Shown here one piece after another: positions 1-64,000 of a stretch of 64,000 nt of DNA. The notes beneath the pieces were generated by a model that did not search any database, was not told the DNA's origin, and saw only the letters and a program-made list of their open reading frames with translations. A program made the position numbers and the translations under genes. Where the stretch lies: the NCBI GenBank assembly GCA_019058365.1, contig JAHPZE010000001.1:64001-128000 (forward strand), written 5' to 3'. This DNA comes from Promethearchaeota archaeon. GTDB lineage: Archaea; Asgardarchaeota; Lokiarchaeia; Sigyniarchaeales; SOKP01. Numbering within the stretch: position 1 is the stretch's first letter; every line of letters begins with the position of its first letter.

Positions 1-86
1 TTTTTGTTCGGAAATTTAAACCAATATATTTTAAAATTCCTGTCTGCGATAATTGTAAAAAGGAATTAGCCAAATACGAAAGAATC

Positions 87-497
87 TTGAGGTATTTAAA
101 ATTAAAAAATAGTTTTTTTTGTATGTTTTGTATTTCAATCTTTTTTATATATATATGGATTAATTATGATTCTAACATAAGTCCAGCACTAATTATTTTT
201 GCAATTCTTATATCAATTGTTTCTGGATCGTTAACATTAATGCTTTTAATATTACATTTAATATTTTATTTGAAAAAATATGATAGAATCAGTAATTATA
301 TTGAAGTCAATACGGATGGATCAGTTTTAATTAAAGATCCAGAATATAGAAAAGAGTTTGAAGAATTATCATTACTTAATGAAGATGATAAGGAAGATGA
401 ATTATATAATTGCCCCAATTGCAATACACTAATTCTAATAGATATGGAATTTTGTCCAGTCTGTGGGAAAGATTTGACGAAAATTCCTAAAATTTAA
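87..497 (+). CDS. Membrane protein with C-terminal zinc ribbon
   Basis: Two hydrophobic N-terminal segments; C-terminal CPNC...CPVCG. Confidence 0.7.
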   Translation: MRYLKLKNSFFCMFCISIFFIYIWINYDSNISPALIIFAILISIVSGSLTLMLLILHLIFYLKKYDRISNYIEVNTDGSVLIKDPEYRKEFEELSLLNEDDKEDELYNCPNCNTLILIDMEFCPVCGKDLTKIPKI

Positions 498-654
498 TCC
501 TCTATTAATTTTTTATAATGTACTAATCACATTGCTTTCATATGGTTTTTTAAGATTCTTTATGCAAACTTAATAGTATATAATCTAAATATTCATAATC
601 TGAGGTAGATATTTGCAAGTAGTAAATAGACCAATCCAATTTGTTTCATTATCA

Positions 655-1074
655 TTAAGTTTTCAGAAATCTGCGTTTTAAATCATCTGAAATAATTACT
701 TTTTTCTTTTTTTCATAATCATACCAAATAATATGCGCTTCACCTTCAGCAGCTATTCGATTCAACTTTTTACTATATAACTCATGCTTTATAATTATTT
801 TAGATCCATCTATTCGTATAACTTTTGCTCCAACAAAAACAGTATCTGGATAGACCAGAGGTTTTTTATAATAACAACATTGAAAAGATAAAATTGGTCC
901 TGTACGTACAGTTATAGGTTCTTCATAAATATCTAAAAATTGAAATAATGCTATTCGTGAACTTTCAAAATAACGATAATATATTGTATTATTTACATGC
1001 CCTCAAGCATCCATATCTCCCCATCGAACGGGTATCTCTTTTATCACAATATAATCTTTTAAAAATTCACTCAT
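655..1074 (-). pseudogene. 4HBT/YbgC-family acyl-CoA thioesterase interrupted by one in-frame TGA (codon 24, 1003-1005)
   Basis: Manual translation: MSEFLKDYIVIKEIPVRWGDMDA*GHVNNTIYYRYFESSR...YKKPLVYPDTVFVGAKV...AAEGEAHIIWYDYEKKKK...KT-stop; hotdog-fold DxxGHVNN motif; rest of the frame is open. Confidence 0.85.
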
Positions 1075-1279
1075 CTTGTCTACTCTTATTCCCTTATAAA
1101 AGTATCAATTGATTTTATAATTTATTAGTTAAAATTCCTTATAATTTTAATTTATTAAACTCTTTTAGTTTCTATTTAATACTTCATAACACGAATATTG
1201 ATAACTCTAAGAATCAATTTTAAATTGATAGTATATTTTTGAATCCAAAATTTAGAAGTTTAAACAAATTGAAATAATT

Positions 1280-1765
1280 ATGACAGAACAATTAATAGAG
1301 TTAAAAGTTGGAGCAGATGCTCCTAATTTTTGTCTTCCAGATAAAGATAATAATGAAGTCTGTTTGGATGATTTTAAAGGAAAATTTATTGTACTCTACT
1401 TTTATCCAAAAGATAATACACCTGGTTGTACTACTGAAGCGATTGGATTTACGGGAATTTTACCAAAACTAGAAAAATTAGATACTGTTGTGATTGGCGT
1501 TAGTCCTGATAGTCCTGAATCTCATGCTAAGTTCATTGAAAAGAAAGATTTGAAGGTTACATTACTTAGTGATAAGGATATAAAAGTCATTAAAAAATAT
1601 GGTAAATGGGCTAAGAAGAAATTTCAAGGAAAGGAATATATGGGTGTTGTTCGAAGTACATTTTTAATCGATCCTAATGGAAAGATAGCACATATATGGT
1701 CCAAAGTTTCTGTTAATGGACATTCTGAAGAAGTCCAAAAGGTTTTAACTGAATTAAGGAAATAA
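1280..1765 (+). CDS. bcp: Thioredoxin-dependent peroxiredoxin Bcp/PrxQ
   Basis: VLYFYPKDNTPGCTTEA, GVSPD, RSTFLID motifs. Confidence 0.95.
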   Translation: MTEQLIELKVGADAPNFCLPDKDNNEVCLDDFKGKFIVLYFYPKDNTPGCTTEAIGFTGILPKLEKLDTVVIGVSPDSPESHAKFIEKKDLKVTLLSDKDIKVIKKYGKWAKKKFQGKEYMGVVRSTFLIDPNGKIAHIWSKVSVNGHSEEVQKVLTELRK

Positions 1766-1811
1766 ATTTTATTTATTTTATATATACCAATTAAACTATA
1801 CATAACTTATC

Positions 1812-2396
1812 ATGGATGTTAAAGAAGCAATTAAAAATAGAAGAGCTTATCGATCACTTGATCCAGTTAATATCAAAGATGATTTAATTAAAGATTTTGT
1901 TGAAATGGTTAAAATAACACCTTCATGTGCAAATCGACAGCCTTGGAATTTTATTTTTGTAAAGGATAAAGACAAATTGGCAGAGTTATTCACTACTTTA
2001 TCAGATGGGAATAAATGGGTAGAGAAGGCTTCAATGATTATTGCTGTTTTTAGTAGACCTGAAAATGATTGCATCATCAAAGAACGTCTTTATTATTTAT
2101 TTGACACAGGAATGGCAACTGCTTTTTTGATTTTACGAGCTACTGAGTTAGGTCTAATTGCTCATCCTATAGCAGGATTCAGAGAAGATGAAGCAAAAGC
2201 CATCCTAAAGATCCCTGAAGAATTTAGGCTTATTACACTAGTAATTATTGGAAAACATTCCGAAACCATTAATCCAGTTCTCTCTGAATCAATGAAATTA
2301 GGAGAAAAACAACGACCACCCCGCAAAAAATCAGAAGATTTTATATTTTTAAATAGTTATAAAAATAAATTTCTTGAAATTGAAGGGGAAGCATGA
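1812..2396 (+). CDS. Nitroreductase family protein
   Basis: AIKNRRAYR, PSCANRQPW, DTGMATAFLILRATELGL. Confidence 0.9.
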   Translation: MDVKEAIKNRRAYRSLDPVNIKDDLIKDFVEMVKITPSCANRQPWNFIFVKDKDKLAELFTTLSDGNKWVEKASMIIAVFSRPENDCIIKERLYYLFDTGMATAFLILRATELGLIAHPIAGFREDEAKAILKIPEEFRLITLVIIGKHSETINPVLSESMKLGEKQRPPRKKSEDFIFLNSYKNKFLEIEGEA

Positions 2397-4481
2397 ATGA
2401 GTAGTGAACTAATAAGAAGTTATAAAAATCATCTTTCAAATGAGAAGAGTCCTTATTTACTTCAACATGCCAAGAATCCAGTAGATTGGTTTCCTTGGGG
2501 AGAAGAAGCTTTTAATAAAGCAAAACTAGAAGATAAGCCAATTTTTCTGTCGATAGGATATTCTACTTGCCACTGGTGTCATATTTTCGCTCACGAATCA
2601 TTTGAGGATATAGAAGTAGCTAAATTGATGAATGAGATATTTGTATCAGTTAAAGTGGATAGAGAAGAACGTCCCGATATAGATAAAATCTATATGACTG
2701 TTTGTCAAATGATGACCGGCTCAGGAGGTTGGCCATTAACTATTATCATGACCCCCGATAAAAAGCCTTTTTTTGCAGGAACTTATTTCCCTAAAAAGAC
2801 TCGGTTTGGGCGAATAGGATTAATAGATTTAATAAAACGTATAAAAGATCTTTGGACTAATCAAAGAATTGAGTTATTAAATTCTGCTGATCAGATTACT
2901 TTTAACCTTCAAAATATAGATCAAGAATCTCCTGGTGAGAAATTTTCAGAACACTCACTTAAAAAGGCGTATCGGCAATTATCAATACAATTTGATTCTG
3001 TGAATGGTGGATTTGGAGATCGTCCTAAATTTCCCACACCGCATAATCTTATCTTTTTATTAAGGTACTGGAAACGAACTGGTAATGAAAAAGCATTGGA
3101 GATGGTTGAAACTACACTTCAAGCTATGAGAAAAGGTGGAATTTATGACCATATTGGGTTTGGGTTTCATCGATATTCGACTGATTCAACCTGGCTTGTT
3201 CCTCATTTTGAGAAAATGTTATATGACCAAGCATTAATAGCAATTGCTTATATTGAAGCTTATCAAGCTACTAAAAAGGATTTTTACAAAAAAACAGCTC
3301 AAGAAATATTTTCCTATGTTCTAAGAGATATGACTTCGCCAGAAGGGGGGTTTTATTCAGCTGAAGATGCAGATAGTGAAGGAGAAGAGGGAAAATTTTA
3401 TGTATGGTCAAAAGAAGAAATGGAAAAAACTCTTAAAAAGGATGAATTGGATTTAGCAATTAAAATTTTTAATGTCGAGGAAACTGGTAATTATCTTGAA
3501 GAAGCATCTATGAAAAAGATAGGCAAGAATATTTTGCATTTAAGAACACTTCCAGATATAGAATCACCTGAAGAAATTGAAAAAATACGTTTAAGCTTGT
3601 TTGAAACAAGAGAAAAAAGAATACATCCTCATAAAGATGACAAAATACTAGCTGATTGGAATGGATTATTAATAGCTGCTCTGGCTAAAGCTGCTATAGT
3701 CTTCCATGAAAAAAAGTATTTAGGGGCTGCAAAGAACGCAGTTGATTTTATACTCTCAAACCTTCGAGAATCTAATAATAAATTACTTCATCGATATAAA
3801 GATGGAGCTTCAGAAATTCAAGGATATTTAACAGATTATGCTTTTTTCATATGGGGACTCATAGAATTGTACGAAGCTACTTTTAATATTTTTTATTTAG
3901 AAACGGCTCTTGAATTGCATAAGATTCAAATAGAAGATTTTTGGGATGAAAATATTGGTGGTTTTTATCTTACTTCTAAAAATAGCGAGCCATTATTAAC
4001 TAGACAAAAAGAAATTTATGATGGAGCTATTCCTTCGGGGAATTCAATTGCAATGTTAAACTTACTTAGATTAAGTTATATTACGGGGAATTATGAATTA
4101 GAAAAAAAAGCAGATGTACTCAATAGAGTTTTCTCTAATAAAATTAAAGCGAGTCCTCTGGCATACACTCAATTTTTGATTGCTATAGATTTCGCTATTG
4201 GTCCAACTTATTCATTAGTCATAGTTGGTGATTCGGATTCAAAAGATACTATCGAACTAATAAAACAAATTCAACAAAAATACATTTTAAATAAAGTGAT
4301 AATTCATAGAAATACCGAACGTGAATTTCCAGAAATAGATAAATTATCAAACTTTATCCAATTTTTCATTAAGGTAGACAATAAAGCAACTGCTTATGTT
4401 TGCATTAACAAAACTTGTAAGCCTCCTACATCAGATTTACAAAAATTATTTGAGTATCTAAATGCAACATGGAAATTTTAG
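2397..4481 (+). CDS. YyaL/SPATA20-like thioredoxin-domain protein (DUF255 plus alpha/alpha barrel)
   Basis: [42 protein letters not shown]. Confidence 0.95.
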
Positions 4482-4577
4482 AAAAAATTAGTAAAATATT
4501 CTTTTTTTAAAAAAATAATTTATTTAAGAGATATGCGAAGAGTATTGATTTTTTAATTGTTTAAATTAGTAATCTCA

Positions 4578-4688
4578 TTAATCATCTTCAAAATCTTCTT
4601 CGTAATCGCCATCGTTATCCCAGTCTTCGTCATCATCCTCATCCTCATCATCGTCATCCCAATCTTCTTCATCTTTCTTTTTTGCCAT
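4578..4688 (-). CDS. 36-aa hyper-acidic microprotein MAKKKDEEDWDDDDEDEDDDEDWDNDGDYEEDFEDD
   Basis: ATG at 4688-4686 preceded by AGGAGG Shine-Dalgarno; TAA at 4580-4578; GAN-rich codons with varied third positions, standing out from AT-rich flanks. Confidence 0.7.
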   Translation of the reverse strand: MAKKKDEEDWDDDDEDEDDDEDWDNDGDYEEDFEDD

Positions 4689-5268
4689 TTGAATATCCTC
4701 CTATTATGTTATTTTTTCTACCATTTTATAATTACTTTAAGTAGAAATAATTTTAATAGTATATCAATTAAATGAATTATAATGATGTTTATTTAAATGT
4801 TTCTATTAGAAATCGTTATTATCAATTTTTAAAAGTAGTTAATATTAATTAAACGATAGAAAATAATAATGGTATTAGCTGTAGAAATATTATTGCTAGA
4901 ACCATTAAAAAATCAAAAATTTAAATCTCACAATATCAAATCTTAAGTGTAGATTAATATTTTAAACAAATTGGGAACGCATTTTAAGATATTTTTTTTC
5001 TTTCATAAATGGATTGTAAAGATTAGAGGATAAAAATACGAGAAAAATATAAAAAGCTACTAAATTATTAATTGAAAATTTAAAAAAATTGTTTAATTTA
5101 AGAAATAGAACGAAAAAATATTCGAATCTTTTCCATTATATTTCTATTTTTATTCCTATCATAGCTTTTTGAAAGCCACTTATCTATTATTGAATCAAAT
5201 ATTCAATATTTGTTGAAATACAAAAAATAAGGTGTATTTTTTAGAAAAAAAGAATCTATTATTAAGTA

Positions 5269-7266
5269 TTACAATCTGTCTGTGATTATTGAATAAATTT
5301 GTTCAGCAGTAAATCCTTTTATATCAATTGCAGAACATCTACAATTACCTGAACAAGCACCACACCCTTTACAGAGAGCTTCATTAATTTTAGCTACAGT
5401 ACCGAACCTTCGGTCATCAACAAGTTCAATCGCCCCGTAAGCACAATTTTCGACACACATACCACATCCAATGCATCTTTCAGGTCGAACAACACCAAAA
5501 AAAGGTTCTACTTCAACTTCTCCCTTAGCCATTAAGACAGCAGCACTTGAAGCTGCTCCTTTAGCTTGAGCTACAGCATCAGGTATATCCTTTGGTCCTT
5601 GAGCAACTCCAGCAATAAAAATCCCATCTGTTAAAGTGTCAACAGGCCTTAATTTTGGATGGGCTTCTAAAAAGAATCCATCAGCAGATCTTTGAATTCT
5701 TAACAGAGAAGTTATTATATCTGCATCCGCGCGCGGTTCTAATCCACAAGATAATATGAATAAGTCAACTTTTAATTCAATTGGTTGCTGAAGTAAGGTA
5801 TCTTCAGATCGAATAATGATATTATGATCTTCATCTTCGGTAACTTCTGCGATTCTGCCCCTCATATAACTAATTCCATAATTTCGACCAGCAGATTCGT
5901 AAAATTCCTCATATCCTTTTCCAAAAGCTCGAATATCCATATAGAAAATATATACATCAGCATCAGGATGTTTTTCTTTATATTGTCTTGCTTGTTTTGT
6001 AGCATACATACAGCAAACTCTAGAGCAATATTGATTACCTCCTTCTCTAAAATTCCTACTTCCGACACATTGCAAGAAAGCGATGCTGTGTGGTTCTTTT
6101 AAATCAGAAGGTCTCACTGGTTTTCCTGTAACTGGTCCGAAAGAACTTAATAAACGTTCCATTTGAAGTCCCGTAATAACATTTGGATATATTCCATATC
6201 CATATTGCTTTAACTCTGTTGGGTCATATAAGTCCCATCCAGTTGTTACTATAATTGTTCCTACTTTGACTTTCAGATATTCTGGTTTGTCATCATAAAT
6301 AATTGCTTCTGGTTCACATACATCAATTCTTGCACAAATTCCACATTTAATACAGTTATCCATATCTATTGTATATTGTCCAGGAATAGCTTGGGGAAAT
6401 GGAATATATATTGCTTTTCGTGTAGCTAATCCTAATTCGAATTCATTACCTACAGTCACAGGGCAATAATCAACACACACTCCACATCCAGTACATTTTT
6501 CTTGATCTACATAATGAGGTTTTTTTAATATTGTGACTTCAAAATTCCCTATATACCCAGACACTTCTGTTACTTCAGAATATGTTAAGAGTTCTATGTT
6601 TTTTTCTCGTGATATTTCAGACATTTTTGGAGTAAGGATACAACTTGAACAATCCATGGTTGGAAATGTTTTATCCAGTTGAGCCATATGACCTCCAATT
6701 GTAGGGGTTTTTTCCACTAAATATATTTTGTATCCCTCTGCAGCAAGATCTAAAGCCGCATTCATACCTGCAATTCCTGCTCCAATTATCAAACAAGATG
6801 GTTCTACTTTTACTTTCTGTACTTCAAGAGGGACTAATTCTCTTGATTTTGCTACTGCCATCCTAATATGATCTTTAGCAGTTTCATATGCCCCTTCTGG
6901 ATCTTTCATATGAACCCATGTTGAGTGTTCTCTAATGTTTGCCATCTCAAACAGAAATGGATTTAATCCTGCTTCTTTACAAGCAATTCTAAAAGTAGGT
7001 TCATGCATTCTCGGAGAACATGCTGCAACTATTACTCTATTTACTAATCCCGCTTCAATATCTTCTTTAATCATTTTTTGACCTACATCAGAACAAAAGA
7101 ATTTATATTCCCGCGCAATTTCTACATTTGGAAGATTTTTGGCATATTCTACTAGATCTGGGACCGAAACTATTCCACCAATGTTTATTCCGCAATGGCA
7201 AACATAAACACCAATCCTAGGTCTTTCATTGCCAGTAATCTCAATTTCTTTTTTCGTTTCTGTCAT
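5269..7266 (-). CDS. hdrA: Heterodisulfide reductase subunit A (Cys form)
   Basis: VYVCHCG, ACSPRMHE, GAGIAG, DKTFPTMDCSSC, QCVGSR, YCSRVCC, ferredoxin motifs. Confidence 0.95.
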   Translation of the reverse strand: MTETKKEIEITGNERPRIGVYVCHCGINIGGIVSVPDLVEYAKNLPNVEIAREYKFFCSDVGQKMIKEDIEAGLVNRVIVAACSPRMHEPTFRIACKEAGLNPFLFEMANIREHSTWVHMKDPEGAYETAKDHIRMAVAKSRELVPLEVQKVKVEPSCLIIGAGIAGMNAALDLAAEGYKIYLVEKTPTIGGHMAQLDKTFPTMDCSSCILTPKMSEISREKNIELLTYSEVTEVSGYIGNFEVTILKKPHYVDQEKCTGCGVCVDYCPVTVGNEFELGLATRKAIYIPFPQAIPGQYTIDMDNCIKCGICARIDVCEPEAIIYDDKPEYLKVKVGTIIVTTGWDLYDPTELKQYGYGIYPNVITGLQMERLLSSFGPVTGKPVRPSDLKEPHSIAFLQCVGSRNFREGGNQYCSRVCCMYATKQARQYKEKHPDADVYIFYMDIRAFGKGYEEFYESAGRNYGISYMRGRIAEVTEDEDHNIIIRSEDTLLQQPIELKVDLFILSCGLEPRADADIITSLLRIQRSADGFFLEAHPKLRPVDTLTDGIFIAGVAQGPKDIPDAVAQAKGAASSAAVLMAKGEVEVEPFFGVVRPERCIGCGMCVENCAYGAIELVDDRRFGTVAKINEALCKGCGACSGNCRCSAIDIKGFTAEQIYSIITDRL

Positions 7267-7276
7267 TTTTTTACTC

Positions 7277-8227
7277 CTAAATCAATTGTTCTTTAACTAT
7301 TTTTAGAAATGAGTCATAAGGTATAGATGGAGTAACTCCTTGCAATTCATGATTTTTAACTAAACCTAATAAGTTAGGATCCATTCCAAATGCAACTCCT
7401 AAGAGTTGAGTAATATATATTACAGGTATATGAAATGGTTCTCCGATTATGTCAGCATAGAAGTTATTTACCTCAATTTGACCAATATCTAGTTGGAGTT
7501 CACAGAATGGGCAGCAATTAATAATGATATCTACCCCAGCATCTCTCATATTTACTAATTTCTCTCGGGTAAAATCTGCAGCAACTTCTCTAACAGCAGT
7601 TCTAACAGCTCCACCAGCACCACAGCACATATATTTATCTTTATAGTTTATACTTTTAGCTCCAGTCAATTCAACAATTTCATCAAGAAATTTTGGAGCT
7701 TCATATTCACCATTCCAAGGTCTTTTATCACTTGGTTTTACAATATGGCACCCGTAATGTACAGCTACTTTTAAATCTGAAAATGTAAGTTTAATATAAT
7801 CTTTTAAATAATCTAATCCCATATCAAGATATAATGCTTGAACAACATGTTTTGGTTCGAGATTACCTTTATATGTACGCCCAATTTTGGCTAAATATTC
7901 ATTTACTTCTTTCTTTAATTCGTATTCATGTTCAAGTTCATACCAAGCATCTCTTAGAGTCCCGTAGCAGCCATTACATCCTGTAAGTGGACTTACTCCT
8001 AGTTCTTCCGCAATAGAAATATTTCTTGCCGCAATAACTAACCAAGTTGGAATATGAAATGCTCTAAAAACACCAGGAGCCGGACAACATGACGCACCGG
8101 GCAAATCTAAAAGTTCAGCATCAAGATGGTCGAAAACGCTTCTAATTGAGGCTTCAATCATAGGATAACGATTAGGAATTACGCAACCTAAAAAGAACCC
8201 ATATCTCCATTTATAGTCTTTACTCAT
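7277..8227 (-). CDS. hdrB: Heterodisulfide reductase subunit B
   Basis: FLGC, SCCPAPG, CNGC, HYGCH, CCGAGG, CPFC (CCG domains). Confidence 0.95.
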   Translation of the reverse strand: MSKDYKWRYGFFLGCVIPNRYPMIEASIRSVFDHLDAELLDLPGASCCPAPGVFRAFHIPTWLVIAARNISIAEELGVSPLTGCNGCYGTLRDAWYELEHEYELKKEVNEYLAKIGRTYKGNLEPKHVVQALYLDMGLDYLKDYIKLTFSDLKVAVHYGCHIVKPSDKRPWNGEYEAPKFLDEIVELTGAKSINYKDKYMCCGAGGAVRTAVREVAADFTREKLVNMRDAGVDIIINCCPFCELQLDIGQIEVNNFYADIIGEPFHIPVIYITQLLGVAFGMDPNLLGLVKNHELQGVTPSIPYDSFLKIVKEQLI

Positions 8228-8239
8228 ATTTATTCATCC

Positions 8240-8833
8240 TTATTTTTTTTCTTCTGCTTTTGCTCTCTCTTTTTTCAATTTTGCAGCATTATCCAATAAT
8301 TTTTTAAATCCAACAGCATTCATTAATTCTTGACATTCCTTCAAAGCTTCAGGATAAGAATGAACTGTTGGTGGTAATGGTGGTAATCCATACGATTCTC
8401 TTAAGTCTCTCCATCTTTTATTTGCTTCTCCATTTGCGGGTACACCATGGCCAGTAGCATAGAATATATCATTAGCTAACCCAAAATGTGAATCCAATAT
8501 AAATCCTTCTTCCACAGCGATATTTCTAAGCTTTATAATCAAATCGGTTACTGGAATATTACGAGGGCATCTTTCATAACAATAATAACAAGTTGAACAC
8601 ATCCAAATATCAATGTCTTGTAAAACAGATTCGTCACCTGTTAATGCACGACGGAGAGCAGAACGAGTCCTATATGCTGTTCGACGTCCACTTGGGCAAC
8701 TTCCGGTACAAGTTCCGCAATTGATACATGCTCTTATTTTTTCTAATCCCGCGTCAACAAACTTTTGTGCAATTCTAGAGTTTGTAGACTTATAGACCTT
8801 TCTTTTTATATACTTTTCTACATTTTCGCTCAT
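8240..8833 (-). CDS. hdrC: Heterodisulfide reductase subunit C (probable start 8833, MSENVEK; ORF track extends to 8923)
   Basis: CINCGTCTGSCP and WMCSTCYYCYERCP; position directly upstream of hdrB and hdrA. Confidence 0.93.
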   Translation of the reverse strand: MSENVEKYIKRKVYKSTNSRIAQKFVDAGLEKIRACINCGTCTGSCPSGRRTAYRTRSALRRALTGDESVLQDIDIWMCSTCYYCYERCPRNIPVTDLIIKLRNIAVEEGFILDSHFGLANDIFYATGHGVPANGEANKRWRDLRESYGLPPLPPTVHSYPEALKECQELMNAVGFKKLLDNAAKLKKERAKAEEKK

Positions 8834-9118
8834 TAATCTATCAAATCCCCTATGTTGTGTAAAAATTGATTTGCGATTTTGTAAAAAAACAAGGTATTTA
8901 CAATTAAGTGTTTGATCAAACAAATTGATTGATAATCTTAAGAAGGTAAAAGTATTTTTATTAAAAAAATTTGTTATCGATAATTCATAACAAAATTCAA
9001 AATAACAATTATTTCTTATATTTTACATTTTTATAAGGAGTTAAAAAAAGGAAATTTCCAATAAAGAATTGGGAATAATTAGACTAATTTTTTGAGATAA
9101 TTACTAGTTATACTTTTT

Positions 9119-9355
9119 CTAATCTTTATTGTAAGTATTACTACTCAATTCATCTAAATATTCAATTTGTTTTTCTCTAGATAAAAATGCTATTTCTTTT
9201 TTTATTTTCTTTTTCTTTTCCTTGTCTAAATTTAATTGTTTTAATTTTTCTCGTATATCTTTTGATAAAACAGTGTAAATTCTCATAAAATACTTTTTTA
9301 TTTCTGGAACATCTTCTAAATCTTTTTCTTCTTGATCTCTGTTTATGCTCAACAC
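9119..9355 (-). CDS. Small hypothetical protein, possibly the C-terminal remnant of a longer decayed gene
   Basis: 78-aa helical charged ORF; in-frame TAG immediately upstream of the GTG start, with coding-like sequence before it. Confidence 0.4.
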   Translation of the reverse strand: MLSINRDQEEKDLEDVPEIKKYFMRIYTVLSKDIREKLKQLNLDKEKKKKIKKEIAFLSREKQIEYLDELSSNTYNKD

Positions 9356-9887
9356 CTATTTAGACTCATTTTCAATAACGTCATAATCATCTGCTTTTTT
9401 AATTTTATTTTTTTCTAAATAAAGTATAATTTAAATTTATAATAAAAAATTTGGAGTCCAATTCTTCTATAAATTAGTACCTAATTCATAAATTATGTGC
9501 AATTCCATAATAGATTAAAAGCCCAAAAGGGATGATAACTAAAGAGAGAAATGTTCATATTAATTTAAAAATCGGATCTTGCCATGTATTATATAATATA
9601 GCTCCATAAGAAGTAAAGAACATTCCATAACTTTGGACTTGTCATCGTTTTTGTTCAATTTCGATTGCATCGCATAATAAAAACATAACTAATTTATCTT
9701 GATTATTTATGACAGGATTTTGTTTATAAAAAACACAAATTTACCTATAAAAGTTCCATCTGAATTTTAAAAGAATTATTTAGTGACGCAATAATAACCA
9801 AATCTTAGTAAAAGAGGTTTTATTTATATCTTAGTTTATATTAACATTTTCGTAATAGTTATATAAACAAAAAAATTTGAAATTATG

Positions 9888-10916
9888 CTATAAAAGAAAT
9901 TTTTTCAAAATCTTATCATTTTCTATTTCAATGGTCATTTCTTTTGTTAAATTGTTATAATCAGTTCCATAGATAACTTGACCTTTTAATTGATTAAAAT
10001 CAGAATACCGTAAAGTCAAGGATGCAGCAAATTTTAATGAATTTTTATTATAATCTTCTTGTACAAGTGTAATTGGTCCGGGAACTCCTTTAGCTTCAAA
10101 TATTAAATCACTTGGTTTTTTGAGAGTTAGTAGTTTATTATTTTCGAATTCATTTCTTCCTACTATAATTTTTGTATTTTTATATCGGAAATGACGTCCT
10201 ACTTTTAAAAAATTTATATCTTCAATTTTTGGCTTTTTATGAAATTTGAGATAATCATTCATACGATTTGTAAAATTCTCATCTGTTAGGAGGCATCCTC
10301 CACAAGCATAATAATTATCTAATAATCCATGGGTTCTTGCAATCTCCATTTGGATTTTTCTACCCCTTCCTTTTATTCCTAGTAATAGTTTTCGATCAAT
10401 TAATCCTTGCTCTTCATAAATAGTGGGTTTTAGCTGGAGAGCAGATAAGGGTCTTAAAAGTCTACCTTCCAGACCTGCTTCTTTCTCAACAATCCTTAAC
10501 GCTCTCAAATGTTGGGATTTTGGTCTCTGATTTAGAACTTCTCCAGTGAATATCAAATTGGCTTTTATTCTTTTCATGAATTCTTTTGCTTTCTTTAAAA
10601 TGTAAATTCTACAATCTATACAAGGATTTAAGTGTTTACCATACCCAAATTTAGGATTTCGAATCAATTCTAAAAAATCTTCTCCTAATGGCAAATAATA
10701 TATTTTAATTCCCAGTTTTTCTTTAAATAAATCTAAATTGCATTCTACATTTGTAGATTCTCTATTATATTGACAAAAGGGTGAGATAAAGTTTAAACCA
10801 ATAACATTAATTCCTTGTAATTGCATTATATGACAAGCTATTAAACTATCTAAACCCCCCGATACTAATCCAAGCCCAGTTAATGTCTTACCGATATTGT
10901 ATTTTTCATTGATCAT
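9888..10916 (-). CDS. ThiI/MnmA-like PP-loop tRNA sulfurtransferase (with DUF814-like C-terminus)
   Basis: SGGLDS PP-loop, NPCIDCR, TGEVLNQRPKSQ, GGCLLTD, GRHFR. Confidence 0.85.
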   Translation of the reverse strand: MINEKYNIGKTLTGLGLVSGGLDSLIACHIMQLQGINVIGLNFISPFCQYNRESTNVECNLDLFKEKLGIKIYYLPLGEDFLELIRNPKFGYGKHLNPCIDCRIYILKKAKEFMKRIKANLIFTGEVLNQRPKSQHLRALRIVEKEAGLEGRLLRPLSALQLKPTIYEEQGLIDRKLLLGIKGRGRKIQMEIARTHGLLDNYYACGGCLLTDENFTNRMNDYLKFHKKPKIEDINFLKVGRHFRYKNTKIIVGRNEFENNKLLTLKKPSDLIFEAKGVPGPITLVQEDYNKNSLKFAASLTLRYSDFNQLKGQVIYGTDYNNLTKEMTIEIENDKILKKFLL

Positions 10917-11023
10917 ATGATCACTTGAGAAGGAATTAAATTAAGAATAAGTTAAAATTCAAAAACATAAATGTTTTTCCTTAATATTGTATAATCTACT
11001 AAATTGAAGTAATATTTTTGATG

Positions 11024-11641
11024 TCATTCTCTAATCATTGCCCAATTTATTAAATTACTATCTGGTATTTCATATTTTTCGATTATCTTAAATCCAAATC
11101 GGTTATAAATCGGCAAATTTTTCTCATTATTAGTATCTAAAAAACATGGTAAATTCTGTTTATCAATTTGGTTAAACATGGAATTAAATAATATATTAGA
11201 GTAGCCTTTTCCTTGATTTATTGGATTTATACCTATAATTGATAAATACCAATGAAATGAAGTCATAAGTTTCTTATGCTTTGAATAAATATATTTATAA
11301 AATTGATTTTGTTTCTTGACAGCTTTACTCCCTAGTTTAAAGAAATATGAGATTCCTCCATTTAATAACCCCATTAATGGAGTAATTTTTGATCTATTAG
11401 AAGGGAACCATATAGCTATTCCTTCAAGATTAGGTGATGTTATATGAACTATTCCATATTTCATTCCTAATCGAATTAATAGCTCCATCATTGATGATAA
11501 TTTAAATGATCTCTCTTTTGTTTTTGGAAATAAAAATACCATGAGGGGATCATTAAAAAATGCTTTACTAATAATAGAACTTGCTTGCTTAATTTGATTT
11601 TTAGTTAATAAAGTAAGATCTCTTAATGAAATTCTAATCAT
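11024..11641 (-). CDS. GNAT family N-acetyltransferase
   Basis: HWYLSIIGINPINQGKG, NLPIYNRFGF. Confidence 0.9.
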   Translation of the reverse strand: MIRISLRDLTLLTKNQIKQASSIISKAFFNDPLMVFLFPKTKERSFKLSSMMELLIRLGMKYGIVHITSPNLEGIAIWFPSNRSKITPLMGLLNGGISYFFKLGSKAVKKQNQFYKYIYSKHKKLMTSFHWYLSIIGINPINQGKGYSNILFNSMFNQIDKQNLPCFLDTNNEKNLPIYNRFGFKIIEKYEIPDSNLINWAMIRE

Positions 11642-12130
11642 TTAGATTAATTAACTCATATCTAAGTTTTTTATAAAAGTAATCGTGTAGAATAATTTAA
11701 AATCATGTATTAAAATATTTAATATCTTAAAATAATAAAGCTAAAAAAAAATCAAGGATAAATATTAATATAATATTAGTACAATTTAAGTAATAATGAT
11801 AACATTAATAAGAGTTGAGTTAAAATCAATTTTAACTAAGTTTATATCCTTTTTTACTTATTTTATTAGCTCTATAATAAGAATTAAAGATACTGGCATC
11901 TAATAAATTTCTTTTACAAGATTACATAATTTAAAAAGCTTTAATAATTACAATTCGTGGATTATTTAAATTTTGATTTAATAATAGTTTAGCCGTTTTA
12001 TAATATTATGCCTGTTTTTTACTTATAAACCAAAAATTTTTAGATTTATTAAAATTATTTACAAAGAGTGATTTAAAGAATTAATTTAGAATAATAATAT
12101 TAATAAAAATATTCAAATAAAAAAAAGTAT

Positions 12131-12243
12131 GCCAGTGTATCCGAGTAGTTAAGGAGGCGGCCTATAGAGCTTAAAACTGACTCTAGCCGAAGCAGAGCCG
12201 TTGCTTTTCAGCATCGTGGGTGCGAATCCCACCGCTGGCTCCA
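12131..12243 (+). tRNA. tRNA-Cys(GCA) with 28-nt intron (12164-12191) at position 33/34, long variable arm, encoded CCA
   Basis: Acceptor GCCAGTG/CGCTGGC; U73 then CCA; anticodon stem GCGGC/GCCGT with spliced loop CT-GCA-GA; BHB motif: CGGC/GCCG helix flanked by CTA and AAG bulges, inner helix TAGAG/CTCTA; T arm GTGGG-TGCGAAT-CCCAC. Confidence 0.88.
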
Positions 12244-12474
12244 TATTTTACTCTTAATTTTAAATATAATTATAAAAACTTGAGAATAAAATTAGCTGAA
12301 TTTTCAAAAAAATTCTAAATCTAAATTTTGATTATGGTAAAGTGCAATTGGATATCCAATATTTGAATATGAAAGAAAACCTATCTGGGTTTATAAAAAT
12401 AGAATAAAATGATAATCAAATTTTTTTTTACCTTGAGAAAGTATTCAAATATTAAAATAAAGATAGGAAAATCT

Positions 12475-14196
12475 TTAGGTACCGTTCATAATTTTCATGT
12501 TTGGAGTATAATACTCGCCAATTGCATAGTTATTGAAGTTTATACTATAATGGTTTCGCCAATGTGCTTTAACATCTTCTAACATTGCTTCCATAACACT
12601 TTCTTTAACTTTTCCTTCTGCGCATATAGTTTTACCTATTGGAGATGCTACAACCTCTCCATCCTTTACAACAATTTGACCGTCTTTTATTGTATAGGTT
12701 GCTAAAGTAAAAGCTTTTTCTATCGCATGTCCATCTATTTTTTTCGGATCTAAATTATATATCGCAACATCACCAATCGCTCCCCTGCCTAAATGACCTC
12801 TATCTGTCATACCTAAACATTTAGCAGTGCCTGCTCGCGTAATTGTACATATTTCACCTAATGTTAATTCACGATCGATATCTCTTAATTGAGATTTCGT
12901 ATTCGCTTTTGGAGAACATTGATTTAAAAGTATATCATCTCTTGATTTCTTATCCATAAGCCATCGAACAATCTGTGGATAGCTTGTAAATGGTCCACCA
13001 TTGGGGTGATCGGTCGTCATAAATATTTGCCAAGGATTCTTGGTAAGGAGCATAAGCTCTAATCCAACTGCCCATTGTACTGCATTCACAGCAACTTTAG
13101 GATCAAATAAATAAGGAACTATACCGGAACCAGATTCCCCTTCTACTTGACCATTTATCCATTTAATTCCAGGTTTAGAGCCCCAAGCTGAAGTGCCGCC
13201 GATATGATGGAGAGCAAATTCCCAAGGCCCGTCTGCAGTCATTGTTGTAGTTGCAGCTTTCCCAAAAATAATTTGACCCGCATCAACAGTAAGATGTTCA
13301 TGTGAATTTAAATATTCAGCTATATCAGCAGCACCAGATTCGAAATCACCCCAAGTAGTACCTCCATATGCATTAAATTGGCAGTGTGTGAGATGAAAAA
13401 CAGATTTTCTTCCTTGTTTTGGTTTAATTTTATCAACAGTCTTAAAAGTCTCAAGTGTATGCTCTTTATTTCCAGGATGTCCTAAATTGTTAGCATGGAC
13501 ATGGATAGTATGAGGTAACTTTAATATTTCATTTACTTTTGATAAGCTTTCTAAAATTTCTCTAGGTGTTACTTCAAAATGAAAAACATGATCATCCAGA
13601 GAATTAACGTTTTTACCCCAAGCCCAATTTTCGACTCCTCCAGGATTTACTATTTTCACAGCATACCCTTTGACTACCTTTAAAATCCAAGCGATGTAAG
13701 CAGCTAATTTTTCATAATTTTTTTGTTTAACATATTCCATTACAAACCAATTATTTCCGAAAAGTGGAAAAGCAGCTTTATCTATAATAGGTGTAACCAA
13801 AAATTCTTCATGAGTATGTCTTGCTTTAAGCAAAGGCATTGCGGGTTCAACGACAGTAGTATATCCTAACCTAGCATAACGATATCCTGTTGCCCATGTT
13901 GATGGCACTGACCAACCAGTTCCACTTCGAGTCAATTTAGTTCTTTTTTCATTACATTCTTCAAGTTTATCATCAGGTCGAAATGAACGTCCAGCATTCA
14001 CTTTAGTTCCTGCAATATGAGCATGTATGTCTACCCCTCCTGGCATCACAATCATTCCAGAAGCGTCAATTACTTTTGCATCCCCATTAACTTTTTCTAC
14101 GACAATCCCATCTTTAATATGGATATCTTTCTTTTCCCCGTCAATATTATTTAATGGATCGTATATTAACCCGTTTTTAATTATTAAATCCTTCAT
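12475..14196 (-). CDS. fwdA: Formylmethanofuran dehydrogenase subunit A
   Basis: PGGVDIHAHIAG, KIVNPGG, HVHANNLG, TTDHPNGGPF, TRAGTAK. Confidence 0.95.
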   Translation of the reverse strand: MKDLIIKNGLIYDPLNNIDGEKKDIHIKDGIVVEKVNGDAKVIDASGMIVMPGGVDIHAHIAGTKVNAGRSFRPDDKLEECNEKRTKLTRSGTGWSVPSTWATGYRYARLGYTTVVEPAMPLLKARHTHEEFLVTPIIDKAAFPLFGNNWFVMEYVKQKNYEKLAAYIAWILKVVKGYAVKIVNPGGVENWAWGKNVNSLDDHVFHFEVTPREILESLSKVNEILKLPHTIHVHANNLGHPGNKEHTLETFKTVDKIKPKQGRKSVFHLTHCQFNAYGGTTWGDFESGAADIAEYLNSHEHLTVDAGQIIFGKAATTTMTADGPWEFALHHIGGTSAWGSKPGIKWINGQVEGESGSGIVPYLFDPKVAVNAVQWAVGLELMLLTKNPWQIFMTTDHPNGGPFTSYPQIVRWLMDKKSRDDILLNQCSPKANTKSQLRDIDRELTLGEICTITRAGTAKCLGMTDRGHLGRGAIGDVAIYNLDPKKIDGHAIEKAFTLATYTIKDGQIVVKDGEVVASPIGKTICAEGKVKESVMEAMLEDVKAHWRNHYSINFNNYAIGEYYTPNMKIMNGT

Positions 14197-14484
14197 TTTA
14201 GTTCTCCTAAATTATCTCTACGAGCTTGATACTTTTTTGTAATAATAATCATTTTGAACAAATCCAATAATTTAAAGAATCAATTATTTTTATAAAGATT
14301 TATTATAAATTTTAAGCATATCATTGTAATACTTTTCAAAATGAAAACTGCTACTTTTTTGCATATGTCTATACTTAAATAAAAGTTTTTATTTGAATAT
14401 TTTAATCTACGGATTAATTCGTTAAAGGTTTTTAGGAATGATTCAATTGCTCAGTTAACTAGTAATGCTTAAGGGGGATTTGTA

Positions 14485-14862
14485 ATAGTAAAAATCTTTA
14501 TCGTAGACGACGATCAATCATTACAGAGCTTATATGGATTAATACTAAGGGAAGCGGGATTTAACATTGTTGAAACTGCAATAAATGGTAAGGATGCTAT
14601 TGAAAAATATAACAAATTTGAAGTAAAACCCGACATAATTTTGATGATTTATCGAATGCCGATTAAAAATGGAGTAGATGCAATGATTGAAATTTTAAAA
14701 ATTAATAAAAATAAGAAAATTATTTTTGCTAGTGCGGATATTACTGTAAAACACAAAGCTATTTCACTTGGAGCATGCGCTTTTCTTGATAAACCATTCA
14801 AAATGCACGAATTGTTAAATAAAATTCAGCAGATAGTAAAAGAATTGGTAGTTGAACAATAA
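14485..14862 (+). pseudogene. CheY-like single receiver domain, degenerate (ATA in place of start codon; phospho-acceptor Asp replaced by Ile)
   Basis: Frame reads (ATA)VKIFIVDDDQSLQSLY...AINGKDAI...KPDIILMIYRMPIKNG...FASAD...FLDKPF; purine-rich RBS-like GGGGGA upstream. Confidence 0.7.
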
Positions 14863-14933
14863 ATTACCCTAATAAAAAGTATTATTAAATATAAAAAAAA
14901 AAATAATGATTAAAAATCCAAAATCGATTATTA

Positions 14934-15455
14934 TTAATCTCTTCTTGACAGTAATGCAATACAACCATAAAACAATCCAACTGTTAACCCAACACCTAAA
15001 TAGATTACAATATTACCAATTATATATTCAGTAGTAGGGGTAATTACAGAAAGTACAGCCATTATACCTAGTACAATAGCTAAGATTGTACAAATCATTG
15101 CAGTTAGGAACCACCCTGAGAAGGCTTCTTTTCTGTTTTCAGCAAAGAATCCTGAGAGAAAAGCACCTATAATTGGAGCTACAAAATATCCTATATATAG
15201 AATTATTTGAAACGTTGGAATTGTTCCTCCCATCGCAATTGCAGTTCCTATTACTACAAAAATAAGTCCCGGTGATCCTATTGGTGAAGCTATTGGTCCA
15301 AATAGAAGCATGTTCAAAGTACCAAGAAAATCAGTTTGAAATGACGCCATAAATAAATCAAAATGCCCCGATACTAGGTATGCAAGAAGTAAAAATACAA
15401 CATTTAATCCAATAAAAGCGATTAAACTGAACATAAAACTTTTAGCAAAAGCCAT
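14934..15455 (-). CDS. Multi-pass membrane protein, unknown function
   Basis: About 5 hydrophobic helices. Confidence 0.8.
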   Translation of the reverse strand: MAFAKSFMFSLIAFIGLNVVFLLLAYLVSGHFDLFMASFQTDFLGTLNMLLFGPIASPIGSPGLIFVVIGTAIAMGGTIPTFQIILYIGYFVAPIIGAFLSGFFAENRKEAFSGWFLTAMICTILAIVLGIMAVLSVITPTTEYIIGNIVIYLGVGLTVGLFYGCIALLSRRD

Positions 15456-15909
15456 TTTTTTAACACACTTTAGATTTTAATTTTTTTTTAGTCTCTTATT
15501 ATCCTTATTTAATTTTTTAATTAAATAATAGATAACGTTTTTTACGAGATTTAATTCAACTTAATCATTAATAAAGCTTTCTAAATTTCCTTATTGCCTT
15601 TTATAAAACATTTTTTTCTGGGTTTCTCAAAAAGATTGAAAGATTATAAGGAGATCGATTTTGAACATTTGATATATAAGTCGAATTCATTCTTAGAACT
15701 CAAATAATTCTATACTAATTTTTTGAACAATAAGTTCATAAAATGTACTTAAATAGTAATATATATATTGTAATAACTAATAATGAACTTTTTATCCTAA
15801 ACTATTCATATATTTTAATATTACTAAAATATGATCAAGATTAAATATATGATTTGATCTATTTAGTATAAAAAATTAAAATTAAAAATAAAAAAATAAG
15901 TGTTAAAAT

Positions 15910-16446
15910 ATGGGTGCTGGAAAAATTTTAATAATTTTTGGAGCAATATTAACACTAGTCTCTACTTTTTTCTTGAGTTTGGTTACCGTTGATATGCCAG
16001 GAGCAATATTATGGTTAGAAGCGGGATTAAATTATGGAAATGGCATGAATTTCTTTATGCATATAACGTATTTATTCACTGATACAGGGACTGTTGCGAC
16101 GCAATTTGGACTACCTGTTTATTTAATATACATTATTATTGTGCTACTAATCTTTTTTGTGATTTCGGGTGTTATTCAGCTAATAGGAATAAAAAGTAGG
16201 GCTGCTGCGATCATTGGATCCATAATGCCACTGTTTATTGGAATTATTATCATTTTGGGTAGTTTTATGACGACACTTCCAGCAATTTTAGCTGGATTTG
16301 GATCATTTCAATTAGACAGTGCATTAGTAGCAGGTATTGTACCGTTTGACCTTCCTCTTGGAGGAATATCTCTTGGTGCATATCTTTTAGTCGCAGGTGG
16401 AGCATTGGCTTTCATTGGTGGTATCATTGGTACTTCAGATCTCTAA
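15910..16446 (+). CDS. Multi-pass membrane protein, unknown function
   Basis: About 4 hydrophobic helices; starts MGAGK. Confidence 0.8.
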   Translation: MGAGKILIIFGAILTLVSTFFLSLVTVDMPGAILWLEAGLNYGNGMNFFMHITYLFTDTGTVATQFGLPVYLIYIIIVLLIFFVISGVIQLIGIKSRAAAIIGSIMPLFIGIIIILGSFMTTLPAILAGFGSFQLDSALVAGIVPFDLPLGGISLGAYLLVAGGALAFIGGIIGTSDL

Positions 16447-16471
16447 ATATAAAATATAATTTAACTTTTTT

Positions 16472-17170
16472 TTAATTATTTTTTCTTTCCTTCATATTAA
16501 TTTCTTTTATTTTCTCAAGATCTATTAATTCATTTACATTAATAAAGGAAGATAAATTTTCATCGATAATCTTGATATTTTTTTCAATAGAGATAAAATT
16601 TGTTTTCCATTTAGCACTTAATAAGTTTGTTAATTTATATGATTGAATTTTTAAATTTTTTTTAGCCGTTTTTAAAGCTTTTTTAACGGGATAAATTGCC
16701 ACTAGTGGTTCTAAAAAACCATTTTCCCATTGAGGTATACAACAATCGTAATTTTTACATCGTTCAATTAAATATTTTAATACTTCCTTTTTTATTAAAG
16801 GAGTATCGCAAGATAACACTAAAACTTTTTTATATCTTAGTCTTTTTAACTCTTTAAAAGTAGAAAATAAACCAATCATAGGTGTTATTAGAGTTTTATC
16901 GCTTGTTATATCTTTATCATCAATGATAAAGGCGGTTAGATTGTTTATATCAATCTTTTCCATATATTTTTGCGTTTGTTTTAGGGAATTGGCAACTAGA
17001 AATATATCATATTTAAACTCACTTAATTTATCAAGTAAGTAAGATATAAGGGGTTTTCCAGAAAGTTCAAAAAGTCCTTTATCACTTCCAAATCGACTGC
17101 TTTTTCCTCCAATTAGAACCGCGATTGCTAAGAATTTAGATTTATTCCTTTTTTTTAACACTTTTTTCAT
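16472..17170 (-). CDS. mobA: Molybdenum cofactor guanylyltransferase
   Basis: LIGGKSSRFGSDKG, LSCDTP, EPLVAIY, FINVN. Confidence 0.9.
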   Translation of the reverse strand: MKKVLKKRNKSKFLAIAVLIGGKSSRFGSDKGLFELSGKPLISYLLDKLSEFKYDIFLVANSLKQTQKYMEKIDINNLTAFIIDDKDITSDKTLITPMIGLFSTFKELKRLRYKKVLVLSCDTPLIKKEVLKYLIERCKNYDCCIPQWENGFLEPLVAIYPVKKALKTAKKNLKIQSYKLTNLLSAKWKTNFISIEKNIKIIDENLSSFINVNELIDLEKIKEINMKERKNN

Positions 17171-17269
17171 TGGAATATTTAATATTTTATTAAACTAATA
17201 ATTAAAAATTATATATGATTTAAATTAATTGAAGATAATAAAACTGATTCTCTCAATCTATCTAATATC

Positions 17270-18793
17270 ATGCTTCTTAAAAGAAAAATAAAACAAATGA
17301 GAGAAAAACCTAGAGAGCATTGTGCTATTTTTGGTGTAACTTGTGATGATCTTGGTTTTTCAGTCTCAAATCTTTTGTATCAAGGATTAATTGCTTTGCA
17401 ACATCGAGGTCAAGAATCTACAGGAATATCCATTTTGAAAACTGGAGGTACAATTTTTACATATAAAAAAAATGGATTAGTCTCACAAGTTTTAGAGGAG
17501 AAAATTATTTCACAATATTGGGGAAATGTTGGCATTGGACATAACAGGTATGCTACAACTGGAGCAGTTGGTTTTAACTCCTCTCTTTATATGCAACCAT
17601 TTCATTTCAAAAACAATGAAATTGAATTTTCTATGGCTTTCAATGGAACCATAGCTAATTTTGATGAAATCAAAAAGAAAATGGACGAGATGGGACGCAT
17701 TTTTATCACTGATACTGATACTGAGGTTTTAGCGCAACTAATCGGATCTATTGCTTTAGGAACGGAAGATTGGCCTGAAATTCTAAAGGTTACAAGCAGA
17801 TTATTAGATGGTTCCTATTCTTTAATATTAATGACTTCTGAAGGAGATATTTATGCTATTAGAGATCCATTAGGATTTAAACCTTTATGCATTGGGGAAT
17901 TGAAAACTGAACAACGAAATCTATATTTTGTTGCATCTGAATCATGTGCTATTGATGCTGTTGGAGGGTTATTTTTAAGAGATGTACAACCCGGAGAAAT
18001 TGTACATCTGAGTCATCAGAAAGATATTCATTCAGAGATGGTAATTAAAGCAAACAGAACAGCCATATGTCAATTTGAATATGTATACTTCGCACGACCA
18101 GATTCTATTATTGATGGAGTTTCAGTCGCAGAGGCAAGATCACGATTAGGTATGAATTTAGCTAAGAATGATCCTATTTTAAAAAATTCTGAGATAAGGA
18201 AAAATGCAATTGTAGTTCCAGTTCCAGATTCAGGCCGAAGTGTCGCAGTAGGATATGCAAAAGAAGCAAAGCTTCCTTACATAGAGGGTTTAATGAAGAA
18301 CCGGTACGTACATAGAACATTTATTATGCCTGGTCAAACAAAACGTAAAATTGCTGTAAAAGAGAAGTTGAATCCTATAAAAAGTATTGTAAAGGATAAA
18401 GATGTTATTCTTTTAGATGATTCTATTGTGAGGGGGACAACAACTCAACAAATAGTATCACTATTACGAGAAAAAGGAGGAGCTAAACGGGTTCATTTAC
18501 GTGTTAGTTGTCCCCCAATTGTTAGTCCATGCTATATGGGAATTGATTTTCCTACTAAAAATGAATTAATTGCAGGAAGATTCCAAGACCAGTATGGTGA
18601 CAATTATATAGATGAAATTCAACGAACAATAGGAGCAGATACATTGTTATATCAAACAATAGATAATTTAACTCTAGCGATTGGAAAGGGTAGAAACGAA
18701 TTATGTTTAGCCTGTTTAACAGGTGATTATCAATTAAAATCTGTACAAAAATTAGCAGAATTAGAGCAATCTATTGTTAAAAGTAGAACTTGA
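17270..18793 (+). CDS. purF: Amidophosphoribosyltransferase (intact)
   Basis: EHCAIFG, LQHRGQE, GHNRYAT, FEYVYFARPDS, DDSIVRGTT, CYMGID, CLAC. Confidence 0.96.
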   Translation: MLLKRKIKQMREKPREHCAIFGVTCDDLGFSVSNLLYQGLIALQHRGQESTGISILKTGGTIFTYKKNGLVSQVLEEKIISQYWGNVGIGHNRYATTGAVGFNSSLYMQPFHFKNNEIEFSMAFNGTIANFDEIKKKMDEMGRIFITDTDTEVLAQLIGSIALGTEDWPEILKVTSRLLDGSYSLILMTSEGDIYAIRDPLGFKPLCIGELKTEQRNLYFVASESCAIDAVGGLFLRDVQPGEIVHLSHQKDIHSEMVIKANRTAICQFEYVYFARPDSIIDGVSVAEARSRLGMNLAKNDPILKNSEIRKNAIVVPVPDSGRSVAVGYAKEAKLPYIEGLMKNRYVHRTFIMPGQTKRKIAVKEKLNPIKSIVKDKDVILLDDSIVRGTTTQQIVSLLREKGGAKRVHLRVSCPPIVSPCYMGIDFPTKNELIAGRFQDQYGDNYIDEIQRTIGADTLLYQTIDNLTLAIGKGRNELCLACLTGDYQLKSVQKLAELEQSIVKSRT

Positions 18794-18807
18794 TTTTAAA
18801 ATGCTTT

Positions 18808-20204
18808 CTATTCTACGCCATCCCAACAATATGTACATATCTTTTCTTTCGGTAATCCAATAGCTTTAATTAAATTTTCAAGTCTCTGATATTGCAAAGT
18901 CGTCAATTGTAATTTTGTGCGAACAACTTCGACCATAGCTTTATAATTATCAGATTTTGGATCGGTATATCTGTAGGATCCTGGATATTCTTTCCAATCA
19001 GTTCTTTTATCACCCATCATCCGGCTAAATTCAATTCAGAACGAGATCGAGAGAAATTTAGAAATTTACAACTATAAACAAGTAGAGGACAGGCAGGTCT
19101 CATATGTACTTCCTTAGCTCCATATTCATATAATCTTTAAATTGTTTTTCGAAGTTGAGTACCCCTCACAATTGAATCTTCACAAAAAAGTAAACGTTTG
19201 TTATTAATAAGTTCTTCAATTGGTATTAATTTCATTTTTGCAACTTGGTCTCTAATAGATTGAACTTGTGGCATAAAGTTCCTAGGCCAAGTTGGAGTGT
19301 ATTTTACATAGGGTCGTGAAAAAGGAATTTTAGCTTCATTAACATATCCTAAACCATGTGCTGTTACTGAATCAGGGATCCCTACTACGAGATCAATTTC
19401 AATATTATCATTTTTTGCTAAATAAGATCCACATTTATATCAAACCGATTCTACGTTGATACCTTCATAATTAGATGCAGGAAATCCATAATATACTCAT
19501 AAAAAACCACAAATTTGCAGTCGGTCTCCTAGTCTGATTTTATGTTCGAGACCATTTTTACTTATAAAAATTATTTCACCCGGTCCAAGGTACTTTTTTG
19601 TTTTATAACGCAGATTAGGAAATACACAAGTTTCCATCGTTATGGCATAAGCCCCCGATTTTTCCCCTATAATAAGCAGTGTTCTTCCTAATTTATCTCG
19701 AACAGCGTAGATTTCTTCATTTGTTAATATAAGCATAGTACATGATCCATCAACCATATCTTAAACGTTCTGAATTCCTTCTTCAAATGTAGCTCCTTGA
19801 CTAATAATTGTTGCTACCATTTCGGTAGGATTAATTTCTCCTCCATGCATCTCTGAGAAATGAGATCTATTCTTTAAAGCTTTTTTTGCTAAATCTTCTA
19901 GATTATTAATTTTTCCCACTATAACAATAGCAAAAACACCTAAATGAGAATTGATTATTAATGGTTGATCATCATAATCACTGATTACTCCTATACCTTT
20001 ATTTCCGTGCATTTTCTTAATATCTTTCTCGAATTTGGACCTAAATTGAGTTGTTGTTATGGTTTTAATAAACCGTTGAAAACCATCGGAGTTTTTTACT
20101 GCTAATCCTCCTCTTCTAGTTCCTAAATGAGAATGATAATCTGTTCCATAGAAAAGATCTTCTAAACAATCTGAATCTGAAAAAACTCCGAATAAACCAC
20201 CCAT
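18808..20204 (-). pseudogene. purF: Second, divergent PurF-type amidophosphoribosyltransferase (MGGLFG type), decayed
   Basis: Stops at 19761-63 (TAA), 19497-99 (TGA), 19440-42 (TGA), 19137-39 (TAA), 19017-19 (TGA), plus a frameshift near 18975; retains GTDYHSHLG, KYTPTWPRNFMP, EDSIVRGTQ, CTYCWDG. Confidence 0.92.
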
Positions 20205-20315
20205 TATACTTTCACTACTTATTTAAATCGAAAAATATTAATAAATGAAATTATTAATTTGATATCAAACCCTAAATTATTCAAAGTATGAATTTGGAAT
20301 ATTTTATACAACTTT

Positions 20316-22721
20316 TTATAAATTTTCTTTTTGATATTTGAATAATCCTCCTATCAATTGTCCTGTGCTTATCCCTGCGTCTCCCGGAGCAATTAAATTA
20401 TGCTCCAAAAACAAAAAACCCTCATTAATCACTTTTTCTTTAATACTTCTCGAAAAAGAATAATTATATGCAACCCCACCTGTCAATCCAATATAATTAA
20501 TTTGATTTTCTTTAGCAACTTCTAATGCAATTTCAGCAAATGCATTCCCTATTTCAATTTGAAATTTCGCAGCAATATCTGCTCGTGCATTTTTTGAATT
20601 CTCTAGTAAAGAAAGGATATTAAGTATTAGTTTTGAGGTGTTAATTATACGTATTCCATTTTTTCTGGAATACTTAATTTCTAAGTCTATATTATGAGGA
20701 TTACCTCTTGATGCTAAAGCTTCAAGTCTCATAGCGGGTTCTCCTCTGTATGTTTTAATATTTGCTGCTCCTAAAAGATAAGAAACGGCATCAAATATTC
20801 GACCAGTCGAACTAGATAAAGGTATATTCTCGGATAGAAATTTCTGATCTGCATTGCTGAATTGAGAAACCATAGACTTTAATTCATCATTTTTATATTC
20901 TAAATCATTTTCTAATCCAATTAATCTGAAGATTTTTAAAGATTCATCTACACCTAAAGTATTAAGAATAATAGAAGCTGCCATACGAGCAGGATATTTT
21001 GTACATCGATCTCCTCCAATCATTGGTTGATATTCTAAAAAACCAAGCCGCTTATAATCATTATAAGAGCTTAATAAAATTTCTCCGCCCCAAATATTAC
21101 CATCATCTCCATAACCAACACCATCAGTACTTATGCCAATAATTTTTTCATCCAGTTCGATTCTATTTTCTGCCATAAGACTTAAAACATGAGCAAAATG
21201 ATGCTGTACTGAATATAATGGAACATTAAACTGATTTGCTAATTCTTCTCCAAATTTTGTAGTTACAAAAGCTGGATGAGCATCGCAAGTAATAAATTTT
21301 AATTCAGAATCTTTAACTTGTAAAAGACTTTTAATATGAAAAAGAGCATCTTTAAGAAAATTGTAAGTTTCTAAATGAGTTGCATTTCCAATATGTTGAG
21401 TGGGAAATATTCGATTTTTCCTTAAAATTGCTCCTGTTACCGATAATTCAGGACCCGTAGCTAAAGCACTAGGTATTTCTACTTCAAATGGTAATGGTAA
21501 ATATTCTGGAACATAGCCTCTCGATCGTCTAATTAATTTTACTTTATTATTATGAATTCTTAAAACACTATCATCAGCTCTTTGGTAAATTGGTCTATTA
21601 TGAAGTAGAAATACTTCTGCTAAATCTTGAAGTTGGATGAAGATATCTTTATTTTCAATAGCCATAGGAATATAGGATTTATTCCCACTTGTATAGATTA
21701 AAGATTTTTCCCCAATATATTGAAAAAGTAAATAATGGATGCCTGAATAAGGGAGTAATATTCCCACATTGCTTAACCCTGGAGCTACTTGTTCACTAAT
21801 GATAGAATTATCAAAAGATTCCTTTTTTTCTAAAAGAACTATAGGTCTACGAAATGATGTTATTATCTCTTTTTCCTTAGTTGAGATTTTTAGATCATTT
21901 TTGAGAACATCTAAATTTGGAACCATTACAGCAAAAGGCTTATACTTTCTTTCTCCTTTTCTTTCACGGAGTTTTAGAATCGTTTCATCATTCGCTAAAC
22001 AAACTAAATGTGTACCTCCAATACCTTTCACAGCAACAATCTTTCCTTCATTAATTATCTTGGCTGTTTCTTGCAAAATAGAATCAATTGACTCATTATT
22101 AATTATTTTTCCCTGTTTATTATACAAGGTATAATGAGGACCACAAACAGAACAAGCAAAAGTTTGAGCATGAAATCTTCTATTAGTAAAATCCGAATAT
22201 TCTTGAATACAAGATTCAGGTTCAGCTTGCTGGCAGAAAGGAAATTTAATCATTGTACTCCTCTCCCTATCGTAAGGCAATTCGGTTACTGTAGTATATC
22301 TGGGACCACATACAGCACATGCGATAAAAGGATATTTATAATATTTTTTTTTTTGAGGATCATTCATATCTTTTAGACATTCATTACAGATTGCTATATC
22401 TGGTGGAAGAGTTAGGCTAACTCCACGTCCTTGTTCACTTTTCCTTATCTCTAGTTCATTAAATTCTTTTTGAAAATCCAAATAATTTATCTTAATATCC
22501 TCAATGAAAGAGATTTTTGGTTTCTTTATTTCAATATTTTTTAAAAATTTTTTAATATTTTGAAAATTACCTTGTAAAACCAATCTTACTCCTGCATTTC
22601 CCCTATTTAAAATATAACCTTTAAGATTTTGGGAATTTGCTAGATTATATAAAAAGGGCCTAAAACCTACTCCTTGAACAATCCCAGTTATCGTAATTTC
22701 TATTGTTTTATGCTCTTTCAA
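20316..22721 (-). CDS. hypF: Hydrogenase maturation carbamoyltransferase
   Basis: GIVQGVGFRPF, zinc fingers, RRFHAQ, RRSRGY, QHHFAH, DGVGYG, PGDAGIS. Confidence 0.96.
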   Translation of the reverse strand: MKEHKTIEITITGIVQGVGFRPFLYNLANSQNLKGYILNRGNAGVRLVLQGNFQNIKKFLKNIEIKKPKISFIEDIKINYLDFQKEFNELEIRKSEQGRGVSLTLPPDIAICNECLKDMNDPQKKKYYKYPFIACAVCGPRYTTVTELPYDRERSTMIKFPFCQQAEPESCIQEYSDFTNRRFHAQTFACSVCGPHYTLYNKQGKIINNESIDSILQETAKIINEGKIVAVKGIGGTHLVCLANDETILKLRERKGERKYKPFAVMVPNLDVLKNDLKISTKEKEIITSFRRPIVLLEKKESFDNSIISEQVAPGLSNVGILLPYSGIHYLLFQYIGEKSLIYTSGNKSYIPMAIENKDIFIQLQDLAEVFLLHNRPIYQRADDSVLRIHNNKVKLIRRSRGYVPEYLPLPFEVEIPSALATGPELSVTGAILRKNRIFPTQHIGNATHLETYNFLKDALFHIKSLLQVKDSELKFITCDAHPAFVTTKFGEELANQFNVPLYSVQHHFAHVLSLMAENRIELDEKIIGISTDGVGYGDDGNIWGGEILLSSYNDYKRLGFLEYQPMIGGDRCTKYPARMAASIILNTLGVDESLKIFRLIGLENDLEYKNDELKSMVSQFSNADQKFLSENIPLSSSTGRIFDAVSYLLGAANIKTYRGEPAMRLEALASRGNPHNIDLEIKYSRKNGIRIINTSKLILNILSLLENSKNARADIAAKFQIEIGNAFAEIALEVAKENQINYIGLTGGVAYNYSFSRSIKEKVINEGFLFLEHNLIAPGDAGISTGQLIGGLFKYQKENL

Positions 22722-22869
22722 TTGCTCAACTACAGGTTTTCAAAGTTAATCTAAAATCTAATTAAATAAATAATTACTATAAAAAAAACTAATATTTTAT
22801 TATGATAGTATTATTAAATTAAGCTTTTGTTATTGAACTAACTATTTAATTAAGTGAAAGTATAGTAAA

Positions 22870-23742
22870 ATGTCTCTAAAAGAAGAATTATGGGACATAC
22901 CTTATCATAAAGCATTTTTCAAGACAAGTCATAATTCATATGTACATTCTATAAGAGAACAACTAAATAAAGGAGTTAGGGGTCTTGAATACGATATACA
23001 TGACAATAAAATACAACAATTAGAAGATTTTGAAGTATATCATTTAGAAAACCACGTTGATTCACTTCTAAGCGAAAATGGCAACCCCAGTAATTTATTA
23101 CTTTCTAATTGGCTTAAAGTATTAGATGACTGGTCTAATGATCAAAATAAAGAACATGCGCCTATAACACTATTTATTGAGCTTAAAGATAACATTATTG
23201 ATTCGAATAATGAGCCCGAAGAACTTTATGGGATAAAGAAACTAAATCAAATTATAGTTAATTCATTTACCTCTGCCACCCTTTTCACGTTTAAAAATTT
23301 CCGAGAAAAAAGCTTTAAATGGCCAACAGTTAGAGAATTAAAAGGCTGTATTATTATTGTACTTGTAAGTTATTGGGGAGGATACTGGGCAGCTAATGAA
23401 GGTGGTTTCAATTCTAGGGTAAGATATATGAATAATTGCTTACAAGGTAAAGATGACATCTGTTTTGTTTCTTGGGTTCAAGAAGACCAAGGAGAAAAAT
23501 CATCTTATCTTAAAGAAAATAGTTATTTTTGGAAATGTAGCCTTGGATATAGCACCAAAAACTTTTCTCAAAATTCTGAATCCCAAAGAGTAACCCGAGC
23601 TGATTTTGATAAAATTGTATGGGGAATGCACGTTAAAACATATTATAACAAGAGTTATGAAAATGGATATCGTTGTAATTTTCCTGCTACAGATGTTTGG
23701 GGAACTGATAAATATAATAATTGTTTTCCATGGTCATTTTAA
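22870..23742 (+). CDS. PI-PLC-like phosphodiesterase (PLC X-domain/TIM barrel)
   Basis: SHNSY, QLNKGVRGLEYDIH, HAPITLFIELKD, WPTVRELKG. Confidence 0.75.
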   Translation: MSLKEELWDIPYHKAFFKTSHNSYVHSIREQLNKGVRGLEYDIHDNKIQQLEDFEVYHLENHVDSLLSENGNPSNLLLSNWLKVLDDWSNDQNKEHAPITLFIELKDNIIDSNNEPEELYGIKKLNQIIVNSFTSATLFTFKNFREKSFKWPTVRELKGCIIIVLVSYWGGYWAANEGGFNSRVRYMNNCLQGKDDICFVSWVQEDQGEKSSYLKENSYFWKCSLGYSTKNFSQNSESQRVTRADFDKIVWGMHVKTYYNKSYENGYRCNFPATDVWGTDKYNNCFPWSF

Positions 23743-24851
23743 GAGTTTTGTTCACTATAATATTTATAATAAATACTACATGTACCTTCCATTGAAACCA
23801 TACATGGACCTACTGGATTAATCGGAGTACATTCTCTTCTAAATAATTTGCATTCATAAGGGTATAATTTTCCAACCATAACAAGATGGCAAGAACATCC
23901 AGAAGGGATATCTTGAGATTTTTCGATTTTTATGTCAAATTTTTTATCAGCATCATACTCACTATATTTCTCTCTAATGACCAATCCTCCTTCATTTATT
24001 CTTCCAATACCTCTCCATGGAGAGGAAACAGGCTCAAAAACATCTTCTATTATCTTCTGAGCGATAATATTTCCTTCAGGCTTTACAAATCTAGAATATT
24101 CATTTAGTGATTCATACTTTTTATCTCTCATTTGCTTCAAAAGCATTAAAATCGAGATTAACACATCATTTGGTTCAAATCCAGATATTACATTAGGGAT
24201 TTTATATCCTTGGGAAAATATTTCATATGGTTTTAACCCTATTATGGTTGACACATGCCCAGGTGAAATAAAACCATCGATTTTTAATTGAGATTGGCTT
24301 ATTAAAAGTTCTAAAGCAGCGGGTATCAACTTATGAGCACAAATCACTGAAAAATTTGAAGGGGGCTCAGATTGTATTTCATATCCAATTAATGGAACTG
24401 TAGTTTCAAATCCTATTGCAAAAAATATTACTTCTTTATCTGGATTTTCTTTAGCTATTTTAACGGCATCATTCGGGCCATATATAATACGAATATCAGC
24501 GCCTTTGGCTTTAAGTTCAGCAAGAGAGATATTTGAAGCAGGAACTCTGATCATATCTCCAAAAGTTGTTATTATCGTGTCATCTCGCTTTCCAAGCTCA
24601 ATTGCTTTATCAATATCAGCAGCAGGGCATACACATACTGGGCATCCTGGACCCGATAATACTTCAATTTCTTTAGGTAAGAGAGTTCTTAATCCATATT
24701 TAGAAATAGTATGTTCATGAGTCCCACAAACATGCATAAATTTAACTGGTTTATCTATTTCTTTAGTAATTTCATTTATTTTCTCAATAATTTTATCTGT
24801 AAATTCTTTACTTCTTAAAACATCTAAGCCAGGAATATTCATTTTTATCAC
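23739..24851 (-). CDS. hypD: Hydrogenase maturation protein HypD
   Basis: HVCGTH, GPGCPVC, GFETT, PGHVS, GPCMVSMEGTC. Confidence 0.97.
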   Translation of the reverse strand: MIKMNIPGLDVLRSKEFTDKIIEKINEITKEIDKPVKFMHVCGTHEHTISKYGLRTLLPKEIEVLSGPGCPVCVCPAADIDKAIELGKRDDTIITTFGDMIRVPASNISLAELKAKGADIRIIYGPNDAVKIAKENPDKEVIFFAIGFETTVPLIGYEIQSEPPSNFSVICAHKLIPAALELLISQSQLKIDGFISPGHVSTIIGLKPYEIFSQGYKIPNVISGFEPNDVLISILMLLKQMRDKKYESLNEYSRFVKPEGNIIAQKIIEDVFEPVSSPWRGIGRINEGGLVIREKYSEYDADKKFDIKIEKSQDIPSGCSCHLVMVGKLYPYECKLFRRECTPINPVGPCMVSMEGTCSIYYKYYSEQNS

Positions 24852-24854
24852 CTA

Positions 24855-25907
24855 TTAGCAAATCCGAGGTATTGGTTCTCCCAACGGCATATCTACAAAT
24901 CGGGTCCCACCAACAATTGTTTTTAAAAATACTCTTTTAGGATTTTCTGCTTTTACTTTACCAATAATTTCAGCATCTTTCCCAATTTGAGTTGATTTTA
25001 TTTTCTTTAAGACATCTTGAGAGTATTTTGGATCAACTGCTAAGAGAGCTCTTCCTTCACATGCTATATTATAAGGATCTAATCCTAACATTTCACATAT
25101 AGCAATAACTTGATTCTTAATTCGAACCTTTTCCTCATCAATCCAAATGCTAACGTTAGATTTTGCCGCCCAATCATTTAAAGCAGCAGCAATACCACCA
25201 CGAGTAGGATCCTTCATTGCATGAATATAATTATTAATAATCTCAAACTTAATTTTATCATAAATTTCAAGTAATAATGAAATGTCTGATTTTAAATCAG
25301 TAGATATATTTAAACCTTCTCTAGAAGCCATTAATGCTGTCCCATGATCTCCAATACTTCCAGTTAGGATAATATTATCTTCAGCCTTAATGTTGTTATC
25401 TAAAATTTTTATGTTTTTATCTTTGATCCCAATACCGGTTGTGGCAATTATTATTTCATTCAATGTTCCCCTCGGCATAACTTTAGTATCTCCAGCAATT
25501 ATGGCGATTCTCGCCTTAGCAGCCATAAAATTCATTGAATTAACAATTTTTTCTAGTTTGTTGAATTCAAAGCCTTCTTCAATGATTATTACAGAAGTTA
25601 AAGCTAAGGGCTCAGCACCCATCATTATAAGATCATTAACCGTTCCGCAGACACTAAGAGTTCCTAAATCTCCCCCTGGAAAAAATAATGGATAAATTGT
25701 ATGACCATCTGCAGTAACAACAATTTCTTTTTCATAATTAATTAAAGGAATTGTAGCTCCATCATCTAATTCTTCGATACCAATCCCGTTATTAACGTTT
25801 TTATATGGTATATTTTTAGTTATAAATTCTATTAATTCTTCTTGCAGAACGCCACCCGCTCCATGAGCTAAACGGATTATATTTGAGCTCTCTTTTTTTT
25901 TACTCAT
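24855..25907 (-). CDS. hypE: Hydrogenase maturation protein HypE
   Basis: AHGAGG, FPGGDLG, GDTKV, DPTRGG, C-terminal PRIC. Confidence 0.97.
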   Translation of the reverse strand: MSKKKESSNIIRLAHGAGGVLQEELIEFITKNIPYKNVNNGIGIEELDDGATIPLINYEKEIVVTADGHTIYPLFFPGGDLGTLSVCGTVNDLIMMGAEPLALTSVIIIEEGFEFNKLEKIVNSMNFMAAKARIAIIAGDTKVMPRGTLNEIIIATTGIGIKDKNIKILDNNIKAEDNIILTGSIGDHGTALMASREGLNISTDLKSDISLLLEIYDKIKFEIINNYIHAMKDPTRGGIAAALNDWAAKSNVSIWIDEEKVRIKNQVIAICEMLGLDPYNIACEGRALLAVDPKYSQDVLKKIKSTQIGKDAEIIGKVKAENPKRVFLKTIVGGTRFVDMPLGEPIPRIC

Positions 25908-25975
25908 AATAGAATGAATGAATTGAAAATTAAAAGAATTTATGTTATATCCTGAGTGATTGTTAAAAAGAGGTA

Positions 25976-26791
25976 CTAAATTAATTTAAGTATGGATTCC
26001 ATTGAATTTTTAGCTACTTTATACGGATCTTCGCCCCAAATTTGTTCATTGAATAGTTCTAAAGAAAGCCACTTATCATAACCAATATCCTTTAATTTTT
26101 TGACAAACATTTCAAGGTTAAAAAAACCCAGACAAGGTAAAACTCTATGTGAATCTTGTAATTCTTTATAAGGCTTCTCAATGGCATCATTAATATGGAT
26201 TAACCATAATTTTTTTAGCTCAATTGATGCTAATTCTTCTATAGGATGTTCACCAACGAAATAATGAAATGTATCAATAACCAATCCCATATCTGGTAAC
26301 TCTTCATGCTCGATGATTTTCAATGCCATCTCAACTTTTCTTACAGAACAATTCGGAAAGCCAAGAGGCTCAAAACCGAGTTTAAAATCATATTTTTCTG
26401 CTAATTTAGCAATAATTTTCAGTCTGTCTACAGTTTTAGAAATAACTTTTACAGGTTCCAGATAAGAGTCTTCAAGAAAGCTTGGAACAGCAATAATCAT
26501 ATCACAGTTGACTTTATTTCCGATATTCATTAATCTCTCAGTATATTCTAAGATTCTTTTAAATTTATTTTCTGGACACAGAGAAAATAATTCAATAGCA
26601 TTAATACTTATGCATTCAAGACCGTTATTCTCCAATAAATCTTTTAAATCCTGAACTCTATATTCCTTAAGATATTCAAAGGTCTCGTCTCGTCTCAATT
26701 CAACACCTTGAAAACCTGCTTTAGCTATCGCATCCAAGAAAATTTTCATTGGAGTTTTCATTAATGTTGCTTGATTTACGGCTAATTTCAT
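25976..26791 (-). CDS. Sugar phosphate isomerase/epimerase (IolI/AP-endonuclease-2 TIM barrel)
   Basis: GFQGVELR, FEPLGF, LVIDTFHY, HIND, RVLPCLG, SLELF. Confidence 0.88.
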   Translation of the reverse strand: MKLAVNQATLMKTPMKIFLDAIAKAGFQGVELRRDETFEYLKEYRVQDLKDLLENNGLECISINAIELFSLCPENKFKRILEYTERLMNIGNKVNCDMIIAVPSFLEDSYLEPVKVISKTVDRLKIIAKLAEKYDFKLGFEPLGFPNCSVRKVEMALKIIEHEELPDMGLVIDTFHYFVGEHPIEELASIELKKLWLIHINDAIEKPYKELQDSHRVLPCLGFFNLEMFVKKLKDIGYDKWLSLELFNEQIWGEDPYKVAKNSMESILKLI

Positions 26792-26869
26792 ATAAGAACC
26801 TAAGTTTTCTTCTTTTATTCAATTATGGAGTGATTTATTTATTTTATTATTTGTTTTTTTAATTTCCCT

Positions 26870-26975
26870 TTAAAATAAAACTCTATCCGTTCCATTAGAT
26901 AAGCGGGTTATATTTGAGCTCACTTTTTTTAGACTCATAATTGCCAAATTGAAACAAATGTTATAAGAATTTAGA
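26870..26975 (-). repeat. Degenerate duplicate of the hypE 5' end and upstream region (copy of about 25845-25945)
   Basis: TCCATTAGATAAGCGGGTTATATTTGAGCTCACTTTTTTTAGACTCATAAT versus TCCATGAGCTAAACGGATTATATTTGAGCTCTCTTTTTTTTTACTCATAAT; encodes MSLKKVSSNITRLSNGTDRVLF* versus MSKKKESSNIIRLAHGAGGVL. Confidence 0.8.
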
Positions 26976-27412
26976 TTATCAAAGAATTAATTGAAATTTA
27001 GTTATTTAATAACTAGGATTTAAATTTATTTTCGCTTTGCATAAAAATGATGGATCTCGATATTCTGTAGATAAAATATGCCTTAATTATGAAAAATCTT
27101 ATAATTTATATAATGAATTATTATTCATATAATTTCCTTTAGCAAATTTTTTTTCTGCTTTGAACAACAACAATTTAAAAAAGTTTCATTTCATATTCTG
27201 AAATTTAAAATAAATTACTTGAATGTCAGCTTCCAAAACTAATGAGAAATTAATTTTGAATATTTATTCATATATTTAAAATAATTTAATCTAAATACTA
27301 AAATAATCAGAAATTTTTAATAAAGTTATGAATAAGATAGCTCAACTAATTTTATTTAATAAAAATTAGCTAATTTAAACAAACAAAATATACAATAAAA
27401 AATTGATAAAAA

Positions 27413-28729
27413 ATGGCTGTAAAAGTTGCTTTTTGGCAAAATTCTGACTGCTGGGGCTGTCATCAATCCCTTATAGACCTACATTTACAATTGTTGCCAG
27501 TTTTACCAGCGTTAGAAATTGTTTATTGGCCAGCAGTAGTTGATTTCAAATATGAAACATTAAAAGCTAGAGAACCTGGAGAAATTGTTGTAGGCTTCAT
27601 TGAAGGAAGTCTTAGAACAAAACAGGACCTTGAAGGTACAAAATTAATGCGTGAAAAATGTGCTATTATTGTTGCATTTGGTAGTTGTTCATGCTACGGT
27701 AACGTACATGGATTAGCTAATCAATGGAATATTCAAGAATGCATTGACAGAAAATTCTCACAAGTAGAGAGTATTGCAGATGAGAGTGGTGGCGAACCTA
27801 CTCAGCATGTTCCTGGTTTTGAATCAAAAATTGTCCCTGTTGATAGGGTAATTAAAGTGGATGCGTATATAGCAGGTTGTCCACCAAAATCAGAACAAAT
27901 ATTTGCAGCAATTGGATTTTTACTGGGTCAAAAGCCATTCCCAATGCATGATTTGGCATTTTGTAATGATTGTGCGTTAAATCAATCTGGATGTCTATTA
28001 GATGCTGGAAAATTGTGTTTTGGACCAATTACCAGTATGGGATGTTCATTAAAATGTCCAAATGCTGGAAATCCTTGTTTAGGATGTATGGGACCAGCAA
28101 AAACAGTTGCTCATAGAGCTGAGAAATTAAATAGTATGACGCAAGATCTAAGCGGAATCAGTTCAGGAGATAAAAAGAGTTTATTTGAATTCTTGGCTTT
28201 ATTCTTAAATGTCCCTTTAATGGCTGGGTTTGATCTATCGGGGGACATTCTGAAACAAGTGAAGAAGAGAGGCGCTCCAGAAACTCCCTTAGCAAATCTT
28301 CCTCCTTCAACAGAAGAAATTGCTACAAACTTAATGATCTTTTTAAAGAATAACCCTGATTTCACCGAGATCTCAAATGTCTGTGATACGTGTCCGAGGA
28401 TTATCGGTAGTAAATCTACGATGACAAAAGTTAAACGCGATTATGAAGGGCTCCCAAATATGGAAGATTGTTTACTTGAACAGGGATATATTTGTATGGG
28501 GCCAGTAACTAGAGCTGGTTGCGGTGCTTTATGCATTAAGGTTAATGCTCCATGTACTGGCTGTTATGGTCAGACAGTATGGAATGTTGATCAAGCAGAA
28601 AGGTTTGCTGATACAGTACTGAAGGGATTTAATATAAGTCTTTCCAAAGAGGATTTACTTGCTCAGGTGAAAGATCCTATTGGTACTTTTGAGAAATTTA
28701 CATTAAGCGCAAGAAAAGGAGGTGCGTAA
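27413..28729 (+). CDS. vhuG: Group 3 (F420-non-reducing type) [NiFe] hydrogenase small subunit with a duplicated C-terminal FeS module
   Basis: CWGC, FIEGS, AFGSC, GCPP; two CLL-G--C-GP-T--GC---C-----PC-GC-G modules. Confidence 0.88.
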   Translation: MAVKVAFWQNSDCWGCHQSLIDLHLQLLPVLPALEIVYWPAVVDFKYETLKAREPGEIVVGFIEGSLRTKQDLEGTKLMREKCAIIVAFGSCSCYGNVHGLANQWNIQECIDRKFSQVESIADESGGEPTQHVPGFESKIVPVDRVIKVDAYIAGCPPKSEQIFAAIGFLLGQKPFPMHDLAFCNDCALNQSGCLLDAGKLCFGPITSMGCSLKCPNAGNPCLGCMGPAKTVAHRAEKLNSMTQDLSGISSGDKKSLFEFLALFLNVPLMAGFDLSGDILKQVKKRGAPETPLANLPPSTEEIATNLMIFLKNNPDFTEISNVCDTCPRIIGSKSTMTKVKRDYEGLPNMEDCLLEQGYICMGPVTRAGCGALCIKVNAPCTGCYGQTVWNVDQAERFADTVLKGFNISLSKEDLLAQVKDPIGTFEKFTLSARKGGA

Positions 28730-28732
28730 TAA

Positions 28733-30040
28733 ATGGTAAAAGAAATAGAAGTAGAACCTGTCACTAGATTAGAGGGGCATGGTGGGATGAGGGTAGTTCT
28801 TAATGATGATGGAACGGTAAATGATGTTCAATTTAATATCCAATCAACGAGATTTTTTGAAAAATTTGTTGAAGGACGTTATTGTGAACATATTCCAAGA
28901 ATCACTCCAAGAATCTGCGGAATTTGTCCAATACCTCATCATTTAACTCCTACTAAGGCAGTAGAAGATGCTTGGGGCGTTCAGATTCCTCCAGCAGCAT
29001 ACAAATTGCGTCAATTATTACAAAACGCAAAGCAATATTCATCACATGCTATTCATTTCTTTGCATTAGCTGCTCCTGATTTCTTAGTCGGCCCTTTTGG
29101 GAATCCTGCCGAAAGAAATGTGGTTCATGTAATTAATAAAATGCCTGATGTTGGAAAAATGGCGTTAAAAATGATGGATTTCGGTCAAAAACTATGTGCC
29201 GCTGTAGGTGGTAAAGCTGTCCATCCAATCTCAGCGATAGTTGGAGGTATGAAAAAACCATTAGATGAAGATGTAAGGGATAAATTTCTCAAGGTTGTTG
29301 ATGAACAAATAGAATTTACTAAGAAAACGGTTGATATAGCATTAAAAGTAGTCGAAGATTATTGGAATGTGATAGCAAATGTCGCAGTTGTACCTACTTA
29401 CTATTTAGGGATGACTAAAAACGGAGTTCATGATATTTATGACGGAGATATTCGGATTGTTTCTCCAACTGGAGAAAAAACGGATTATAAACCTCAGAAC
29501 TATTTGGATGCGTTAGGAGAACATATTCCAGAACACTCATACGCGACACATATGTACTATAAGCCAGCAGGTTATCCTGAAGGTATTTATCGAGCAAATA
29601 CCTTAGCAATGATTAATTGTGCTGACAAAATGGCCACACCATTAGCAGATGGAGCTTTAAAGGCAATGAGAGAAAAAATAGGGACTAATGTAATACACCA
29701 TACTTTCGCATATCATTGGGCTAGAATCATCGAATTGGTTGAATCTATTGAGATGGTTGCTACTTTACTTAAGGATCCTGATGTGGTTAATCCTGATTGT
29801 AAAACATTAGATGTACAACCAAGAGAAGGAAATGGAGTCGGTGTGACTGAAGCACCTAGAGGATTGCTTTTATATAATATCTGGTCGGATGCTGAGGGTA
29901 TATGTAAGAAATGTAACCTATTAGTTGCCACTAACCATAATATCGCGGGGATCGAAAAGACACTTATGCATGCTGCTAAGCAAATATTTGAAGACAAGGC
30001 GTTAGAAGGATTGAAATTACCAGATCCATGGATAAGATAA
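28733..30040 (+). CDS. vhuA: [NiFe(Se)] hydrogenase large subunit lacking the C-terminal L2 motif (split type)
   Basis: TRLEGHG, L1 RICGICPIPH, EAPRG, LVAT; ends without DPCxxC. Confidence 0.93.
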   Translation: MVKEIEVEPVTRLEGHGGMRVVLNDDGTVNDVQFNIQSTRFFEKFVEGRYCEHIPRITPRICGICPIPHHLTPTKAVEDAWGVQIPPAAYKLRQLLQNAKQYSSHAIHFFALAAPDFLVGPFGNPAERNVVHVINKMPDVGKMALKMMDFGQKLCAAVGGKAVHPISAIVGGMKKPLDEDVRDKFLKVVDEQIEFTKKTVDIALKVVEDYWNVIANVAVVPTYYLGMTKNGVHDIYDGDIRIVSPTGEKTDYKPQNYLDALGEHIPEHSYATHMYYKPAGYPEGIYRANTLAMINCADKMATPLADGALKAMREKIGTNVIHHTFAYHWARIIELVESIEMVATLLKDPDVVNPDCKTLDVQPREGNGVGVTEAPRGLLLYNIWSDAEGICKKCNLLVATNHNIAGIEKTLMHAAKQIFEDKALEGLKLPDPWIR

Positions 30041-30076
30041 ACTAAATCAAAATTAATATAGAGTGTGAACAAAAAA

Positions 30077-30226
30077 ATGAGTGATATACCAGAAGGAGTA
30101 GTAAATGTTCTAGAGATGGTAGTCCGCTGTTTTGATTGTTGACTATCGTGTGCCGCTCACATCACTGTGGTTGATGAGAGAGGTAAAGAAATTTACTCTC
30201 GTGAGCTAAATGTTGGTTTAGGATGA
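30077..30226 (+). CDS. vhuU: VhuU selenoprotein: MSDIPEGVVNVLEMVVRCFDC-U-LSCAAHITVVDERGKEIYSRELNVGLG (Sec UGA at 30140-30142)
   Basis: Supplies the missing L2 motif (R-x-F-D-x-U-x-S-C-A-A-H) with TGA at the Ni-ligand position; frame continues with a typical cleavable C-terminal tail. Confidence 0.92.
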
Positions 30227-30260
30227 AATATCTAATAAAAATTATAGATTGGATATGACT
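30215..30260 (+). promoter_or_regulatory. Candidate eukaryote-like SECIS element overlapping the vhuU stop codon
   Basis: ATGA core at 30223-26, ATCTA/TAGAT stem, AAAA apical loop, GA on the 3' arm (GGAT), short GGTT/GACT lower stem; pairing is imperfect. Confidence 0.5.
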
Positions 30261-30331
30261 GCCCTTGCATGGGTAAAAACCAACAAATAATAAAAAATGA
30301 ATAAAAAACTCGAAAAAAAAAGTGAAAAAAA

Positions 30332-30865
30332 ATGGCATTACCATTAGGTATAGATTTTGAATTTAGGAAATTGATTATGGACGTCCATGTGTCATCTGAT
30401 AAAATCAAATACTGTTATCAATGTAACAGATGTACAGATAATTGTCCAGTCGCAGCAGTTCAAAATCCTTTCTATCGGGAGGTTACAAATTGCTTTGATC
30501 CCAGATTAATTGTGTTAACTACGCTTTTGGGGTATAAAGATATTGTAATGGCTGTAGCGGGGACAAAATCAGCTCTAATTCCATGGGGTTGCACTGTTTG
30601 TGATACGTGTGATTCTGTCTGTCCGCAAGACATAGAAGTCACCGAGATTATTACTTTAGCAAAAAACGTAACTACTGGGGCTGGATTAGCACCAGACAAT
30701 GTCGTAGCTCAAGCAAAAACTGTTTTTGAGAGTGGGAAAGCTATTCCCTCTCAACCAGCGATCGAGAGAAGACGTGAGCAATTAGGCTTACCAGCTGTGG
30801 TAGCACCAAATGTAAATGAAGTACAATCTTTATTAAAGGCAATAGGTGCAGATAAAAAATTATAA
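30332..30865 (+). CDS. hdrC: Heterodisulfide reductase subunit C-like (second copy)
   Basis: CYQCNRCTDNCP, WGCTVCDTCDSVCP, RREQLGLP. Confidence 0.9.
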   Translation: MALPLGIDFEFRKLIMDVHVSSDKIKYCYQCNRCTDNCPVAAVQNPFYREVTNCFDPRLIVLTTLLGYKDIVMAVAGTKSALIPWGCTVCDTCDSVCPQDIEVTEIITLAKNVTTGAGLAPDNVVAQAKTVFESGKAIPSQPAIERRREQLGLPAVVAPNVNEVQSLLKAIGADKKL

Positions 30866-30879
30866 TGGAGGTTAAAAAA

Positions 30880-31746
30880 ATGACAGAATATAAAATGTTT
30901 GAAGGATGTGTTATAGGGAACAGAATTCCATTTATTGAAGCAGCTTCCAGAAAAGTTTTAGACAAAATTGGAATACAAACATCACAAGCTCCATTTGCCT
31001 GTTGTCCAGATCCTACTGGAGTAAAAAGCTTTGATAATACAGCTTGGCTCGCTTTGGGTGCTCGAAACTTATGTTTAGCAGAAGCTGAAGGCAAAGATAT
31101 AATCTCATTATGTAATGGCTGTACTAATACGCTTCGTGGAGTACAACATCAATTAAAACATGATTCCAATAAAAAAGAAGCTATCAATAAAGAATTAGCT
31201 AAGATTGGAAAAAATTATAAAGGTTCAATTGATGTAAAGCATTTTGTTGACGTTTTAAGGTCAAATTTGGATTCGATAAAAAGTGCAATTACGAAGCAGA
31301 TGGGTGATCTAAAGGTTGCTTGTCATCCTGGTTGTCATTACATGCGTCCTGTTGAATGGATGGAGTCTGATGATCCATTACGTCCAAAAAATTTGAAAGA
31401 GCTCGTTGCTGTTTCAGGAGCAAATGTAGTTGACTATGATGAATTGGCTTTATGCTGTGGAAATGCTGTTGCTGGTCCATTTCCAGAATATGGAGATGCA
31501 ATATTAAAGCAAAAATATGATTCAATTAAAAAAGCAGGTGCAAATTGTATTGTTGTAAACTGCCCTGCATGTTTCCAACGATTAGATGGAGAACAACGTA
31601 ATCTTTCAAAGAAATTTGAAACCGAATATAATATTCCGGTACTATATATAACAGAATTGTTAGCTTTAGCTATGGGTGTCAGTTCTGAGGAGATTGGCTT
31701 AAAAAACCATCGAACCAGGCGCGATACAGCTATAGAAAACCTTTAA
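30880..31746 (+). CDS. hdrB: Heterodisulfide reductase subunit B (second copy; start 30880 after GGAGG, ORF track gives 30865)
   Basis: FEGC, CCPDP, CNGC, HPGCH, CCG, CPAC. Confidence 0.93.
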   Translation: MTEYKMFEGCVIGNRIPFIEAASRKVLDKIGIQTSQAPFACCPDPTGVKSFDNTAWLALGARNLCLAEAEGKDIISLCNGCTNTLRGVQHQLKHDSNKKEAINKELAKIGKNYKGSIDVKHFVDVLRSNLDSIKSAITKQMGDLKVACHPGCHYMRPVEWMESDDPLRPKNLKELVAVSGANVVDYDELALCCGNAVAGPFPEYGDAILKQKYDSIKKAGANCIVVNCPACFQRLDGEQRNLSKKFETEYNIPVLYITELLALAMGVSSEEIGLKNHRTRRDTAIENL

Positions 31747-31764
31747 GCTAATATCTATAAATTA

Positions 31765-31790
31765 TTTTTATTTTTTTTTATTTTCTTTAA
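31765..31790 (+). terminator. Oligo-T tract after the vhu-hdr operon (archaeal terminator-like)
   Basis: TTTTTATTTTTTTTTATTTTCTTT about 20 nt after the hdrB stop. Confidence 0.4.
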
Positions 31791-31941
31791 CATTATTATA
31801 ACGATTGTAAAGTTTAAATAATAAAGAATTATTTAATAAATTGGAATTTTATAATTTTGTACAATTACACAATTCCATTGTATTTATCTCAGGGATTATT
31901 AAGTAATATGAAATAAATAATAAAATGTAATTAAGATAATC

Positions 31942-32736
31942 ATGTTTAATTTAAAGCGTGACGTTCCTTGGTTTTTCCAATATCTTGAATATTATTATCA
32001 TGTTTTTCTTAATGTAAGATTCAATAATGGAACTAATATAAAAAAAGTAGTTAATTTTTCAATTAACATATCACTTCAGGGATTTGAAGGATTATTATTC
32101 TATATGTATATGCCAGATGTTAAAAAAATAAAATTTGACTTGTATAGACATTCCCTTAATCAATCCTATGAAATTTCTAATCTAAATTTTGCGTTGAATA
32201 ATAGCACATCAAATTCATTAGACTTTGTTATAATTCCTTTTGGTTATTTTAAGGATGAGCATAAATTTAATTTGGATATACGAAGTGATGAACTGGAATC
32301 TAGCTTCGAATTGCATGCGTGGGCACCATCAAATCTGTATAAACATTTAAAATCTGTTATTAAAATAGACAATAAATATTCAGAATTAATCCCAATCGAT
32401 GATTTTAAGGGATATTACTTTCATTTTAATAGTTCATTTAAAGGAAATGAAACAGGGAGATTATTTGATTTAATAAATCTACTTGTAGATTTAGATAAAA
32501 CAGTAGATGAATTAGATAACGAACCTCTCTTCTATGCAATGGATTCGGAAATAAAAAATTTAGTTACAAAAAGTAATGAATATTTATTTGAGTTATGTCA
32601 GACGTCTGTCCCATTAGATACAAGGAATATATTAAGGGAATTAGAACGTTTAAAGTACAATATTGATAGTCTTACAAAAGAGGAAATATTTAATTGGCTG
32701 GATGATTTAGTTAATTTCTATTCAGGTAAAGAATAA
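31942..32736 (+). CDS. Hypothetical protein
   Basis: 264-aa ORF, no recognised motif. Confidence 0.7.
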   Translation: MFNLKRDVPWFFQYLEYYYHVFLNVRFNNGTNIKKVVNFSINISLQGFEGLLFYMYMPDVKKIKFDLYRHSLNQSYEISNLNFALNNSTSNSLDFVIIPFGYFKDEHKFNLDIRSDELESSFELHAWAPSNLYKHLKSVIKIDNKYSELIPIDDFKGYYFHFNSSFKGNETGRLFDLINLLVDLDKTVDELDNEPLFYAMDSEIKNLVTKSNEYLFELCQTSVPLDTRNILRELERLKYNIDSLTKEEIFNWLDDLVNFYSGKE

Positions 32737-32845
32737 TCGTGATAAATTTTTAACCAAAATTCGTTTTTTATATCATAAAAGATAATTTTTTAAAATCAAC
32801 ATTATTATTAGAATTATTTACTATTTTATAAACTAGATATTTGTT

Positions 32846-33088
32846 ATGTGTTTAGCAATACCAGGAAAAATATTAAAAATCGATGGCAATTCTGCATTAG
32901 TAGATTTTGATGGGCTAAAACAAAATGTAATTATCGCATTGATTCAAAATCCCGAGATTGGAAAGTATGTTATCGTTCATGCTGGCTATGCCATAGAAAT
33001 GATAAATGAAAAAGAAGCTATGGAAGCCATAGAGCAATGGAAAGAACTTACTGAAAGTCAAGATTTAAATCTAACAGATATTCTTTAA
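32846..33088 (+). CDS. hypC: Hydrogenase chaperone HypC
   Basis: MCLAIPG, VIVHAGYAI. Confidence 0.97.
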   Translation: MCLAIPGKILKIDGNSALVDFDGLKQNVIIALIQNPEIGKYVIVHAGYAIEMINEKEAMEAIEQWKELTESQDLNLTDIL

Positions 33089-33098
33089 AGTAAATAGT

Positions 33099-33902
33099 CT
33101 ATAAGTCAAATAATTCTTGTTTTAATTTTTTTAATTTTTCATATAGAAACTTAATTGACAAAATTCCTTCTGAATTTGGATTATAATCAAAAGGTGATCT
33201 ACCTTCTAAATCAGCTTTTCCAATATCTGGGTCAAATGGAATAGAATGATATAGGGGAACCTCCCAATTTTGTATTTTTTTATTGATAATTTCTTTTTGT
33301 GATTCATCAATTATTTTATTTGCAATTAAAAAAATATTAATAATCCCTAATTTTTTAGACAGTTCAATTATTTTATTGCTCAAATCTAAAGATTTTTGAG
33401 AGGGTTCAGTAATAACTAGCATTAAATCAATTCCTTTCGCTGTACCGCGTCCTAAATGTTCGATCCCAGCTTCAAAATCTACAATAACTACCTCATCTCT
33501 TTTAATAAATAAATTATATAATAGAGTTCTTATTAATGCATTTTCTGGGCATAAACATCCAGTAGCGGGCTCTTCAATTCCACCTAAAACCAAAAGTTGT
33601 AAACCATCTGGACCAGAAACCTTATATCTATCAGGAATATCAGAGACGCTTGGATTAATATTATAAACTCCCGGTCCCGCACCTTTTACTAATGTTCTCT
33701 CTTGAATCATTGATTTCATTTCTTTAATTGGGACGATCTTATCTTTTGTATTTTCATCAATTCCTAAAGTATAACTAAGGTTCATCGCTGAATCATTATC
33801 AATTGCAAGAACTTTAAACCCATCTCTTGCAAACATTCTTGCTAAAATTCCAGCTACTAAAGTTTTCCCAACTCCTCCTTTGCCTGATATCGCAATCTTC
33901 AT
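33099..33902 (-). CDS. cooC: CooC/AcsF-type nickel-insertion ATPase
   Basis: SGKGGVGKT, GCLCPEN, DFEAGIEHLGRG. Confidence 0.9.
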   Translation of the reverse strand: MKIAISGKGGVGKTLVAGILARMFARDGFKVLAIDNDSAMNLSYTLGIDENTKDKIVPIKEMKSMIQERTLVKGAGPGVYNINPSVSDIPDRYKVSGPDGLQLLVLGGIEEPATGCLCPENALIRTLLYNLFIKRDEVVIVDFEAGIEHLGRGTAKGIDLMLVITEPSQKSLDLSNKIIELSKKLGIINIFLIANKIIDESQKEIINKKIQNWEVPLYHSIPFDPDIGKADLEGRSPFDYNPNSEGILSIKFLYEKLKKLKQELFDL

Positions 33903-34042
33903 TGTTACTTTAATACTAATTTGAAATCAATTAAAGTTTTTATTTATAAGTCTAAATAATTTGGGAAGAATGACAAAAATAGGATAATATAAAGAGATCT
34001 AAATTAAATATTACATAAGGTTTATAAAATTATAATATAAGA

Positions 34043-34783
34043 ATGCAATTTATTGATAAGTTATTGAGAGATGACTATTCAATTGAACAAGCAGAAGCTA
34101 TCCAAATTAAATATCAAAAATTAATCAATAGATCTTCAAAAACAAAAGAGATTACAAAGATTGAACATATAAAAATTATCGTTGGTTTAGATGTTTCATA
34201 CTATAAAAAACATAATTATGAATATGGAATTGCTTGTGCAGTAATTTGGAATTTAAAGAAAAATAAAAAAGAAGACCATTTTTTTATTCAAGATCAAATT
34301 AAATTTCCATATAAACCGGGATTCCTTGGATTTAGAGAATGCAAAATTCTGGCAAAAGTAATATCAACACTCCCAATTATACCAGATCTTATAATGTGTG
34401 ATGGTCATGGAAAAATACATCCAAGAAGATTTGGAGAAGCAGTTCATCTGGGAGTAGCTCTAAATATCTGTAGTATAGGGGTGGCTAAAAATCCATTCAT
34501 CGGATATTCTGATTGGAATGAAATTGAAAAATTCAAAGGTAATAAAACACCAGTATGGGAAAAAAATCCGAAATTACAATCTGAAAATTCATTTAATGAA
34601 ATATTAGGATATGCTGTCTGTTTAAACGATGGTTTAAAGCCTGTTTTTATAAGTGAGGGATATAAAATAAACATAAATAATGCTATGAGAATTTGTTTAT
34701 TAACAACTAAAGAACATCGACAACCAGAACCACTCTATTTAGCAGATTATCTTTCTAGAAAAGAATTGATTAATTGTTATTAA
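34043..34783 (+). CDS. nfi: Endonuclease V
   Basis: GLDVSY, FPYKPGFLGFRE, DGHGKIHPRRFG, GVAK, PEP. Confidence 0.92.
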   Translation: MQFIDKLLRDDYSIEQAEAIQIKYQKLINRSSKTKEITKIEHIKIIVGLDVSYYKKHNYEYGIACAVIWNLKKNKKEDHFFIQDQIKFPYKPGFLGFRECKILAKVISTLPIIPDLIMCDGHGKIHPRRFGEAVHLGVALNICSIGVAKNPFIGYSDWNEIEKFKGNKTPVWEKNPKLQSENSFNEILGYAVCLNDGLKPVFISEGYKININNAMRICLLTTKEHRQPEPLYLADYLSRKELINCY

Positions 34784-35043
34784 CTTGGTCGGCCCATTTT
34801 TTGCAATTTTTTAGAGACTTTCATTAATTCACGGAATAAATTTGCGTTATCTTCTGGGTCTACTATCTGTAATAATTTATCATTTAATTCTTTCATTTTT
34901 ATTGTTAAATCGATGAATTCTTTTGGTGGATCTATTTGATAATGATAATGCTTTTTTCCATCCTTATTTATTTCAATGTATACCCATTTTTCCGCTTTTT
35001 GACTCCAGTTCCATCGATGAGGAGTTAATAACCTTCTTCCCAT
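34780..35043 (-). CDS. Small hypothetical protein
   Basis: 87-aa ORF with ATG start, Trp-rich N-terminus and helical C-terminus. Confidence 0.7.
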   Translation of the reverse strand: MGRRLLTPHRWNWSQKAEKWVYIEINKDGKKHYHYQIDPPKEFIDLTIKMKELNDKLLQIVDPEDNANLFRELMKVSKKLQKMGRPS

Positions 35044-35133
35044 TTTCTTCTGATATTAAAGATAAATAATTCATGTTAAAGAATAATAACTTATCAATAC
35101 CTCTAAAAATGAATACAAATTTGTCTAAAGAAG

Positions 35134-36618
35134 TTATGCTTCTGAAATATCATTTAAAATTTTAAGTGCAAGCTCTCTAACATCAACATCAGCATCTTTA
35201 GTAACTTTTTTTAAAAGAGACATAAACTCTTCATTTTTCTTCTCAAACTTACTCAGTGCTTTAATGACATTATATCTAACTATCCAATCTTTATCATTAA
35301 TCAATTCAAATAAAGCATCATAAACCTTTTTATATCTGAAGTGACCTAAAATTTTTATAGCATTTCTTTTGATCTCACTATTTTTACTCTTTAAATCCTG
35401 TATAAGTAAATTTATTACTGTTTCCTTGTTATTTTTATCAAACAAATGATACATTCTATTAAAAAGAGAGAGCTGTAATTGGGTTGGTATGTTTTTTAAT
35501 ATTTTTGGCTCATAGACTTGTCCATTCTTTATGCTCATTTCTTTCTCTTTTAATTTTTTTAACACCTCATTAAGCTTCTGGTTTTCTTTTTGATATTTGG
35601 ATAACTCAATCTTTATGTTCTCAAACTTTTCCCTCATTTCAGCAAATTTTAATGCATCGTCTGTTGAAACTATTACTGGTTCATGAGTATTCTTTAATTG
35701 GACCTTTAAATAATTTATTTGAGCTTCATATTCTGCTATTTTGGCAGTTAAAATACTAATTTTATCATTAACTAATTTTAATTCTTCTGAACCTTTGTCT
35801 TCATATTCATTTACTTTAGTTTTTAAAGATTCTAATTCGGTTGATAGAATAGCATTTCTCTCTCGAGCAGATTCCAATTCTTCTGAACTTGTTTCTATAT
35901 TTTCATGTAATTTGGTTTTAAGTGACTCGCATTTGGATAATAACATTACATTTCTGTTGTTAGCGATTTCTAATTCTTCTGAAATTGCCTCTTCTAAGCT
36001 TTCTTGAAATTTTGTTTTTAGTGATTCCACTTCTACACGTAATAATCCATTTTCTTCCATCAATTGAAAGTTCAATCTTTTAATATTTATCAATTCCTCA
36101 TTTACTTCGGGTTCTTCATTTTTTTCTTCGATAAGTTCCTTAACTTCACTCTTTTCTAATTGTAACTCCTCGATTTGGTCCTTTAAAAATTTAATTCGAC
36201 TTCCGTATTCTTGATTTTCATTACTTAATTGGACAATTTGCATCTGAGCTTCGAGAAGTTCTTTGTTACTTACTTCTAGTTGACTAATATCTCCATCATT
36301 CTCAATGTTTGCTGTTAATATATCAATATTTTCATATAGTTTTTCAATATCACTCTGTTTTTCATTCAATTCTAGTCGTTGAGAAGAAATTATATCTTTT
36401 AAAATATCAATTTCACTAGGAAGCTCAACTCTTTCAATTTGTTCCTCTTTCATTTGACTTTTAAGACTTTCAATTAAAAATTTCTGTTCTTTAACTGTAA
36501 ATTTCAACTTATTTATTTTTTCCTTTAAAGAGGATATTACCTGCTCTAATTCTGCATGAGAACGGGTCTCCTTTTCGACTGTATTAATTAAATCTTTCAA
36601 GTCTCTACTCATGATCAA
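35134..36618 (-). CDS. Long coiled-coil protein with C-terminal HEAT repeats
   Basis: About 360 aa of heptad-rich sequence; then IKRNAIKILG, DKDWIVRYNVIKAL, DADVDVRELALKIL. Confidence 0.85.
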   Translation of the reverse strand: MIMSRDLKDLINTVEKETRSHAELEQVISSLKEKINKLKFTVKEQKFLIESLKSQMKEEQIERVELPSEIDILKDIISSQRLELNEKQSDIEKLYENIDILTANIENDGDISQLEVSNKELLEAQMQIVQLSNENQEYGSRIKFLKDQIEELQLEKSEVKELIEEKNEEPEVNEELINIKRLNFQLMEENGLLRVEVESLKTKFQESLEEAISEELEIANNRNVMLLSKCESLKTKLHENIETSSEELESARERNAILSTELESLKTKVNEYEDKGSEELKLVNDKISILTAKIAEYEAQINYLKVQLKNTHEPVIVSTDDALKFAEMREKFENIKIELSKYQKENQKLNEVLKKLKEKEMSIKNGQVYEPKILKNIPTQLQLSLFNRMYHLFDKNNKETVINLLIQDLKSKNSEIKRNAIKILGHFRYKKVYDALFELINDKDWIVRYNVIKALSKFEKKNEEFMSLLKKVTKDADVDVRELALKILNDISEA

Positions 36619-36738
36619 TTAATCCAATTGATTTTATTATATAAGAAAAATAGGTAATTCAATAATATTAATATAGATAATATCTAAAAATTTTTAGTAT
36701 GTTAAAAGAGAATTAAAAAAAATCCTTTAATCTTATGC

Positions 36739-37215
36739 TCATAATATTTTAATATCTATAATTTTATCACCTTGAACTATAGAATCAACGACATCTTGGT
36801 CTAAGGCGCTGATCACTTCCCCAAATATTGTATGTTTATTGTTAAGGTGTGGTGTAGGTACATGCGTTATGAAAATTTGGGATCCATTAGTATTAGGTCC
36901 TGCATTGGCCATCGCTAATATACCTGGTTTATCAAATTTTCTCCCACTTTGGAATTCATCCGCAAAAGGATAACTAATTTGTTTATTTTGATAAGGAAAT
37001 GAGCTAATACCTTTATCTCTCGGTCCACCTGTCCCACGACCTAACGGACAGCCGACTTGGATCATAAAATCAGCGATTACACGGTGGAAAACAATATCAT
37101 TATAAAAATTTTGATGTATCAAGTGTAAAAAGCTAGCAACTGTCATTGGGGCATCATCATCAAATAAATTGATATTTATTTGACCTTTATTTGTTATTAT
37201 ATTAATTCTGGTCAT
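36739..37215 (-). CDS. Cyclophilin-type peptidyl-prolyl isomerase
   Basis: [38 protein letters not shown]. Confidence 0.95.
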
Positions 37216-37354
37216 ACAGAAAGGAAGGATGAAAAATTTTTAATAATTATGTTTTTAAAATAATCGTTTATGATATATTTTTTATCAATGAAAAATTTAA
37301 AAATAATCACAATAATAGAATTTTATACAAGTTTTTTTAGAATATATTCAATAT

Positions 37355-39517
37355 TTGGATGAAAAAATGGCTAATAGCGATATCTCTTTTTTCTTTAATC
37401 CTAAAAGTATTGCTGTAATTGGAGCTAGTGAGACTGAGGGGAAAGTTGGCAACACCGTTTTAAATAATATAATAAATTCGGGTTATAATGGCAAAATTTA
37501 CCCTATAAATCCAAAAGTTCATAAGGTTTGTGATTTACCTTGCTATAAAAATGTTTTGGAAGTACCTGAAGATATTGATATAGCTATTTTTGTTATCCCA
37601 GGAAAATTTGTTAATAGCGCTGCAGAGGAATGCGGCAAAAAGGGAGTGAAAGGATTAATCATCGTCTCAGCAGGATTTAAAGAAATTGGTGGAGAAGGAG
37701 TTGAAAGAGAAGAGGAACTGATCAAAATAAGTAAAAAGTATAATATGAGAATTTTAGGTCCAAACTGTTTAGGTTTTATCGGTATTAACTATAATGGCTC
37801 ATTCGCCGCAGAAACTCCTAAAAAAGGAGGTATAGCTATGATATCACAGTCAGGAGCTATGCTTACAGCGATGATGGATCTGAGTATGAATGAATCATAT
37901 GGATTCTCCTGTAATATAAGTTTGGGTAATAAAGCAGATTTAGGGGCTGTAGATTTCATAGAATATCTAACTTATGATCAAAATACAAAAGTTATTTTAT
38001 GTTATCTAGAAAGTATTAAGGATGGTGAGAGATTCCTCGAAGTTTTACCAAAAGCTACAAGAAAAAAACCGATTATAATATTAAAATCTGGAACAAGTGA
38101 AGCTGGTGCAAGAGCTGCTTCAAGTCATACTGGAGCTTTAGCAGGAGCAGATATTGCTTATGATCTAGCTTTTGAGAAATGTGGAGTAATCAGAGCAAAA
38201 ACGATTGAAGATTTATTCGATTATGGTGAAGCTTTTCTTTATCAACCAATTCCTAAAACAAATTCTTTTGCTATTATTACGAATGCAGGAGGTCCAGGAA
38301 TTATAGCTACAGATGCATTTGAACGTGAAGGTTTGAAATTTTCAAGTTTTTCAGAACCAATTCTTCATTCTTTAAGAGAAAATTTGCCTTTAGAAGCAGC
38401 AATCTTTAATCCAATTGATATAGTAGGAGATGCTACACCAAATAGATATGAATTTACAATTAAAACTGTTTTTGGTCTAAATTCTGGACAAAATTTTAAT
38501 GATATAACAACAGAAGGAGCCTTAATAATTTTGACTCCCCAAGCTCAAACTAAACCGACCGAAGTTGCAAAACTCATTCATAATATATCATCAAAATATT
38601 TAGAAACCAAACCAATTGTATGTTCCTTTATTGGAGGAAAAAATATTTTAGAAGGAAGGGAATATTTAAAACAAAATCATATTCCATGTTATAATTTTCC
38701 AGATAGAGCAGCTCATTCATTAAAAACCTTAACAAAGCGAAGTAATTATTTAACAACTACACCATTGAATCAATTAGAAATTCCTTCATTTAAAGTAAAC
38801 AAAAAACGAGTAAAAGAAATCTTCTCTAATGTTCGAAAAGATGACAGAATGGTTTTACTAAGTTATGAAACAAGTGAAGTTTTTGATTGCTATGGGATAA
38901 AATCGCCTAAATCACGATTAGCACAAACTCCAAGACAAGCAATGAGATTGCAATCTGAAATTGGAAAGTCTGTTATGAAAATAGTAAGCCCGCATATTAT
39001 ACATAAAACTGATGTTGGGGGAATTCTATTAAATATTGCAACAGAACAAGATGCCTTTGAAGCTTATATACAAATAGTGAATAACGCTAAAAAATTTGGT
39101 CCACAAAATGCTAAAATTTACGGGGTTGAAGTCCAAGAGATGATTGACTTTAAATCGCAAGAAAAGATAAATGAGATAATCATTGGTATGTCTCAAGATC
39201 CTGGTTTTGGGCCTATACTTATGTTCGGAACGGGAGGAATATATGCTAATTTTATGAAAGATGTATCATTTGCATTAGCATATAAATATACAAGAGAAGA
39301 TGTTAAACAACAAATTGAAAATACAAAAATTTATAGTCTTTTGCAAGGAGTAAGAGGCGAATCCCCATCAGATATTGAAGCCATCATAGATGTTATGCTT
39401 AGACTTTCACAACTTGTAATTGATTTTCCAGAGATCGTTGAATTAGATATTAATCCACTTCTAGCTTTTATAAAGGGTTACAGTGCTGTGGATATAAAAA
39501 TTACAATAAAAAGATAA
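37355..39517 (+). CDS. acdAB: ADP-forming acetyl-CoA synthetase, fused alpha-beta
   Basis: IAVIGAS, GPNCLG, SQSGA, SHTGALAG, TNAGGPG, HKTDVGG, ELDINP. Confidence 0.93.
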   Translation: MDEKMANSDISFFFNPKSIAVIGASETEGKVGNTVLNNIINSGYNGKIYPINPKVHKVCDLPCYKNVLEVPEDIDIAIFVIPGKFVNSAAEECGKKGVKGLIIVSAGFKEIGGEGVEREEELIKISKKYNMRILGPNCLGFIGINYNGSFAAETPKKGGIAMISQSGAMLTAMMDLSMNESYGFSCNISLGNKADLGAVDFIEYLTYDQNTKVILCYLESIKDGERFLEVLPKATRKKPIIILKSGTSEAGARAASSHTGALAGADIAYDLAFEKCGVIRAKTIEDLFDYGEAFLYQPIPKTNSFAIITNAGGPGIIATDAFEREGLKFSSFSEPILHSLRENLPLEAAIFNPIDIVGDATPNRYEFTIKTVFGLNSGQNFNDITTEGALIILTPQAQTKPTEVAKLIHNISSKYLETKPIVCSFIGGKNILEGREYLKQNHIPCYNFPDRAAHSLKTLTKRSNYLTTTPLNQLEIPSFKVNKKRVKEIFSNVRKDDRMVLLSYETSEVFDCYGIKSPKSRLAQTPRQAMRLQSEIGKSVMKIVSPHIIHKTDVGGILLNIATEQDAFEAYIQIVNNAKKFGPQNAKIYGVEVQEMIDFKSQEKINEIIIGMSQDPGFGPILMFGTGGIYANFMKDVSFALAYKYTREDVKQQIENTKIYSLLQGVRGESPSDIEAIIDVMLRLSQLVIDFPEIVELDINPLLAFIKGYSAVDIKITIKR

Positions 39518-39579
39518 AGAATAATTAAATATAAAGTTAAAATAATATAATAAGGAAAGAAATTAAAAAAGGGAGGAAT

Positions 39580-40641
39580 ATGGTAAAAATATTTTATTTA
39601 AGTTCTTTAGAAGAAGATGCTGGAAAAAGTTTTCTTTCGATAGGTTTTATTCAAAAATTAAAAAAAGAAGGAAAAAAATTTGCTTATTTTAAACCAATAG
39701 GTATTCCTAAAAGTGCTTTTACGAATAAAGCAGATCCAGATGTAGGATTTATCTTGAATACCATTTATCGAACAGATTATCCCTATGATTTTATTTCCCC
39801 TGTTTCAATTCCAGATGCATATTATGTTGATTTAATTAATACTGATAAAAAAAAAGAATTTTTACAGAAAATAAATAAAGCTTATAATAAAATTACTAAA
39901 GATGTTGACTATATTATTATTGAAGGTAATCCAAGTATTAGAAAGTTCATTAGAGTAGGACTAGATGATGTTAGTATTGCACAAACTCTTGGTATAAATG
40001 AATTGATCTATGTATCAACAAAATCATCAGATCGAAGTATAGATAACATATATTTCACTAAAAATTATTTCGAGTTCAGGAATATGGGTATTAAAGGAGT
40101 CCTATTTAATAAAATAGATTTTGAATACATCGCGCGAATTAAAGAACTCACGGAAGAACATATAAATAGATATGATATTCCTTTATTAGGAATAATAGAA
40201 AAAAATATCGAGTTATTTTCACCTCGAGTAAATGAAATTGTAGCACAAATTGGTGGAGAATTGATAAACGAACAAGCATCCTCAGGTTTAAATAATAGAG
40301 TAGAAACATTCCTTATTGGTGCTATGAATGCACAGTCAGCATTAAAGTATTTACGGCAAGTTAAACGAGCAGCTTTCATTACAGGGGGCGACAGAACAGA
40401 TTTAGCTATGGCTGCATTAGCTCAAGATGTTTCAACACTAATACTAACGGGTTTTATACAGCCTGATATTGGAGTAATTACAGCAGCTAATGATAAAGGG
40501 ATACCAATTATCCTAAGCCCTTCTGATACATATACCACTATGAGAAATCTAGAACGGTTAAAACCAGGCATCCAAGAAGATGAGATTGAAAAAGTACTGC
40601 AAATTATTGAAAAAAATATTAATTGGGATTTATTATTATAA
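39580..40641 (+). CDS. Phosphotransacetylase N-terminal-like (BioD-like plus DRTGG domain) protein
   Basis: AGKS P-loop, YFKPIG, IGAMN, ITGGDRTD. Confidence 0.88.
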   Translation: MVKIFYLSSLEEDAGKSFLSIGFIQKLKKEGKKFAYFKPIGIPKSAFTNKADPDVGFILNTIYRTDYPYDFISPVSIPDAYYVDLINTDKKKEFLQKINKAYNKITKDVDYIIIEGNPSIRKFIRVGLDDVSIAQTLGINELIYVSTKSSDRSIDNIYFTKNYFEFRNMGIKGVLFNKIDFEYIARIKELTEEHINRYDIPLLGIIEKNIELFSPRVNEIVAQIGGELINEQASSGLNNRVETFLIGAMNAQSALKYLRQVKRAAFITGGDRTDLAMAALAQDVSTLILTGFIQPDIGVITAANDKGIPIILSPSDTYTTMRNLERLKPGIQEDEIEKVLQIIEKNINWDLLL

Positions 40642-40787
40642 TTTATTTTTTAAATAATTTTTGGGTTAATCCTTTATTTTCTCTTCATTAAATATGCTTA
40701 TTAAATATTAATTTCCATAATATTAATTTATTCAAAATTAGAAAAGAAAAAAGAATTTTAAAATTTGAAATTGAGAATATGGTTTCT

Positions 40788-41045
40788 TTAAGCACTTAAT
40801 CCTGCTAATAATGCAGCAAAAAACGCTGCTAAAAGGACAATAACTAGTATCCAAAAGACCAATCCTAGAATTCCAAGGATTAATCCTATTATTCCAGGTG
40901 CTTTTGAGTCATCTTTAGAAATACCAATCCCACTAAAAATTATTGCAAGAATCGGGAATGCTATAGTCCAGAACCCAAAAAACCATACTAGTATTGCTCC
41001 AAGTATACCACAAATTAAACCAATAATACCAAACGTACTTGCCAT
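40788..41045 (-). CDS. Small Gly-rich membrane protein
   Basis: Two to three TM helices; GIIGL repeats. Confidence 0.75.
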   Translation of the reverse strand: MASTFGIIGLICGILGAILVWFFGFWTIAFPILAIIFSGIGISKDDSKAPGIIGLILGILGLVFWILVIVLLAAFFAALLAGLSA

Positions 41046-41329
41046 TTTTTACACCATTAATTTAAATTTTATTAAATTAAATTCTTTAAAATTATGTAAT
41101 TATATTGGACACATTATATATATAAATTTAATTATTATTCTATATTATGTGATTTCCTTCCCATTTTATTAAATCTAATGAACAGAAGTTAATAATCAAT
41201 GAATTGAATGATTCTGGATTCACTTTAATTATTAGAGTTAATCAAAATCGAAAATTTATTTAGAATTGAAATATGGATCCAATTAAATGTAATTTTTTTT
41301 AATAAAGATTAAACCTAAGATGATTTAAT

Positions 41330-42523
41330 ATGGTTACTCAAAGAATTAATGAAATTTCATATGCTATCCGCGAAATAGCTGCAGTCGCAAGCGAAGTCGC
41401 TAAAAGTGGAAAAAAAATTTATCATTTAAACATAGGAGACCCTGTTATATATGATTTTCAAACACCAGCATATATTTCTCAAGCATTAGCAGATGCTTCT
41501 TTTGCGGGTAAAAATTATTATGTAGATTCTTTAGGCGCTCCAGAGCTTAGAGAAGAAATAAGTAAATCGTTAATACAAAAATATAAAGTCAAAGTTAGTA
41601 CTGAAGATATTTTAGTTACTTCAGGAGTAACTGAAGCCATCTTCTTTCTTATAGCAACTCTCTTAGAAAATAAAAATGAGATACTTATTCCAGGACCTAG
41701 CTATCCACTTTATATAAATTATGCCAAATTTTTTGATGGAATTCCAGTAGAATATGAATTGGATGAAGATAATGATTGGGAACCTAATATTGACGATTTA
41801 CGAAAGAAGATCAATGATAAAACAAAAGCAATTTTAATATGTTCTCCTAACAATCCTACAGGTGTTATGTATAGTGAAAAAATGATAAAACAAATAATAG
41901 ATATTGCAGGTGAATTTAATTTACCGATAATTTCTGATGAAATTTATGATCAGATTCTGTATGAAAAACCGTTTAATTCTCCAGCTGTTCTATCTAATGA
42001 TGTTCCTATAATTGGTTTAAATGGTTTTTCAAAATCTCATCTTGCTACGGGGTGGAGATTAGGATATATGTATTATTATGATCCTGACAATAAATTAGCT
42101 GATTTAAAAGCGGGTATCGCTAAATTAGCACGAGCACGACTTTCTGCAAGTTCTATTGCACAATATGCTGCAATCGAAATATTAAAGAACCCAGGGACAC
42201 ACACAAAAGAAATGGTTAATAAATTAAAAGAAAGAAGAGATTACTCATATACTCGTTTAAGGAAAATAGAGGGTATAACCTGTGTTAAACCTAATGGAGC
42301 GTTTTATTTATTTCCAAAGTTAGATTTCAATGAATTTAAAAATTGGAAAGATGATAAAGAGTTCATAATTGACCTTCTTAAAACTACGGGAATTTGTGGT
42401 GTTTATGGATCTGGATTTGGAGATTATGGAAAAAATCATTTTCGGTTAACTTTTTTACCGAAAAAAGAGATTTTAGAAACAGTTTATGATTTACTTGAAA
42501 GTTTTTTAACTAAAATTCATTAA
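41330..42523 (+). CDS. PLP-dependent class I/II aminotransferase (AlaA-like)
   Basis: LNIGDP, PNNPTG, SDEIYD, GFSKSHLATGWRLG. Confidence 0.93.
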   Translation: MVTQRINEISYAIREIAAVASEVAKSGKKIYHLNIGDPVIYDFQTPAYISQALADASFAGKNYYVDSLGAPELREEISKSLIQKYKVKVSTEDILVTSGVTEAIFFLIATLLENKNEILIPGPSYPLYINYAKFFDGIPVEYELDEDNDWEPNIDDLRKKINDKTKAILICSPNNPTGVMYSEKMIKQIIDIAGEFNLPIISDEIYDQILYEKPFNSPAVLSNDVPIIGLNGFSKSHLATGWRLGYMYYYDPDNKLADLKAGIAKLARARLSASSIAQYAAIEILKNPGTHTKEMVNKLKERRDYSYTRLRKIEGITCVKPNGAFYLFPKLDFNEFKNWKDDKEFIIDLLKTTGICGVYGSGFGDYGKNHFRLTFLPKKEILETVYDLLESFLTKIH

Positions 42524-42565
42524 TATTAGTTTTTATACTAAAATATATTTAAAAGAATTGAAATA

Positions 42566-42844
42566 ATGCCCACTGAACGAGAAATAAAATGTGAAAGAAA
42601 AGCAATTTATTTAGATATAATTTGTGGTATTATGTCATCAGCACTAGCATTAACTGCGTTAGCTGTTGCTGCGATTTCGCATAGGATTTTTAGTATGGGA
42701 TGGTTTGCTGTTAGTGTTACATTTTGGACGGCTTATCTACTGTTTTCTTTTTTTTTAATAGGCTTAGGGATTTATACATGGAAAATGAACAAAAATTTTG
42801 AAACAAATAAGGCAAAAAAAGATTTGAAAGCACCTATAGTATAA
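42566..42844 (+). CDS. Small two-TM membrane protein
   Basis: Two hydrophobic helices. Confidence 0.7.
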   Translation: MPTEREIKCERKAIYLDIICGIMSSALALTALAVAAISHRIFSMGWFAVSVTFWTAYLLFSFFLIGLGIYTWKMNKNFETNKAKKDLKAPIV

Positions 42845-42849
42845 TAATA

Positions 42850-43344
42850 TTACCTATCTGGTGCTTTTCTACCTAACCATTTTTCATAAAAAGTGTCAAT
42901 ATCAGGTAGAAAGTTAAATATTGTTGGATAGCCAGGAGGTACAGCTTCAACATCCAATAGTGTAAAACATCCTGGACAGAAATATTCTCTTAATTCCATC
43001 CATTCTGGATCACTTCCCATATGTCTAGGATAAAGTTCCTCAATTTCTTCAACCGTTTCTCTTACTCTTATGCGACATTTAGTTTTCCAATTCTCTCTAT
43101 AATCTCCAAATTCATATCCACAATCACATTTCACAATCCTCTCTCCTTCTTTCGAGACGATTTGAAGGTGTTCATGTAGGGGTAAAATTATCTTTTCTTT
43201 CCATGGCATGCGTTTTTGCAATATTTCTAGAATCAAATCGAATCTATTAGAATCTTTTCTTCCGCTTATTATTGGTTTTAGTTCACTCCATGGTAATTTT
43301 CCATCAACCATTCTTTCCAATGTTTTTTTATCATATGATACCAT
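42850..43344 (-). CDS. acxC: Acetone carboxylase gamma subunit-like
   Basis: KDSNRF, PLHEHL, CDCG...ENWK, REYFCPGC, PPGYP. Confidence 0.9.
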   Translation of the reverse strand: MVSYDKKTLERMVDGKLPWSELKPIISGRKDSNRFDLILEILQKRMPWKEKIILPLHEHLQIVSKEGERIVKCDCGYEFGDYRENWKTKCRIRVRETVEEIEELYPRHMGSDPEWMELREYFCPGCFTLLDVEAVPPGYPTIFNFLPDIDTFYEKWLGRKAPDR

Positions 43345-45558
43345 TCATTTCACCTCCATTTTAAAACCCTCAGGTAATTTCCAGAATTTTTTAAATTCCT
43401 TAGCCCAATTATTTGATAAATTGAGACTTTCTGTAAACATTAATTTCACAGGTTCACTTAACTTATTTTCAATTATTTTCTTTTTCTCTTTTTCCCAATA
43501 TTCTTCAAAAGTCATTGACTTTTCTCTTCTCTCTTTTTTTAGATCTTCTTTACGTTCCTTTGTAGCTATTTTATCTATCTCCCATTCTTTCTTTATCTCA
43601 CTATATTTGGCAATTACTCCATAGACATTTTTAACTATATTCTTAGTATAAAACCCATCATCAAGATCTTGCTTTATATGCCCAATTTCCCGCTCTAGGG
43701 GGTCTCCATATCCAGGACCACCACTCAAGAAATAATAGAAAAGATCATAGTTATCTAAAGTAATTGGGTAAATACTACAGTAAGGTTTTCGAGTTATATC
43801 TCCCTTTAATAATTGTTCAAATTCACCATTAGTAGGATCTGGATCTCCAAGTGGATATGTACTTCGATTTTTAATGATCTCTTCCATATTCGTATTTTTT
43901 GCATATAATCGATATCCAGTCGCGTTAGGATATCCCCCATGCATTCCTCCTGCTCCGTGGAATACTAAGCCTTCTCTGGCTCCAAAAAAATCGACATCCC
44001 TCGAATTAGCGACCATTCCTACGCCTTCATAATTTGCTCCTCCTCTATATTTACCATGTCCGGACAAATTAGGTTTAACTCTTCGTGATAAATAAGGTAC
44101 GCCTCCTTGAAATAATTCCCATGTTTCTACATCACCAAGATCTGATTCAGGATTCCACATTGCATATCCCCAATTTAAACCATCTCGAATAGCACTCGCA
44201 CCAAAACCTTGACCACTTATTTCAAAAGTTGATAATGACCATCTTTGTCCCATTAATGGTCCATCAGAATATATTCCACCACCTTGAATAGCATCTCCAG
44301 TAAAAGGATATCCTGAAACGACTTCCTCTCTATATCCTCGAGAAAATAACCCATAAGAGATACATTTCATCATTCCAGTATAAGCGGGAATTAAATTACC
44401 CCATGGAGCTTGGTATGACAAGTAGATATCACCTGGATTGCACCATGATCCTAAAGGATATTCCTTCTCTACTGCAAAATATGCTCCATCATTTACTTTA
44501 TCTGCATAAATTAATATTTGTGTTAAAAGAACCCATTGACCGCCTTCCATAGCACCTTTATCTGCATTCATACAATTAGGACCGGGACCACTCGCTCCAT
44601 CAAATGAAAGAGACATTTTGCCATCTTTTTTAATAATAATTTCCAATGGTTGGTTTGAAATTTTATCCATTCTGGCTCTTGGTTGCCATGCTTCTTCTTT
44701 TTGGGGCATATCCATGAAAGCAGCAGCTCTATATTTGCCTGGGATTAACCGTTCTTTTACTCTTTCTTGAAAAACTAAGCGACCTTCTTCGATTGCTTCC
44801 CTTATAAATTGCTTATAATAATCCAATCCCTCTCGTTCAATGAATTCCAACACAGCATCACGAATCATTAAATTTCCTGCAAGTCTACATTTTTCATCCA
44901 ACTCCCAGTACATAGGAGTTCTAACAGAACGTCGTGCACTTATTAAATGATCCTTCCAAATTCTATCATTAGAGCCAATCTTTCTACAAGTATAATATAC
45001 TCCATCGTCAAATCTTTGCATAGCAGGAACTAAATCATGCCCAGGTGTTATTCCTCCAGTATCAATTTGATGAGTTACTCCACCCGCCCAGCCCACCAAT
45101 TTACCTTCCCAAAAGATAGGTATTAGCGTTTGAACATCAGTAGTATGAACATTTCCGCACGCAGGATCATTATTGAGAAAAATATCACCATTATTAATTC
45201 CAGGGTCTTCTTCATAATCTTCTCTTATCATAAATTTTATTGCTTCACTCATAGTATGGACATGGACTAAAATTCCAGTGGACACAACAATAGAATCACC
45301 CTCAGGAGTATAAAGCGCAAAACATAATTCCCCAATCTCTTTAACGATCGGTGAAGCTGCTACATGTAATGCAGTTTCCCTCGCAGATACGAGTGCTCCC
45401 CTCAAGGAAGCATAGTTACGTTCAAATCGAAAAGGATCCTCTTCTTTTAATGAGAGTTTAGCAAGAGCATAATATTGACCTGATTCTTCGAATAGTTGTT
45501 CACTTTCTTCTAATATTTTTTTTAATGACTTTCCATTCCATCCTAATGATTTTTCCAT
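43345..45558 (-). CDS. acxB: Acetone carboxylase alpha subunit-like (hydantoinase B/oxoprolinase family)
   Basis: ASPIVKEIGELC, HVHTM, HTTD...TH metal site, GKYRGG, GYGDPLER. Confidence 0.88.
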   Translation of the reverse strand: MEKSLGWNGKSLKKILEESEQLFEESGQYYALAKLSLKEEDPFRFERNYASLRGALVSARETALHVAASPIVKEIGELCFALYTPEGDSIVVSTGILVHVHTMSEAIKFMIREDYEEDPGINNGDIFLNNDPACGNVHTTDVQTLIPIFWEGKLVGWAGGVTHQIDTGGITPGHDLVPAMQRFDDGVYYTCRKIGSNDRIWKDHLISARRSVRTPMYWELDEKCRLAGNLMIRDAVLEFIEREGLDYYKQFIREAIEEGRLVFQERVKERLIPGKYRAAAFMDMPQKEEAWQPRARMDKISNQPLEIIIKKDGKMSLSFDGASGPGPNCMNADKGAMEGGQWVLLTQILIYADKVNDGAYFAVEKEYPLGSWCNPGDIYLSYQAPWGNLIPAYTGMMKCISYGLFSRGYREEVVSGYPFTGDAIQGGGIYSDGPLMGQRWSLSTFEISGQGFGASAIRDGLNWGYAMWNPESDLGDVETWELFQGGVPYLSRRVKPNLSGHGKYRGGANYEGVGMVANSRDVDFFGAREGLVFHGAGGMHGGYPNATGYRLYAKNTNMEEIIKNRSTYPLGDPDPTNGEFEQLLKGDITRKPYCSIYPITLDNYDLFYYFLSGGPGYGDPLEREIGHIKQDLDDGFYTKNIVKNVYGVIAKYSEIKKEWEIDKIATKERKEDLKKERREKSMTFEEYWEKEKKKIIENKLSEPVKLMFTESLNLSNNWAKEFKKFWKLPEGFKMEVK

Positions 45559-47729
45559 TATGGTTTCACCTCCATATGAAATATCCTATGTTTATCGATT
45601 TTTACTTTAAAACCCGGAGGAATAACTAGAGTTGTAGCTGGTGCTTCAACAATAGAGGGACCTTGAATTATATTTCCGGATTTAATTAATGCCATTTCCC
45701 ATAAAGACGCTTCATACCATTTATTATCCCAATAAATATCTCTCGTTCCTTTAGAAGCATTGTCATTTGGTTTTTCTGTACTTATATCTTGTTCAGGTAA
45801 CTTAGGTTTAGGTACAGGGACTATTCCTGTGCCAATGCATTTAGTTATATGGTATCCTAACTCTGGACTCTTAGTTCCTCTTTTAAAAATTTGTTCAAAA
45901 AGATCATCATAACGACGAGTGATATCTTCCAGCTCAGGTGAATCGTATCTCTGCAACTCAGACGAATAATCAATAATTAATTCTTCTACTGGAGATTGTA
46001 CTTCTAGATCATCTAACATTCCGAAATATTGTAAACGTAGAGAAGGTTTAAAAATCATCTCACTAGGATCTCTCCCTTCAGCCTCAAATTCTTTTATAAT
46101 ACTGTTTTTTAATTCTTTCCAAGTTGAACTAAGTATAGAAGCTACAAATCCTATCATACTTCCATCTGGAGGAATAATTAAATCAACTGATTTTTCATGT
46201 CTATATGAATGGTCTGCACATGCACATCCAAAAGCTGAGAAAGCAGGTGCCCATTCTGGTATCAATATATCTTGAAAGTTTAAACCTCTTGAATAACCCG
46301 CTACATGTAAAGGACCTCCACCACCAAATGAGATTAATGTGTAATTTTCAGGTCTAAATCCTAATCCTTGGATCATTCCATTGAGATGGTTTTTCATATT
46401 AATTTCAATGAGATCTAAAGCACCTCGAGCTGTATCATAAGGATCTGCTTTAAAAGGGGCGGCTAATTGTTGTTCAATATATTTATATGCTCTATCTTTA
46501 TTCAATAAAACTTTACCACCAAGAAAATATTCTGGATTAAGATAACCTAATATTAAACTACAATCAGTCATTGTAACTGTCTCTACACCAGATTCTTCAT
46601 TACAAACGCCTATTTTATAACCAGCACTCTCAGGTCCAAACTCCAATCTACCTGAGACATCATTATATCTTACATACATGCCTGTACCTGCTCCTATTGA
46701 ATCTAAAGCGATCATAGGAATATTTAAAATAAATCTTCCAAGTGAACTTTCCCATTTGGTGGGAACATATCGCTCCATAACTAATCCAACGTCAAAACTA
46801 GTTCCTCCAACGTCGCTAGATACAAGATTTTTTATCCCATATTTTTCAGAAATGAACCTTGTACCAATCATACCTCCAATTGGACCTGAGACCATAGTTG
46901 GAATAAGTGTTTTATGATAGGGTGATATTGTTCCCCCATATGTAGTTAAGATTCTTAAAGGAGCAGGAACTCCTTTCTTATTCATTGTTTCAGCTATTTT
47001 TATTAATTGCTTTCTAGAAGGTTCTGCAGCATATTGTTCAATAATAAGAGCATTTAATCTTGGTGTTTCTCCTCTTACAGGGTTGTGTTCACATGATAAA
47101 ATAATAGGAATCTCTTTATTTTTTTCTTTCATTATCTTTTCAGCTATCGTTTTTACTTGTAATTCATGGCTAGAATTCATATACGAACAAAGTAAACATA
47201 TACAAATGCTATCAACATTCATATCAAGTAATTCTTCAACAGCTTTCTTAGCTTCCTCTTTATAGAGAGGAATCAATTCATCCCCCCAAAAATTAATTCT
47301 TCCACGGACACCTTTAATCTGTTTTCTTGGTATTAAAGGTTCTGGATGTTCATGTTCTCTAGCATGTAAGCGTCCTCCATAGTCTAAATAGATCCAGCAT
47401 TGTAAAGCTCGACCAAGTCTATGTAAATCTTCAAATCCAGCATTAACAATTACCCCTATGTTACTATTACCTTGTCGCTCTAAAAGTCTATTTACCATAG
47501 CTGTACCAGAATACACTAAAGCTTCAATCGAATGACCAGATACTCCTATAGAGGTATTCCATTGTTCTAATGCGTCTCCAATAGAATCTAAAATACCATC
47601 AGATTCGTTATCTGGTGTTGTTTGAGCTTTTCCAACCACAAATACGCCTTCTTCATCAATTATGAAAGTATCTGACATTGTACCTCCGGTATCAAAAGCC
47701 ATAGCCACTAATTTTTTTGATTTCGACAT
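45558..47729 (-). CDS. acxA: Acetone carboxylase beta subunit-like (hydantoinase A/oxoprolinase family)
   Basis: DTGGTMSD, SGPIGG, DVGGTSFD, GPESAG, FGGGGPLH. Confidence 0.88.
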   Translation of the reverse strand: MSKSKKLVAMAFDTGGTMSDTFIIDEEGVFVVGKAQTTPDNESDGILDSIGDALEQWNTSIGVSGHSIEALVYSGTAMVNRLLERQGNSNIGVIVNAGFEDLHRLGRALQCWIYLDYGGRLHAREHEHPEPLIPRKQIKGVRGRINFWGDELIPLYKEEAKKAVEELLDMNVDSICICLLCSYMNSSHELQVKTIAEKIMKEKNKEIPIILSCEHNPVRGETPRLNALIIEQYAAEPSRKQLIKIAETMNKKGVPAPLRILTTYGGTISPYHKTLIPTMVSGPIGGMIGTRFISEKYGIKNLVSSDVGGTSFDVGLVMERYVPTKWESSLGRFILNIPMIALDSIGAGTGMYVRYNDVSGRLEFGPESAGYKIGVCNEESGVETVTMTDCSLILGYLNPEYFLGGKVLLNKDRAYKYIEQQLAAPFKADPYDTARGALDLIEINMKNHLNGMIQGLGFRPENYTLISFGGGGPLHVAGYSRGLNFQDILIPEWAPAFSAFGCACADHSYRHEKSVDLIIPPDGSMIGFVASILSSTWKELKNSIIKEFEAEGRDPSEMIFKPSLRLQYFGMLDDLEVQSPVEELIIDYSSELQRYDSPELEDITRRYDDLFEQIFKRGTKSPELGYHITKCIGTGIVPVPKPKLPEQDISTEKPNDNASKGTRDIYWDNKWYEASLWEMALIKSGNIIQGPSIVEAPATTLVIPPGFKVKIDKHRIFHMEVKP

Positions 47730-47840
47730 AAAATTTCACCTATTTTCTAAATTATAATGTGACAATTCTAATATTCATTTGAATTATTTAAGTCTTTAAT
47801 TTTTATAAACATAAAAATAAGATGAGAAATTTGATCCATT

Positions 47841-48950
47841 ATGATTAATACTTTTTATAGAAAATTAGCAAAACTAGCAATAAACTATGCGGTTAAAGTA
47901 AAGAAGGGAGAGAGAATCTTCATTACAGGCCCTGCTTTAGCACAAGAGCTTTTTCAAGCTATGTATATTGAAACTATCAAAGCTGGGGGTTATCCTCTTC
48001 TTAATGTTCAAATTGAAGGAATTCAGGAATTAAAATTGAAATACTCATCTGAAGAACAATTACTTTACGTAGATCCTATTCAAAAGTCGATTATGAAAGA
48101 ATTTGATTCATATATTGTAATATCTGGAGATTATAATACACGTAAAATGAGTTTAGTTGATCCAAAATTGATAACAAAGGTTCAAGGATCACCAGCTAAT
48201 AAAGAACTTTGGGACATCTTGATGGGAAGAATGGGTAAAAAAGAATTAAGATATCTTCTTATACCTTTCCCATGCAATTCATTTGCTCAAGAAGCTAATA
48301 TGGATTTATTCTCTTATTTTGAGTTTATGAAAAAAGCATTGTTCTTAGATAAAGAAGACCCCGTTAAAGAATGGTTACAGACTGAAAAAAAACAAGAAGT
48401 TATTTGTAACTATTTAAAAGGTACTGAACAAATCCATGTAAATGGTGAAGATACTAATTTGACAATGTCAGTTAAGGGGAGACTTTGGCTAAATGATTGT
48501 GGTCATATTAATTTACCCGCTGGTGAGATATATACTGCACCGATTGAAAATTCTGTAAACGGTCATATTCGATTTACATATCCCGGTATATTTCAAGGGA
48601 AAGAAATCCAGAATATATATTTGGAGTTCAAAGATGGAAAAGTAATAAAATCCTCAGCAGATAAGGGCGAAGACTTATTAAAAGAATTATTAAAGATTGA
48701 TAATGCTGATATATTAGGTGAATTTGCTATAGGGACTAATTATGGTATTACTAAATTTACAAAAAACATGCTTTTTGATGAAAAATTGGGAGGGACAATT
48801 CATTGCGCCCTTGGATCTGGAATTGAAGATGCGGGTTCAAAAAATAGGTGCGGGATACATTGGGATATTTTAAAAGACATGACACTCCCTGGTTCCAAAA
48901 TAATAGCTGATGATAAAGTTATTTATGAAGAAGGTAAGTGGAATCTCTAA
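47841..48950 (+). CDS. Aminopeptidase, family M29 (thermophilic metalloprotease)
   Basis: NLPAGEIYTAP, GEFAIG, LFDEK, HCALG, IHWDI. Confidence 0.93.
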   Translation: MINTFYRKLAKLAINYAVKVKKGERIFITGPALAQELFQAMYIETIKAGGYPLLNVQIEGIQELKLKYSSEEQLLYVDPIQKSIMKEFDSYIVISGDYNTRKMSLVDPKLITKVQGSPANKELWDILMGRMGKKELRYLLIPFPCNSFAQEANMDLFSYFEFMKKALFLDKEDPVKEWLQTEKKQEVICNYLKGTEQIHVNGEDTNLTMSVKGRLWLNDCGHINLPAGEIYTAPIENSVNGHIRFTYPGIFQGKEIQNIYLEFKDGKVIKSSADKGEDLLKELLKIDNADILGEFAIGTNYGITKFTKNMLFDEKLGGTIHCALGSGIEDAGSKNRCGIHWDILKDMTLPGSKIIADDKVIYEEGKWNL

Positions 48951-49393
48951 ATTCTTTTTTATTTTTTTAAGCTATATTTAAGACTAAAAGTATTTTGATA
49001 GATCTAAATTACATAAAAAACATATAGATTAATGATAACATTTTGTAAAGTTAATTGATAATAGATTTTTAGAAATTTCTCATTAAATAATAAATTAAGA
49101 TCTTTTTTGTCGTTATTTTTCATTAAATTCTTGTTTTTTTGAATTGAAATGATACCCATATATTATATTGGAAAATAAAATAGCGGGAAGATTTAATATT
49201 AGAATATCATAAATTTTTTTACACACAAAATATTTGCATTCAAATTTTAAGATTTATGAGTATATGGGGGTCAATAAATAGAATATATAATAAATTTGTG
49301 CGGAATATCATCACACAAAATAAATAAAATAAATTGGCTTAAAAATAACTTTTAAGTTTAAATAATTACATCATAAGAAAAAGCTAGGGAAAG

Positions 49394-49708
49394 ATGAAGA
49401 TCAACATTAATAGCGATGATTTGGAATTAGAGTGTTATTCGAAAATTATTGATTTTTTCCAAAAAGAGAAAATTAGCCAAGAGGAGACAGAGATTTGGAA
49501 AAATAAATCAATAATAGAGCTCATGAACTATCTTGAACGCACCCATAATCGAACTCTAGTAACAAATGCCCTCATTTTATTATTATCTCTATTTGAAGAT
49601 ATTCCTCCTGATACTTACAATAATCGTGGTGTCAATATAAACCATATGTCAGAAAAAGATAAAAGAACTATGATTGAAGATTTAAAAGAGGAATTCTTGC
49701 CTAATTAA
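49394..49708 (+). CDS. Hypothetical protein
   Basis: 104-aa helical ORF. Confidence 0.7.
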   Translation: MKININSDDLELECYSKIIDFFQKEKISQEETEIWKNKSIIELMNYLERTHNRTLVTNALILLLSLFEDIPPDTYNNRGVNINHMSEKDKRTMIEDLKEEFLPN

Positions 49709-49864
49709 ATAAAAAGAATGGTTTACATTTTTGATAAACAGTTTTTAATTCTTTAGAAATTTTAGATAGTGCTATGAGATTAGAGTAACAATCATTTAAA
49801 TTTATGAAATTATATTTTTATTACATAAAAATATCAGATAGTTTCTTTAATTAAGGGGATACAT

Positions 49865-52800
49865 TTGCATAGGAACTTTACAAAAAAGATTATAAAAAAC
49901 AAATATAGTAAGACTGGTTCTATAGCCTTTATTTTTTTTCTAATTCTTTTAACAAATACTAATATATTCCATAATTTTAATCAAAGTAATCTAAATTATG
50001 ACAAAACAGATGATTCTACCCGTTATGACAAAAAACTCAAAAGTGCTAATGGAGACGACATTTTATTTGAAGGATCAGAATTACCATTAGTAATTAACGA
50101 TACAGGAAATCTTTATGATTTCAATCAAGAAATTTTTGTATCAAATCAAGTAGAAACCAATATATCTTATTATTTGGATGATGTTCACGAATGGAAAGCA
50201 TCAAAAATTCAAACTAATATAAAAAACATTTATGATACAAGAGAATGGGTTCAAAATAATGATTTTTATGAATTAGATACTCCATTTAGAAATTATACAT
50301 CTTTTCAGAATAAAGACCCTTCTGGATTTCCTCCCCATAATTATAGTGATAATTTAGATAATGACCCCATTAACCCTTCAAATATTCATAGCACAATTAA
50401 TGAGAATGGTGCTAGTGCTATGAGATTACACTTTTTAAATATAGAAATTGAAACTGATTGGGATTTACTTTATATATATGATGCTAACAATATTTTGCAG
50501 TTTACGTTTACAGGGAAGGCAACTGATTTTTATAGTCCTTGGATTGCTTCTGATACTCTAAAGATTACAATTAACTCAGATGGTTCAATAGAATGGTATG
50601 GCTATAATATTGATTATTTTGAATTCTACAATACAAGCACAAATTATTTCGATTATAATAATTCTTGGGGATATAATAATAGAAGTTTGACGGGTAATTT
50701 CGGTCCTGGTGAAATTAATAACAATACAGCCATGTACGTGTCTTTAATAGGTGAACCTTTTAGAGATGGAAAAATGGGTGCAACCTATTATGAAAACGAG
50801 TTCGCTGAGATATATCAAAACCTAAATATACCAAGAGGATCTGTCATTAATGCTTATATTAAATTTGACTATTATGCAGAGTATGCAATGGATTCTAATG
50901 AGAATTTTATCTATTGTGAAATAAATAATAAAAAAATATTTTCAAAAGGATTAGGAGATATAGTTGACTCAGGAAAAAATATTTGGCATAGTTCAGGAAG
51001 TATAAACATAGATTTATGGTCTAATACATCAGTAATTTTTAATACCATTCAAGAAAATTATAACTTTAATATATCGGTGGGTATCATGAGTGGTGCTTCC
51101 GTTTCTTATTCAGGATTTGATGATAGATTCCAACAATTTTTCTGGTTTGATAACATTTCTTTAATACTAACTACAATTTGTAACTCTACTCAAAGTGATA
51201 TAAATATTACTATTAATGGGAAAAATCTTCTTGATAATAATTACTGGGGTAAATCTTATCGAAATTTTACTGGGATTTGGGATTCAAATCCTATAATTTT
51301 AACAGTGCAGACTTCATCTCCTTTTCTAAATTTTGAATTAGATACAACTATTTATGGTTATCATGAGACTACTTCAAGAGTAGGACAAACAACACAAGAA
51401 GGAGTACATTTTCAAATCTTAGAAAATGGTTCTGTATACTGGGAATTTACACACAATTTCTATATGCCTTCTCAATATTCTGATTTTGAATTTGAGATAA
51501 ACAAACCAGTTAATTGGAAATTTATTTCGGTTTTAGATCCAACACTTCAAGCAAGAACATTTGAGGGTGGAAATGAAGGGGATACTTTTTTGAAGATTAA
51601 TAAAACTGAAGCTAATTTTCCAGGTTGGTGGACTTTTAAAGCAATATCTCCCAATTATCTTAATATATCTAATACAAAAACATCTAAGAATGGACAATGG
51701 GGAATAAGAAATTTTTACACAGGAGATTCCATAAGAATCAAGTCTCAAATAAATTTTTCTGAAGAGATTCCTCCTAATATAGATTCAACTTTCGTAGATT
51801 TAAAGATTTATTATCCAAATGGAACATTATGGTATCAAGAATCAATTGCGCCCTATTCAAATGGAACCGTTATATTTTCAAACTTATCCTTTACTCAGCA
51901 AAATTTTATTGGAGGGCAGTATAATTATACACTTTTTTGGAGTAATGGAACAGCAATAGGAGGTTTAACATCATTTTTTACACTCATTCATAATAATACA
52001 ATGGTCCTAATAAAACCCGATGATGCTGTTTCAGATTTAACTACTGAAGCATTCATAGGTGATATTATTCCGTTAAGGATTCAATTGAAGGATATTGAAA
52101 ATAATAAGGTAATTACTGGCGCAATAATTACTTATAATTGGTCAACTGGTTTAAAAATCATCACAGAAGCTGCTTCTGGAATCTATGAGGCAATTTTAGA
52201 TACTTCAGAACTTGGTTCGAATGGATTTTATGAGATATTTATTAATTCATCAAAAATTGGATTTAAAAACTATAATATGACACTTAGAATCAATTTACTA
52301 GAAGAAACTAATCTATTACGTCTAGATTCAGAATATTATATCGAATTACATGATAATAGTACATTCAAATACAGTTATACCAATTCCATAGAAGAGGGAA
52401 TTGCAGGAGCGACAATAAATTTGAATATTGATCTTGAATATTATAATATTATCGATCATCTAGATGGAAATTATACAATAGAATTTGATTCTTCATATAT
52501 AAATGAATTAGGAATATATCAGATAAAATTAAATTTCTCAGCTCCAGCTTTTGAAATACAGCGCACAATATTTCAATTTGAAATAATTGAACAATCTGTT
52601 GATATTTCAGTTTATATAAAGAATCAAATAATACAAGAGAATTCTCTAATTGAAATAATGTTTAAAGAAAATATTGATATTTCTATAAGAATACTTGCTC
52701 AAATTGATAATGAATATCTTACTGGTGGAAATATTACATGGAATTCTAATAGTTTTTATAAGAAGATAGACGAAGAAGGAAATTTTTGGTTTAATGATTC

Positions 52801-54703
52801 AATTCCTATATCTTGTACTAATTTTTCTGCTGGATTAAATTTTGTTTATATCAGGTTTGAGCAAGTAAATTATCAAATTAAGAACTTTGGGTTTCAGTTA
52901 TTAATAAGCGAGCAAACAGTCAATATATCAACTTTCATTAATAATCAAGAAATCATTGAGAATTCTATTAAGGAATTAACTTTTAAAGAAAAAATAAATA
53001 TTTCAGCTAGAGTATTAGCTAATGGAGAGCAAATCTTTTTATCAGGAGCGAATATTACATTTATTAGCGATAATTATAATAAAGATTTAAATGAAACAAT
53101 TTTTCCATGGTATAATACTTCAATTGAAATTTCTGGTTCATATTTTAATCCGGGCATTAATTATGTTTATTTAAAATTTGAATTAGAAAATTATACTACT
53201 GATATATTTTCATTTCAATTCTTAATTAGAGCCCAAAAAATAAATTTAACTGTGCTAATAAATTCAGAGAAGATAACTGAAAATTATCTATTAGAATTCA
53301 GCTTTAATGATGATTTTTCAATTTCAGCCCAAAGTTATGCAACTTCGGAAAAATTTTATTTAGCAGATGGTCTAATGACTTTTGTTACCGGTGATTACGA
53401 AAAAAACTGTACGAATTATGAAGGTTATTGGTATAACACTTCAATTTCATGTTCATATAATATTTTTTCATTAGGGGTTAATTATGTTTATTTGAGGTTT
53501 CAAAAAGAGAATTACTCAACAACAATATTTTCCTTTCAAATTTTAATTAATCAAGTTGAAATTCAGGTAAAATATATTGGTTTTGAGGATTCTATTGAAG
53601 CAGAAATCGGAGAAACTATAAATATTACAATACAATTATTAGACCCAAAAACAAATATTTCTGTTGACCATGCTTATGTAAGATATTCATGGGAATATGG
53701 AATAGGTACATTAAATGAAACACGACCAGGAATATATCAAGTTATTATTGAGTTACCTGAAAATTTACAAGGTAATTTCAAATTTAATCTTATAATAACT
53801 CCTGAAAATATAATATATAAAACAACAATAAATTCTTTTATAGTTGTCATTAGAGTGCCTATAGTTGATGGATCAGAATTCCCTAATTATTTATTATGGA
53901 TTATCATAGGCGTATTATTAATTGTTGCTAGTGCTCTTGGCGCTTTAAGTTTAAGGTCCTATGTATTCTTGCCACGAAAACGTAAAAAAGAAGCTGAATT
54001 ACTCTCTAAAACTCAAAAATTTAAAGATCTCAAAAATATTCAAGCTATTGTAGTAGTTCATAATTTAAGTGGAATTCCAATTTACTCGAAAAGTTATTCC
54101 ATTCTTGAAAAACATAAAAAAGAACTTTTTTCAGGATTTATTCAGGCAATTACAACAATTGGGGAAGAATTTATTGATAAAGAAATTAATGAACTAGAAT
54201 CTACTGAACTTGAGAAAGGGTATGGTATAGAAAAAATGATTGAATTAGATTTTAAACAATTCTATTGTTTAATTGCTGATATAGAAGATATTCGAATTGT
54301 TTTTATTTTGAAAGAACGTTCCTCTGAAAGATTGAAAAGTCAAATTTCTCATCTCATTTTAGCATTAAATCTAAAACTTTCTAATAAATTAGAAGATTGG
54401 GATGGATCCTTAGATGACTTTCAAATATTAGTTCCAGAAATATTGAATGAATATTTTGAGCTATATTATAAGGATTCATTTATCTTGTCGGATGATATCA
54501 ATCTCATTACTATGAAAAAAGAAAGAAAGTTAACTAAGATGGAAATGCGAGTAATAAATGTTGTTCAATCAATGTCGGTAGATAATAGAATTGCTGATCT
54601 TAATAATATAGTCGAGTTAGTTAGCGAAGAAAATAAGGATTTAATCATCGAAGCAATCGAATCACTACTCAGACAAAAATTAATTATACCACTAAGTAAT
54701 TAA
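49865..54703 (+). CDS. Large cell-surface protein: signal/anchor, CUB-like domain, Ig-like repeats, TM helix, cytoplasmic longin-like and winged-helix-like tail
   Basis: CUB-like MRLHF..IEIETDWDLLYIYD...SDGSIEWYGY; three ~107-aa repeats; TM YLLWIIIGVLLIVASALGAL; longin-like IVVVHNLSGIPIYSKSY...LFSGFIQAITT. Confidence 0.8.
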   Translation: MHRNFTKKIIKNKYSKTGSIAFIFFLILLTNTNIFHNFNQSNLNYDKTDDSTRYDKKLKSANGDDILFEGSELPLVINDTGNLYDFNQEIFVSNQVETNISYYLDDVHEWKASKIQTNIKNIYDTREWVQNNDFYELDTPFRNYTSFQNKDPSGFPPHNYSDNLDNDPINPSNIHSTINENGASAMRLHFLNIEIETDWDLLYIYDANNILQFTFTGKATDFYSPWIASDTLKITINSDGSIEWYGYNIDYFEFYNTSTNYFDYNNSWGYNNRSLTGNFGPGEINNNTAMYVSLIGEPFRDGKMGATYYENEFAEIYQNLNIPRGSVINAYIKFDYYAEYAMDSNENFIYCEINNKKIFSKGLGDIVDSGKNIWHSSGSINIDLWSNTSVIFNTIQENYNFNISVGIMSGASVSYSGFDDRFQQFFWFDNISLILTTICNSTQSDINITINGKNLLDNNYWGKSYRNFTGIWDSNPIILTVQTSSPFLNFELDTTIYGYHETTSRVGQTTQEGVHFQILENGSVYWEFTHNFYMPSQYSDFEFEINKPVNWKFISVLDPTLQARTFEGGNEGDTFLKINKTEANFPGWWTFKAISPNYLNISNTKTSKNGQWGIRNFYTGDSIRIKSQINFSEEIPPNIDSTFVDLKIYYPNGTLWYQESIAPYSNGTVIFSNLSFTQQNFIGGQYNYTLFWSNGTAIGGLTSFFTLIHNNTMVLIKPDDAVSDLTTEAFIGDIIPLRIQLKDIENNKVITGAIITYNWSTGLKIITEAASGIYEAILDTSELGSNGFYEIFINSSKIGFKNYNMTLRINLLEETNLLRLDSEYYIELHDNSTFKYSYTNSIEEGIAGATINLNIDLEYYNIIDHLDGNYTIEFDSSYINELGIYQIKLNFSAPAFEIQRTIFQFEIIEQSVDISVYIKNQIIQENSLIEIMFKENIDISIRILAQIDNEYLTGGNITWNSNSFYKKIDEEGNFWFNDSIPISCTNFSAGLNFVYIRFEQVNYQIKNFGFQLLISEQTVNISTFINNQEIIENSIKELTFKEKINISARVLANGEQIFLSGANITFISDNYNKDLNETIFPWYNTSIEISGSYFNPGINYVYLKFELENYTTDIFSFQFLIRAQKINLTVLINSEKITENYLLEFSFNDDFSISAQSYATSEKFYLADGLMTFVTGDYEKNCTNYEGYWYNTSISCSYNIFSLGVNYVYLRFQKENYSTTIFSFQILINQVEIQVKYIGFEDSIEAEIGETINITIQLLDPKTNISVDHAYVRYSWEYGIGTLNETRPGIYQVIIELPENLQGNFKFNLIITPENIIYKTTINSFIVVIRVPIVDGSEFPNYLLWIIIGVLLIVASALGALSLRSYVFLPRKRKKEAELLSKTQKFKDLKNIQAIVVVHNLSGIPIYSKSYSILEKHKKELFSGFIQAITTIGEEFIDKEINELESTELEKGYGIEKMIELDFKQFYCLIADIEDIRIVFILKERSSERLKSQISHLILALNLKLSNKLEDWDGSLDDFQILVPEILNEYFELYYKDSFILSDDINLITMKKERKLTKMEMRVINVVQSMSVDNRIADLNNIVELVSEENKDLIIEAIESLLRQKLIIPLSN

Positions 54704-54747
54704 GTAAATATATATTCATTTTTTATTATTTTTCTCTTATTTTTTCT

Positions 54748-55368
54748 ATGATTAATATGAAAAAATTAAGATTCACTTGCTCCAGGTGTGGGAACTGCTG
54801 TACTGATAAAAATACTTTAGTGAATTTAACATATTTAGATATTTTAAGAATTAAGAAAGGTTTGGATTTAGAAATTGATGAAGTACTTGATATAATAGGA
54901 TTTTTTGTTTTTGACAAAACATTGACTAATGAAGATAAAAAGAGAATGATTGTTACCCCTATAGAAACAGAAAGAGGGTTAGCTTTTATTGGTCTCCTCA
55001 AAAACAGTTTTGGGAATTGTTATTTTTATAGTCCAGAAAAGAAGAAATGTTTAATTTATAACTTGAGACCGATGTTTTGTCGAACGTTTCCATTTTCATT
55101 TGAGGTTTTAGATGAAAAGAAAGGCGAAACTGATAGTTTAATAAATATAGTTTACACTGAAAAAGGAAAACAATATTGTCCCGGAATTAATGATGAAGCG
55201 CCTCTAATTGATACAGAATATTGGATTCAGTTAGGTAAAAGAACCTTGAATGATCTGAAAAACAATCATAACGTAATAAAAAAATGGAATGAATCGGTTA
55301 AACAAGGGAAGGTGGTTCCCACAGTGAAAAAGTTTCTTCTCAAGATTTTGGAATTTAATGATAATTAA
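54748..55368 (+). CDS. YkgJ-family cysteine-cluster protein
   Basis: FTCSRCGNCC, CYFY, CLIYNLRPMFCRTFPF, CPG. Confidence 0.9.
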   Translation: MINMKKLRFTCSRCGNCCTDKNTLVNLTYLDILRIKKGLDLEIDEVLDIIGFFVFDKTLTNEDKKRMIVTPIETERGLAFIGLLKNSFGNCYFYSPEKKKCLIYNLRPMFCRTFPFSFEVLDEKKGETDSLINIVYTEKGKQYCPGINDEAPLIDTEYWIQLGKRTLNDLKNNHNVIKKWNESVKQGKVVPTVKKFLLKILEFNDN

Positions 55369-55453
55369 TATATAATCTCAATCTTGATTATGTTTCTCAA
55401 ATTCTACTTTTATTAAGCTGAAATCCAAAATTATTTAAATTCATTTTCTAATT

Positions 55454-57139
55454 TTATACAAACGCATATTGTGAGCTAGCTAACAATGCCCAATATAATA
55501 TCTCTAACTCAATTTTAAAACCAATTTTATCTGTTTGCCAATTAAAAACTCTATCAAAATTTTCTTTATTGAAGAATTTTGTTATATTTAATATATAATT
55601 TAATAGATTATTACATAATTCTTGTTCATGATCTTTTAGATCCAGTAGTTTAAAGATAAGTAATGCTAGTGCTGAATCGGTTATTAAATTCCTTATAGAG
55701 CCATTTGCTTCTATTAACTTTTTAATTTCATTAATATAATTAATCTTAAATTGATTTAGATTTATTTCTTTATCCAATAACTTTAATGATGCTAAATAAT
55801 GGTATATATCTAAAGGTGTCTTAAAGTCTTCCAGATTTGATAGATTTATATTTTGAATAAGATTTCCAATTAAAGTTTTATTAAATAAAATTATTCGTTT
55901 TTTAGCAATCAATTTTAAGCAAAATAGAGAATATAAATTTAACTCTAATTTTTCGGGAATGAACATTTCTAACTCTGATTTGATAAAGCTTTCAATTTCA
56001 AGTAAATCAATTATATCTGTTTTATCTAAAAAATTCATTTCTGACAAAATTGCGAGACCATAAAAGATGTTCTTCGAGTCTGGTATATTATCTTTTGAGG
56101 AACTAAATACTCTATCATTTATGAATTGCTTTATTATTTCTAAAGTTTCAAGGTTAGTAAAAGGAGATTCTAGATTCAACATTTTGATGATTGATAAATA
56201 ATAAAACAAATTCTCTAAGTCAAAAAAGTTTTGATTTACCATTTTTAAATTTATCAAATTCATTTTATCAATCTTGATTTCGTTAACTATTTTGTTATTT
56301 ATTAGCAATGAATGGCCAATATTATCAAGAAAAGTGTTACTGTCCATTAAAGTACCTAAATCTTTATTTATTTTTGGGAGAGTTCTTGATTGATGATTTA
56401 ATGGTACAATTGGAACATTTTGTGTAATTAATTTATTTGTGGGGATTAAAACTTCTCGAATCGGTTTTTTTTTTAGACTTTCTGTTGAAGATCTTAGTAG
56501 TTCTTTCTTAGGAGTTTTCAAGGTTTCAATGATGTCTTGTTTTGCTTCTCTTAATTGGGTTAAAATATCTGGTTCTGTCATTTGTTTAGATTCAATAAAA
56601 GTTAAATCTGTAAAATTAATAAATCTTTTATAATCATATTGTTGAAATTCTTTTTTAGTATCCGCAGAATTAATATATGCATTTTTAAATTCATTTAGTT
56701 TTGTAATGAAATTATCGGGTAATAAATCAAATAAATTTACATTCGCAAGTTTTTTAACATCAATATCAAAAAGATACTCAAGTAAGATTTCGAACAATAC
56801 TTCATGTACGTATTTCTCCATATAAAGCTCAAAATATGAATTATAATCTGGTACTAGAGCTCCTTTAGTTTTCAGAGTTTCCAAAAAATGATTTTGGTTT
56901 TCGTTTAACTTATCCATTGAAACACCGAGTGTATTTAAACCGGTTTTGATTGCTTTTAAAATCTTTCCAAGAGAAATTTTTATTTGTTTTTCACTTTCGG
57001 TTTCAGTTTTTTTTTTCAAATCAATTTTTTTATAAGCAATTAGGTCTTTTAGATAAGAATAACTTTTTTGGTAGTATTCGAAAATCTCATTTTTCATTAT
57101 AGAAAAAAAATCAGTTAAAATATCAGTAATCTCTTTCAT
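55454..57139 (-). CDS. Hypothetical all-alpha protein (C-terminus weakly resembles prenyltransferase/alpha-toroid repeats)
   Basis: 561-aa ORF; repeated helices such as NIFYGLAIL, DIYHYLASL, DSALALLIF. Confidence 0.65.
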   Translation of the reverse strand: MKEITDILTDFFSIMKNEIFEYYQKSYSYLKDLIAYKKIDLKKKTETESEKQIKISLGKILKAIKTGLNTLGVSMDKLNENQNHFLETLKTKGALVPDYNSYFELYMEKYVHEVLFEILLEYLFDIDVKKLANVNLFDLLPDNFITKLNEFKNAYINSADTKKEFQQYDYKRFINFTDLTFIESKQMTEPDILTQLREAKQDIIETLKTPKKELLRSSTESLKKKPIREVLIPTNKLITQNVPIVPLNHQSRTLPKINKDLGTLMDSNTFLDNIGHSLLINNKIVNEIKIDKMNLINLKMVNQNFFDLENLFYYLSIIKMLNLESPFTNLETLEIIKQFINDRVFSSSKDNIPDSKNIFYGLAILSEMNFLDKTDIIDLLEIESFIKSELEMFIPEKLELNLYSLFCLKLIAKKRIILFNKTLIGNLIQNINLSNLEDFKTPLDIYHYLASLKLLDKEINLNQFKINYINEIKKLIEANGSIRNLITDSALALLIFKLLDLKDHEQELCNNLLNYILNITKFFNKENFDRVFNWQTDKIGFKIELEILYWALLASSQYAFV

Positions 57140-57268
57140 GTTTCAAAAATCTTGTTCTTTTCAGTGATATATAATGAAAATTGTTTATCAAATTTATTAT
57201 GTTTTTGTATATTTATTTTTTTCCGTGTGAGTAATCTTTATTATCTGAATGGTATTAATTTCATTAAT

Positions 57269-58543
57269 ATGTCTCAAGAAAAAACTAGATTAGTAATTAA
57301 ATCAGGAAATATTTTTGATTCCGTTAATGGAATATTGAAAGAGAATCAAACAATCATAATTCAAGGAAAGAGAATTCTTTGGTGCGATGAGGATGACGCT
57401 TTCGAGAAAGACTTGAATGATAAAATTATTGATGTAAATGGAAAAACAATTATACCGGGTATGATTGATTGTCATGTCCATCTTGAAAACACAGCGGAAC
57501 CAGATTATGAGAGAAAATATCTAAGGACAACAAAAACTATGTGGCATTATTATGCTTTACAAAATGCGCAAAAACATTTGATTAATGGTTATACATGCAT
57601 ACGAGATTGTGGAAGTCTTCCCGAATGGGGCCCATCCTTAAGGAGAATATTCGATATTGGCGCTCTTGCAGGGCCTCGAATACTTATAGCAAATTTACCT
57701 ATCACTCAATGGGGTAATCAAGAAGAAATCGGACCAGTTGAGGTAATTGAGTATTATGGGAAATTATCTGAAGTTAAAGCTGGTATCGATGGGATAAGGC
57801 ATGCAGTTAGGGACAGAAAGCGTTCTGGATCAGATTTTATTAAGACAGTTACTACAGGGGGGGTATTACATGGAATTACTTCTAAAGTTGACACTAGTCT
57901 TTTTCTAAACGAAGAATTATTAGCAATGACAGAGGAAGCCCATAGACTAGAGATGCATGTAGCAAGTCATGCTCATGGACGGGAAGGGATCTATAAAGCT
58001 GTACAAGCAAATGTGGATACAATAGAACACGGAACTCTTATTGATGAAGAAATCATTGATTTAATGATAAAAAAACAAACCTTTTTAATTCCTACTCAAG
58101 CAGCTTGTTTTGGAATAAGCAAACCTGATATTTTAAAACAATTACCTCCTGAAGTAGCAACCAAAATAAAACAAATTCAAGAACAAATGATTAGTAATCA
58201 CAAAATAGCATTTGAAAAAGGTGTGCTTTTCGCAATTGGAACTGATGCTGGTACTCCTGGTAACCCTCATGGTACAACAACTAATGAAATTATTAATATG
58301 ATAGAAAACGTAGGTATGACCACTTCTCAAGCGCTCCAAGCAGCAACGATTCAGGGTGCGAAAGCCATTAAAATGGAAGAGCAAATTGGTTCTATAGAAA
58401 AAGATAAATTAGCAGATTTGGTAGTTTGTAATGGAAATCCAATAGAAGAAATATCAATTTTAAAGGATCCCAAAAATCTGCTTTACGTGATTAAAGATGG
58501 TAAAATTATGGCTAAAAAAGGAAAAATTACATATTTCAATTAA
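57269..58543 (+). CDS. Metal-dependent amidohydrolase (Xaa-Pro dipeptidase-like); probable start 57269
   Basis: PGMIDCHVH, DFIK, ASHAHG, TIEHG, GTDAG, ADLVV. Confidence 0.92.
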   Translation: MSQEKTRLVIKSGNIFDSVNGILKENQTIIIQGKRILWCDEDDAFEKDLNDKIIDVNGKTIIPGMIDCHVHLENTAEPDYERKYLRTTKTMWHYYALQNAQKHLINGYTCIRDCGSLPEWGPSLRRIFDIGALAGPRILIANLPITQWGNQEEIGPVEVIEYYGKLSEVKAGIDGIRHAVRDRKRSGSDFIKTVTTGGVLHGITSKVDTSLFLNEELLAMTEEAHRLEMHVASHAHGREGIYKAVQANVDTIEHGTLIDEEIIDLMIKKQTFLIPTQAACFGISKPDILKQLPPEVATKIKQIQEQMISNHKIAFEKGVLFAIGTDAGTPGNPHGTTTNEIINMIENVGMTTSQALQAATIQGAKAIKMEEQIGSIEKDKLADLVVCNGNPIEEISILKDPKNLLYVIKDGKIMAKKGKITYFN

Positions 58544-58556
58544 AATTTGATTACTT

Positions 58557-59303
58557 ATGGAGAATTCTTGTTTTAACCATTTTTCAGAAGATTATCATTT
58601 GAAACGGAAGAAACCTTGGCGTCCACTAGAATTTTTTCTTAATCATTTAAAAAATAAAAAATATACTTTTGATGGTATAATTTTAGATTTAGGTTGTGGA
58701 AATGGCAGAAATTTTAAAATAATGGGTATACCTCCTAAAAAATTGATTGGATTAGACTTATCTCTCGAATTAATTAAAATAGCTCAAGCGCAACTTAAAA
58801 AAATTGATCAATATTCGCAAAATGAATCACATTTTATTCAGCTTCTGCTAGCAGATATTTCTAAACTTCCTTTTCGTAAAAAAACAGTAAATGCCATTTT
58901 CTCAATAGCCGCAATTCATCATATAAGGAAAAAATCTGAAAGAAAGAATACAATTATTCAAATATATGATATATTGAAAAAAAATGGAAATTTAATTCTA
59001 ACTGTATGGCGCAAATGGCAAAAGCAGTTTAGATATTATTTTCTTTCTGAATGGTATAAAAGAAGATTTATAATTAATTATAAAAAGCAACAAGAGCTAA
59101 TTGGTTTAAAAGAATTTGGAGATAAATTTATCCCTTGGACTCTTTCCAATGAACAAAAAACTTATAATCGATTCTATCACTTTTTCTCTAAAAGAGAACT
59201 CAAGAAATTATTAAAGGATTTTATAATCAAAGAATTTAAAATTACGGGGGGTCCTTCAGATCGAGATAATTTTTTTATTTTTGCACGAAAACCGATGAAT
59301 TAA
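58557..59303 (+). CDS. Class I SAM methyltransferase, Trm9/ALKBH8-like
   Basis: KPW, LDLGCGNGR, SIAAIHHI, TVW, RFYHFF. Confidence 0.8.
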   Translation: MENSCFNHFSEDYHLKRKKPWRPLEFFLNHLKNKKYTFDGIILDLGCGNGRNFKIMGIPPKKLIGLDLSLELIKIAQAQLKKIDQYSQNESHFIQLLLADISKLPFRKKTVNAIFSIAAIHHIRKKSERKNTIIQIYDILKKNGNLILTVWRKWQKQFRYYFLSEWYKRRFIINYKKQQELIGLKEFGDKFIPWTLSNEQKTYNRFYHFFSKRELKKLLKDFIIKEFKITGGPSDRDNFFIFARKPMN

Positions 59304-59791
59304 TGACATTCTATAGAATTATATGAATTTAATATATATGGTTTAAAATTTTCGAACGCTTCTCCAATTATTAAGGTATGGACATTAAAGAGTCTTTCTG
59401 TTATGTCACAATAGAATATACAATGTATTACTTTTTCCGTATAATACCTTTTTCTCATCATTTTGTTTCGATGTCCTAACCAGAAAGTAATTTCATGACT
59501 CCTCAACCAATCTCTTTTTTTTTCGGTAACTACCATACCAATGGCATTATAAATGTCTATACTATTCTGTACCTCTTTATAATAAAAAAAATTCATTCTC
59601 TCTTTTTTTTCCCAACTTACTTCCATCTTTGACACTGGACCCCAAATCTCATCGTATTCATTTTCAGTATGTAAAATAATAGAACCTTGCTTCTCATCGC
59701 CTATATATTCTATTTCTTTATACCATTTTGGCATTTTATTAATTTTAACTCCACACTCTGGTTTAGTATAAGCAAAAAAATTATATTCCAT
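59300..59791 (-). CDS. Hypothetical protein
   Basis: 163-aa ORF. Confidence 0.75.
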   Translation of the reverse strand: MEYNFFAYTKPECGVKINKMPKWYKEIEYIGDEKQGSIILHTENEYDEIWGPVSKMEVSWEKKERMNFFYYKEVQNSIDIYNAIGMVVTEKKRDWLRSHEITFWLGHRNKMMRKRYYTEKVIHCIFYCDITERLFNVHTLIIGEAFENFKPYILNSYNSIECH

Positions 59792-59941
59792 ATCCTTTTC
59801 TCGTTTTCTAATTTATATTTCAAGAATTAAATTTAGTTCTAAAATAAATTTATTGTTTATAAAATTTCTGTCGTATGGAGAATAGCTTCAAATTAATTTT
59901 CAGTAAATTAATAAGATAAATAGGAAGAAGTCTTAAATTAA

Positions 59942-60547
59942 TTAGATTAGTTCTTTTCCTTCTTCAATCCATTTTTTGAGTCTTTCTACAGAGACTCCTT
60001 TAATTAATGGCGCTAATTCTTCGGGTTGTTCTTTACATAATGCTTCTACATTTTCAACACCCAGTTCAATTAACTTTTTCGCTGTTGCTTCTCCCAATCC
60101 AGATAACTCAGTTAAGGGCTTACCTGTAGCTGGACTAGGCAATTTTTCTATTTTTTCTATTTTAGTGGTTTTTACCTTTTCTTTCTTTGCAGGTTTTACT
60201 TTTACTTTCTTTTCTAGTTTTAGTACTGTTTCTGCTGTTGTTATTTTAGGTTTTTCTTTAATTTTTTCTTTTTTAGATTTAAATGGTGTTCTCTCCTTTT
60301 CTTTTTTAATAAACGGTTTTTTTTTCTTTTTCTCTTTAGATGGAAATTTAAAAGATTTTAACATCTTTATATTTTCATTATGAACTGATTTTCTAAAATA
60401 ATCAATCTTAATTTTAGCTTTTTTCAAGAGTTCAATAGATTTCCCCGCTTCTTGAATCTCTTTTAAAGAAAATCCATTGCTTTCTCTTATATGGGAATCT
60501 TTAGAAGGACTCTTTACCAAAGCAACTGGGGTTGGTTTGCTTTCCAT
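59942..60547 (-). CDS. rpl13e: Ribosomal protein eL13-like domain, Lys-rich linker and helix-hairpin-helix domain
   Basis: N-terminal GFSLKEIQEAG...IDYFRKSVHNENIKML; C-terminal LTELSGLGEATAKKLIELGVENVEAL...IKGVSVERLKKWI. Confidence 0.7.
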   Translation of the reverse strand: MESKPTPVALVKSPSKDSHIRESNGFSLKEIQEAGKSIELLKKAKIKIDYFRKSVHNENIKMLKSFKFPSKEKKKKKPFIKKEKERTPFKSKKEKIKEKPKITTAETVLKLEKKVKVKPAKKEKVKTTKIEKIEKLPSPATGKPLTELSGLGEATAKKLIELGVENVEALCKEQPEELAPLIKGVSVERLKKWIEEGKELI

Positions 60548-60710
60548 TTTTATTCAATGAATATAATATGATTTTTATTAATTTTGTAAATTAAAGAAAA
60601 TTTTTATTTCTTTCTATTTAGGTTAATTAGGTGAAATAAAATTTTTATTGTTCTTTATTGAATATAAGATTTTTAATGTAAGGAATCTTAATTAATGTTA
60701 AATTTCTTAT

Positions 60711-61346
60711 TCAAAATTTAATAATATCTAAATCTTCTAACTTTTTTAGTATTTCATTTATTTCTGTCCTTTTTTTATTTAAATTTCTTGAAATTTTCAA
60801 GGGAGAATCTTTTCCAGTGCATTGTAATGCAACTTGAAAGTCAAAATCAGCAATCATTCCCATGGATAGAACTTTTTCTAATACACTTTTAGCAACTATT
60901 AAATTTGGAAAAACTTCAGCTATCTTTCCGCCAATTGTAAGATTTTCTATATCCGCAATTAATGTTTGAAATCTACTTTTATCTGTTGTTGCCCTAAAAT
61001 TTTTAAGATCAGATTGGTGCTTTTTCCAAAAACGATTGGCTATTTTATGGATAATTTCCTCAATTTTGTCAGTATTATCATCAGCATCTGAAATTGAGCA
61101 AAATAAAATCCTTGATAATGGGTGATAGTAAATGAAAATGGTTGAATCTTCTGATTGTAATATTCTATCCATTTCATTTACTCTTCTCCCTTTTACCATA
61201 GCTTTTTGAATTATATCAATGGTTATATTAATTGCTTTAAAAAAACCAGTTATTATATCATCTTGAATTTTCTTTAATTCTTTAAATGTTGATTCTAAAA
61301 GGGATATCCCATTATCCCCATCAATTAGATAAATCTTATAAATCAA
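60711..61346 (-). CDS. Longin-like domain protein with C-terminal winged-helix-like domain
   Basis: IYLIDGDNGISLL, IITGFFKAI, LFCSISD, then SPLKISRNL...EINEILKKLEDLDII. Confidence 0.65.
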   Translation of the reverse strand: MIYKIYLIDGDNGISLLESTFKELKKIQDDIITGFFKAINITIDIIQKAMVKGRRVNEMDRILQSEDSTIFIYYHPLSRILFCSISDADDNTDKIEEIIHKIANRFWKKHQSDLKNFRATTDKSRFQTLIADIENLTIGGKIAEVFPNLIVAKSVLEKVLSMGMIADFDFQVALQCTGKDSPLKISRNLNKKRTEINEILKKLEDLDIIKF

Positions 61347-61491
61347 AATTCTAAAAAACTAGCTTTTTTTATTCTATTAAAAATAAAAAAATTCATGCTT
61401 ATGAATCATTACATTACATTTTTTTAATGGTTAAAATTAAAAATAGAGCGTTTTATTTCTAATACATATATATTAATTCTATGATTTTAAT

Positions 61492-62784
61492 ATGAAAACT
61501 AAATATACATTCGTATTTTTTTATATGCTGATTTTTCCTTTAAATAATTCATTGGGATTATCTTTTATAACACATTCTACCTCAGCTTTGGCACATCCTC
61601 AGCTATCAACTCCAAATTATGGTGTTTCAAATTTTAATATTTCCCAAAGTGTACAATATGAAGTAGAAATTAATTATACTTTTACTCACACCAAGCTTGA
61701 ATTTCAAACTTACAATTTCAAAGTAGCTAGATTGGATGATCGTCAACCAAATTCAACATTAACACCTTATTGCCCTCCTTATCAGGAAGTCAAGGATTTT
61801 GAAAATTCTATCAATATTACTGGATTTGGAGTTATTGAAGAAGGTTATGTGGATAAATTCAACAATACTTATGATTTATTTAATTCGACGTTATTTTATT
61901 CTCAAACAATAACACTAAACCAACAATATAATATTACTCTCAATGAAATCTATTTTAATGAAATTAATGATGAGGATATTGGAATTTATAATCCAGGTGA
62001 TAATATACATGCATTATATAATGTAACTGAAGAATATTGTGAGTGTAATAATCCAACTTTAATAGCGCTATCTAATAATATTGTAGGTATGGAAAATAAC
62101 ACTGTTGAAAAAGCAAGGAAAATTTTCAATTGGATCGTATCTAATATTGATTATCAGGTGCAAGATGAAGAAATTGGGGCTCTTGAAGCATATAATCAGA
62201 AAAGAGGAGATTGTTCAGATATTTCGGATTTGATGATTACTCTTTTACGCATTCAAAACATTCCAGCAAGAAAGGTAACTGGATTTGTTATTTCTAATAA
62301 TCCTGCATATCGTCCTACTGTTGGTGATAAATATATTTTTGATCTTAATTATAATGGATTAACTCAGACGGCATCATCTACAAATGAAATTTTAGGACAC
62401 GTATGGATGGAGTATTTTATACCTGATATAGGATGGATAGCATGTGATCCTACATGGGGACAAGGATATTTTAATCGAATAGATTTTCTTAGGTTTAGTT
62501 TCAATGTGGGTGCATGGTTTTTCTTACCTGGAGCAACACCTCCTTACAATTATATTTCTGAATTTCCTATTAATCCATCTCCTGTATGCAGCGACCATTC
62601 AGCTTATAATTGGCAATATTCAATCGAAATAACTGTTTTGGAAACTAATCTTAATCCACTGTCTGATTTTCCGATTTTTGCTACTGTAGTTATGATAGTA
62701 GGATTTTGTGCTGTAATCTCATTGATGTTCCTTTTACGAAGTAGAAGGCATAAAAAGCAACTTGAACAATACGCTCAATATTAA
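61492..62784 (+). CDS. Secreted, membrane-anchored transglutaminase-like protein
   Basis: Signal peptide; GDCSD, IPAR, HVWME, DPTWG triad; C-terminal TM helix and basic tail. Confidence 0.9.
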   Translation: MKTKYTFVFFYMLIFPLNNSLGLSFITHSTSALAHPQLSTPNYGVSNFNISQSVQYEVEINYTFTHTKLEFQTYNFKVARLDDRQPNSTLTPYCPPYQEVKDFENSINITGFGVIEEGYVDKFNNTYDLFNSTLFYSQTITLNQQYNITLNEIYFNEINDEDIGIYNPGDNIHALYNVTEEYCECNNPTLIALSNNIVGMENNTVEKARKIFNWIVSNIDYQVQDEEIGALEAYNQKRGDCSDISDLMITLLRIQNIPARKVTGFVISNNPAYRPTVGDKYIFDLNYNGLTQTASSTNEILGHVWMEYFIPDIGWIACDPTWGQGYFNRIDFLRFSFNVGAWFFLPGATPPYNYISEFPINPSPVCSDHSAYNWQYSIEITVLETNLNPLSDFPIFATVVMIVGFCAVISLMFLLRSRRHKKQLEQYAQY

Positions 62785-62800
62785 ATCTTTTTTTATTTTC

Positions 62801-64000
62801 TTAGATATATGTATGAATTAAGTCAACAAGATTTTTTGAAAAATCTGGCAAGTTTTTTTCAATTTTTTCAATTTCAGAAGACTTTTCTAAAAATAGAAGT
62901 AGATACAAATTATATTTCTCGACTGTTATTTTTTTGAAGATTACTTTTTTAGATGTATCAGTAATACCAGATGATACAATAAAATCCTGTTCTAATAATT
63001 TATATTCCTTAAAATTTTTATAAAGGGATTGAAAATGAGGTGCCGAGATTTCAAATACTCTTCCAGAAATTTCTGTTTTGGAGAAACTGGATAAGATTAT
63101 TCCATTTTCATTCAATAATAAAATAGCATCTGAATTTGTTTTTTTAGCAAATTTTTTTAGTTGATTTCTGAATAGTTCACGATTTGGACTTAATTGTGAT
63201 AAACCAAAAGAATATGCTGTAATCAGGCTCCAATGATCAAAAATACTAGTTTGGAAAATTTTAATAAAAAATCTCTCAGAATTCTCCTTAATCCCATCAG
63301 CAATAATTTCTAAGCTTTTAAAGATATCTTCAGAACCTTTTAAGTCAGGATCGAATTTGTTTATGCAAATGACGATTGGAGGAAATTCCTCTAATTCTAC
63401 TAAAGAGTTTAAAAGAGTTCTAAACAATTCAAGAGCCTCATTTATTCTATCTACATCTTGAATATCTATGAAGAAAAACATTAAATCAATATTATATAGA
63501 TAAATTTTACTTTGCTCTAGGAATTTTTCTCGATATTTTTTTTGACCCCCTAAATCCCATACTGATATCAGTGAATTTTGTTCTTCGAAAATATTTTCTT
63601 CAGTTCTCTCAACACCTTTAGTTGGCAAAGCCTTGATGATTTCAGAGTATTTTCTTCTAATGCCATGCACAAAACTAGTCTTTCCCGCCTTATCTAATCC
63701 CGTAAGTAAAATTTTTATTTGTCTTTTTGTTGAAAAGGGATCTTTTAGTTCCATAGCGAACTCGAAAAGCTCTTCTCTTAGATCTTCCATAATGTTTTCT
63801 CTTTCATTATGTTCTTTATTGATTTGAATTAAGTTTGCAGTTTTATCTATGATGATTCTCAAATATTTCATATTCTCATAAAAAAAAACTCTATCATTTT
63901 CATTTATCAAAACAGTAATAGTAGCAGCTAAAGCTTTACCACGAGCTTTTGCATCAGGAATGAGAAAAAAATAAGTTAGACCATTTAGTTTTAGATCAGG
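62801..64000 (-). CDS. Arf/Rag-like small GTPase with C-terminal roadblock domain and N-terminal folliculin-like longin segment (5'-truncated by window edge)
   Basis: Frame open from 64000: PDLKLNGLTYFFLIPDAKARGKALAATITVLINENDRVFFY; G1 GLDKAGKTS, G2 PTKG, G3 WDLGGQ, G4 NKFD, G5 TSIF; roadblock-like SDAILLLNENGIILS. Confidence 0.85.
   Translation of the reverse strand, partial: PDLKLNGLTYFFLIPDAKARGKALAATITVLINENDRVFFYENMKYLRIIIDKTANLIQINKEHNERENIMEDLREELFEFAMELKDPFSTKRQIKILLTGLDKAGKTSFVHGIRRKYSEIIKALPTKGVERTEENIFEEQNSLISVWDLGGQKKYREKFLEQSKIYLYNIDLMFFFIDIQDVDRINEALELFRTLLNSLVELEEFPPIVICINKFDPDLKGSEDIFKSLEIIADGIKENSERFFIKIFQTSIFDHWSLITAYSFGLSQLSPNRELFRNQLKKFAKKTNSDAILLLNENGIILSSFSKTEISGRVFEISAPHFQSLYKNFKEYKLLEQDFIVSSGITDTSKKVIFKKITVEKYNLYLLLFLEKSSEIEKIEKNLPDFSKNLVDLIHTYI

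Follow-up and report, generated by a model that had tools for sequence, protein, structure and literature searches.

A Lokiarchaeial tRNA-Cys with a long variable arm and an A18-G55 elbow, a conserved structural variant most likely of ordinary function

The window, a 64,000-nt stretch of a Promethearchaeota contig, holds a tRNA-Cys(GCA) gene with a long variable arm, A18 in the D loop and G55 in the T loop. The tRNA is a real and conserved structural variant of tRNA-Cys, and its function is most likely ordinary. Judging from sequence comparisons, it is likely the housekeeping tRNA-Cys of its host, charged directly by an ordinary CysRS that tolerates an optional arm, with A18-G55 as an older substitute at the elbow. 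To our knowledge, archaea have long variable arms only in their Ser, Leu and Sec tRNAs, and they keep G18 and U55 almost without exception; both rules are broken here, in dozens of Asgard genomes, by a tRNA-Cys that is essential and single-copy. The literature searched, with subscription journals mostly outside it, holds no description of a long-armed Asgard tRNA-Cys or of A18-G55. The armed and short alleles that occupy the same locus in relatives are natural pairs, with which one could test how SerRS and LeuRS avoid a newly long-armed tRNA, and how the tRNA-Cys types are shared out between CysRS and SepRS.

The gene and its intron

The gene matches RF00005 over 12131-12240 (cmscan, 41.2 bits, E 1.7e-7). 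In the 64-kb window it was missed by ARAGORN run without introns and by Rfam at the gathering threshold. ARAGORN run genome-wide with introns allowed found 12131-12243 and called it Tyr(ATA), with a splice that is wrong by comparison with intronless orthologs; at a lowered threshold the program returned only noise. Since the gene is missed or miscalled in these ways, the tRNA sets of Asgard archaea are probably mis-annotated.

Among all the bulge-helix-bulge (BHB) motifs enumerated, the best-scoring candidate lies between U33 and G34 (Table 1), and consists of a 3-nt bulge, a 4-bp central helix, a second 3-nt bulge and five inner pairs. Intronless orthologs have the anticodon loop CU-GCA-GA, exactly the loop that this splice creates, which confirms the 33/34 splice. 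EndA would remove the intron from the pre-tRNA. The original prediction of a tRNA-Cys, made from a spliced GCA anticodon and U73, is thus upheld at the place where it was made. The minimum-energy fold of the spliced 85-nt RNA is a 7/5 cloverleaf with a variable arm (-30.8 kcal/mol), and to the features of Table 1 may be added G15-C48 and G30-C40. A contig from a separate study covers the gene with no exon difference listed, and this agreement within the exons excludes an assembly error. A sigma-70 promoter and terminator scan, with a model unsuited to archaea, scored at chance level.

Table 1. Parts of the tRNA-Cys gene, in window positions
Feature	Position	Strand	Details and basis
pre-tRNA-Cys(GCA) gene	12131..12243	+	113 nt; 85 nt spliced; CCA encoded
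Acceptor stem, 5' strand	12131..12137	+	G1-C72, 7 bp; partner 12233-12239
D arm	12140..12155	+	3-bp stem, G13-A22 mismatch, G15; A18 (12147), G19 (12148) replacing GG
Anticodon stem, 5' strand, with C32 U33	12157..12163	+	exon 1 ends here
BHB intron, 28 nt, position 33/34	12164..12191	+	top BHB candidate; missing from intronless orthologs; two EndA subunits in genome
Anticodon G34 C35 A36, G37, A38 and anticodon stem, 3' strand	12192..12201	+	spliced loop; intronless orthologs
Variable arm, 14 nt: 4-bp stem, 4-nt loop, 2 unpaired bases on 3' side	12202..12215	+	covariation in 21 distinct alleles; fold
T arm: 5-bp stem; loop with U54, G55 (12222)	12216..12232	+	T-arm scan, covariation
Acceptor stem, 3' strand, discriminator U73 (12240), CCA	12233..12243	+	read from sequence; fold

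Introns in the tRNA-Cys genes of relatives occupy many sites, including the D stem, the D loop, 33/34, 37/38, 45/46 and the T arm, and the sites vary between close relatives (L383, L380, L378, L084, L180, L191, L210 and others). In the window the gene is flanked by a ThiI-like tRNA sulfurtransferase with an NFACT-R domain (9888-10916), a GNAT-like ORF without a Pfam match (11024-11641) and an FwdA-like amidohydrolase (12475-14196), a neighborhood that recurs across genus g1. Some contigs carry several copies of a tRNA-Cys 3' end (G342:C25, G345:C121, G384:C3), as would be expected of mobile-element integration sites.

Is this the only tRNA-Cys of its genome? The long ORFs contain 13,001 Cys codons and 187 ferredoxin-type motifs (CxxCxxCxxxC), so that the genome needs a tRNA-Cys, and no second one was found in it by Rfam, ARAGORN, T-arm and anticodon-arm scans or blastn with the tRNA-Cys of relatives, a search that addresses the original question of a sole copy. 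The set of tRNA genes recovered is incomplete, at about 33, and a second tRNA-Cys with several introns could have escaped the search. A scan of viral DNA for this tRNA form gave four matches, none of them a tRNA by ARAGORN; both that were inspected were chance matches in GC-rich DNA.

The variable arm

The arm reads TGCT/TTTC/AGCA followed by TC, and in the minimum-energy fold its pairs have probabilities of 0.49-0.77. Further evidence comes from relatives. In 21 distinct alleles the arm is paired in every case (100%), with 11 two-sided changes, and none of 500 shuffles scored as high; relatedness of the alleles may inflate this shuffle control, and slid-stem controls collapse too, their pairing dropping to 11-69%. 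The two-sided changes fall at two of the four arm pairs, one of which occurs as C-G, U-A and G-C, the other as U-A and C-G. By these comparisons the variable arm of Lokiarchaeia tRNA-Cys is a real, conserved hairpin, and the class II-like long arm that had been claimed for this gene is borne out by pairing, compensatory change and fold.

An arm of this form, meaning a variable region of 12-14 nt with a 3-4-bp stem, is present in 55 of 161 Lokiarchaeia genomes, and the armed tRNA-Cys was seen in genera g1, g28, g27 and g21 and in all four genomes of family f4. Most of the records that contain the same arm-bearing gene have Promethearchaeota titles, among them Candidatus Sigynarchaeum springense. 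Several records titled Hermod-, Thor-, Odin- and Hodarchaeota (L101, L115, L127, L130) carry the genus g1 tRNA-Cys, and L115 matches G021 by position; these appear to be genus g1 genomes, and the submitters' labels look unreliable.

In principle the arm could be another intron, whose excision would leave a normal short loop, a possibility raised along with the original prediction. The variable loop of relatives does harbor BHB introns (29 nt at 45/46; G007, L383), and the arm might even be the relic of such an intron that has shrunk. When BHB motifs were enumerated, however, no candidate removed the arm cleanly while keeping the anticodon stem intact. The excised piece would be merely 7-10 nt, the arm stem co-varies internally, its loops are frequently GNRA, and no strand is complementary to positions 40-43. 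Excision of the arm is thus most improbable.

Origin of the arm

It had been suggested that this is a Cys tRNA built on a Leu/Ser-like body. The relatives say otherwise. Short-armed tRNA-Cys from the same genus (L017, L018) and from g28 (L201) are near-identical to the armed form except in the variable region and the T stem, and those short-armed forms have the same 3-bp D stem and G13-A22; the arm was therefore added to a Cys body. Recombination with tRNA-Ser may also be considered as a source of the arm, since both arms start with TGC and their anticodon stems resemble each other, though the likeness covers very few bases.

In other g1 species the same locus, with the ThiI-like and GNAT-like genes on one side and FwdA on the other, is occupied by a related short allele with C18/U55, in genomes that have no SepRS. 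This short allele was seen in the SepRS-less G003, G006, G007, G011, G017, G025, G035, G095 and G099 (for example L020:1502-1593, L377, L382). It represents a third elbow solution, and its locus is that of the armed allele wherever the neighbors were examined. On an EF-2 tree, a quick single-gene tree of a chosen subset of genomes, no fewer than 8 changes are needed to account for the arm, and G099, the nearest sister of this genome in the sample, is short-armed. With short alleles at the same locus and so many changes on the tree, the arm is optional, and its history includes several gains, losses or exchanges. Since g1 and g28 share identical arm sequences, we infer common origin or transfer.

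The elbow

The second departure from the rule seems to have a different history. Within the cysS-linked type of tRNA-Cys, to which the present gene belongs, 78 genomes combine A18 with G55, 9 combine G18 with U55, and no genome combines G18 with G55. All 16 tRNA-Cys from three other Asgard families likewise have A18/G55, with variable loops of 4-5 nt. The original suggestion that the D-loop and T-loop changes compensate for one another is well supported by these counts, and because A18/G55 is found in the short-armed tRNA-Cys of other Asgard families, the elbow swap is older than the arm. On this comparison it predates the arm and is not tied to it. Across Asgard archaea, A18-G55 probably stands in for the G18-U55 elbow contact of tRNA-Cys, by a putative contact of its own. 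G55 cannot be pseudouridylated. In the present genome all other T loops recovered by the T-arm scan have U55. A18/G55 is common in the short-armed tRNA-Cys L333-L351 (families f26, f27 and f31), and the single-contig genomes G044 and G055 have it as well.

Charging of the armed tRNA-Cys

How is such a tRNA charged? The genome encodes a full-length CysRS (512.7 bits against a cut-off of 340) with catalytic, DALR and anticodon-binding domains, the last weakly scored. Canonical CysRS would charge the armed tRNA by way of GCA, U73 and G37, and the charged tRNA would read UGC and UGU. The arm would then be a hairpin added to the CysRS-linked Lokiarchaeial type of tRNA-Cys, optional and tolerated by the enzyme. 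Tolerance has a precedent in CysRS variants able to charge the long-armed tRNA-Cys selC* (PMC5389517). One might ask whether the arm has co-evolved with a special CysRS; this was rejected, as the arm is found with three CysRS clades, and both large f1 clades include short-armed genomes.

An indirect route, with SepRS and SepCysS or with SerRS followed by conversion, had been put forward as one explanation of the arm, and SepRS is indeed known from Asgard archaea (PMC5424206, PMC8762117) and present in 57 of 161 Lokiarchaeia genomes. Here, in a MAG that is 100% complete, neither SepRS nor SepCysS was found, and the presence of CysRS above its cut-off tips the proposed comparison of the two routes in favor of direct charging. 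Furthermore, the studied type of tRNA is linked to cysS, and A47 in a short variable loop, an element of the Sep route, is missing, its region being replaced by the arm. We give indirect charging next to no weight.

A subtler concern is dual identity, in which SerRS also charges the tRNA through its arm, placing some Ser at Cys codons. Candida tRNA-Ser(CAG) and nematode nev-tRNA, the latter charged with Leu, are examples of dual-identity-like tRNAs. SerRS reads the variable arm, which is its main element (PMC7954030), together with G73 and, weakly, G30-C40 (PMC9976931, PMC7954030). The SerRS of the genome is of bacterial type and includes the N-terminal domain for arm binding, the tRNA has both the long arm and G30-C40, and U73 is treated as compatible with Ser identity in allo-tRNAs (PMC5389517). 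Against this, G73 is a strong archaeal SerRS element (PMC9976931) that all three tRNA-Ser found here possess and the tRNA-Cys lacks. The geometry of the arm differs as well: the arms of the genome's own tRNA-Ser have an unpaired U44, 4 bp and 2 unpaired bases, whereas U44 is paired with A or G in all 21 armed Cys alleles. Nor do the proteins betray any substitution. When EF-2, its paralog and CysRS are aligned, arm-bearing genomes have 220 of 234 Cys codons in Cys columns and 6 in Ser columns, against 176 and 6 of 193 in short-armed genomes, so that there is no surplus of Cys codons at Ser positions and the Cys content of the three proteins is unchanged; the abundance of Fe-S motifs tells against serine misincorporation also. 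As far as these alignments reach, they rule out Cys-to-Ser recoding in arm-bearing genomes, but not low-level mistranslation, and no change of the genetic code is indicated. Dual identity is accordingly improbable. U73 and an arm geometry that differs from that of the genome's tRNA-Ser probably hold off both SerRS and LeuRS; the genome's own tRNA-Leu have A73.

Known tRNAs offer several comparisons. With the canonical archaeal tRNA-Cys(GCA)/CysRS system the armed tRNA shares the 7/5 fold, G1-C72, GCA, G37, U73, G15-C48 and an encoded CysRS, and it has near-identical short-armed orthologs in its own genus. It departs from that system in its 12-14-nt variable region with a 3-4-bp stem, as opposed to 4-5 nt, and in A18/G55 as opposed to G18/U55. 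Because it lacks the short loop and G18/U55, the gene is classed as a variant of the CysRS-route tRNA-Cys. It resembles archaeal class II tRNA-Ser and tRNA-Leu in arm size (14-15 nt in the genome's own Ser and Leu tRNAs) and in the 3-bp D stem, but differs in U73 versus G73 or A73, in the GCA anticodon, in the pairing of U44 into the arm and in a body that comes from tRNA-Cys.

The selC* tRNA-Cys of anaerobic bacteria (Mukai et al., PMC5389517) likewise combines a long arm, U73 and GCA (or UCA) with charging by CysRS, which for the present tRNA is our prediction. It differs in that selC* resembles tRNA-Sec, with longer stems (8/4 in some cases), is an additional gene and, in certain species, is accompanied by the partners SelB*/CysRS*, whereas the studied tRNA is 7/5 with a 3-bp D stem and is the sole tRNA-Cys found; it has no 8/4 or 9/3 branch and no RF01852 match at E 0.01. 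Eukaryotic noncanonical V-arm tRNAs (Hamashima et al. 2016, cited by PMC7954030) also place an anticodon other than Ser or Leu on a long-armed tRNA, but they are mostly extra copies, while ours is archaeal and single-copy, with no signal of recoding. Finally, the CysRS and SepRS of Methanosarcina mazei favor isoacceptors of tRNA-Cys that differ in the core (PMC9976931); no long arm is reported there, and the comparable split proposed below is drawn from gene linkage and co-occurrence.

Two tRNA-Cys types and SepRS

Many Lokiarchaeia encode both CysRS and SepRS together with two types of tRNA-Cys, one linked to cysS and the other tracking SepRS. The studied type lies within 2.1 kb of cysS in 44 relatives, and in 33 of these it is directly upstream on the same strand at a distance of 130 nt or less; 23 of the 33 carry the arm. 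The second type has G18/U55, a short loop and a purine at 47. SepRS is present in 37 of the 42 genomes with the second type and in 20 of the 119 without it, counts from which five chance pattern matches (G039, G045, G099, G128, G140) had been removed and which include 11 matches not inspected by eye. A purine occupies position 47 in 13 of 14 second-type tRNA-Cys, as against U47 in 22 of 24 of the short cysS-linked type, and A47 is listed as a SepRS-specific element in a review (PMC9976931). One second-type tRNA-Cys (G053) may combine A18 with U55.

Across the 161 genomes of the class the arm was seen solely on the cysS-linked type, never on the type that tracks SepRS. Since the arm replaces the region of position 47, the tRNA is probably a poor SepRS substrate, and we hypothesize that the arm excludes SepRS. 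If so, it would explain why SepRS-bearing armed genomes keep a second, short tRNA-Cys: G070, G094, G039 and G041, each at least 70% complete, have the arm, an intact SepRS and a second tRNA-Cys that is short-armed where its variable loop is visible. In G045 (63% complete), which has SepRS and the arm, no second tRNA-Cys was found. A SepRS fragment with an internal TAG at a contig end (G101:C13:4-870) is either decaying or interrupted by an intron.

Has the arm then been selected as an anti-determinant, one that actively bars SepRS (or a different class II enzyme) from the tRNA of the CysRS route, or is it a passenger that is tolerated? Its confinement to one type, the four genomes above and the compensatory changes in its stem would all fit. 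Yet 49 of the 55 arm-bearing genomes lack SepRS and so have nothing to exclude, the short cysS-linked tRNA is frequent in SepRS-bearing genomes, and SepRS-less sister species carry a short allele at the same locus. The raw counts of family f1 show a strong association, with SepRS or the second type present in 3 of 51 armed genomes versus 15 of 30 short-armed ones; on the tree, the link between arm and SepRS is not significant (6 independent pairs, median p = 1). An anti-determinant role is therefore unlikely, and we favor an arm that CysRS tolerates. A broader proposal, which we advance tentatively and with considerable doubt, would have the two tRNA-Cys types keep two Cys-encoding routes apart, with the arm as a selected structural switch that reserves the tRNA for CysRS and denies it to SepRS. 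If true, a single genus would hold a natural case of an essential class I tRNA that has repeatedly taken on class II architecture and given it up again.

In the genome studied here, tRNA-Cys and cysS are on different contigs, and the cysS is of a different clade. Most genus g1 species likewise have a CysRS of a separate clade that is unlinked to tRNA-Cys (L031, G000:C37; tree), and both CysRS clades occur in G015, a hint that one replaced the other by transfer. Upstream of cysS, the gene at L031:2994-4382 resembles the C-terminal half of IleRS, so that the IleRS frame seems to be interrupted.
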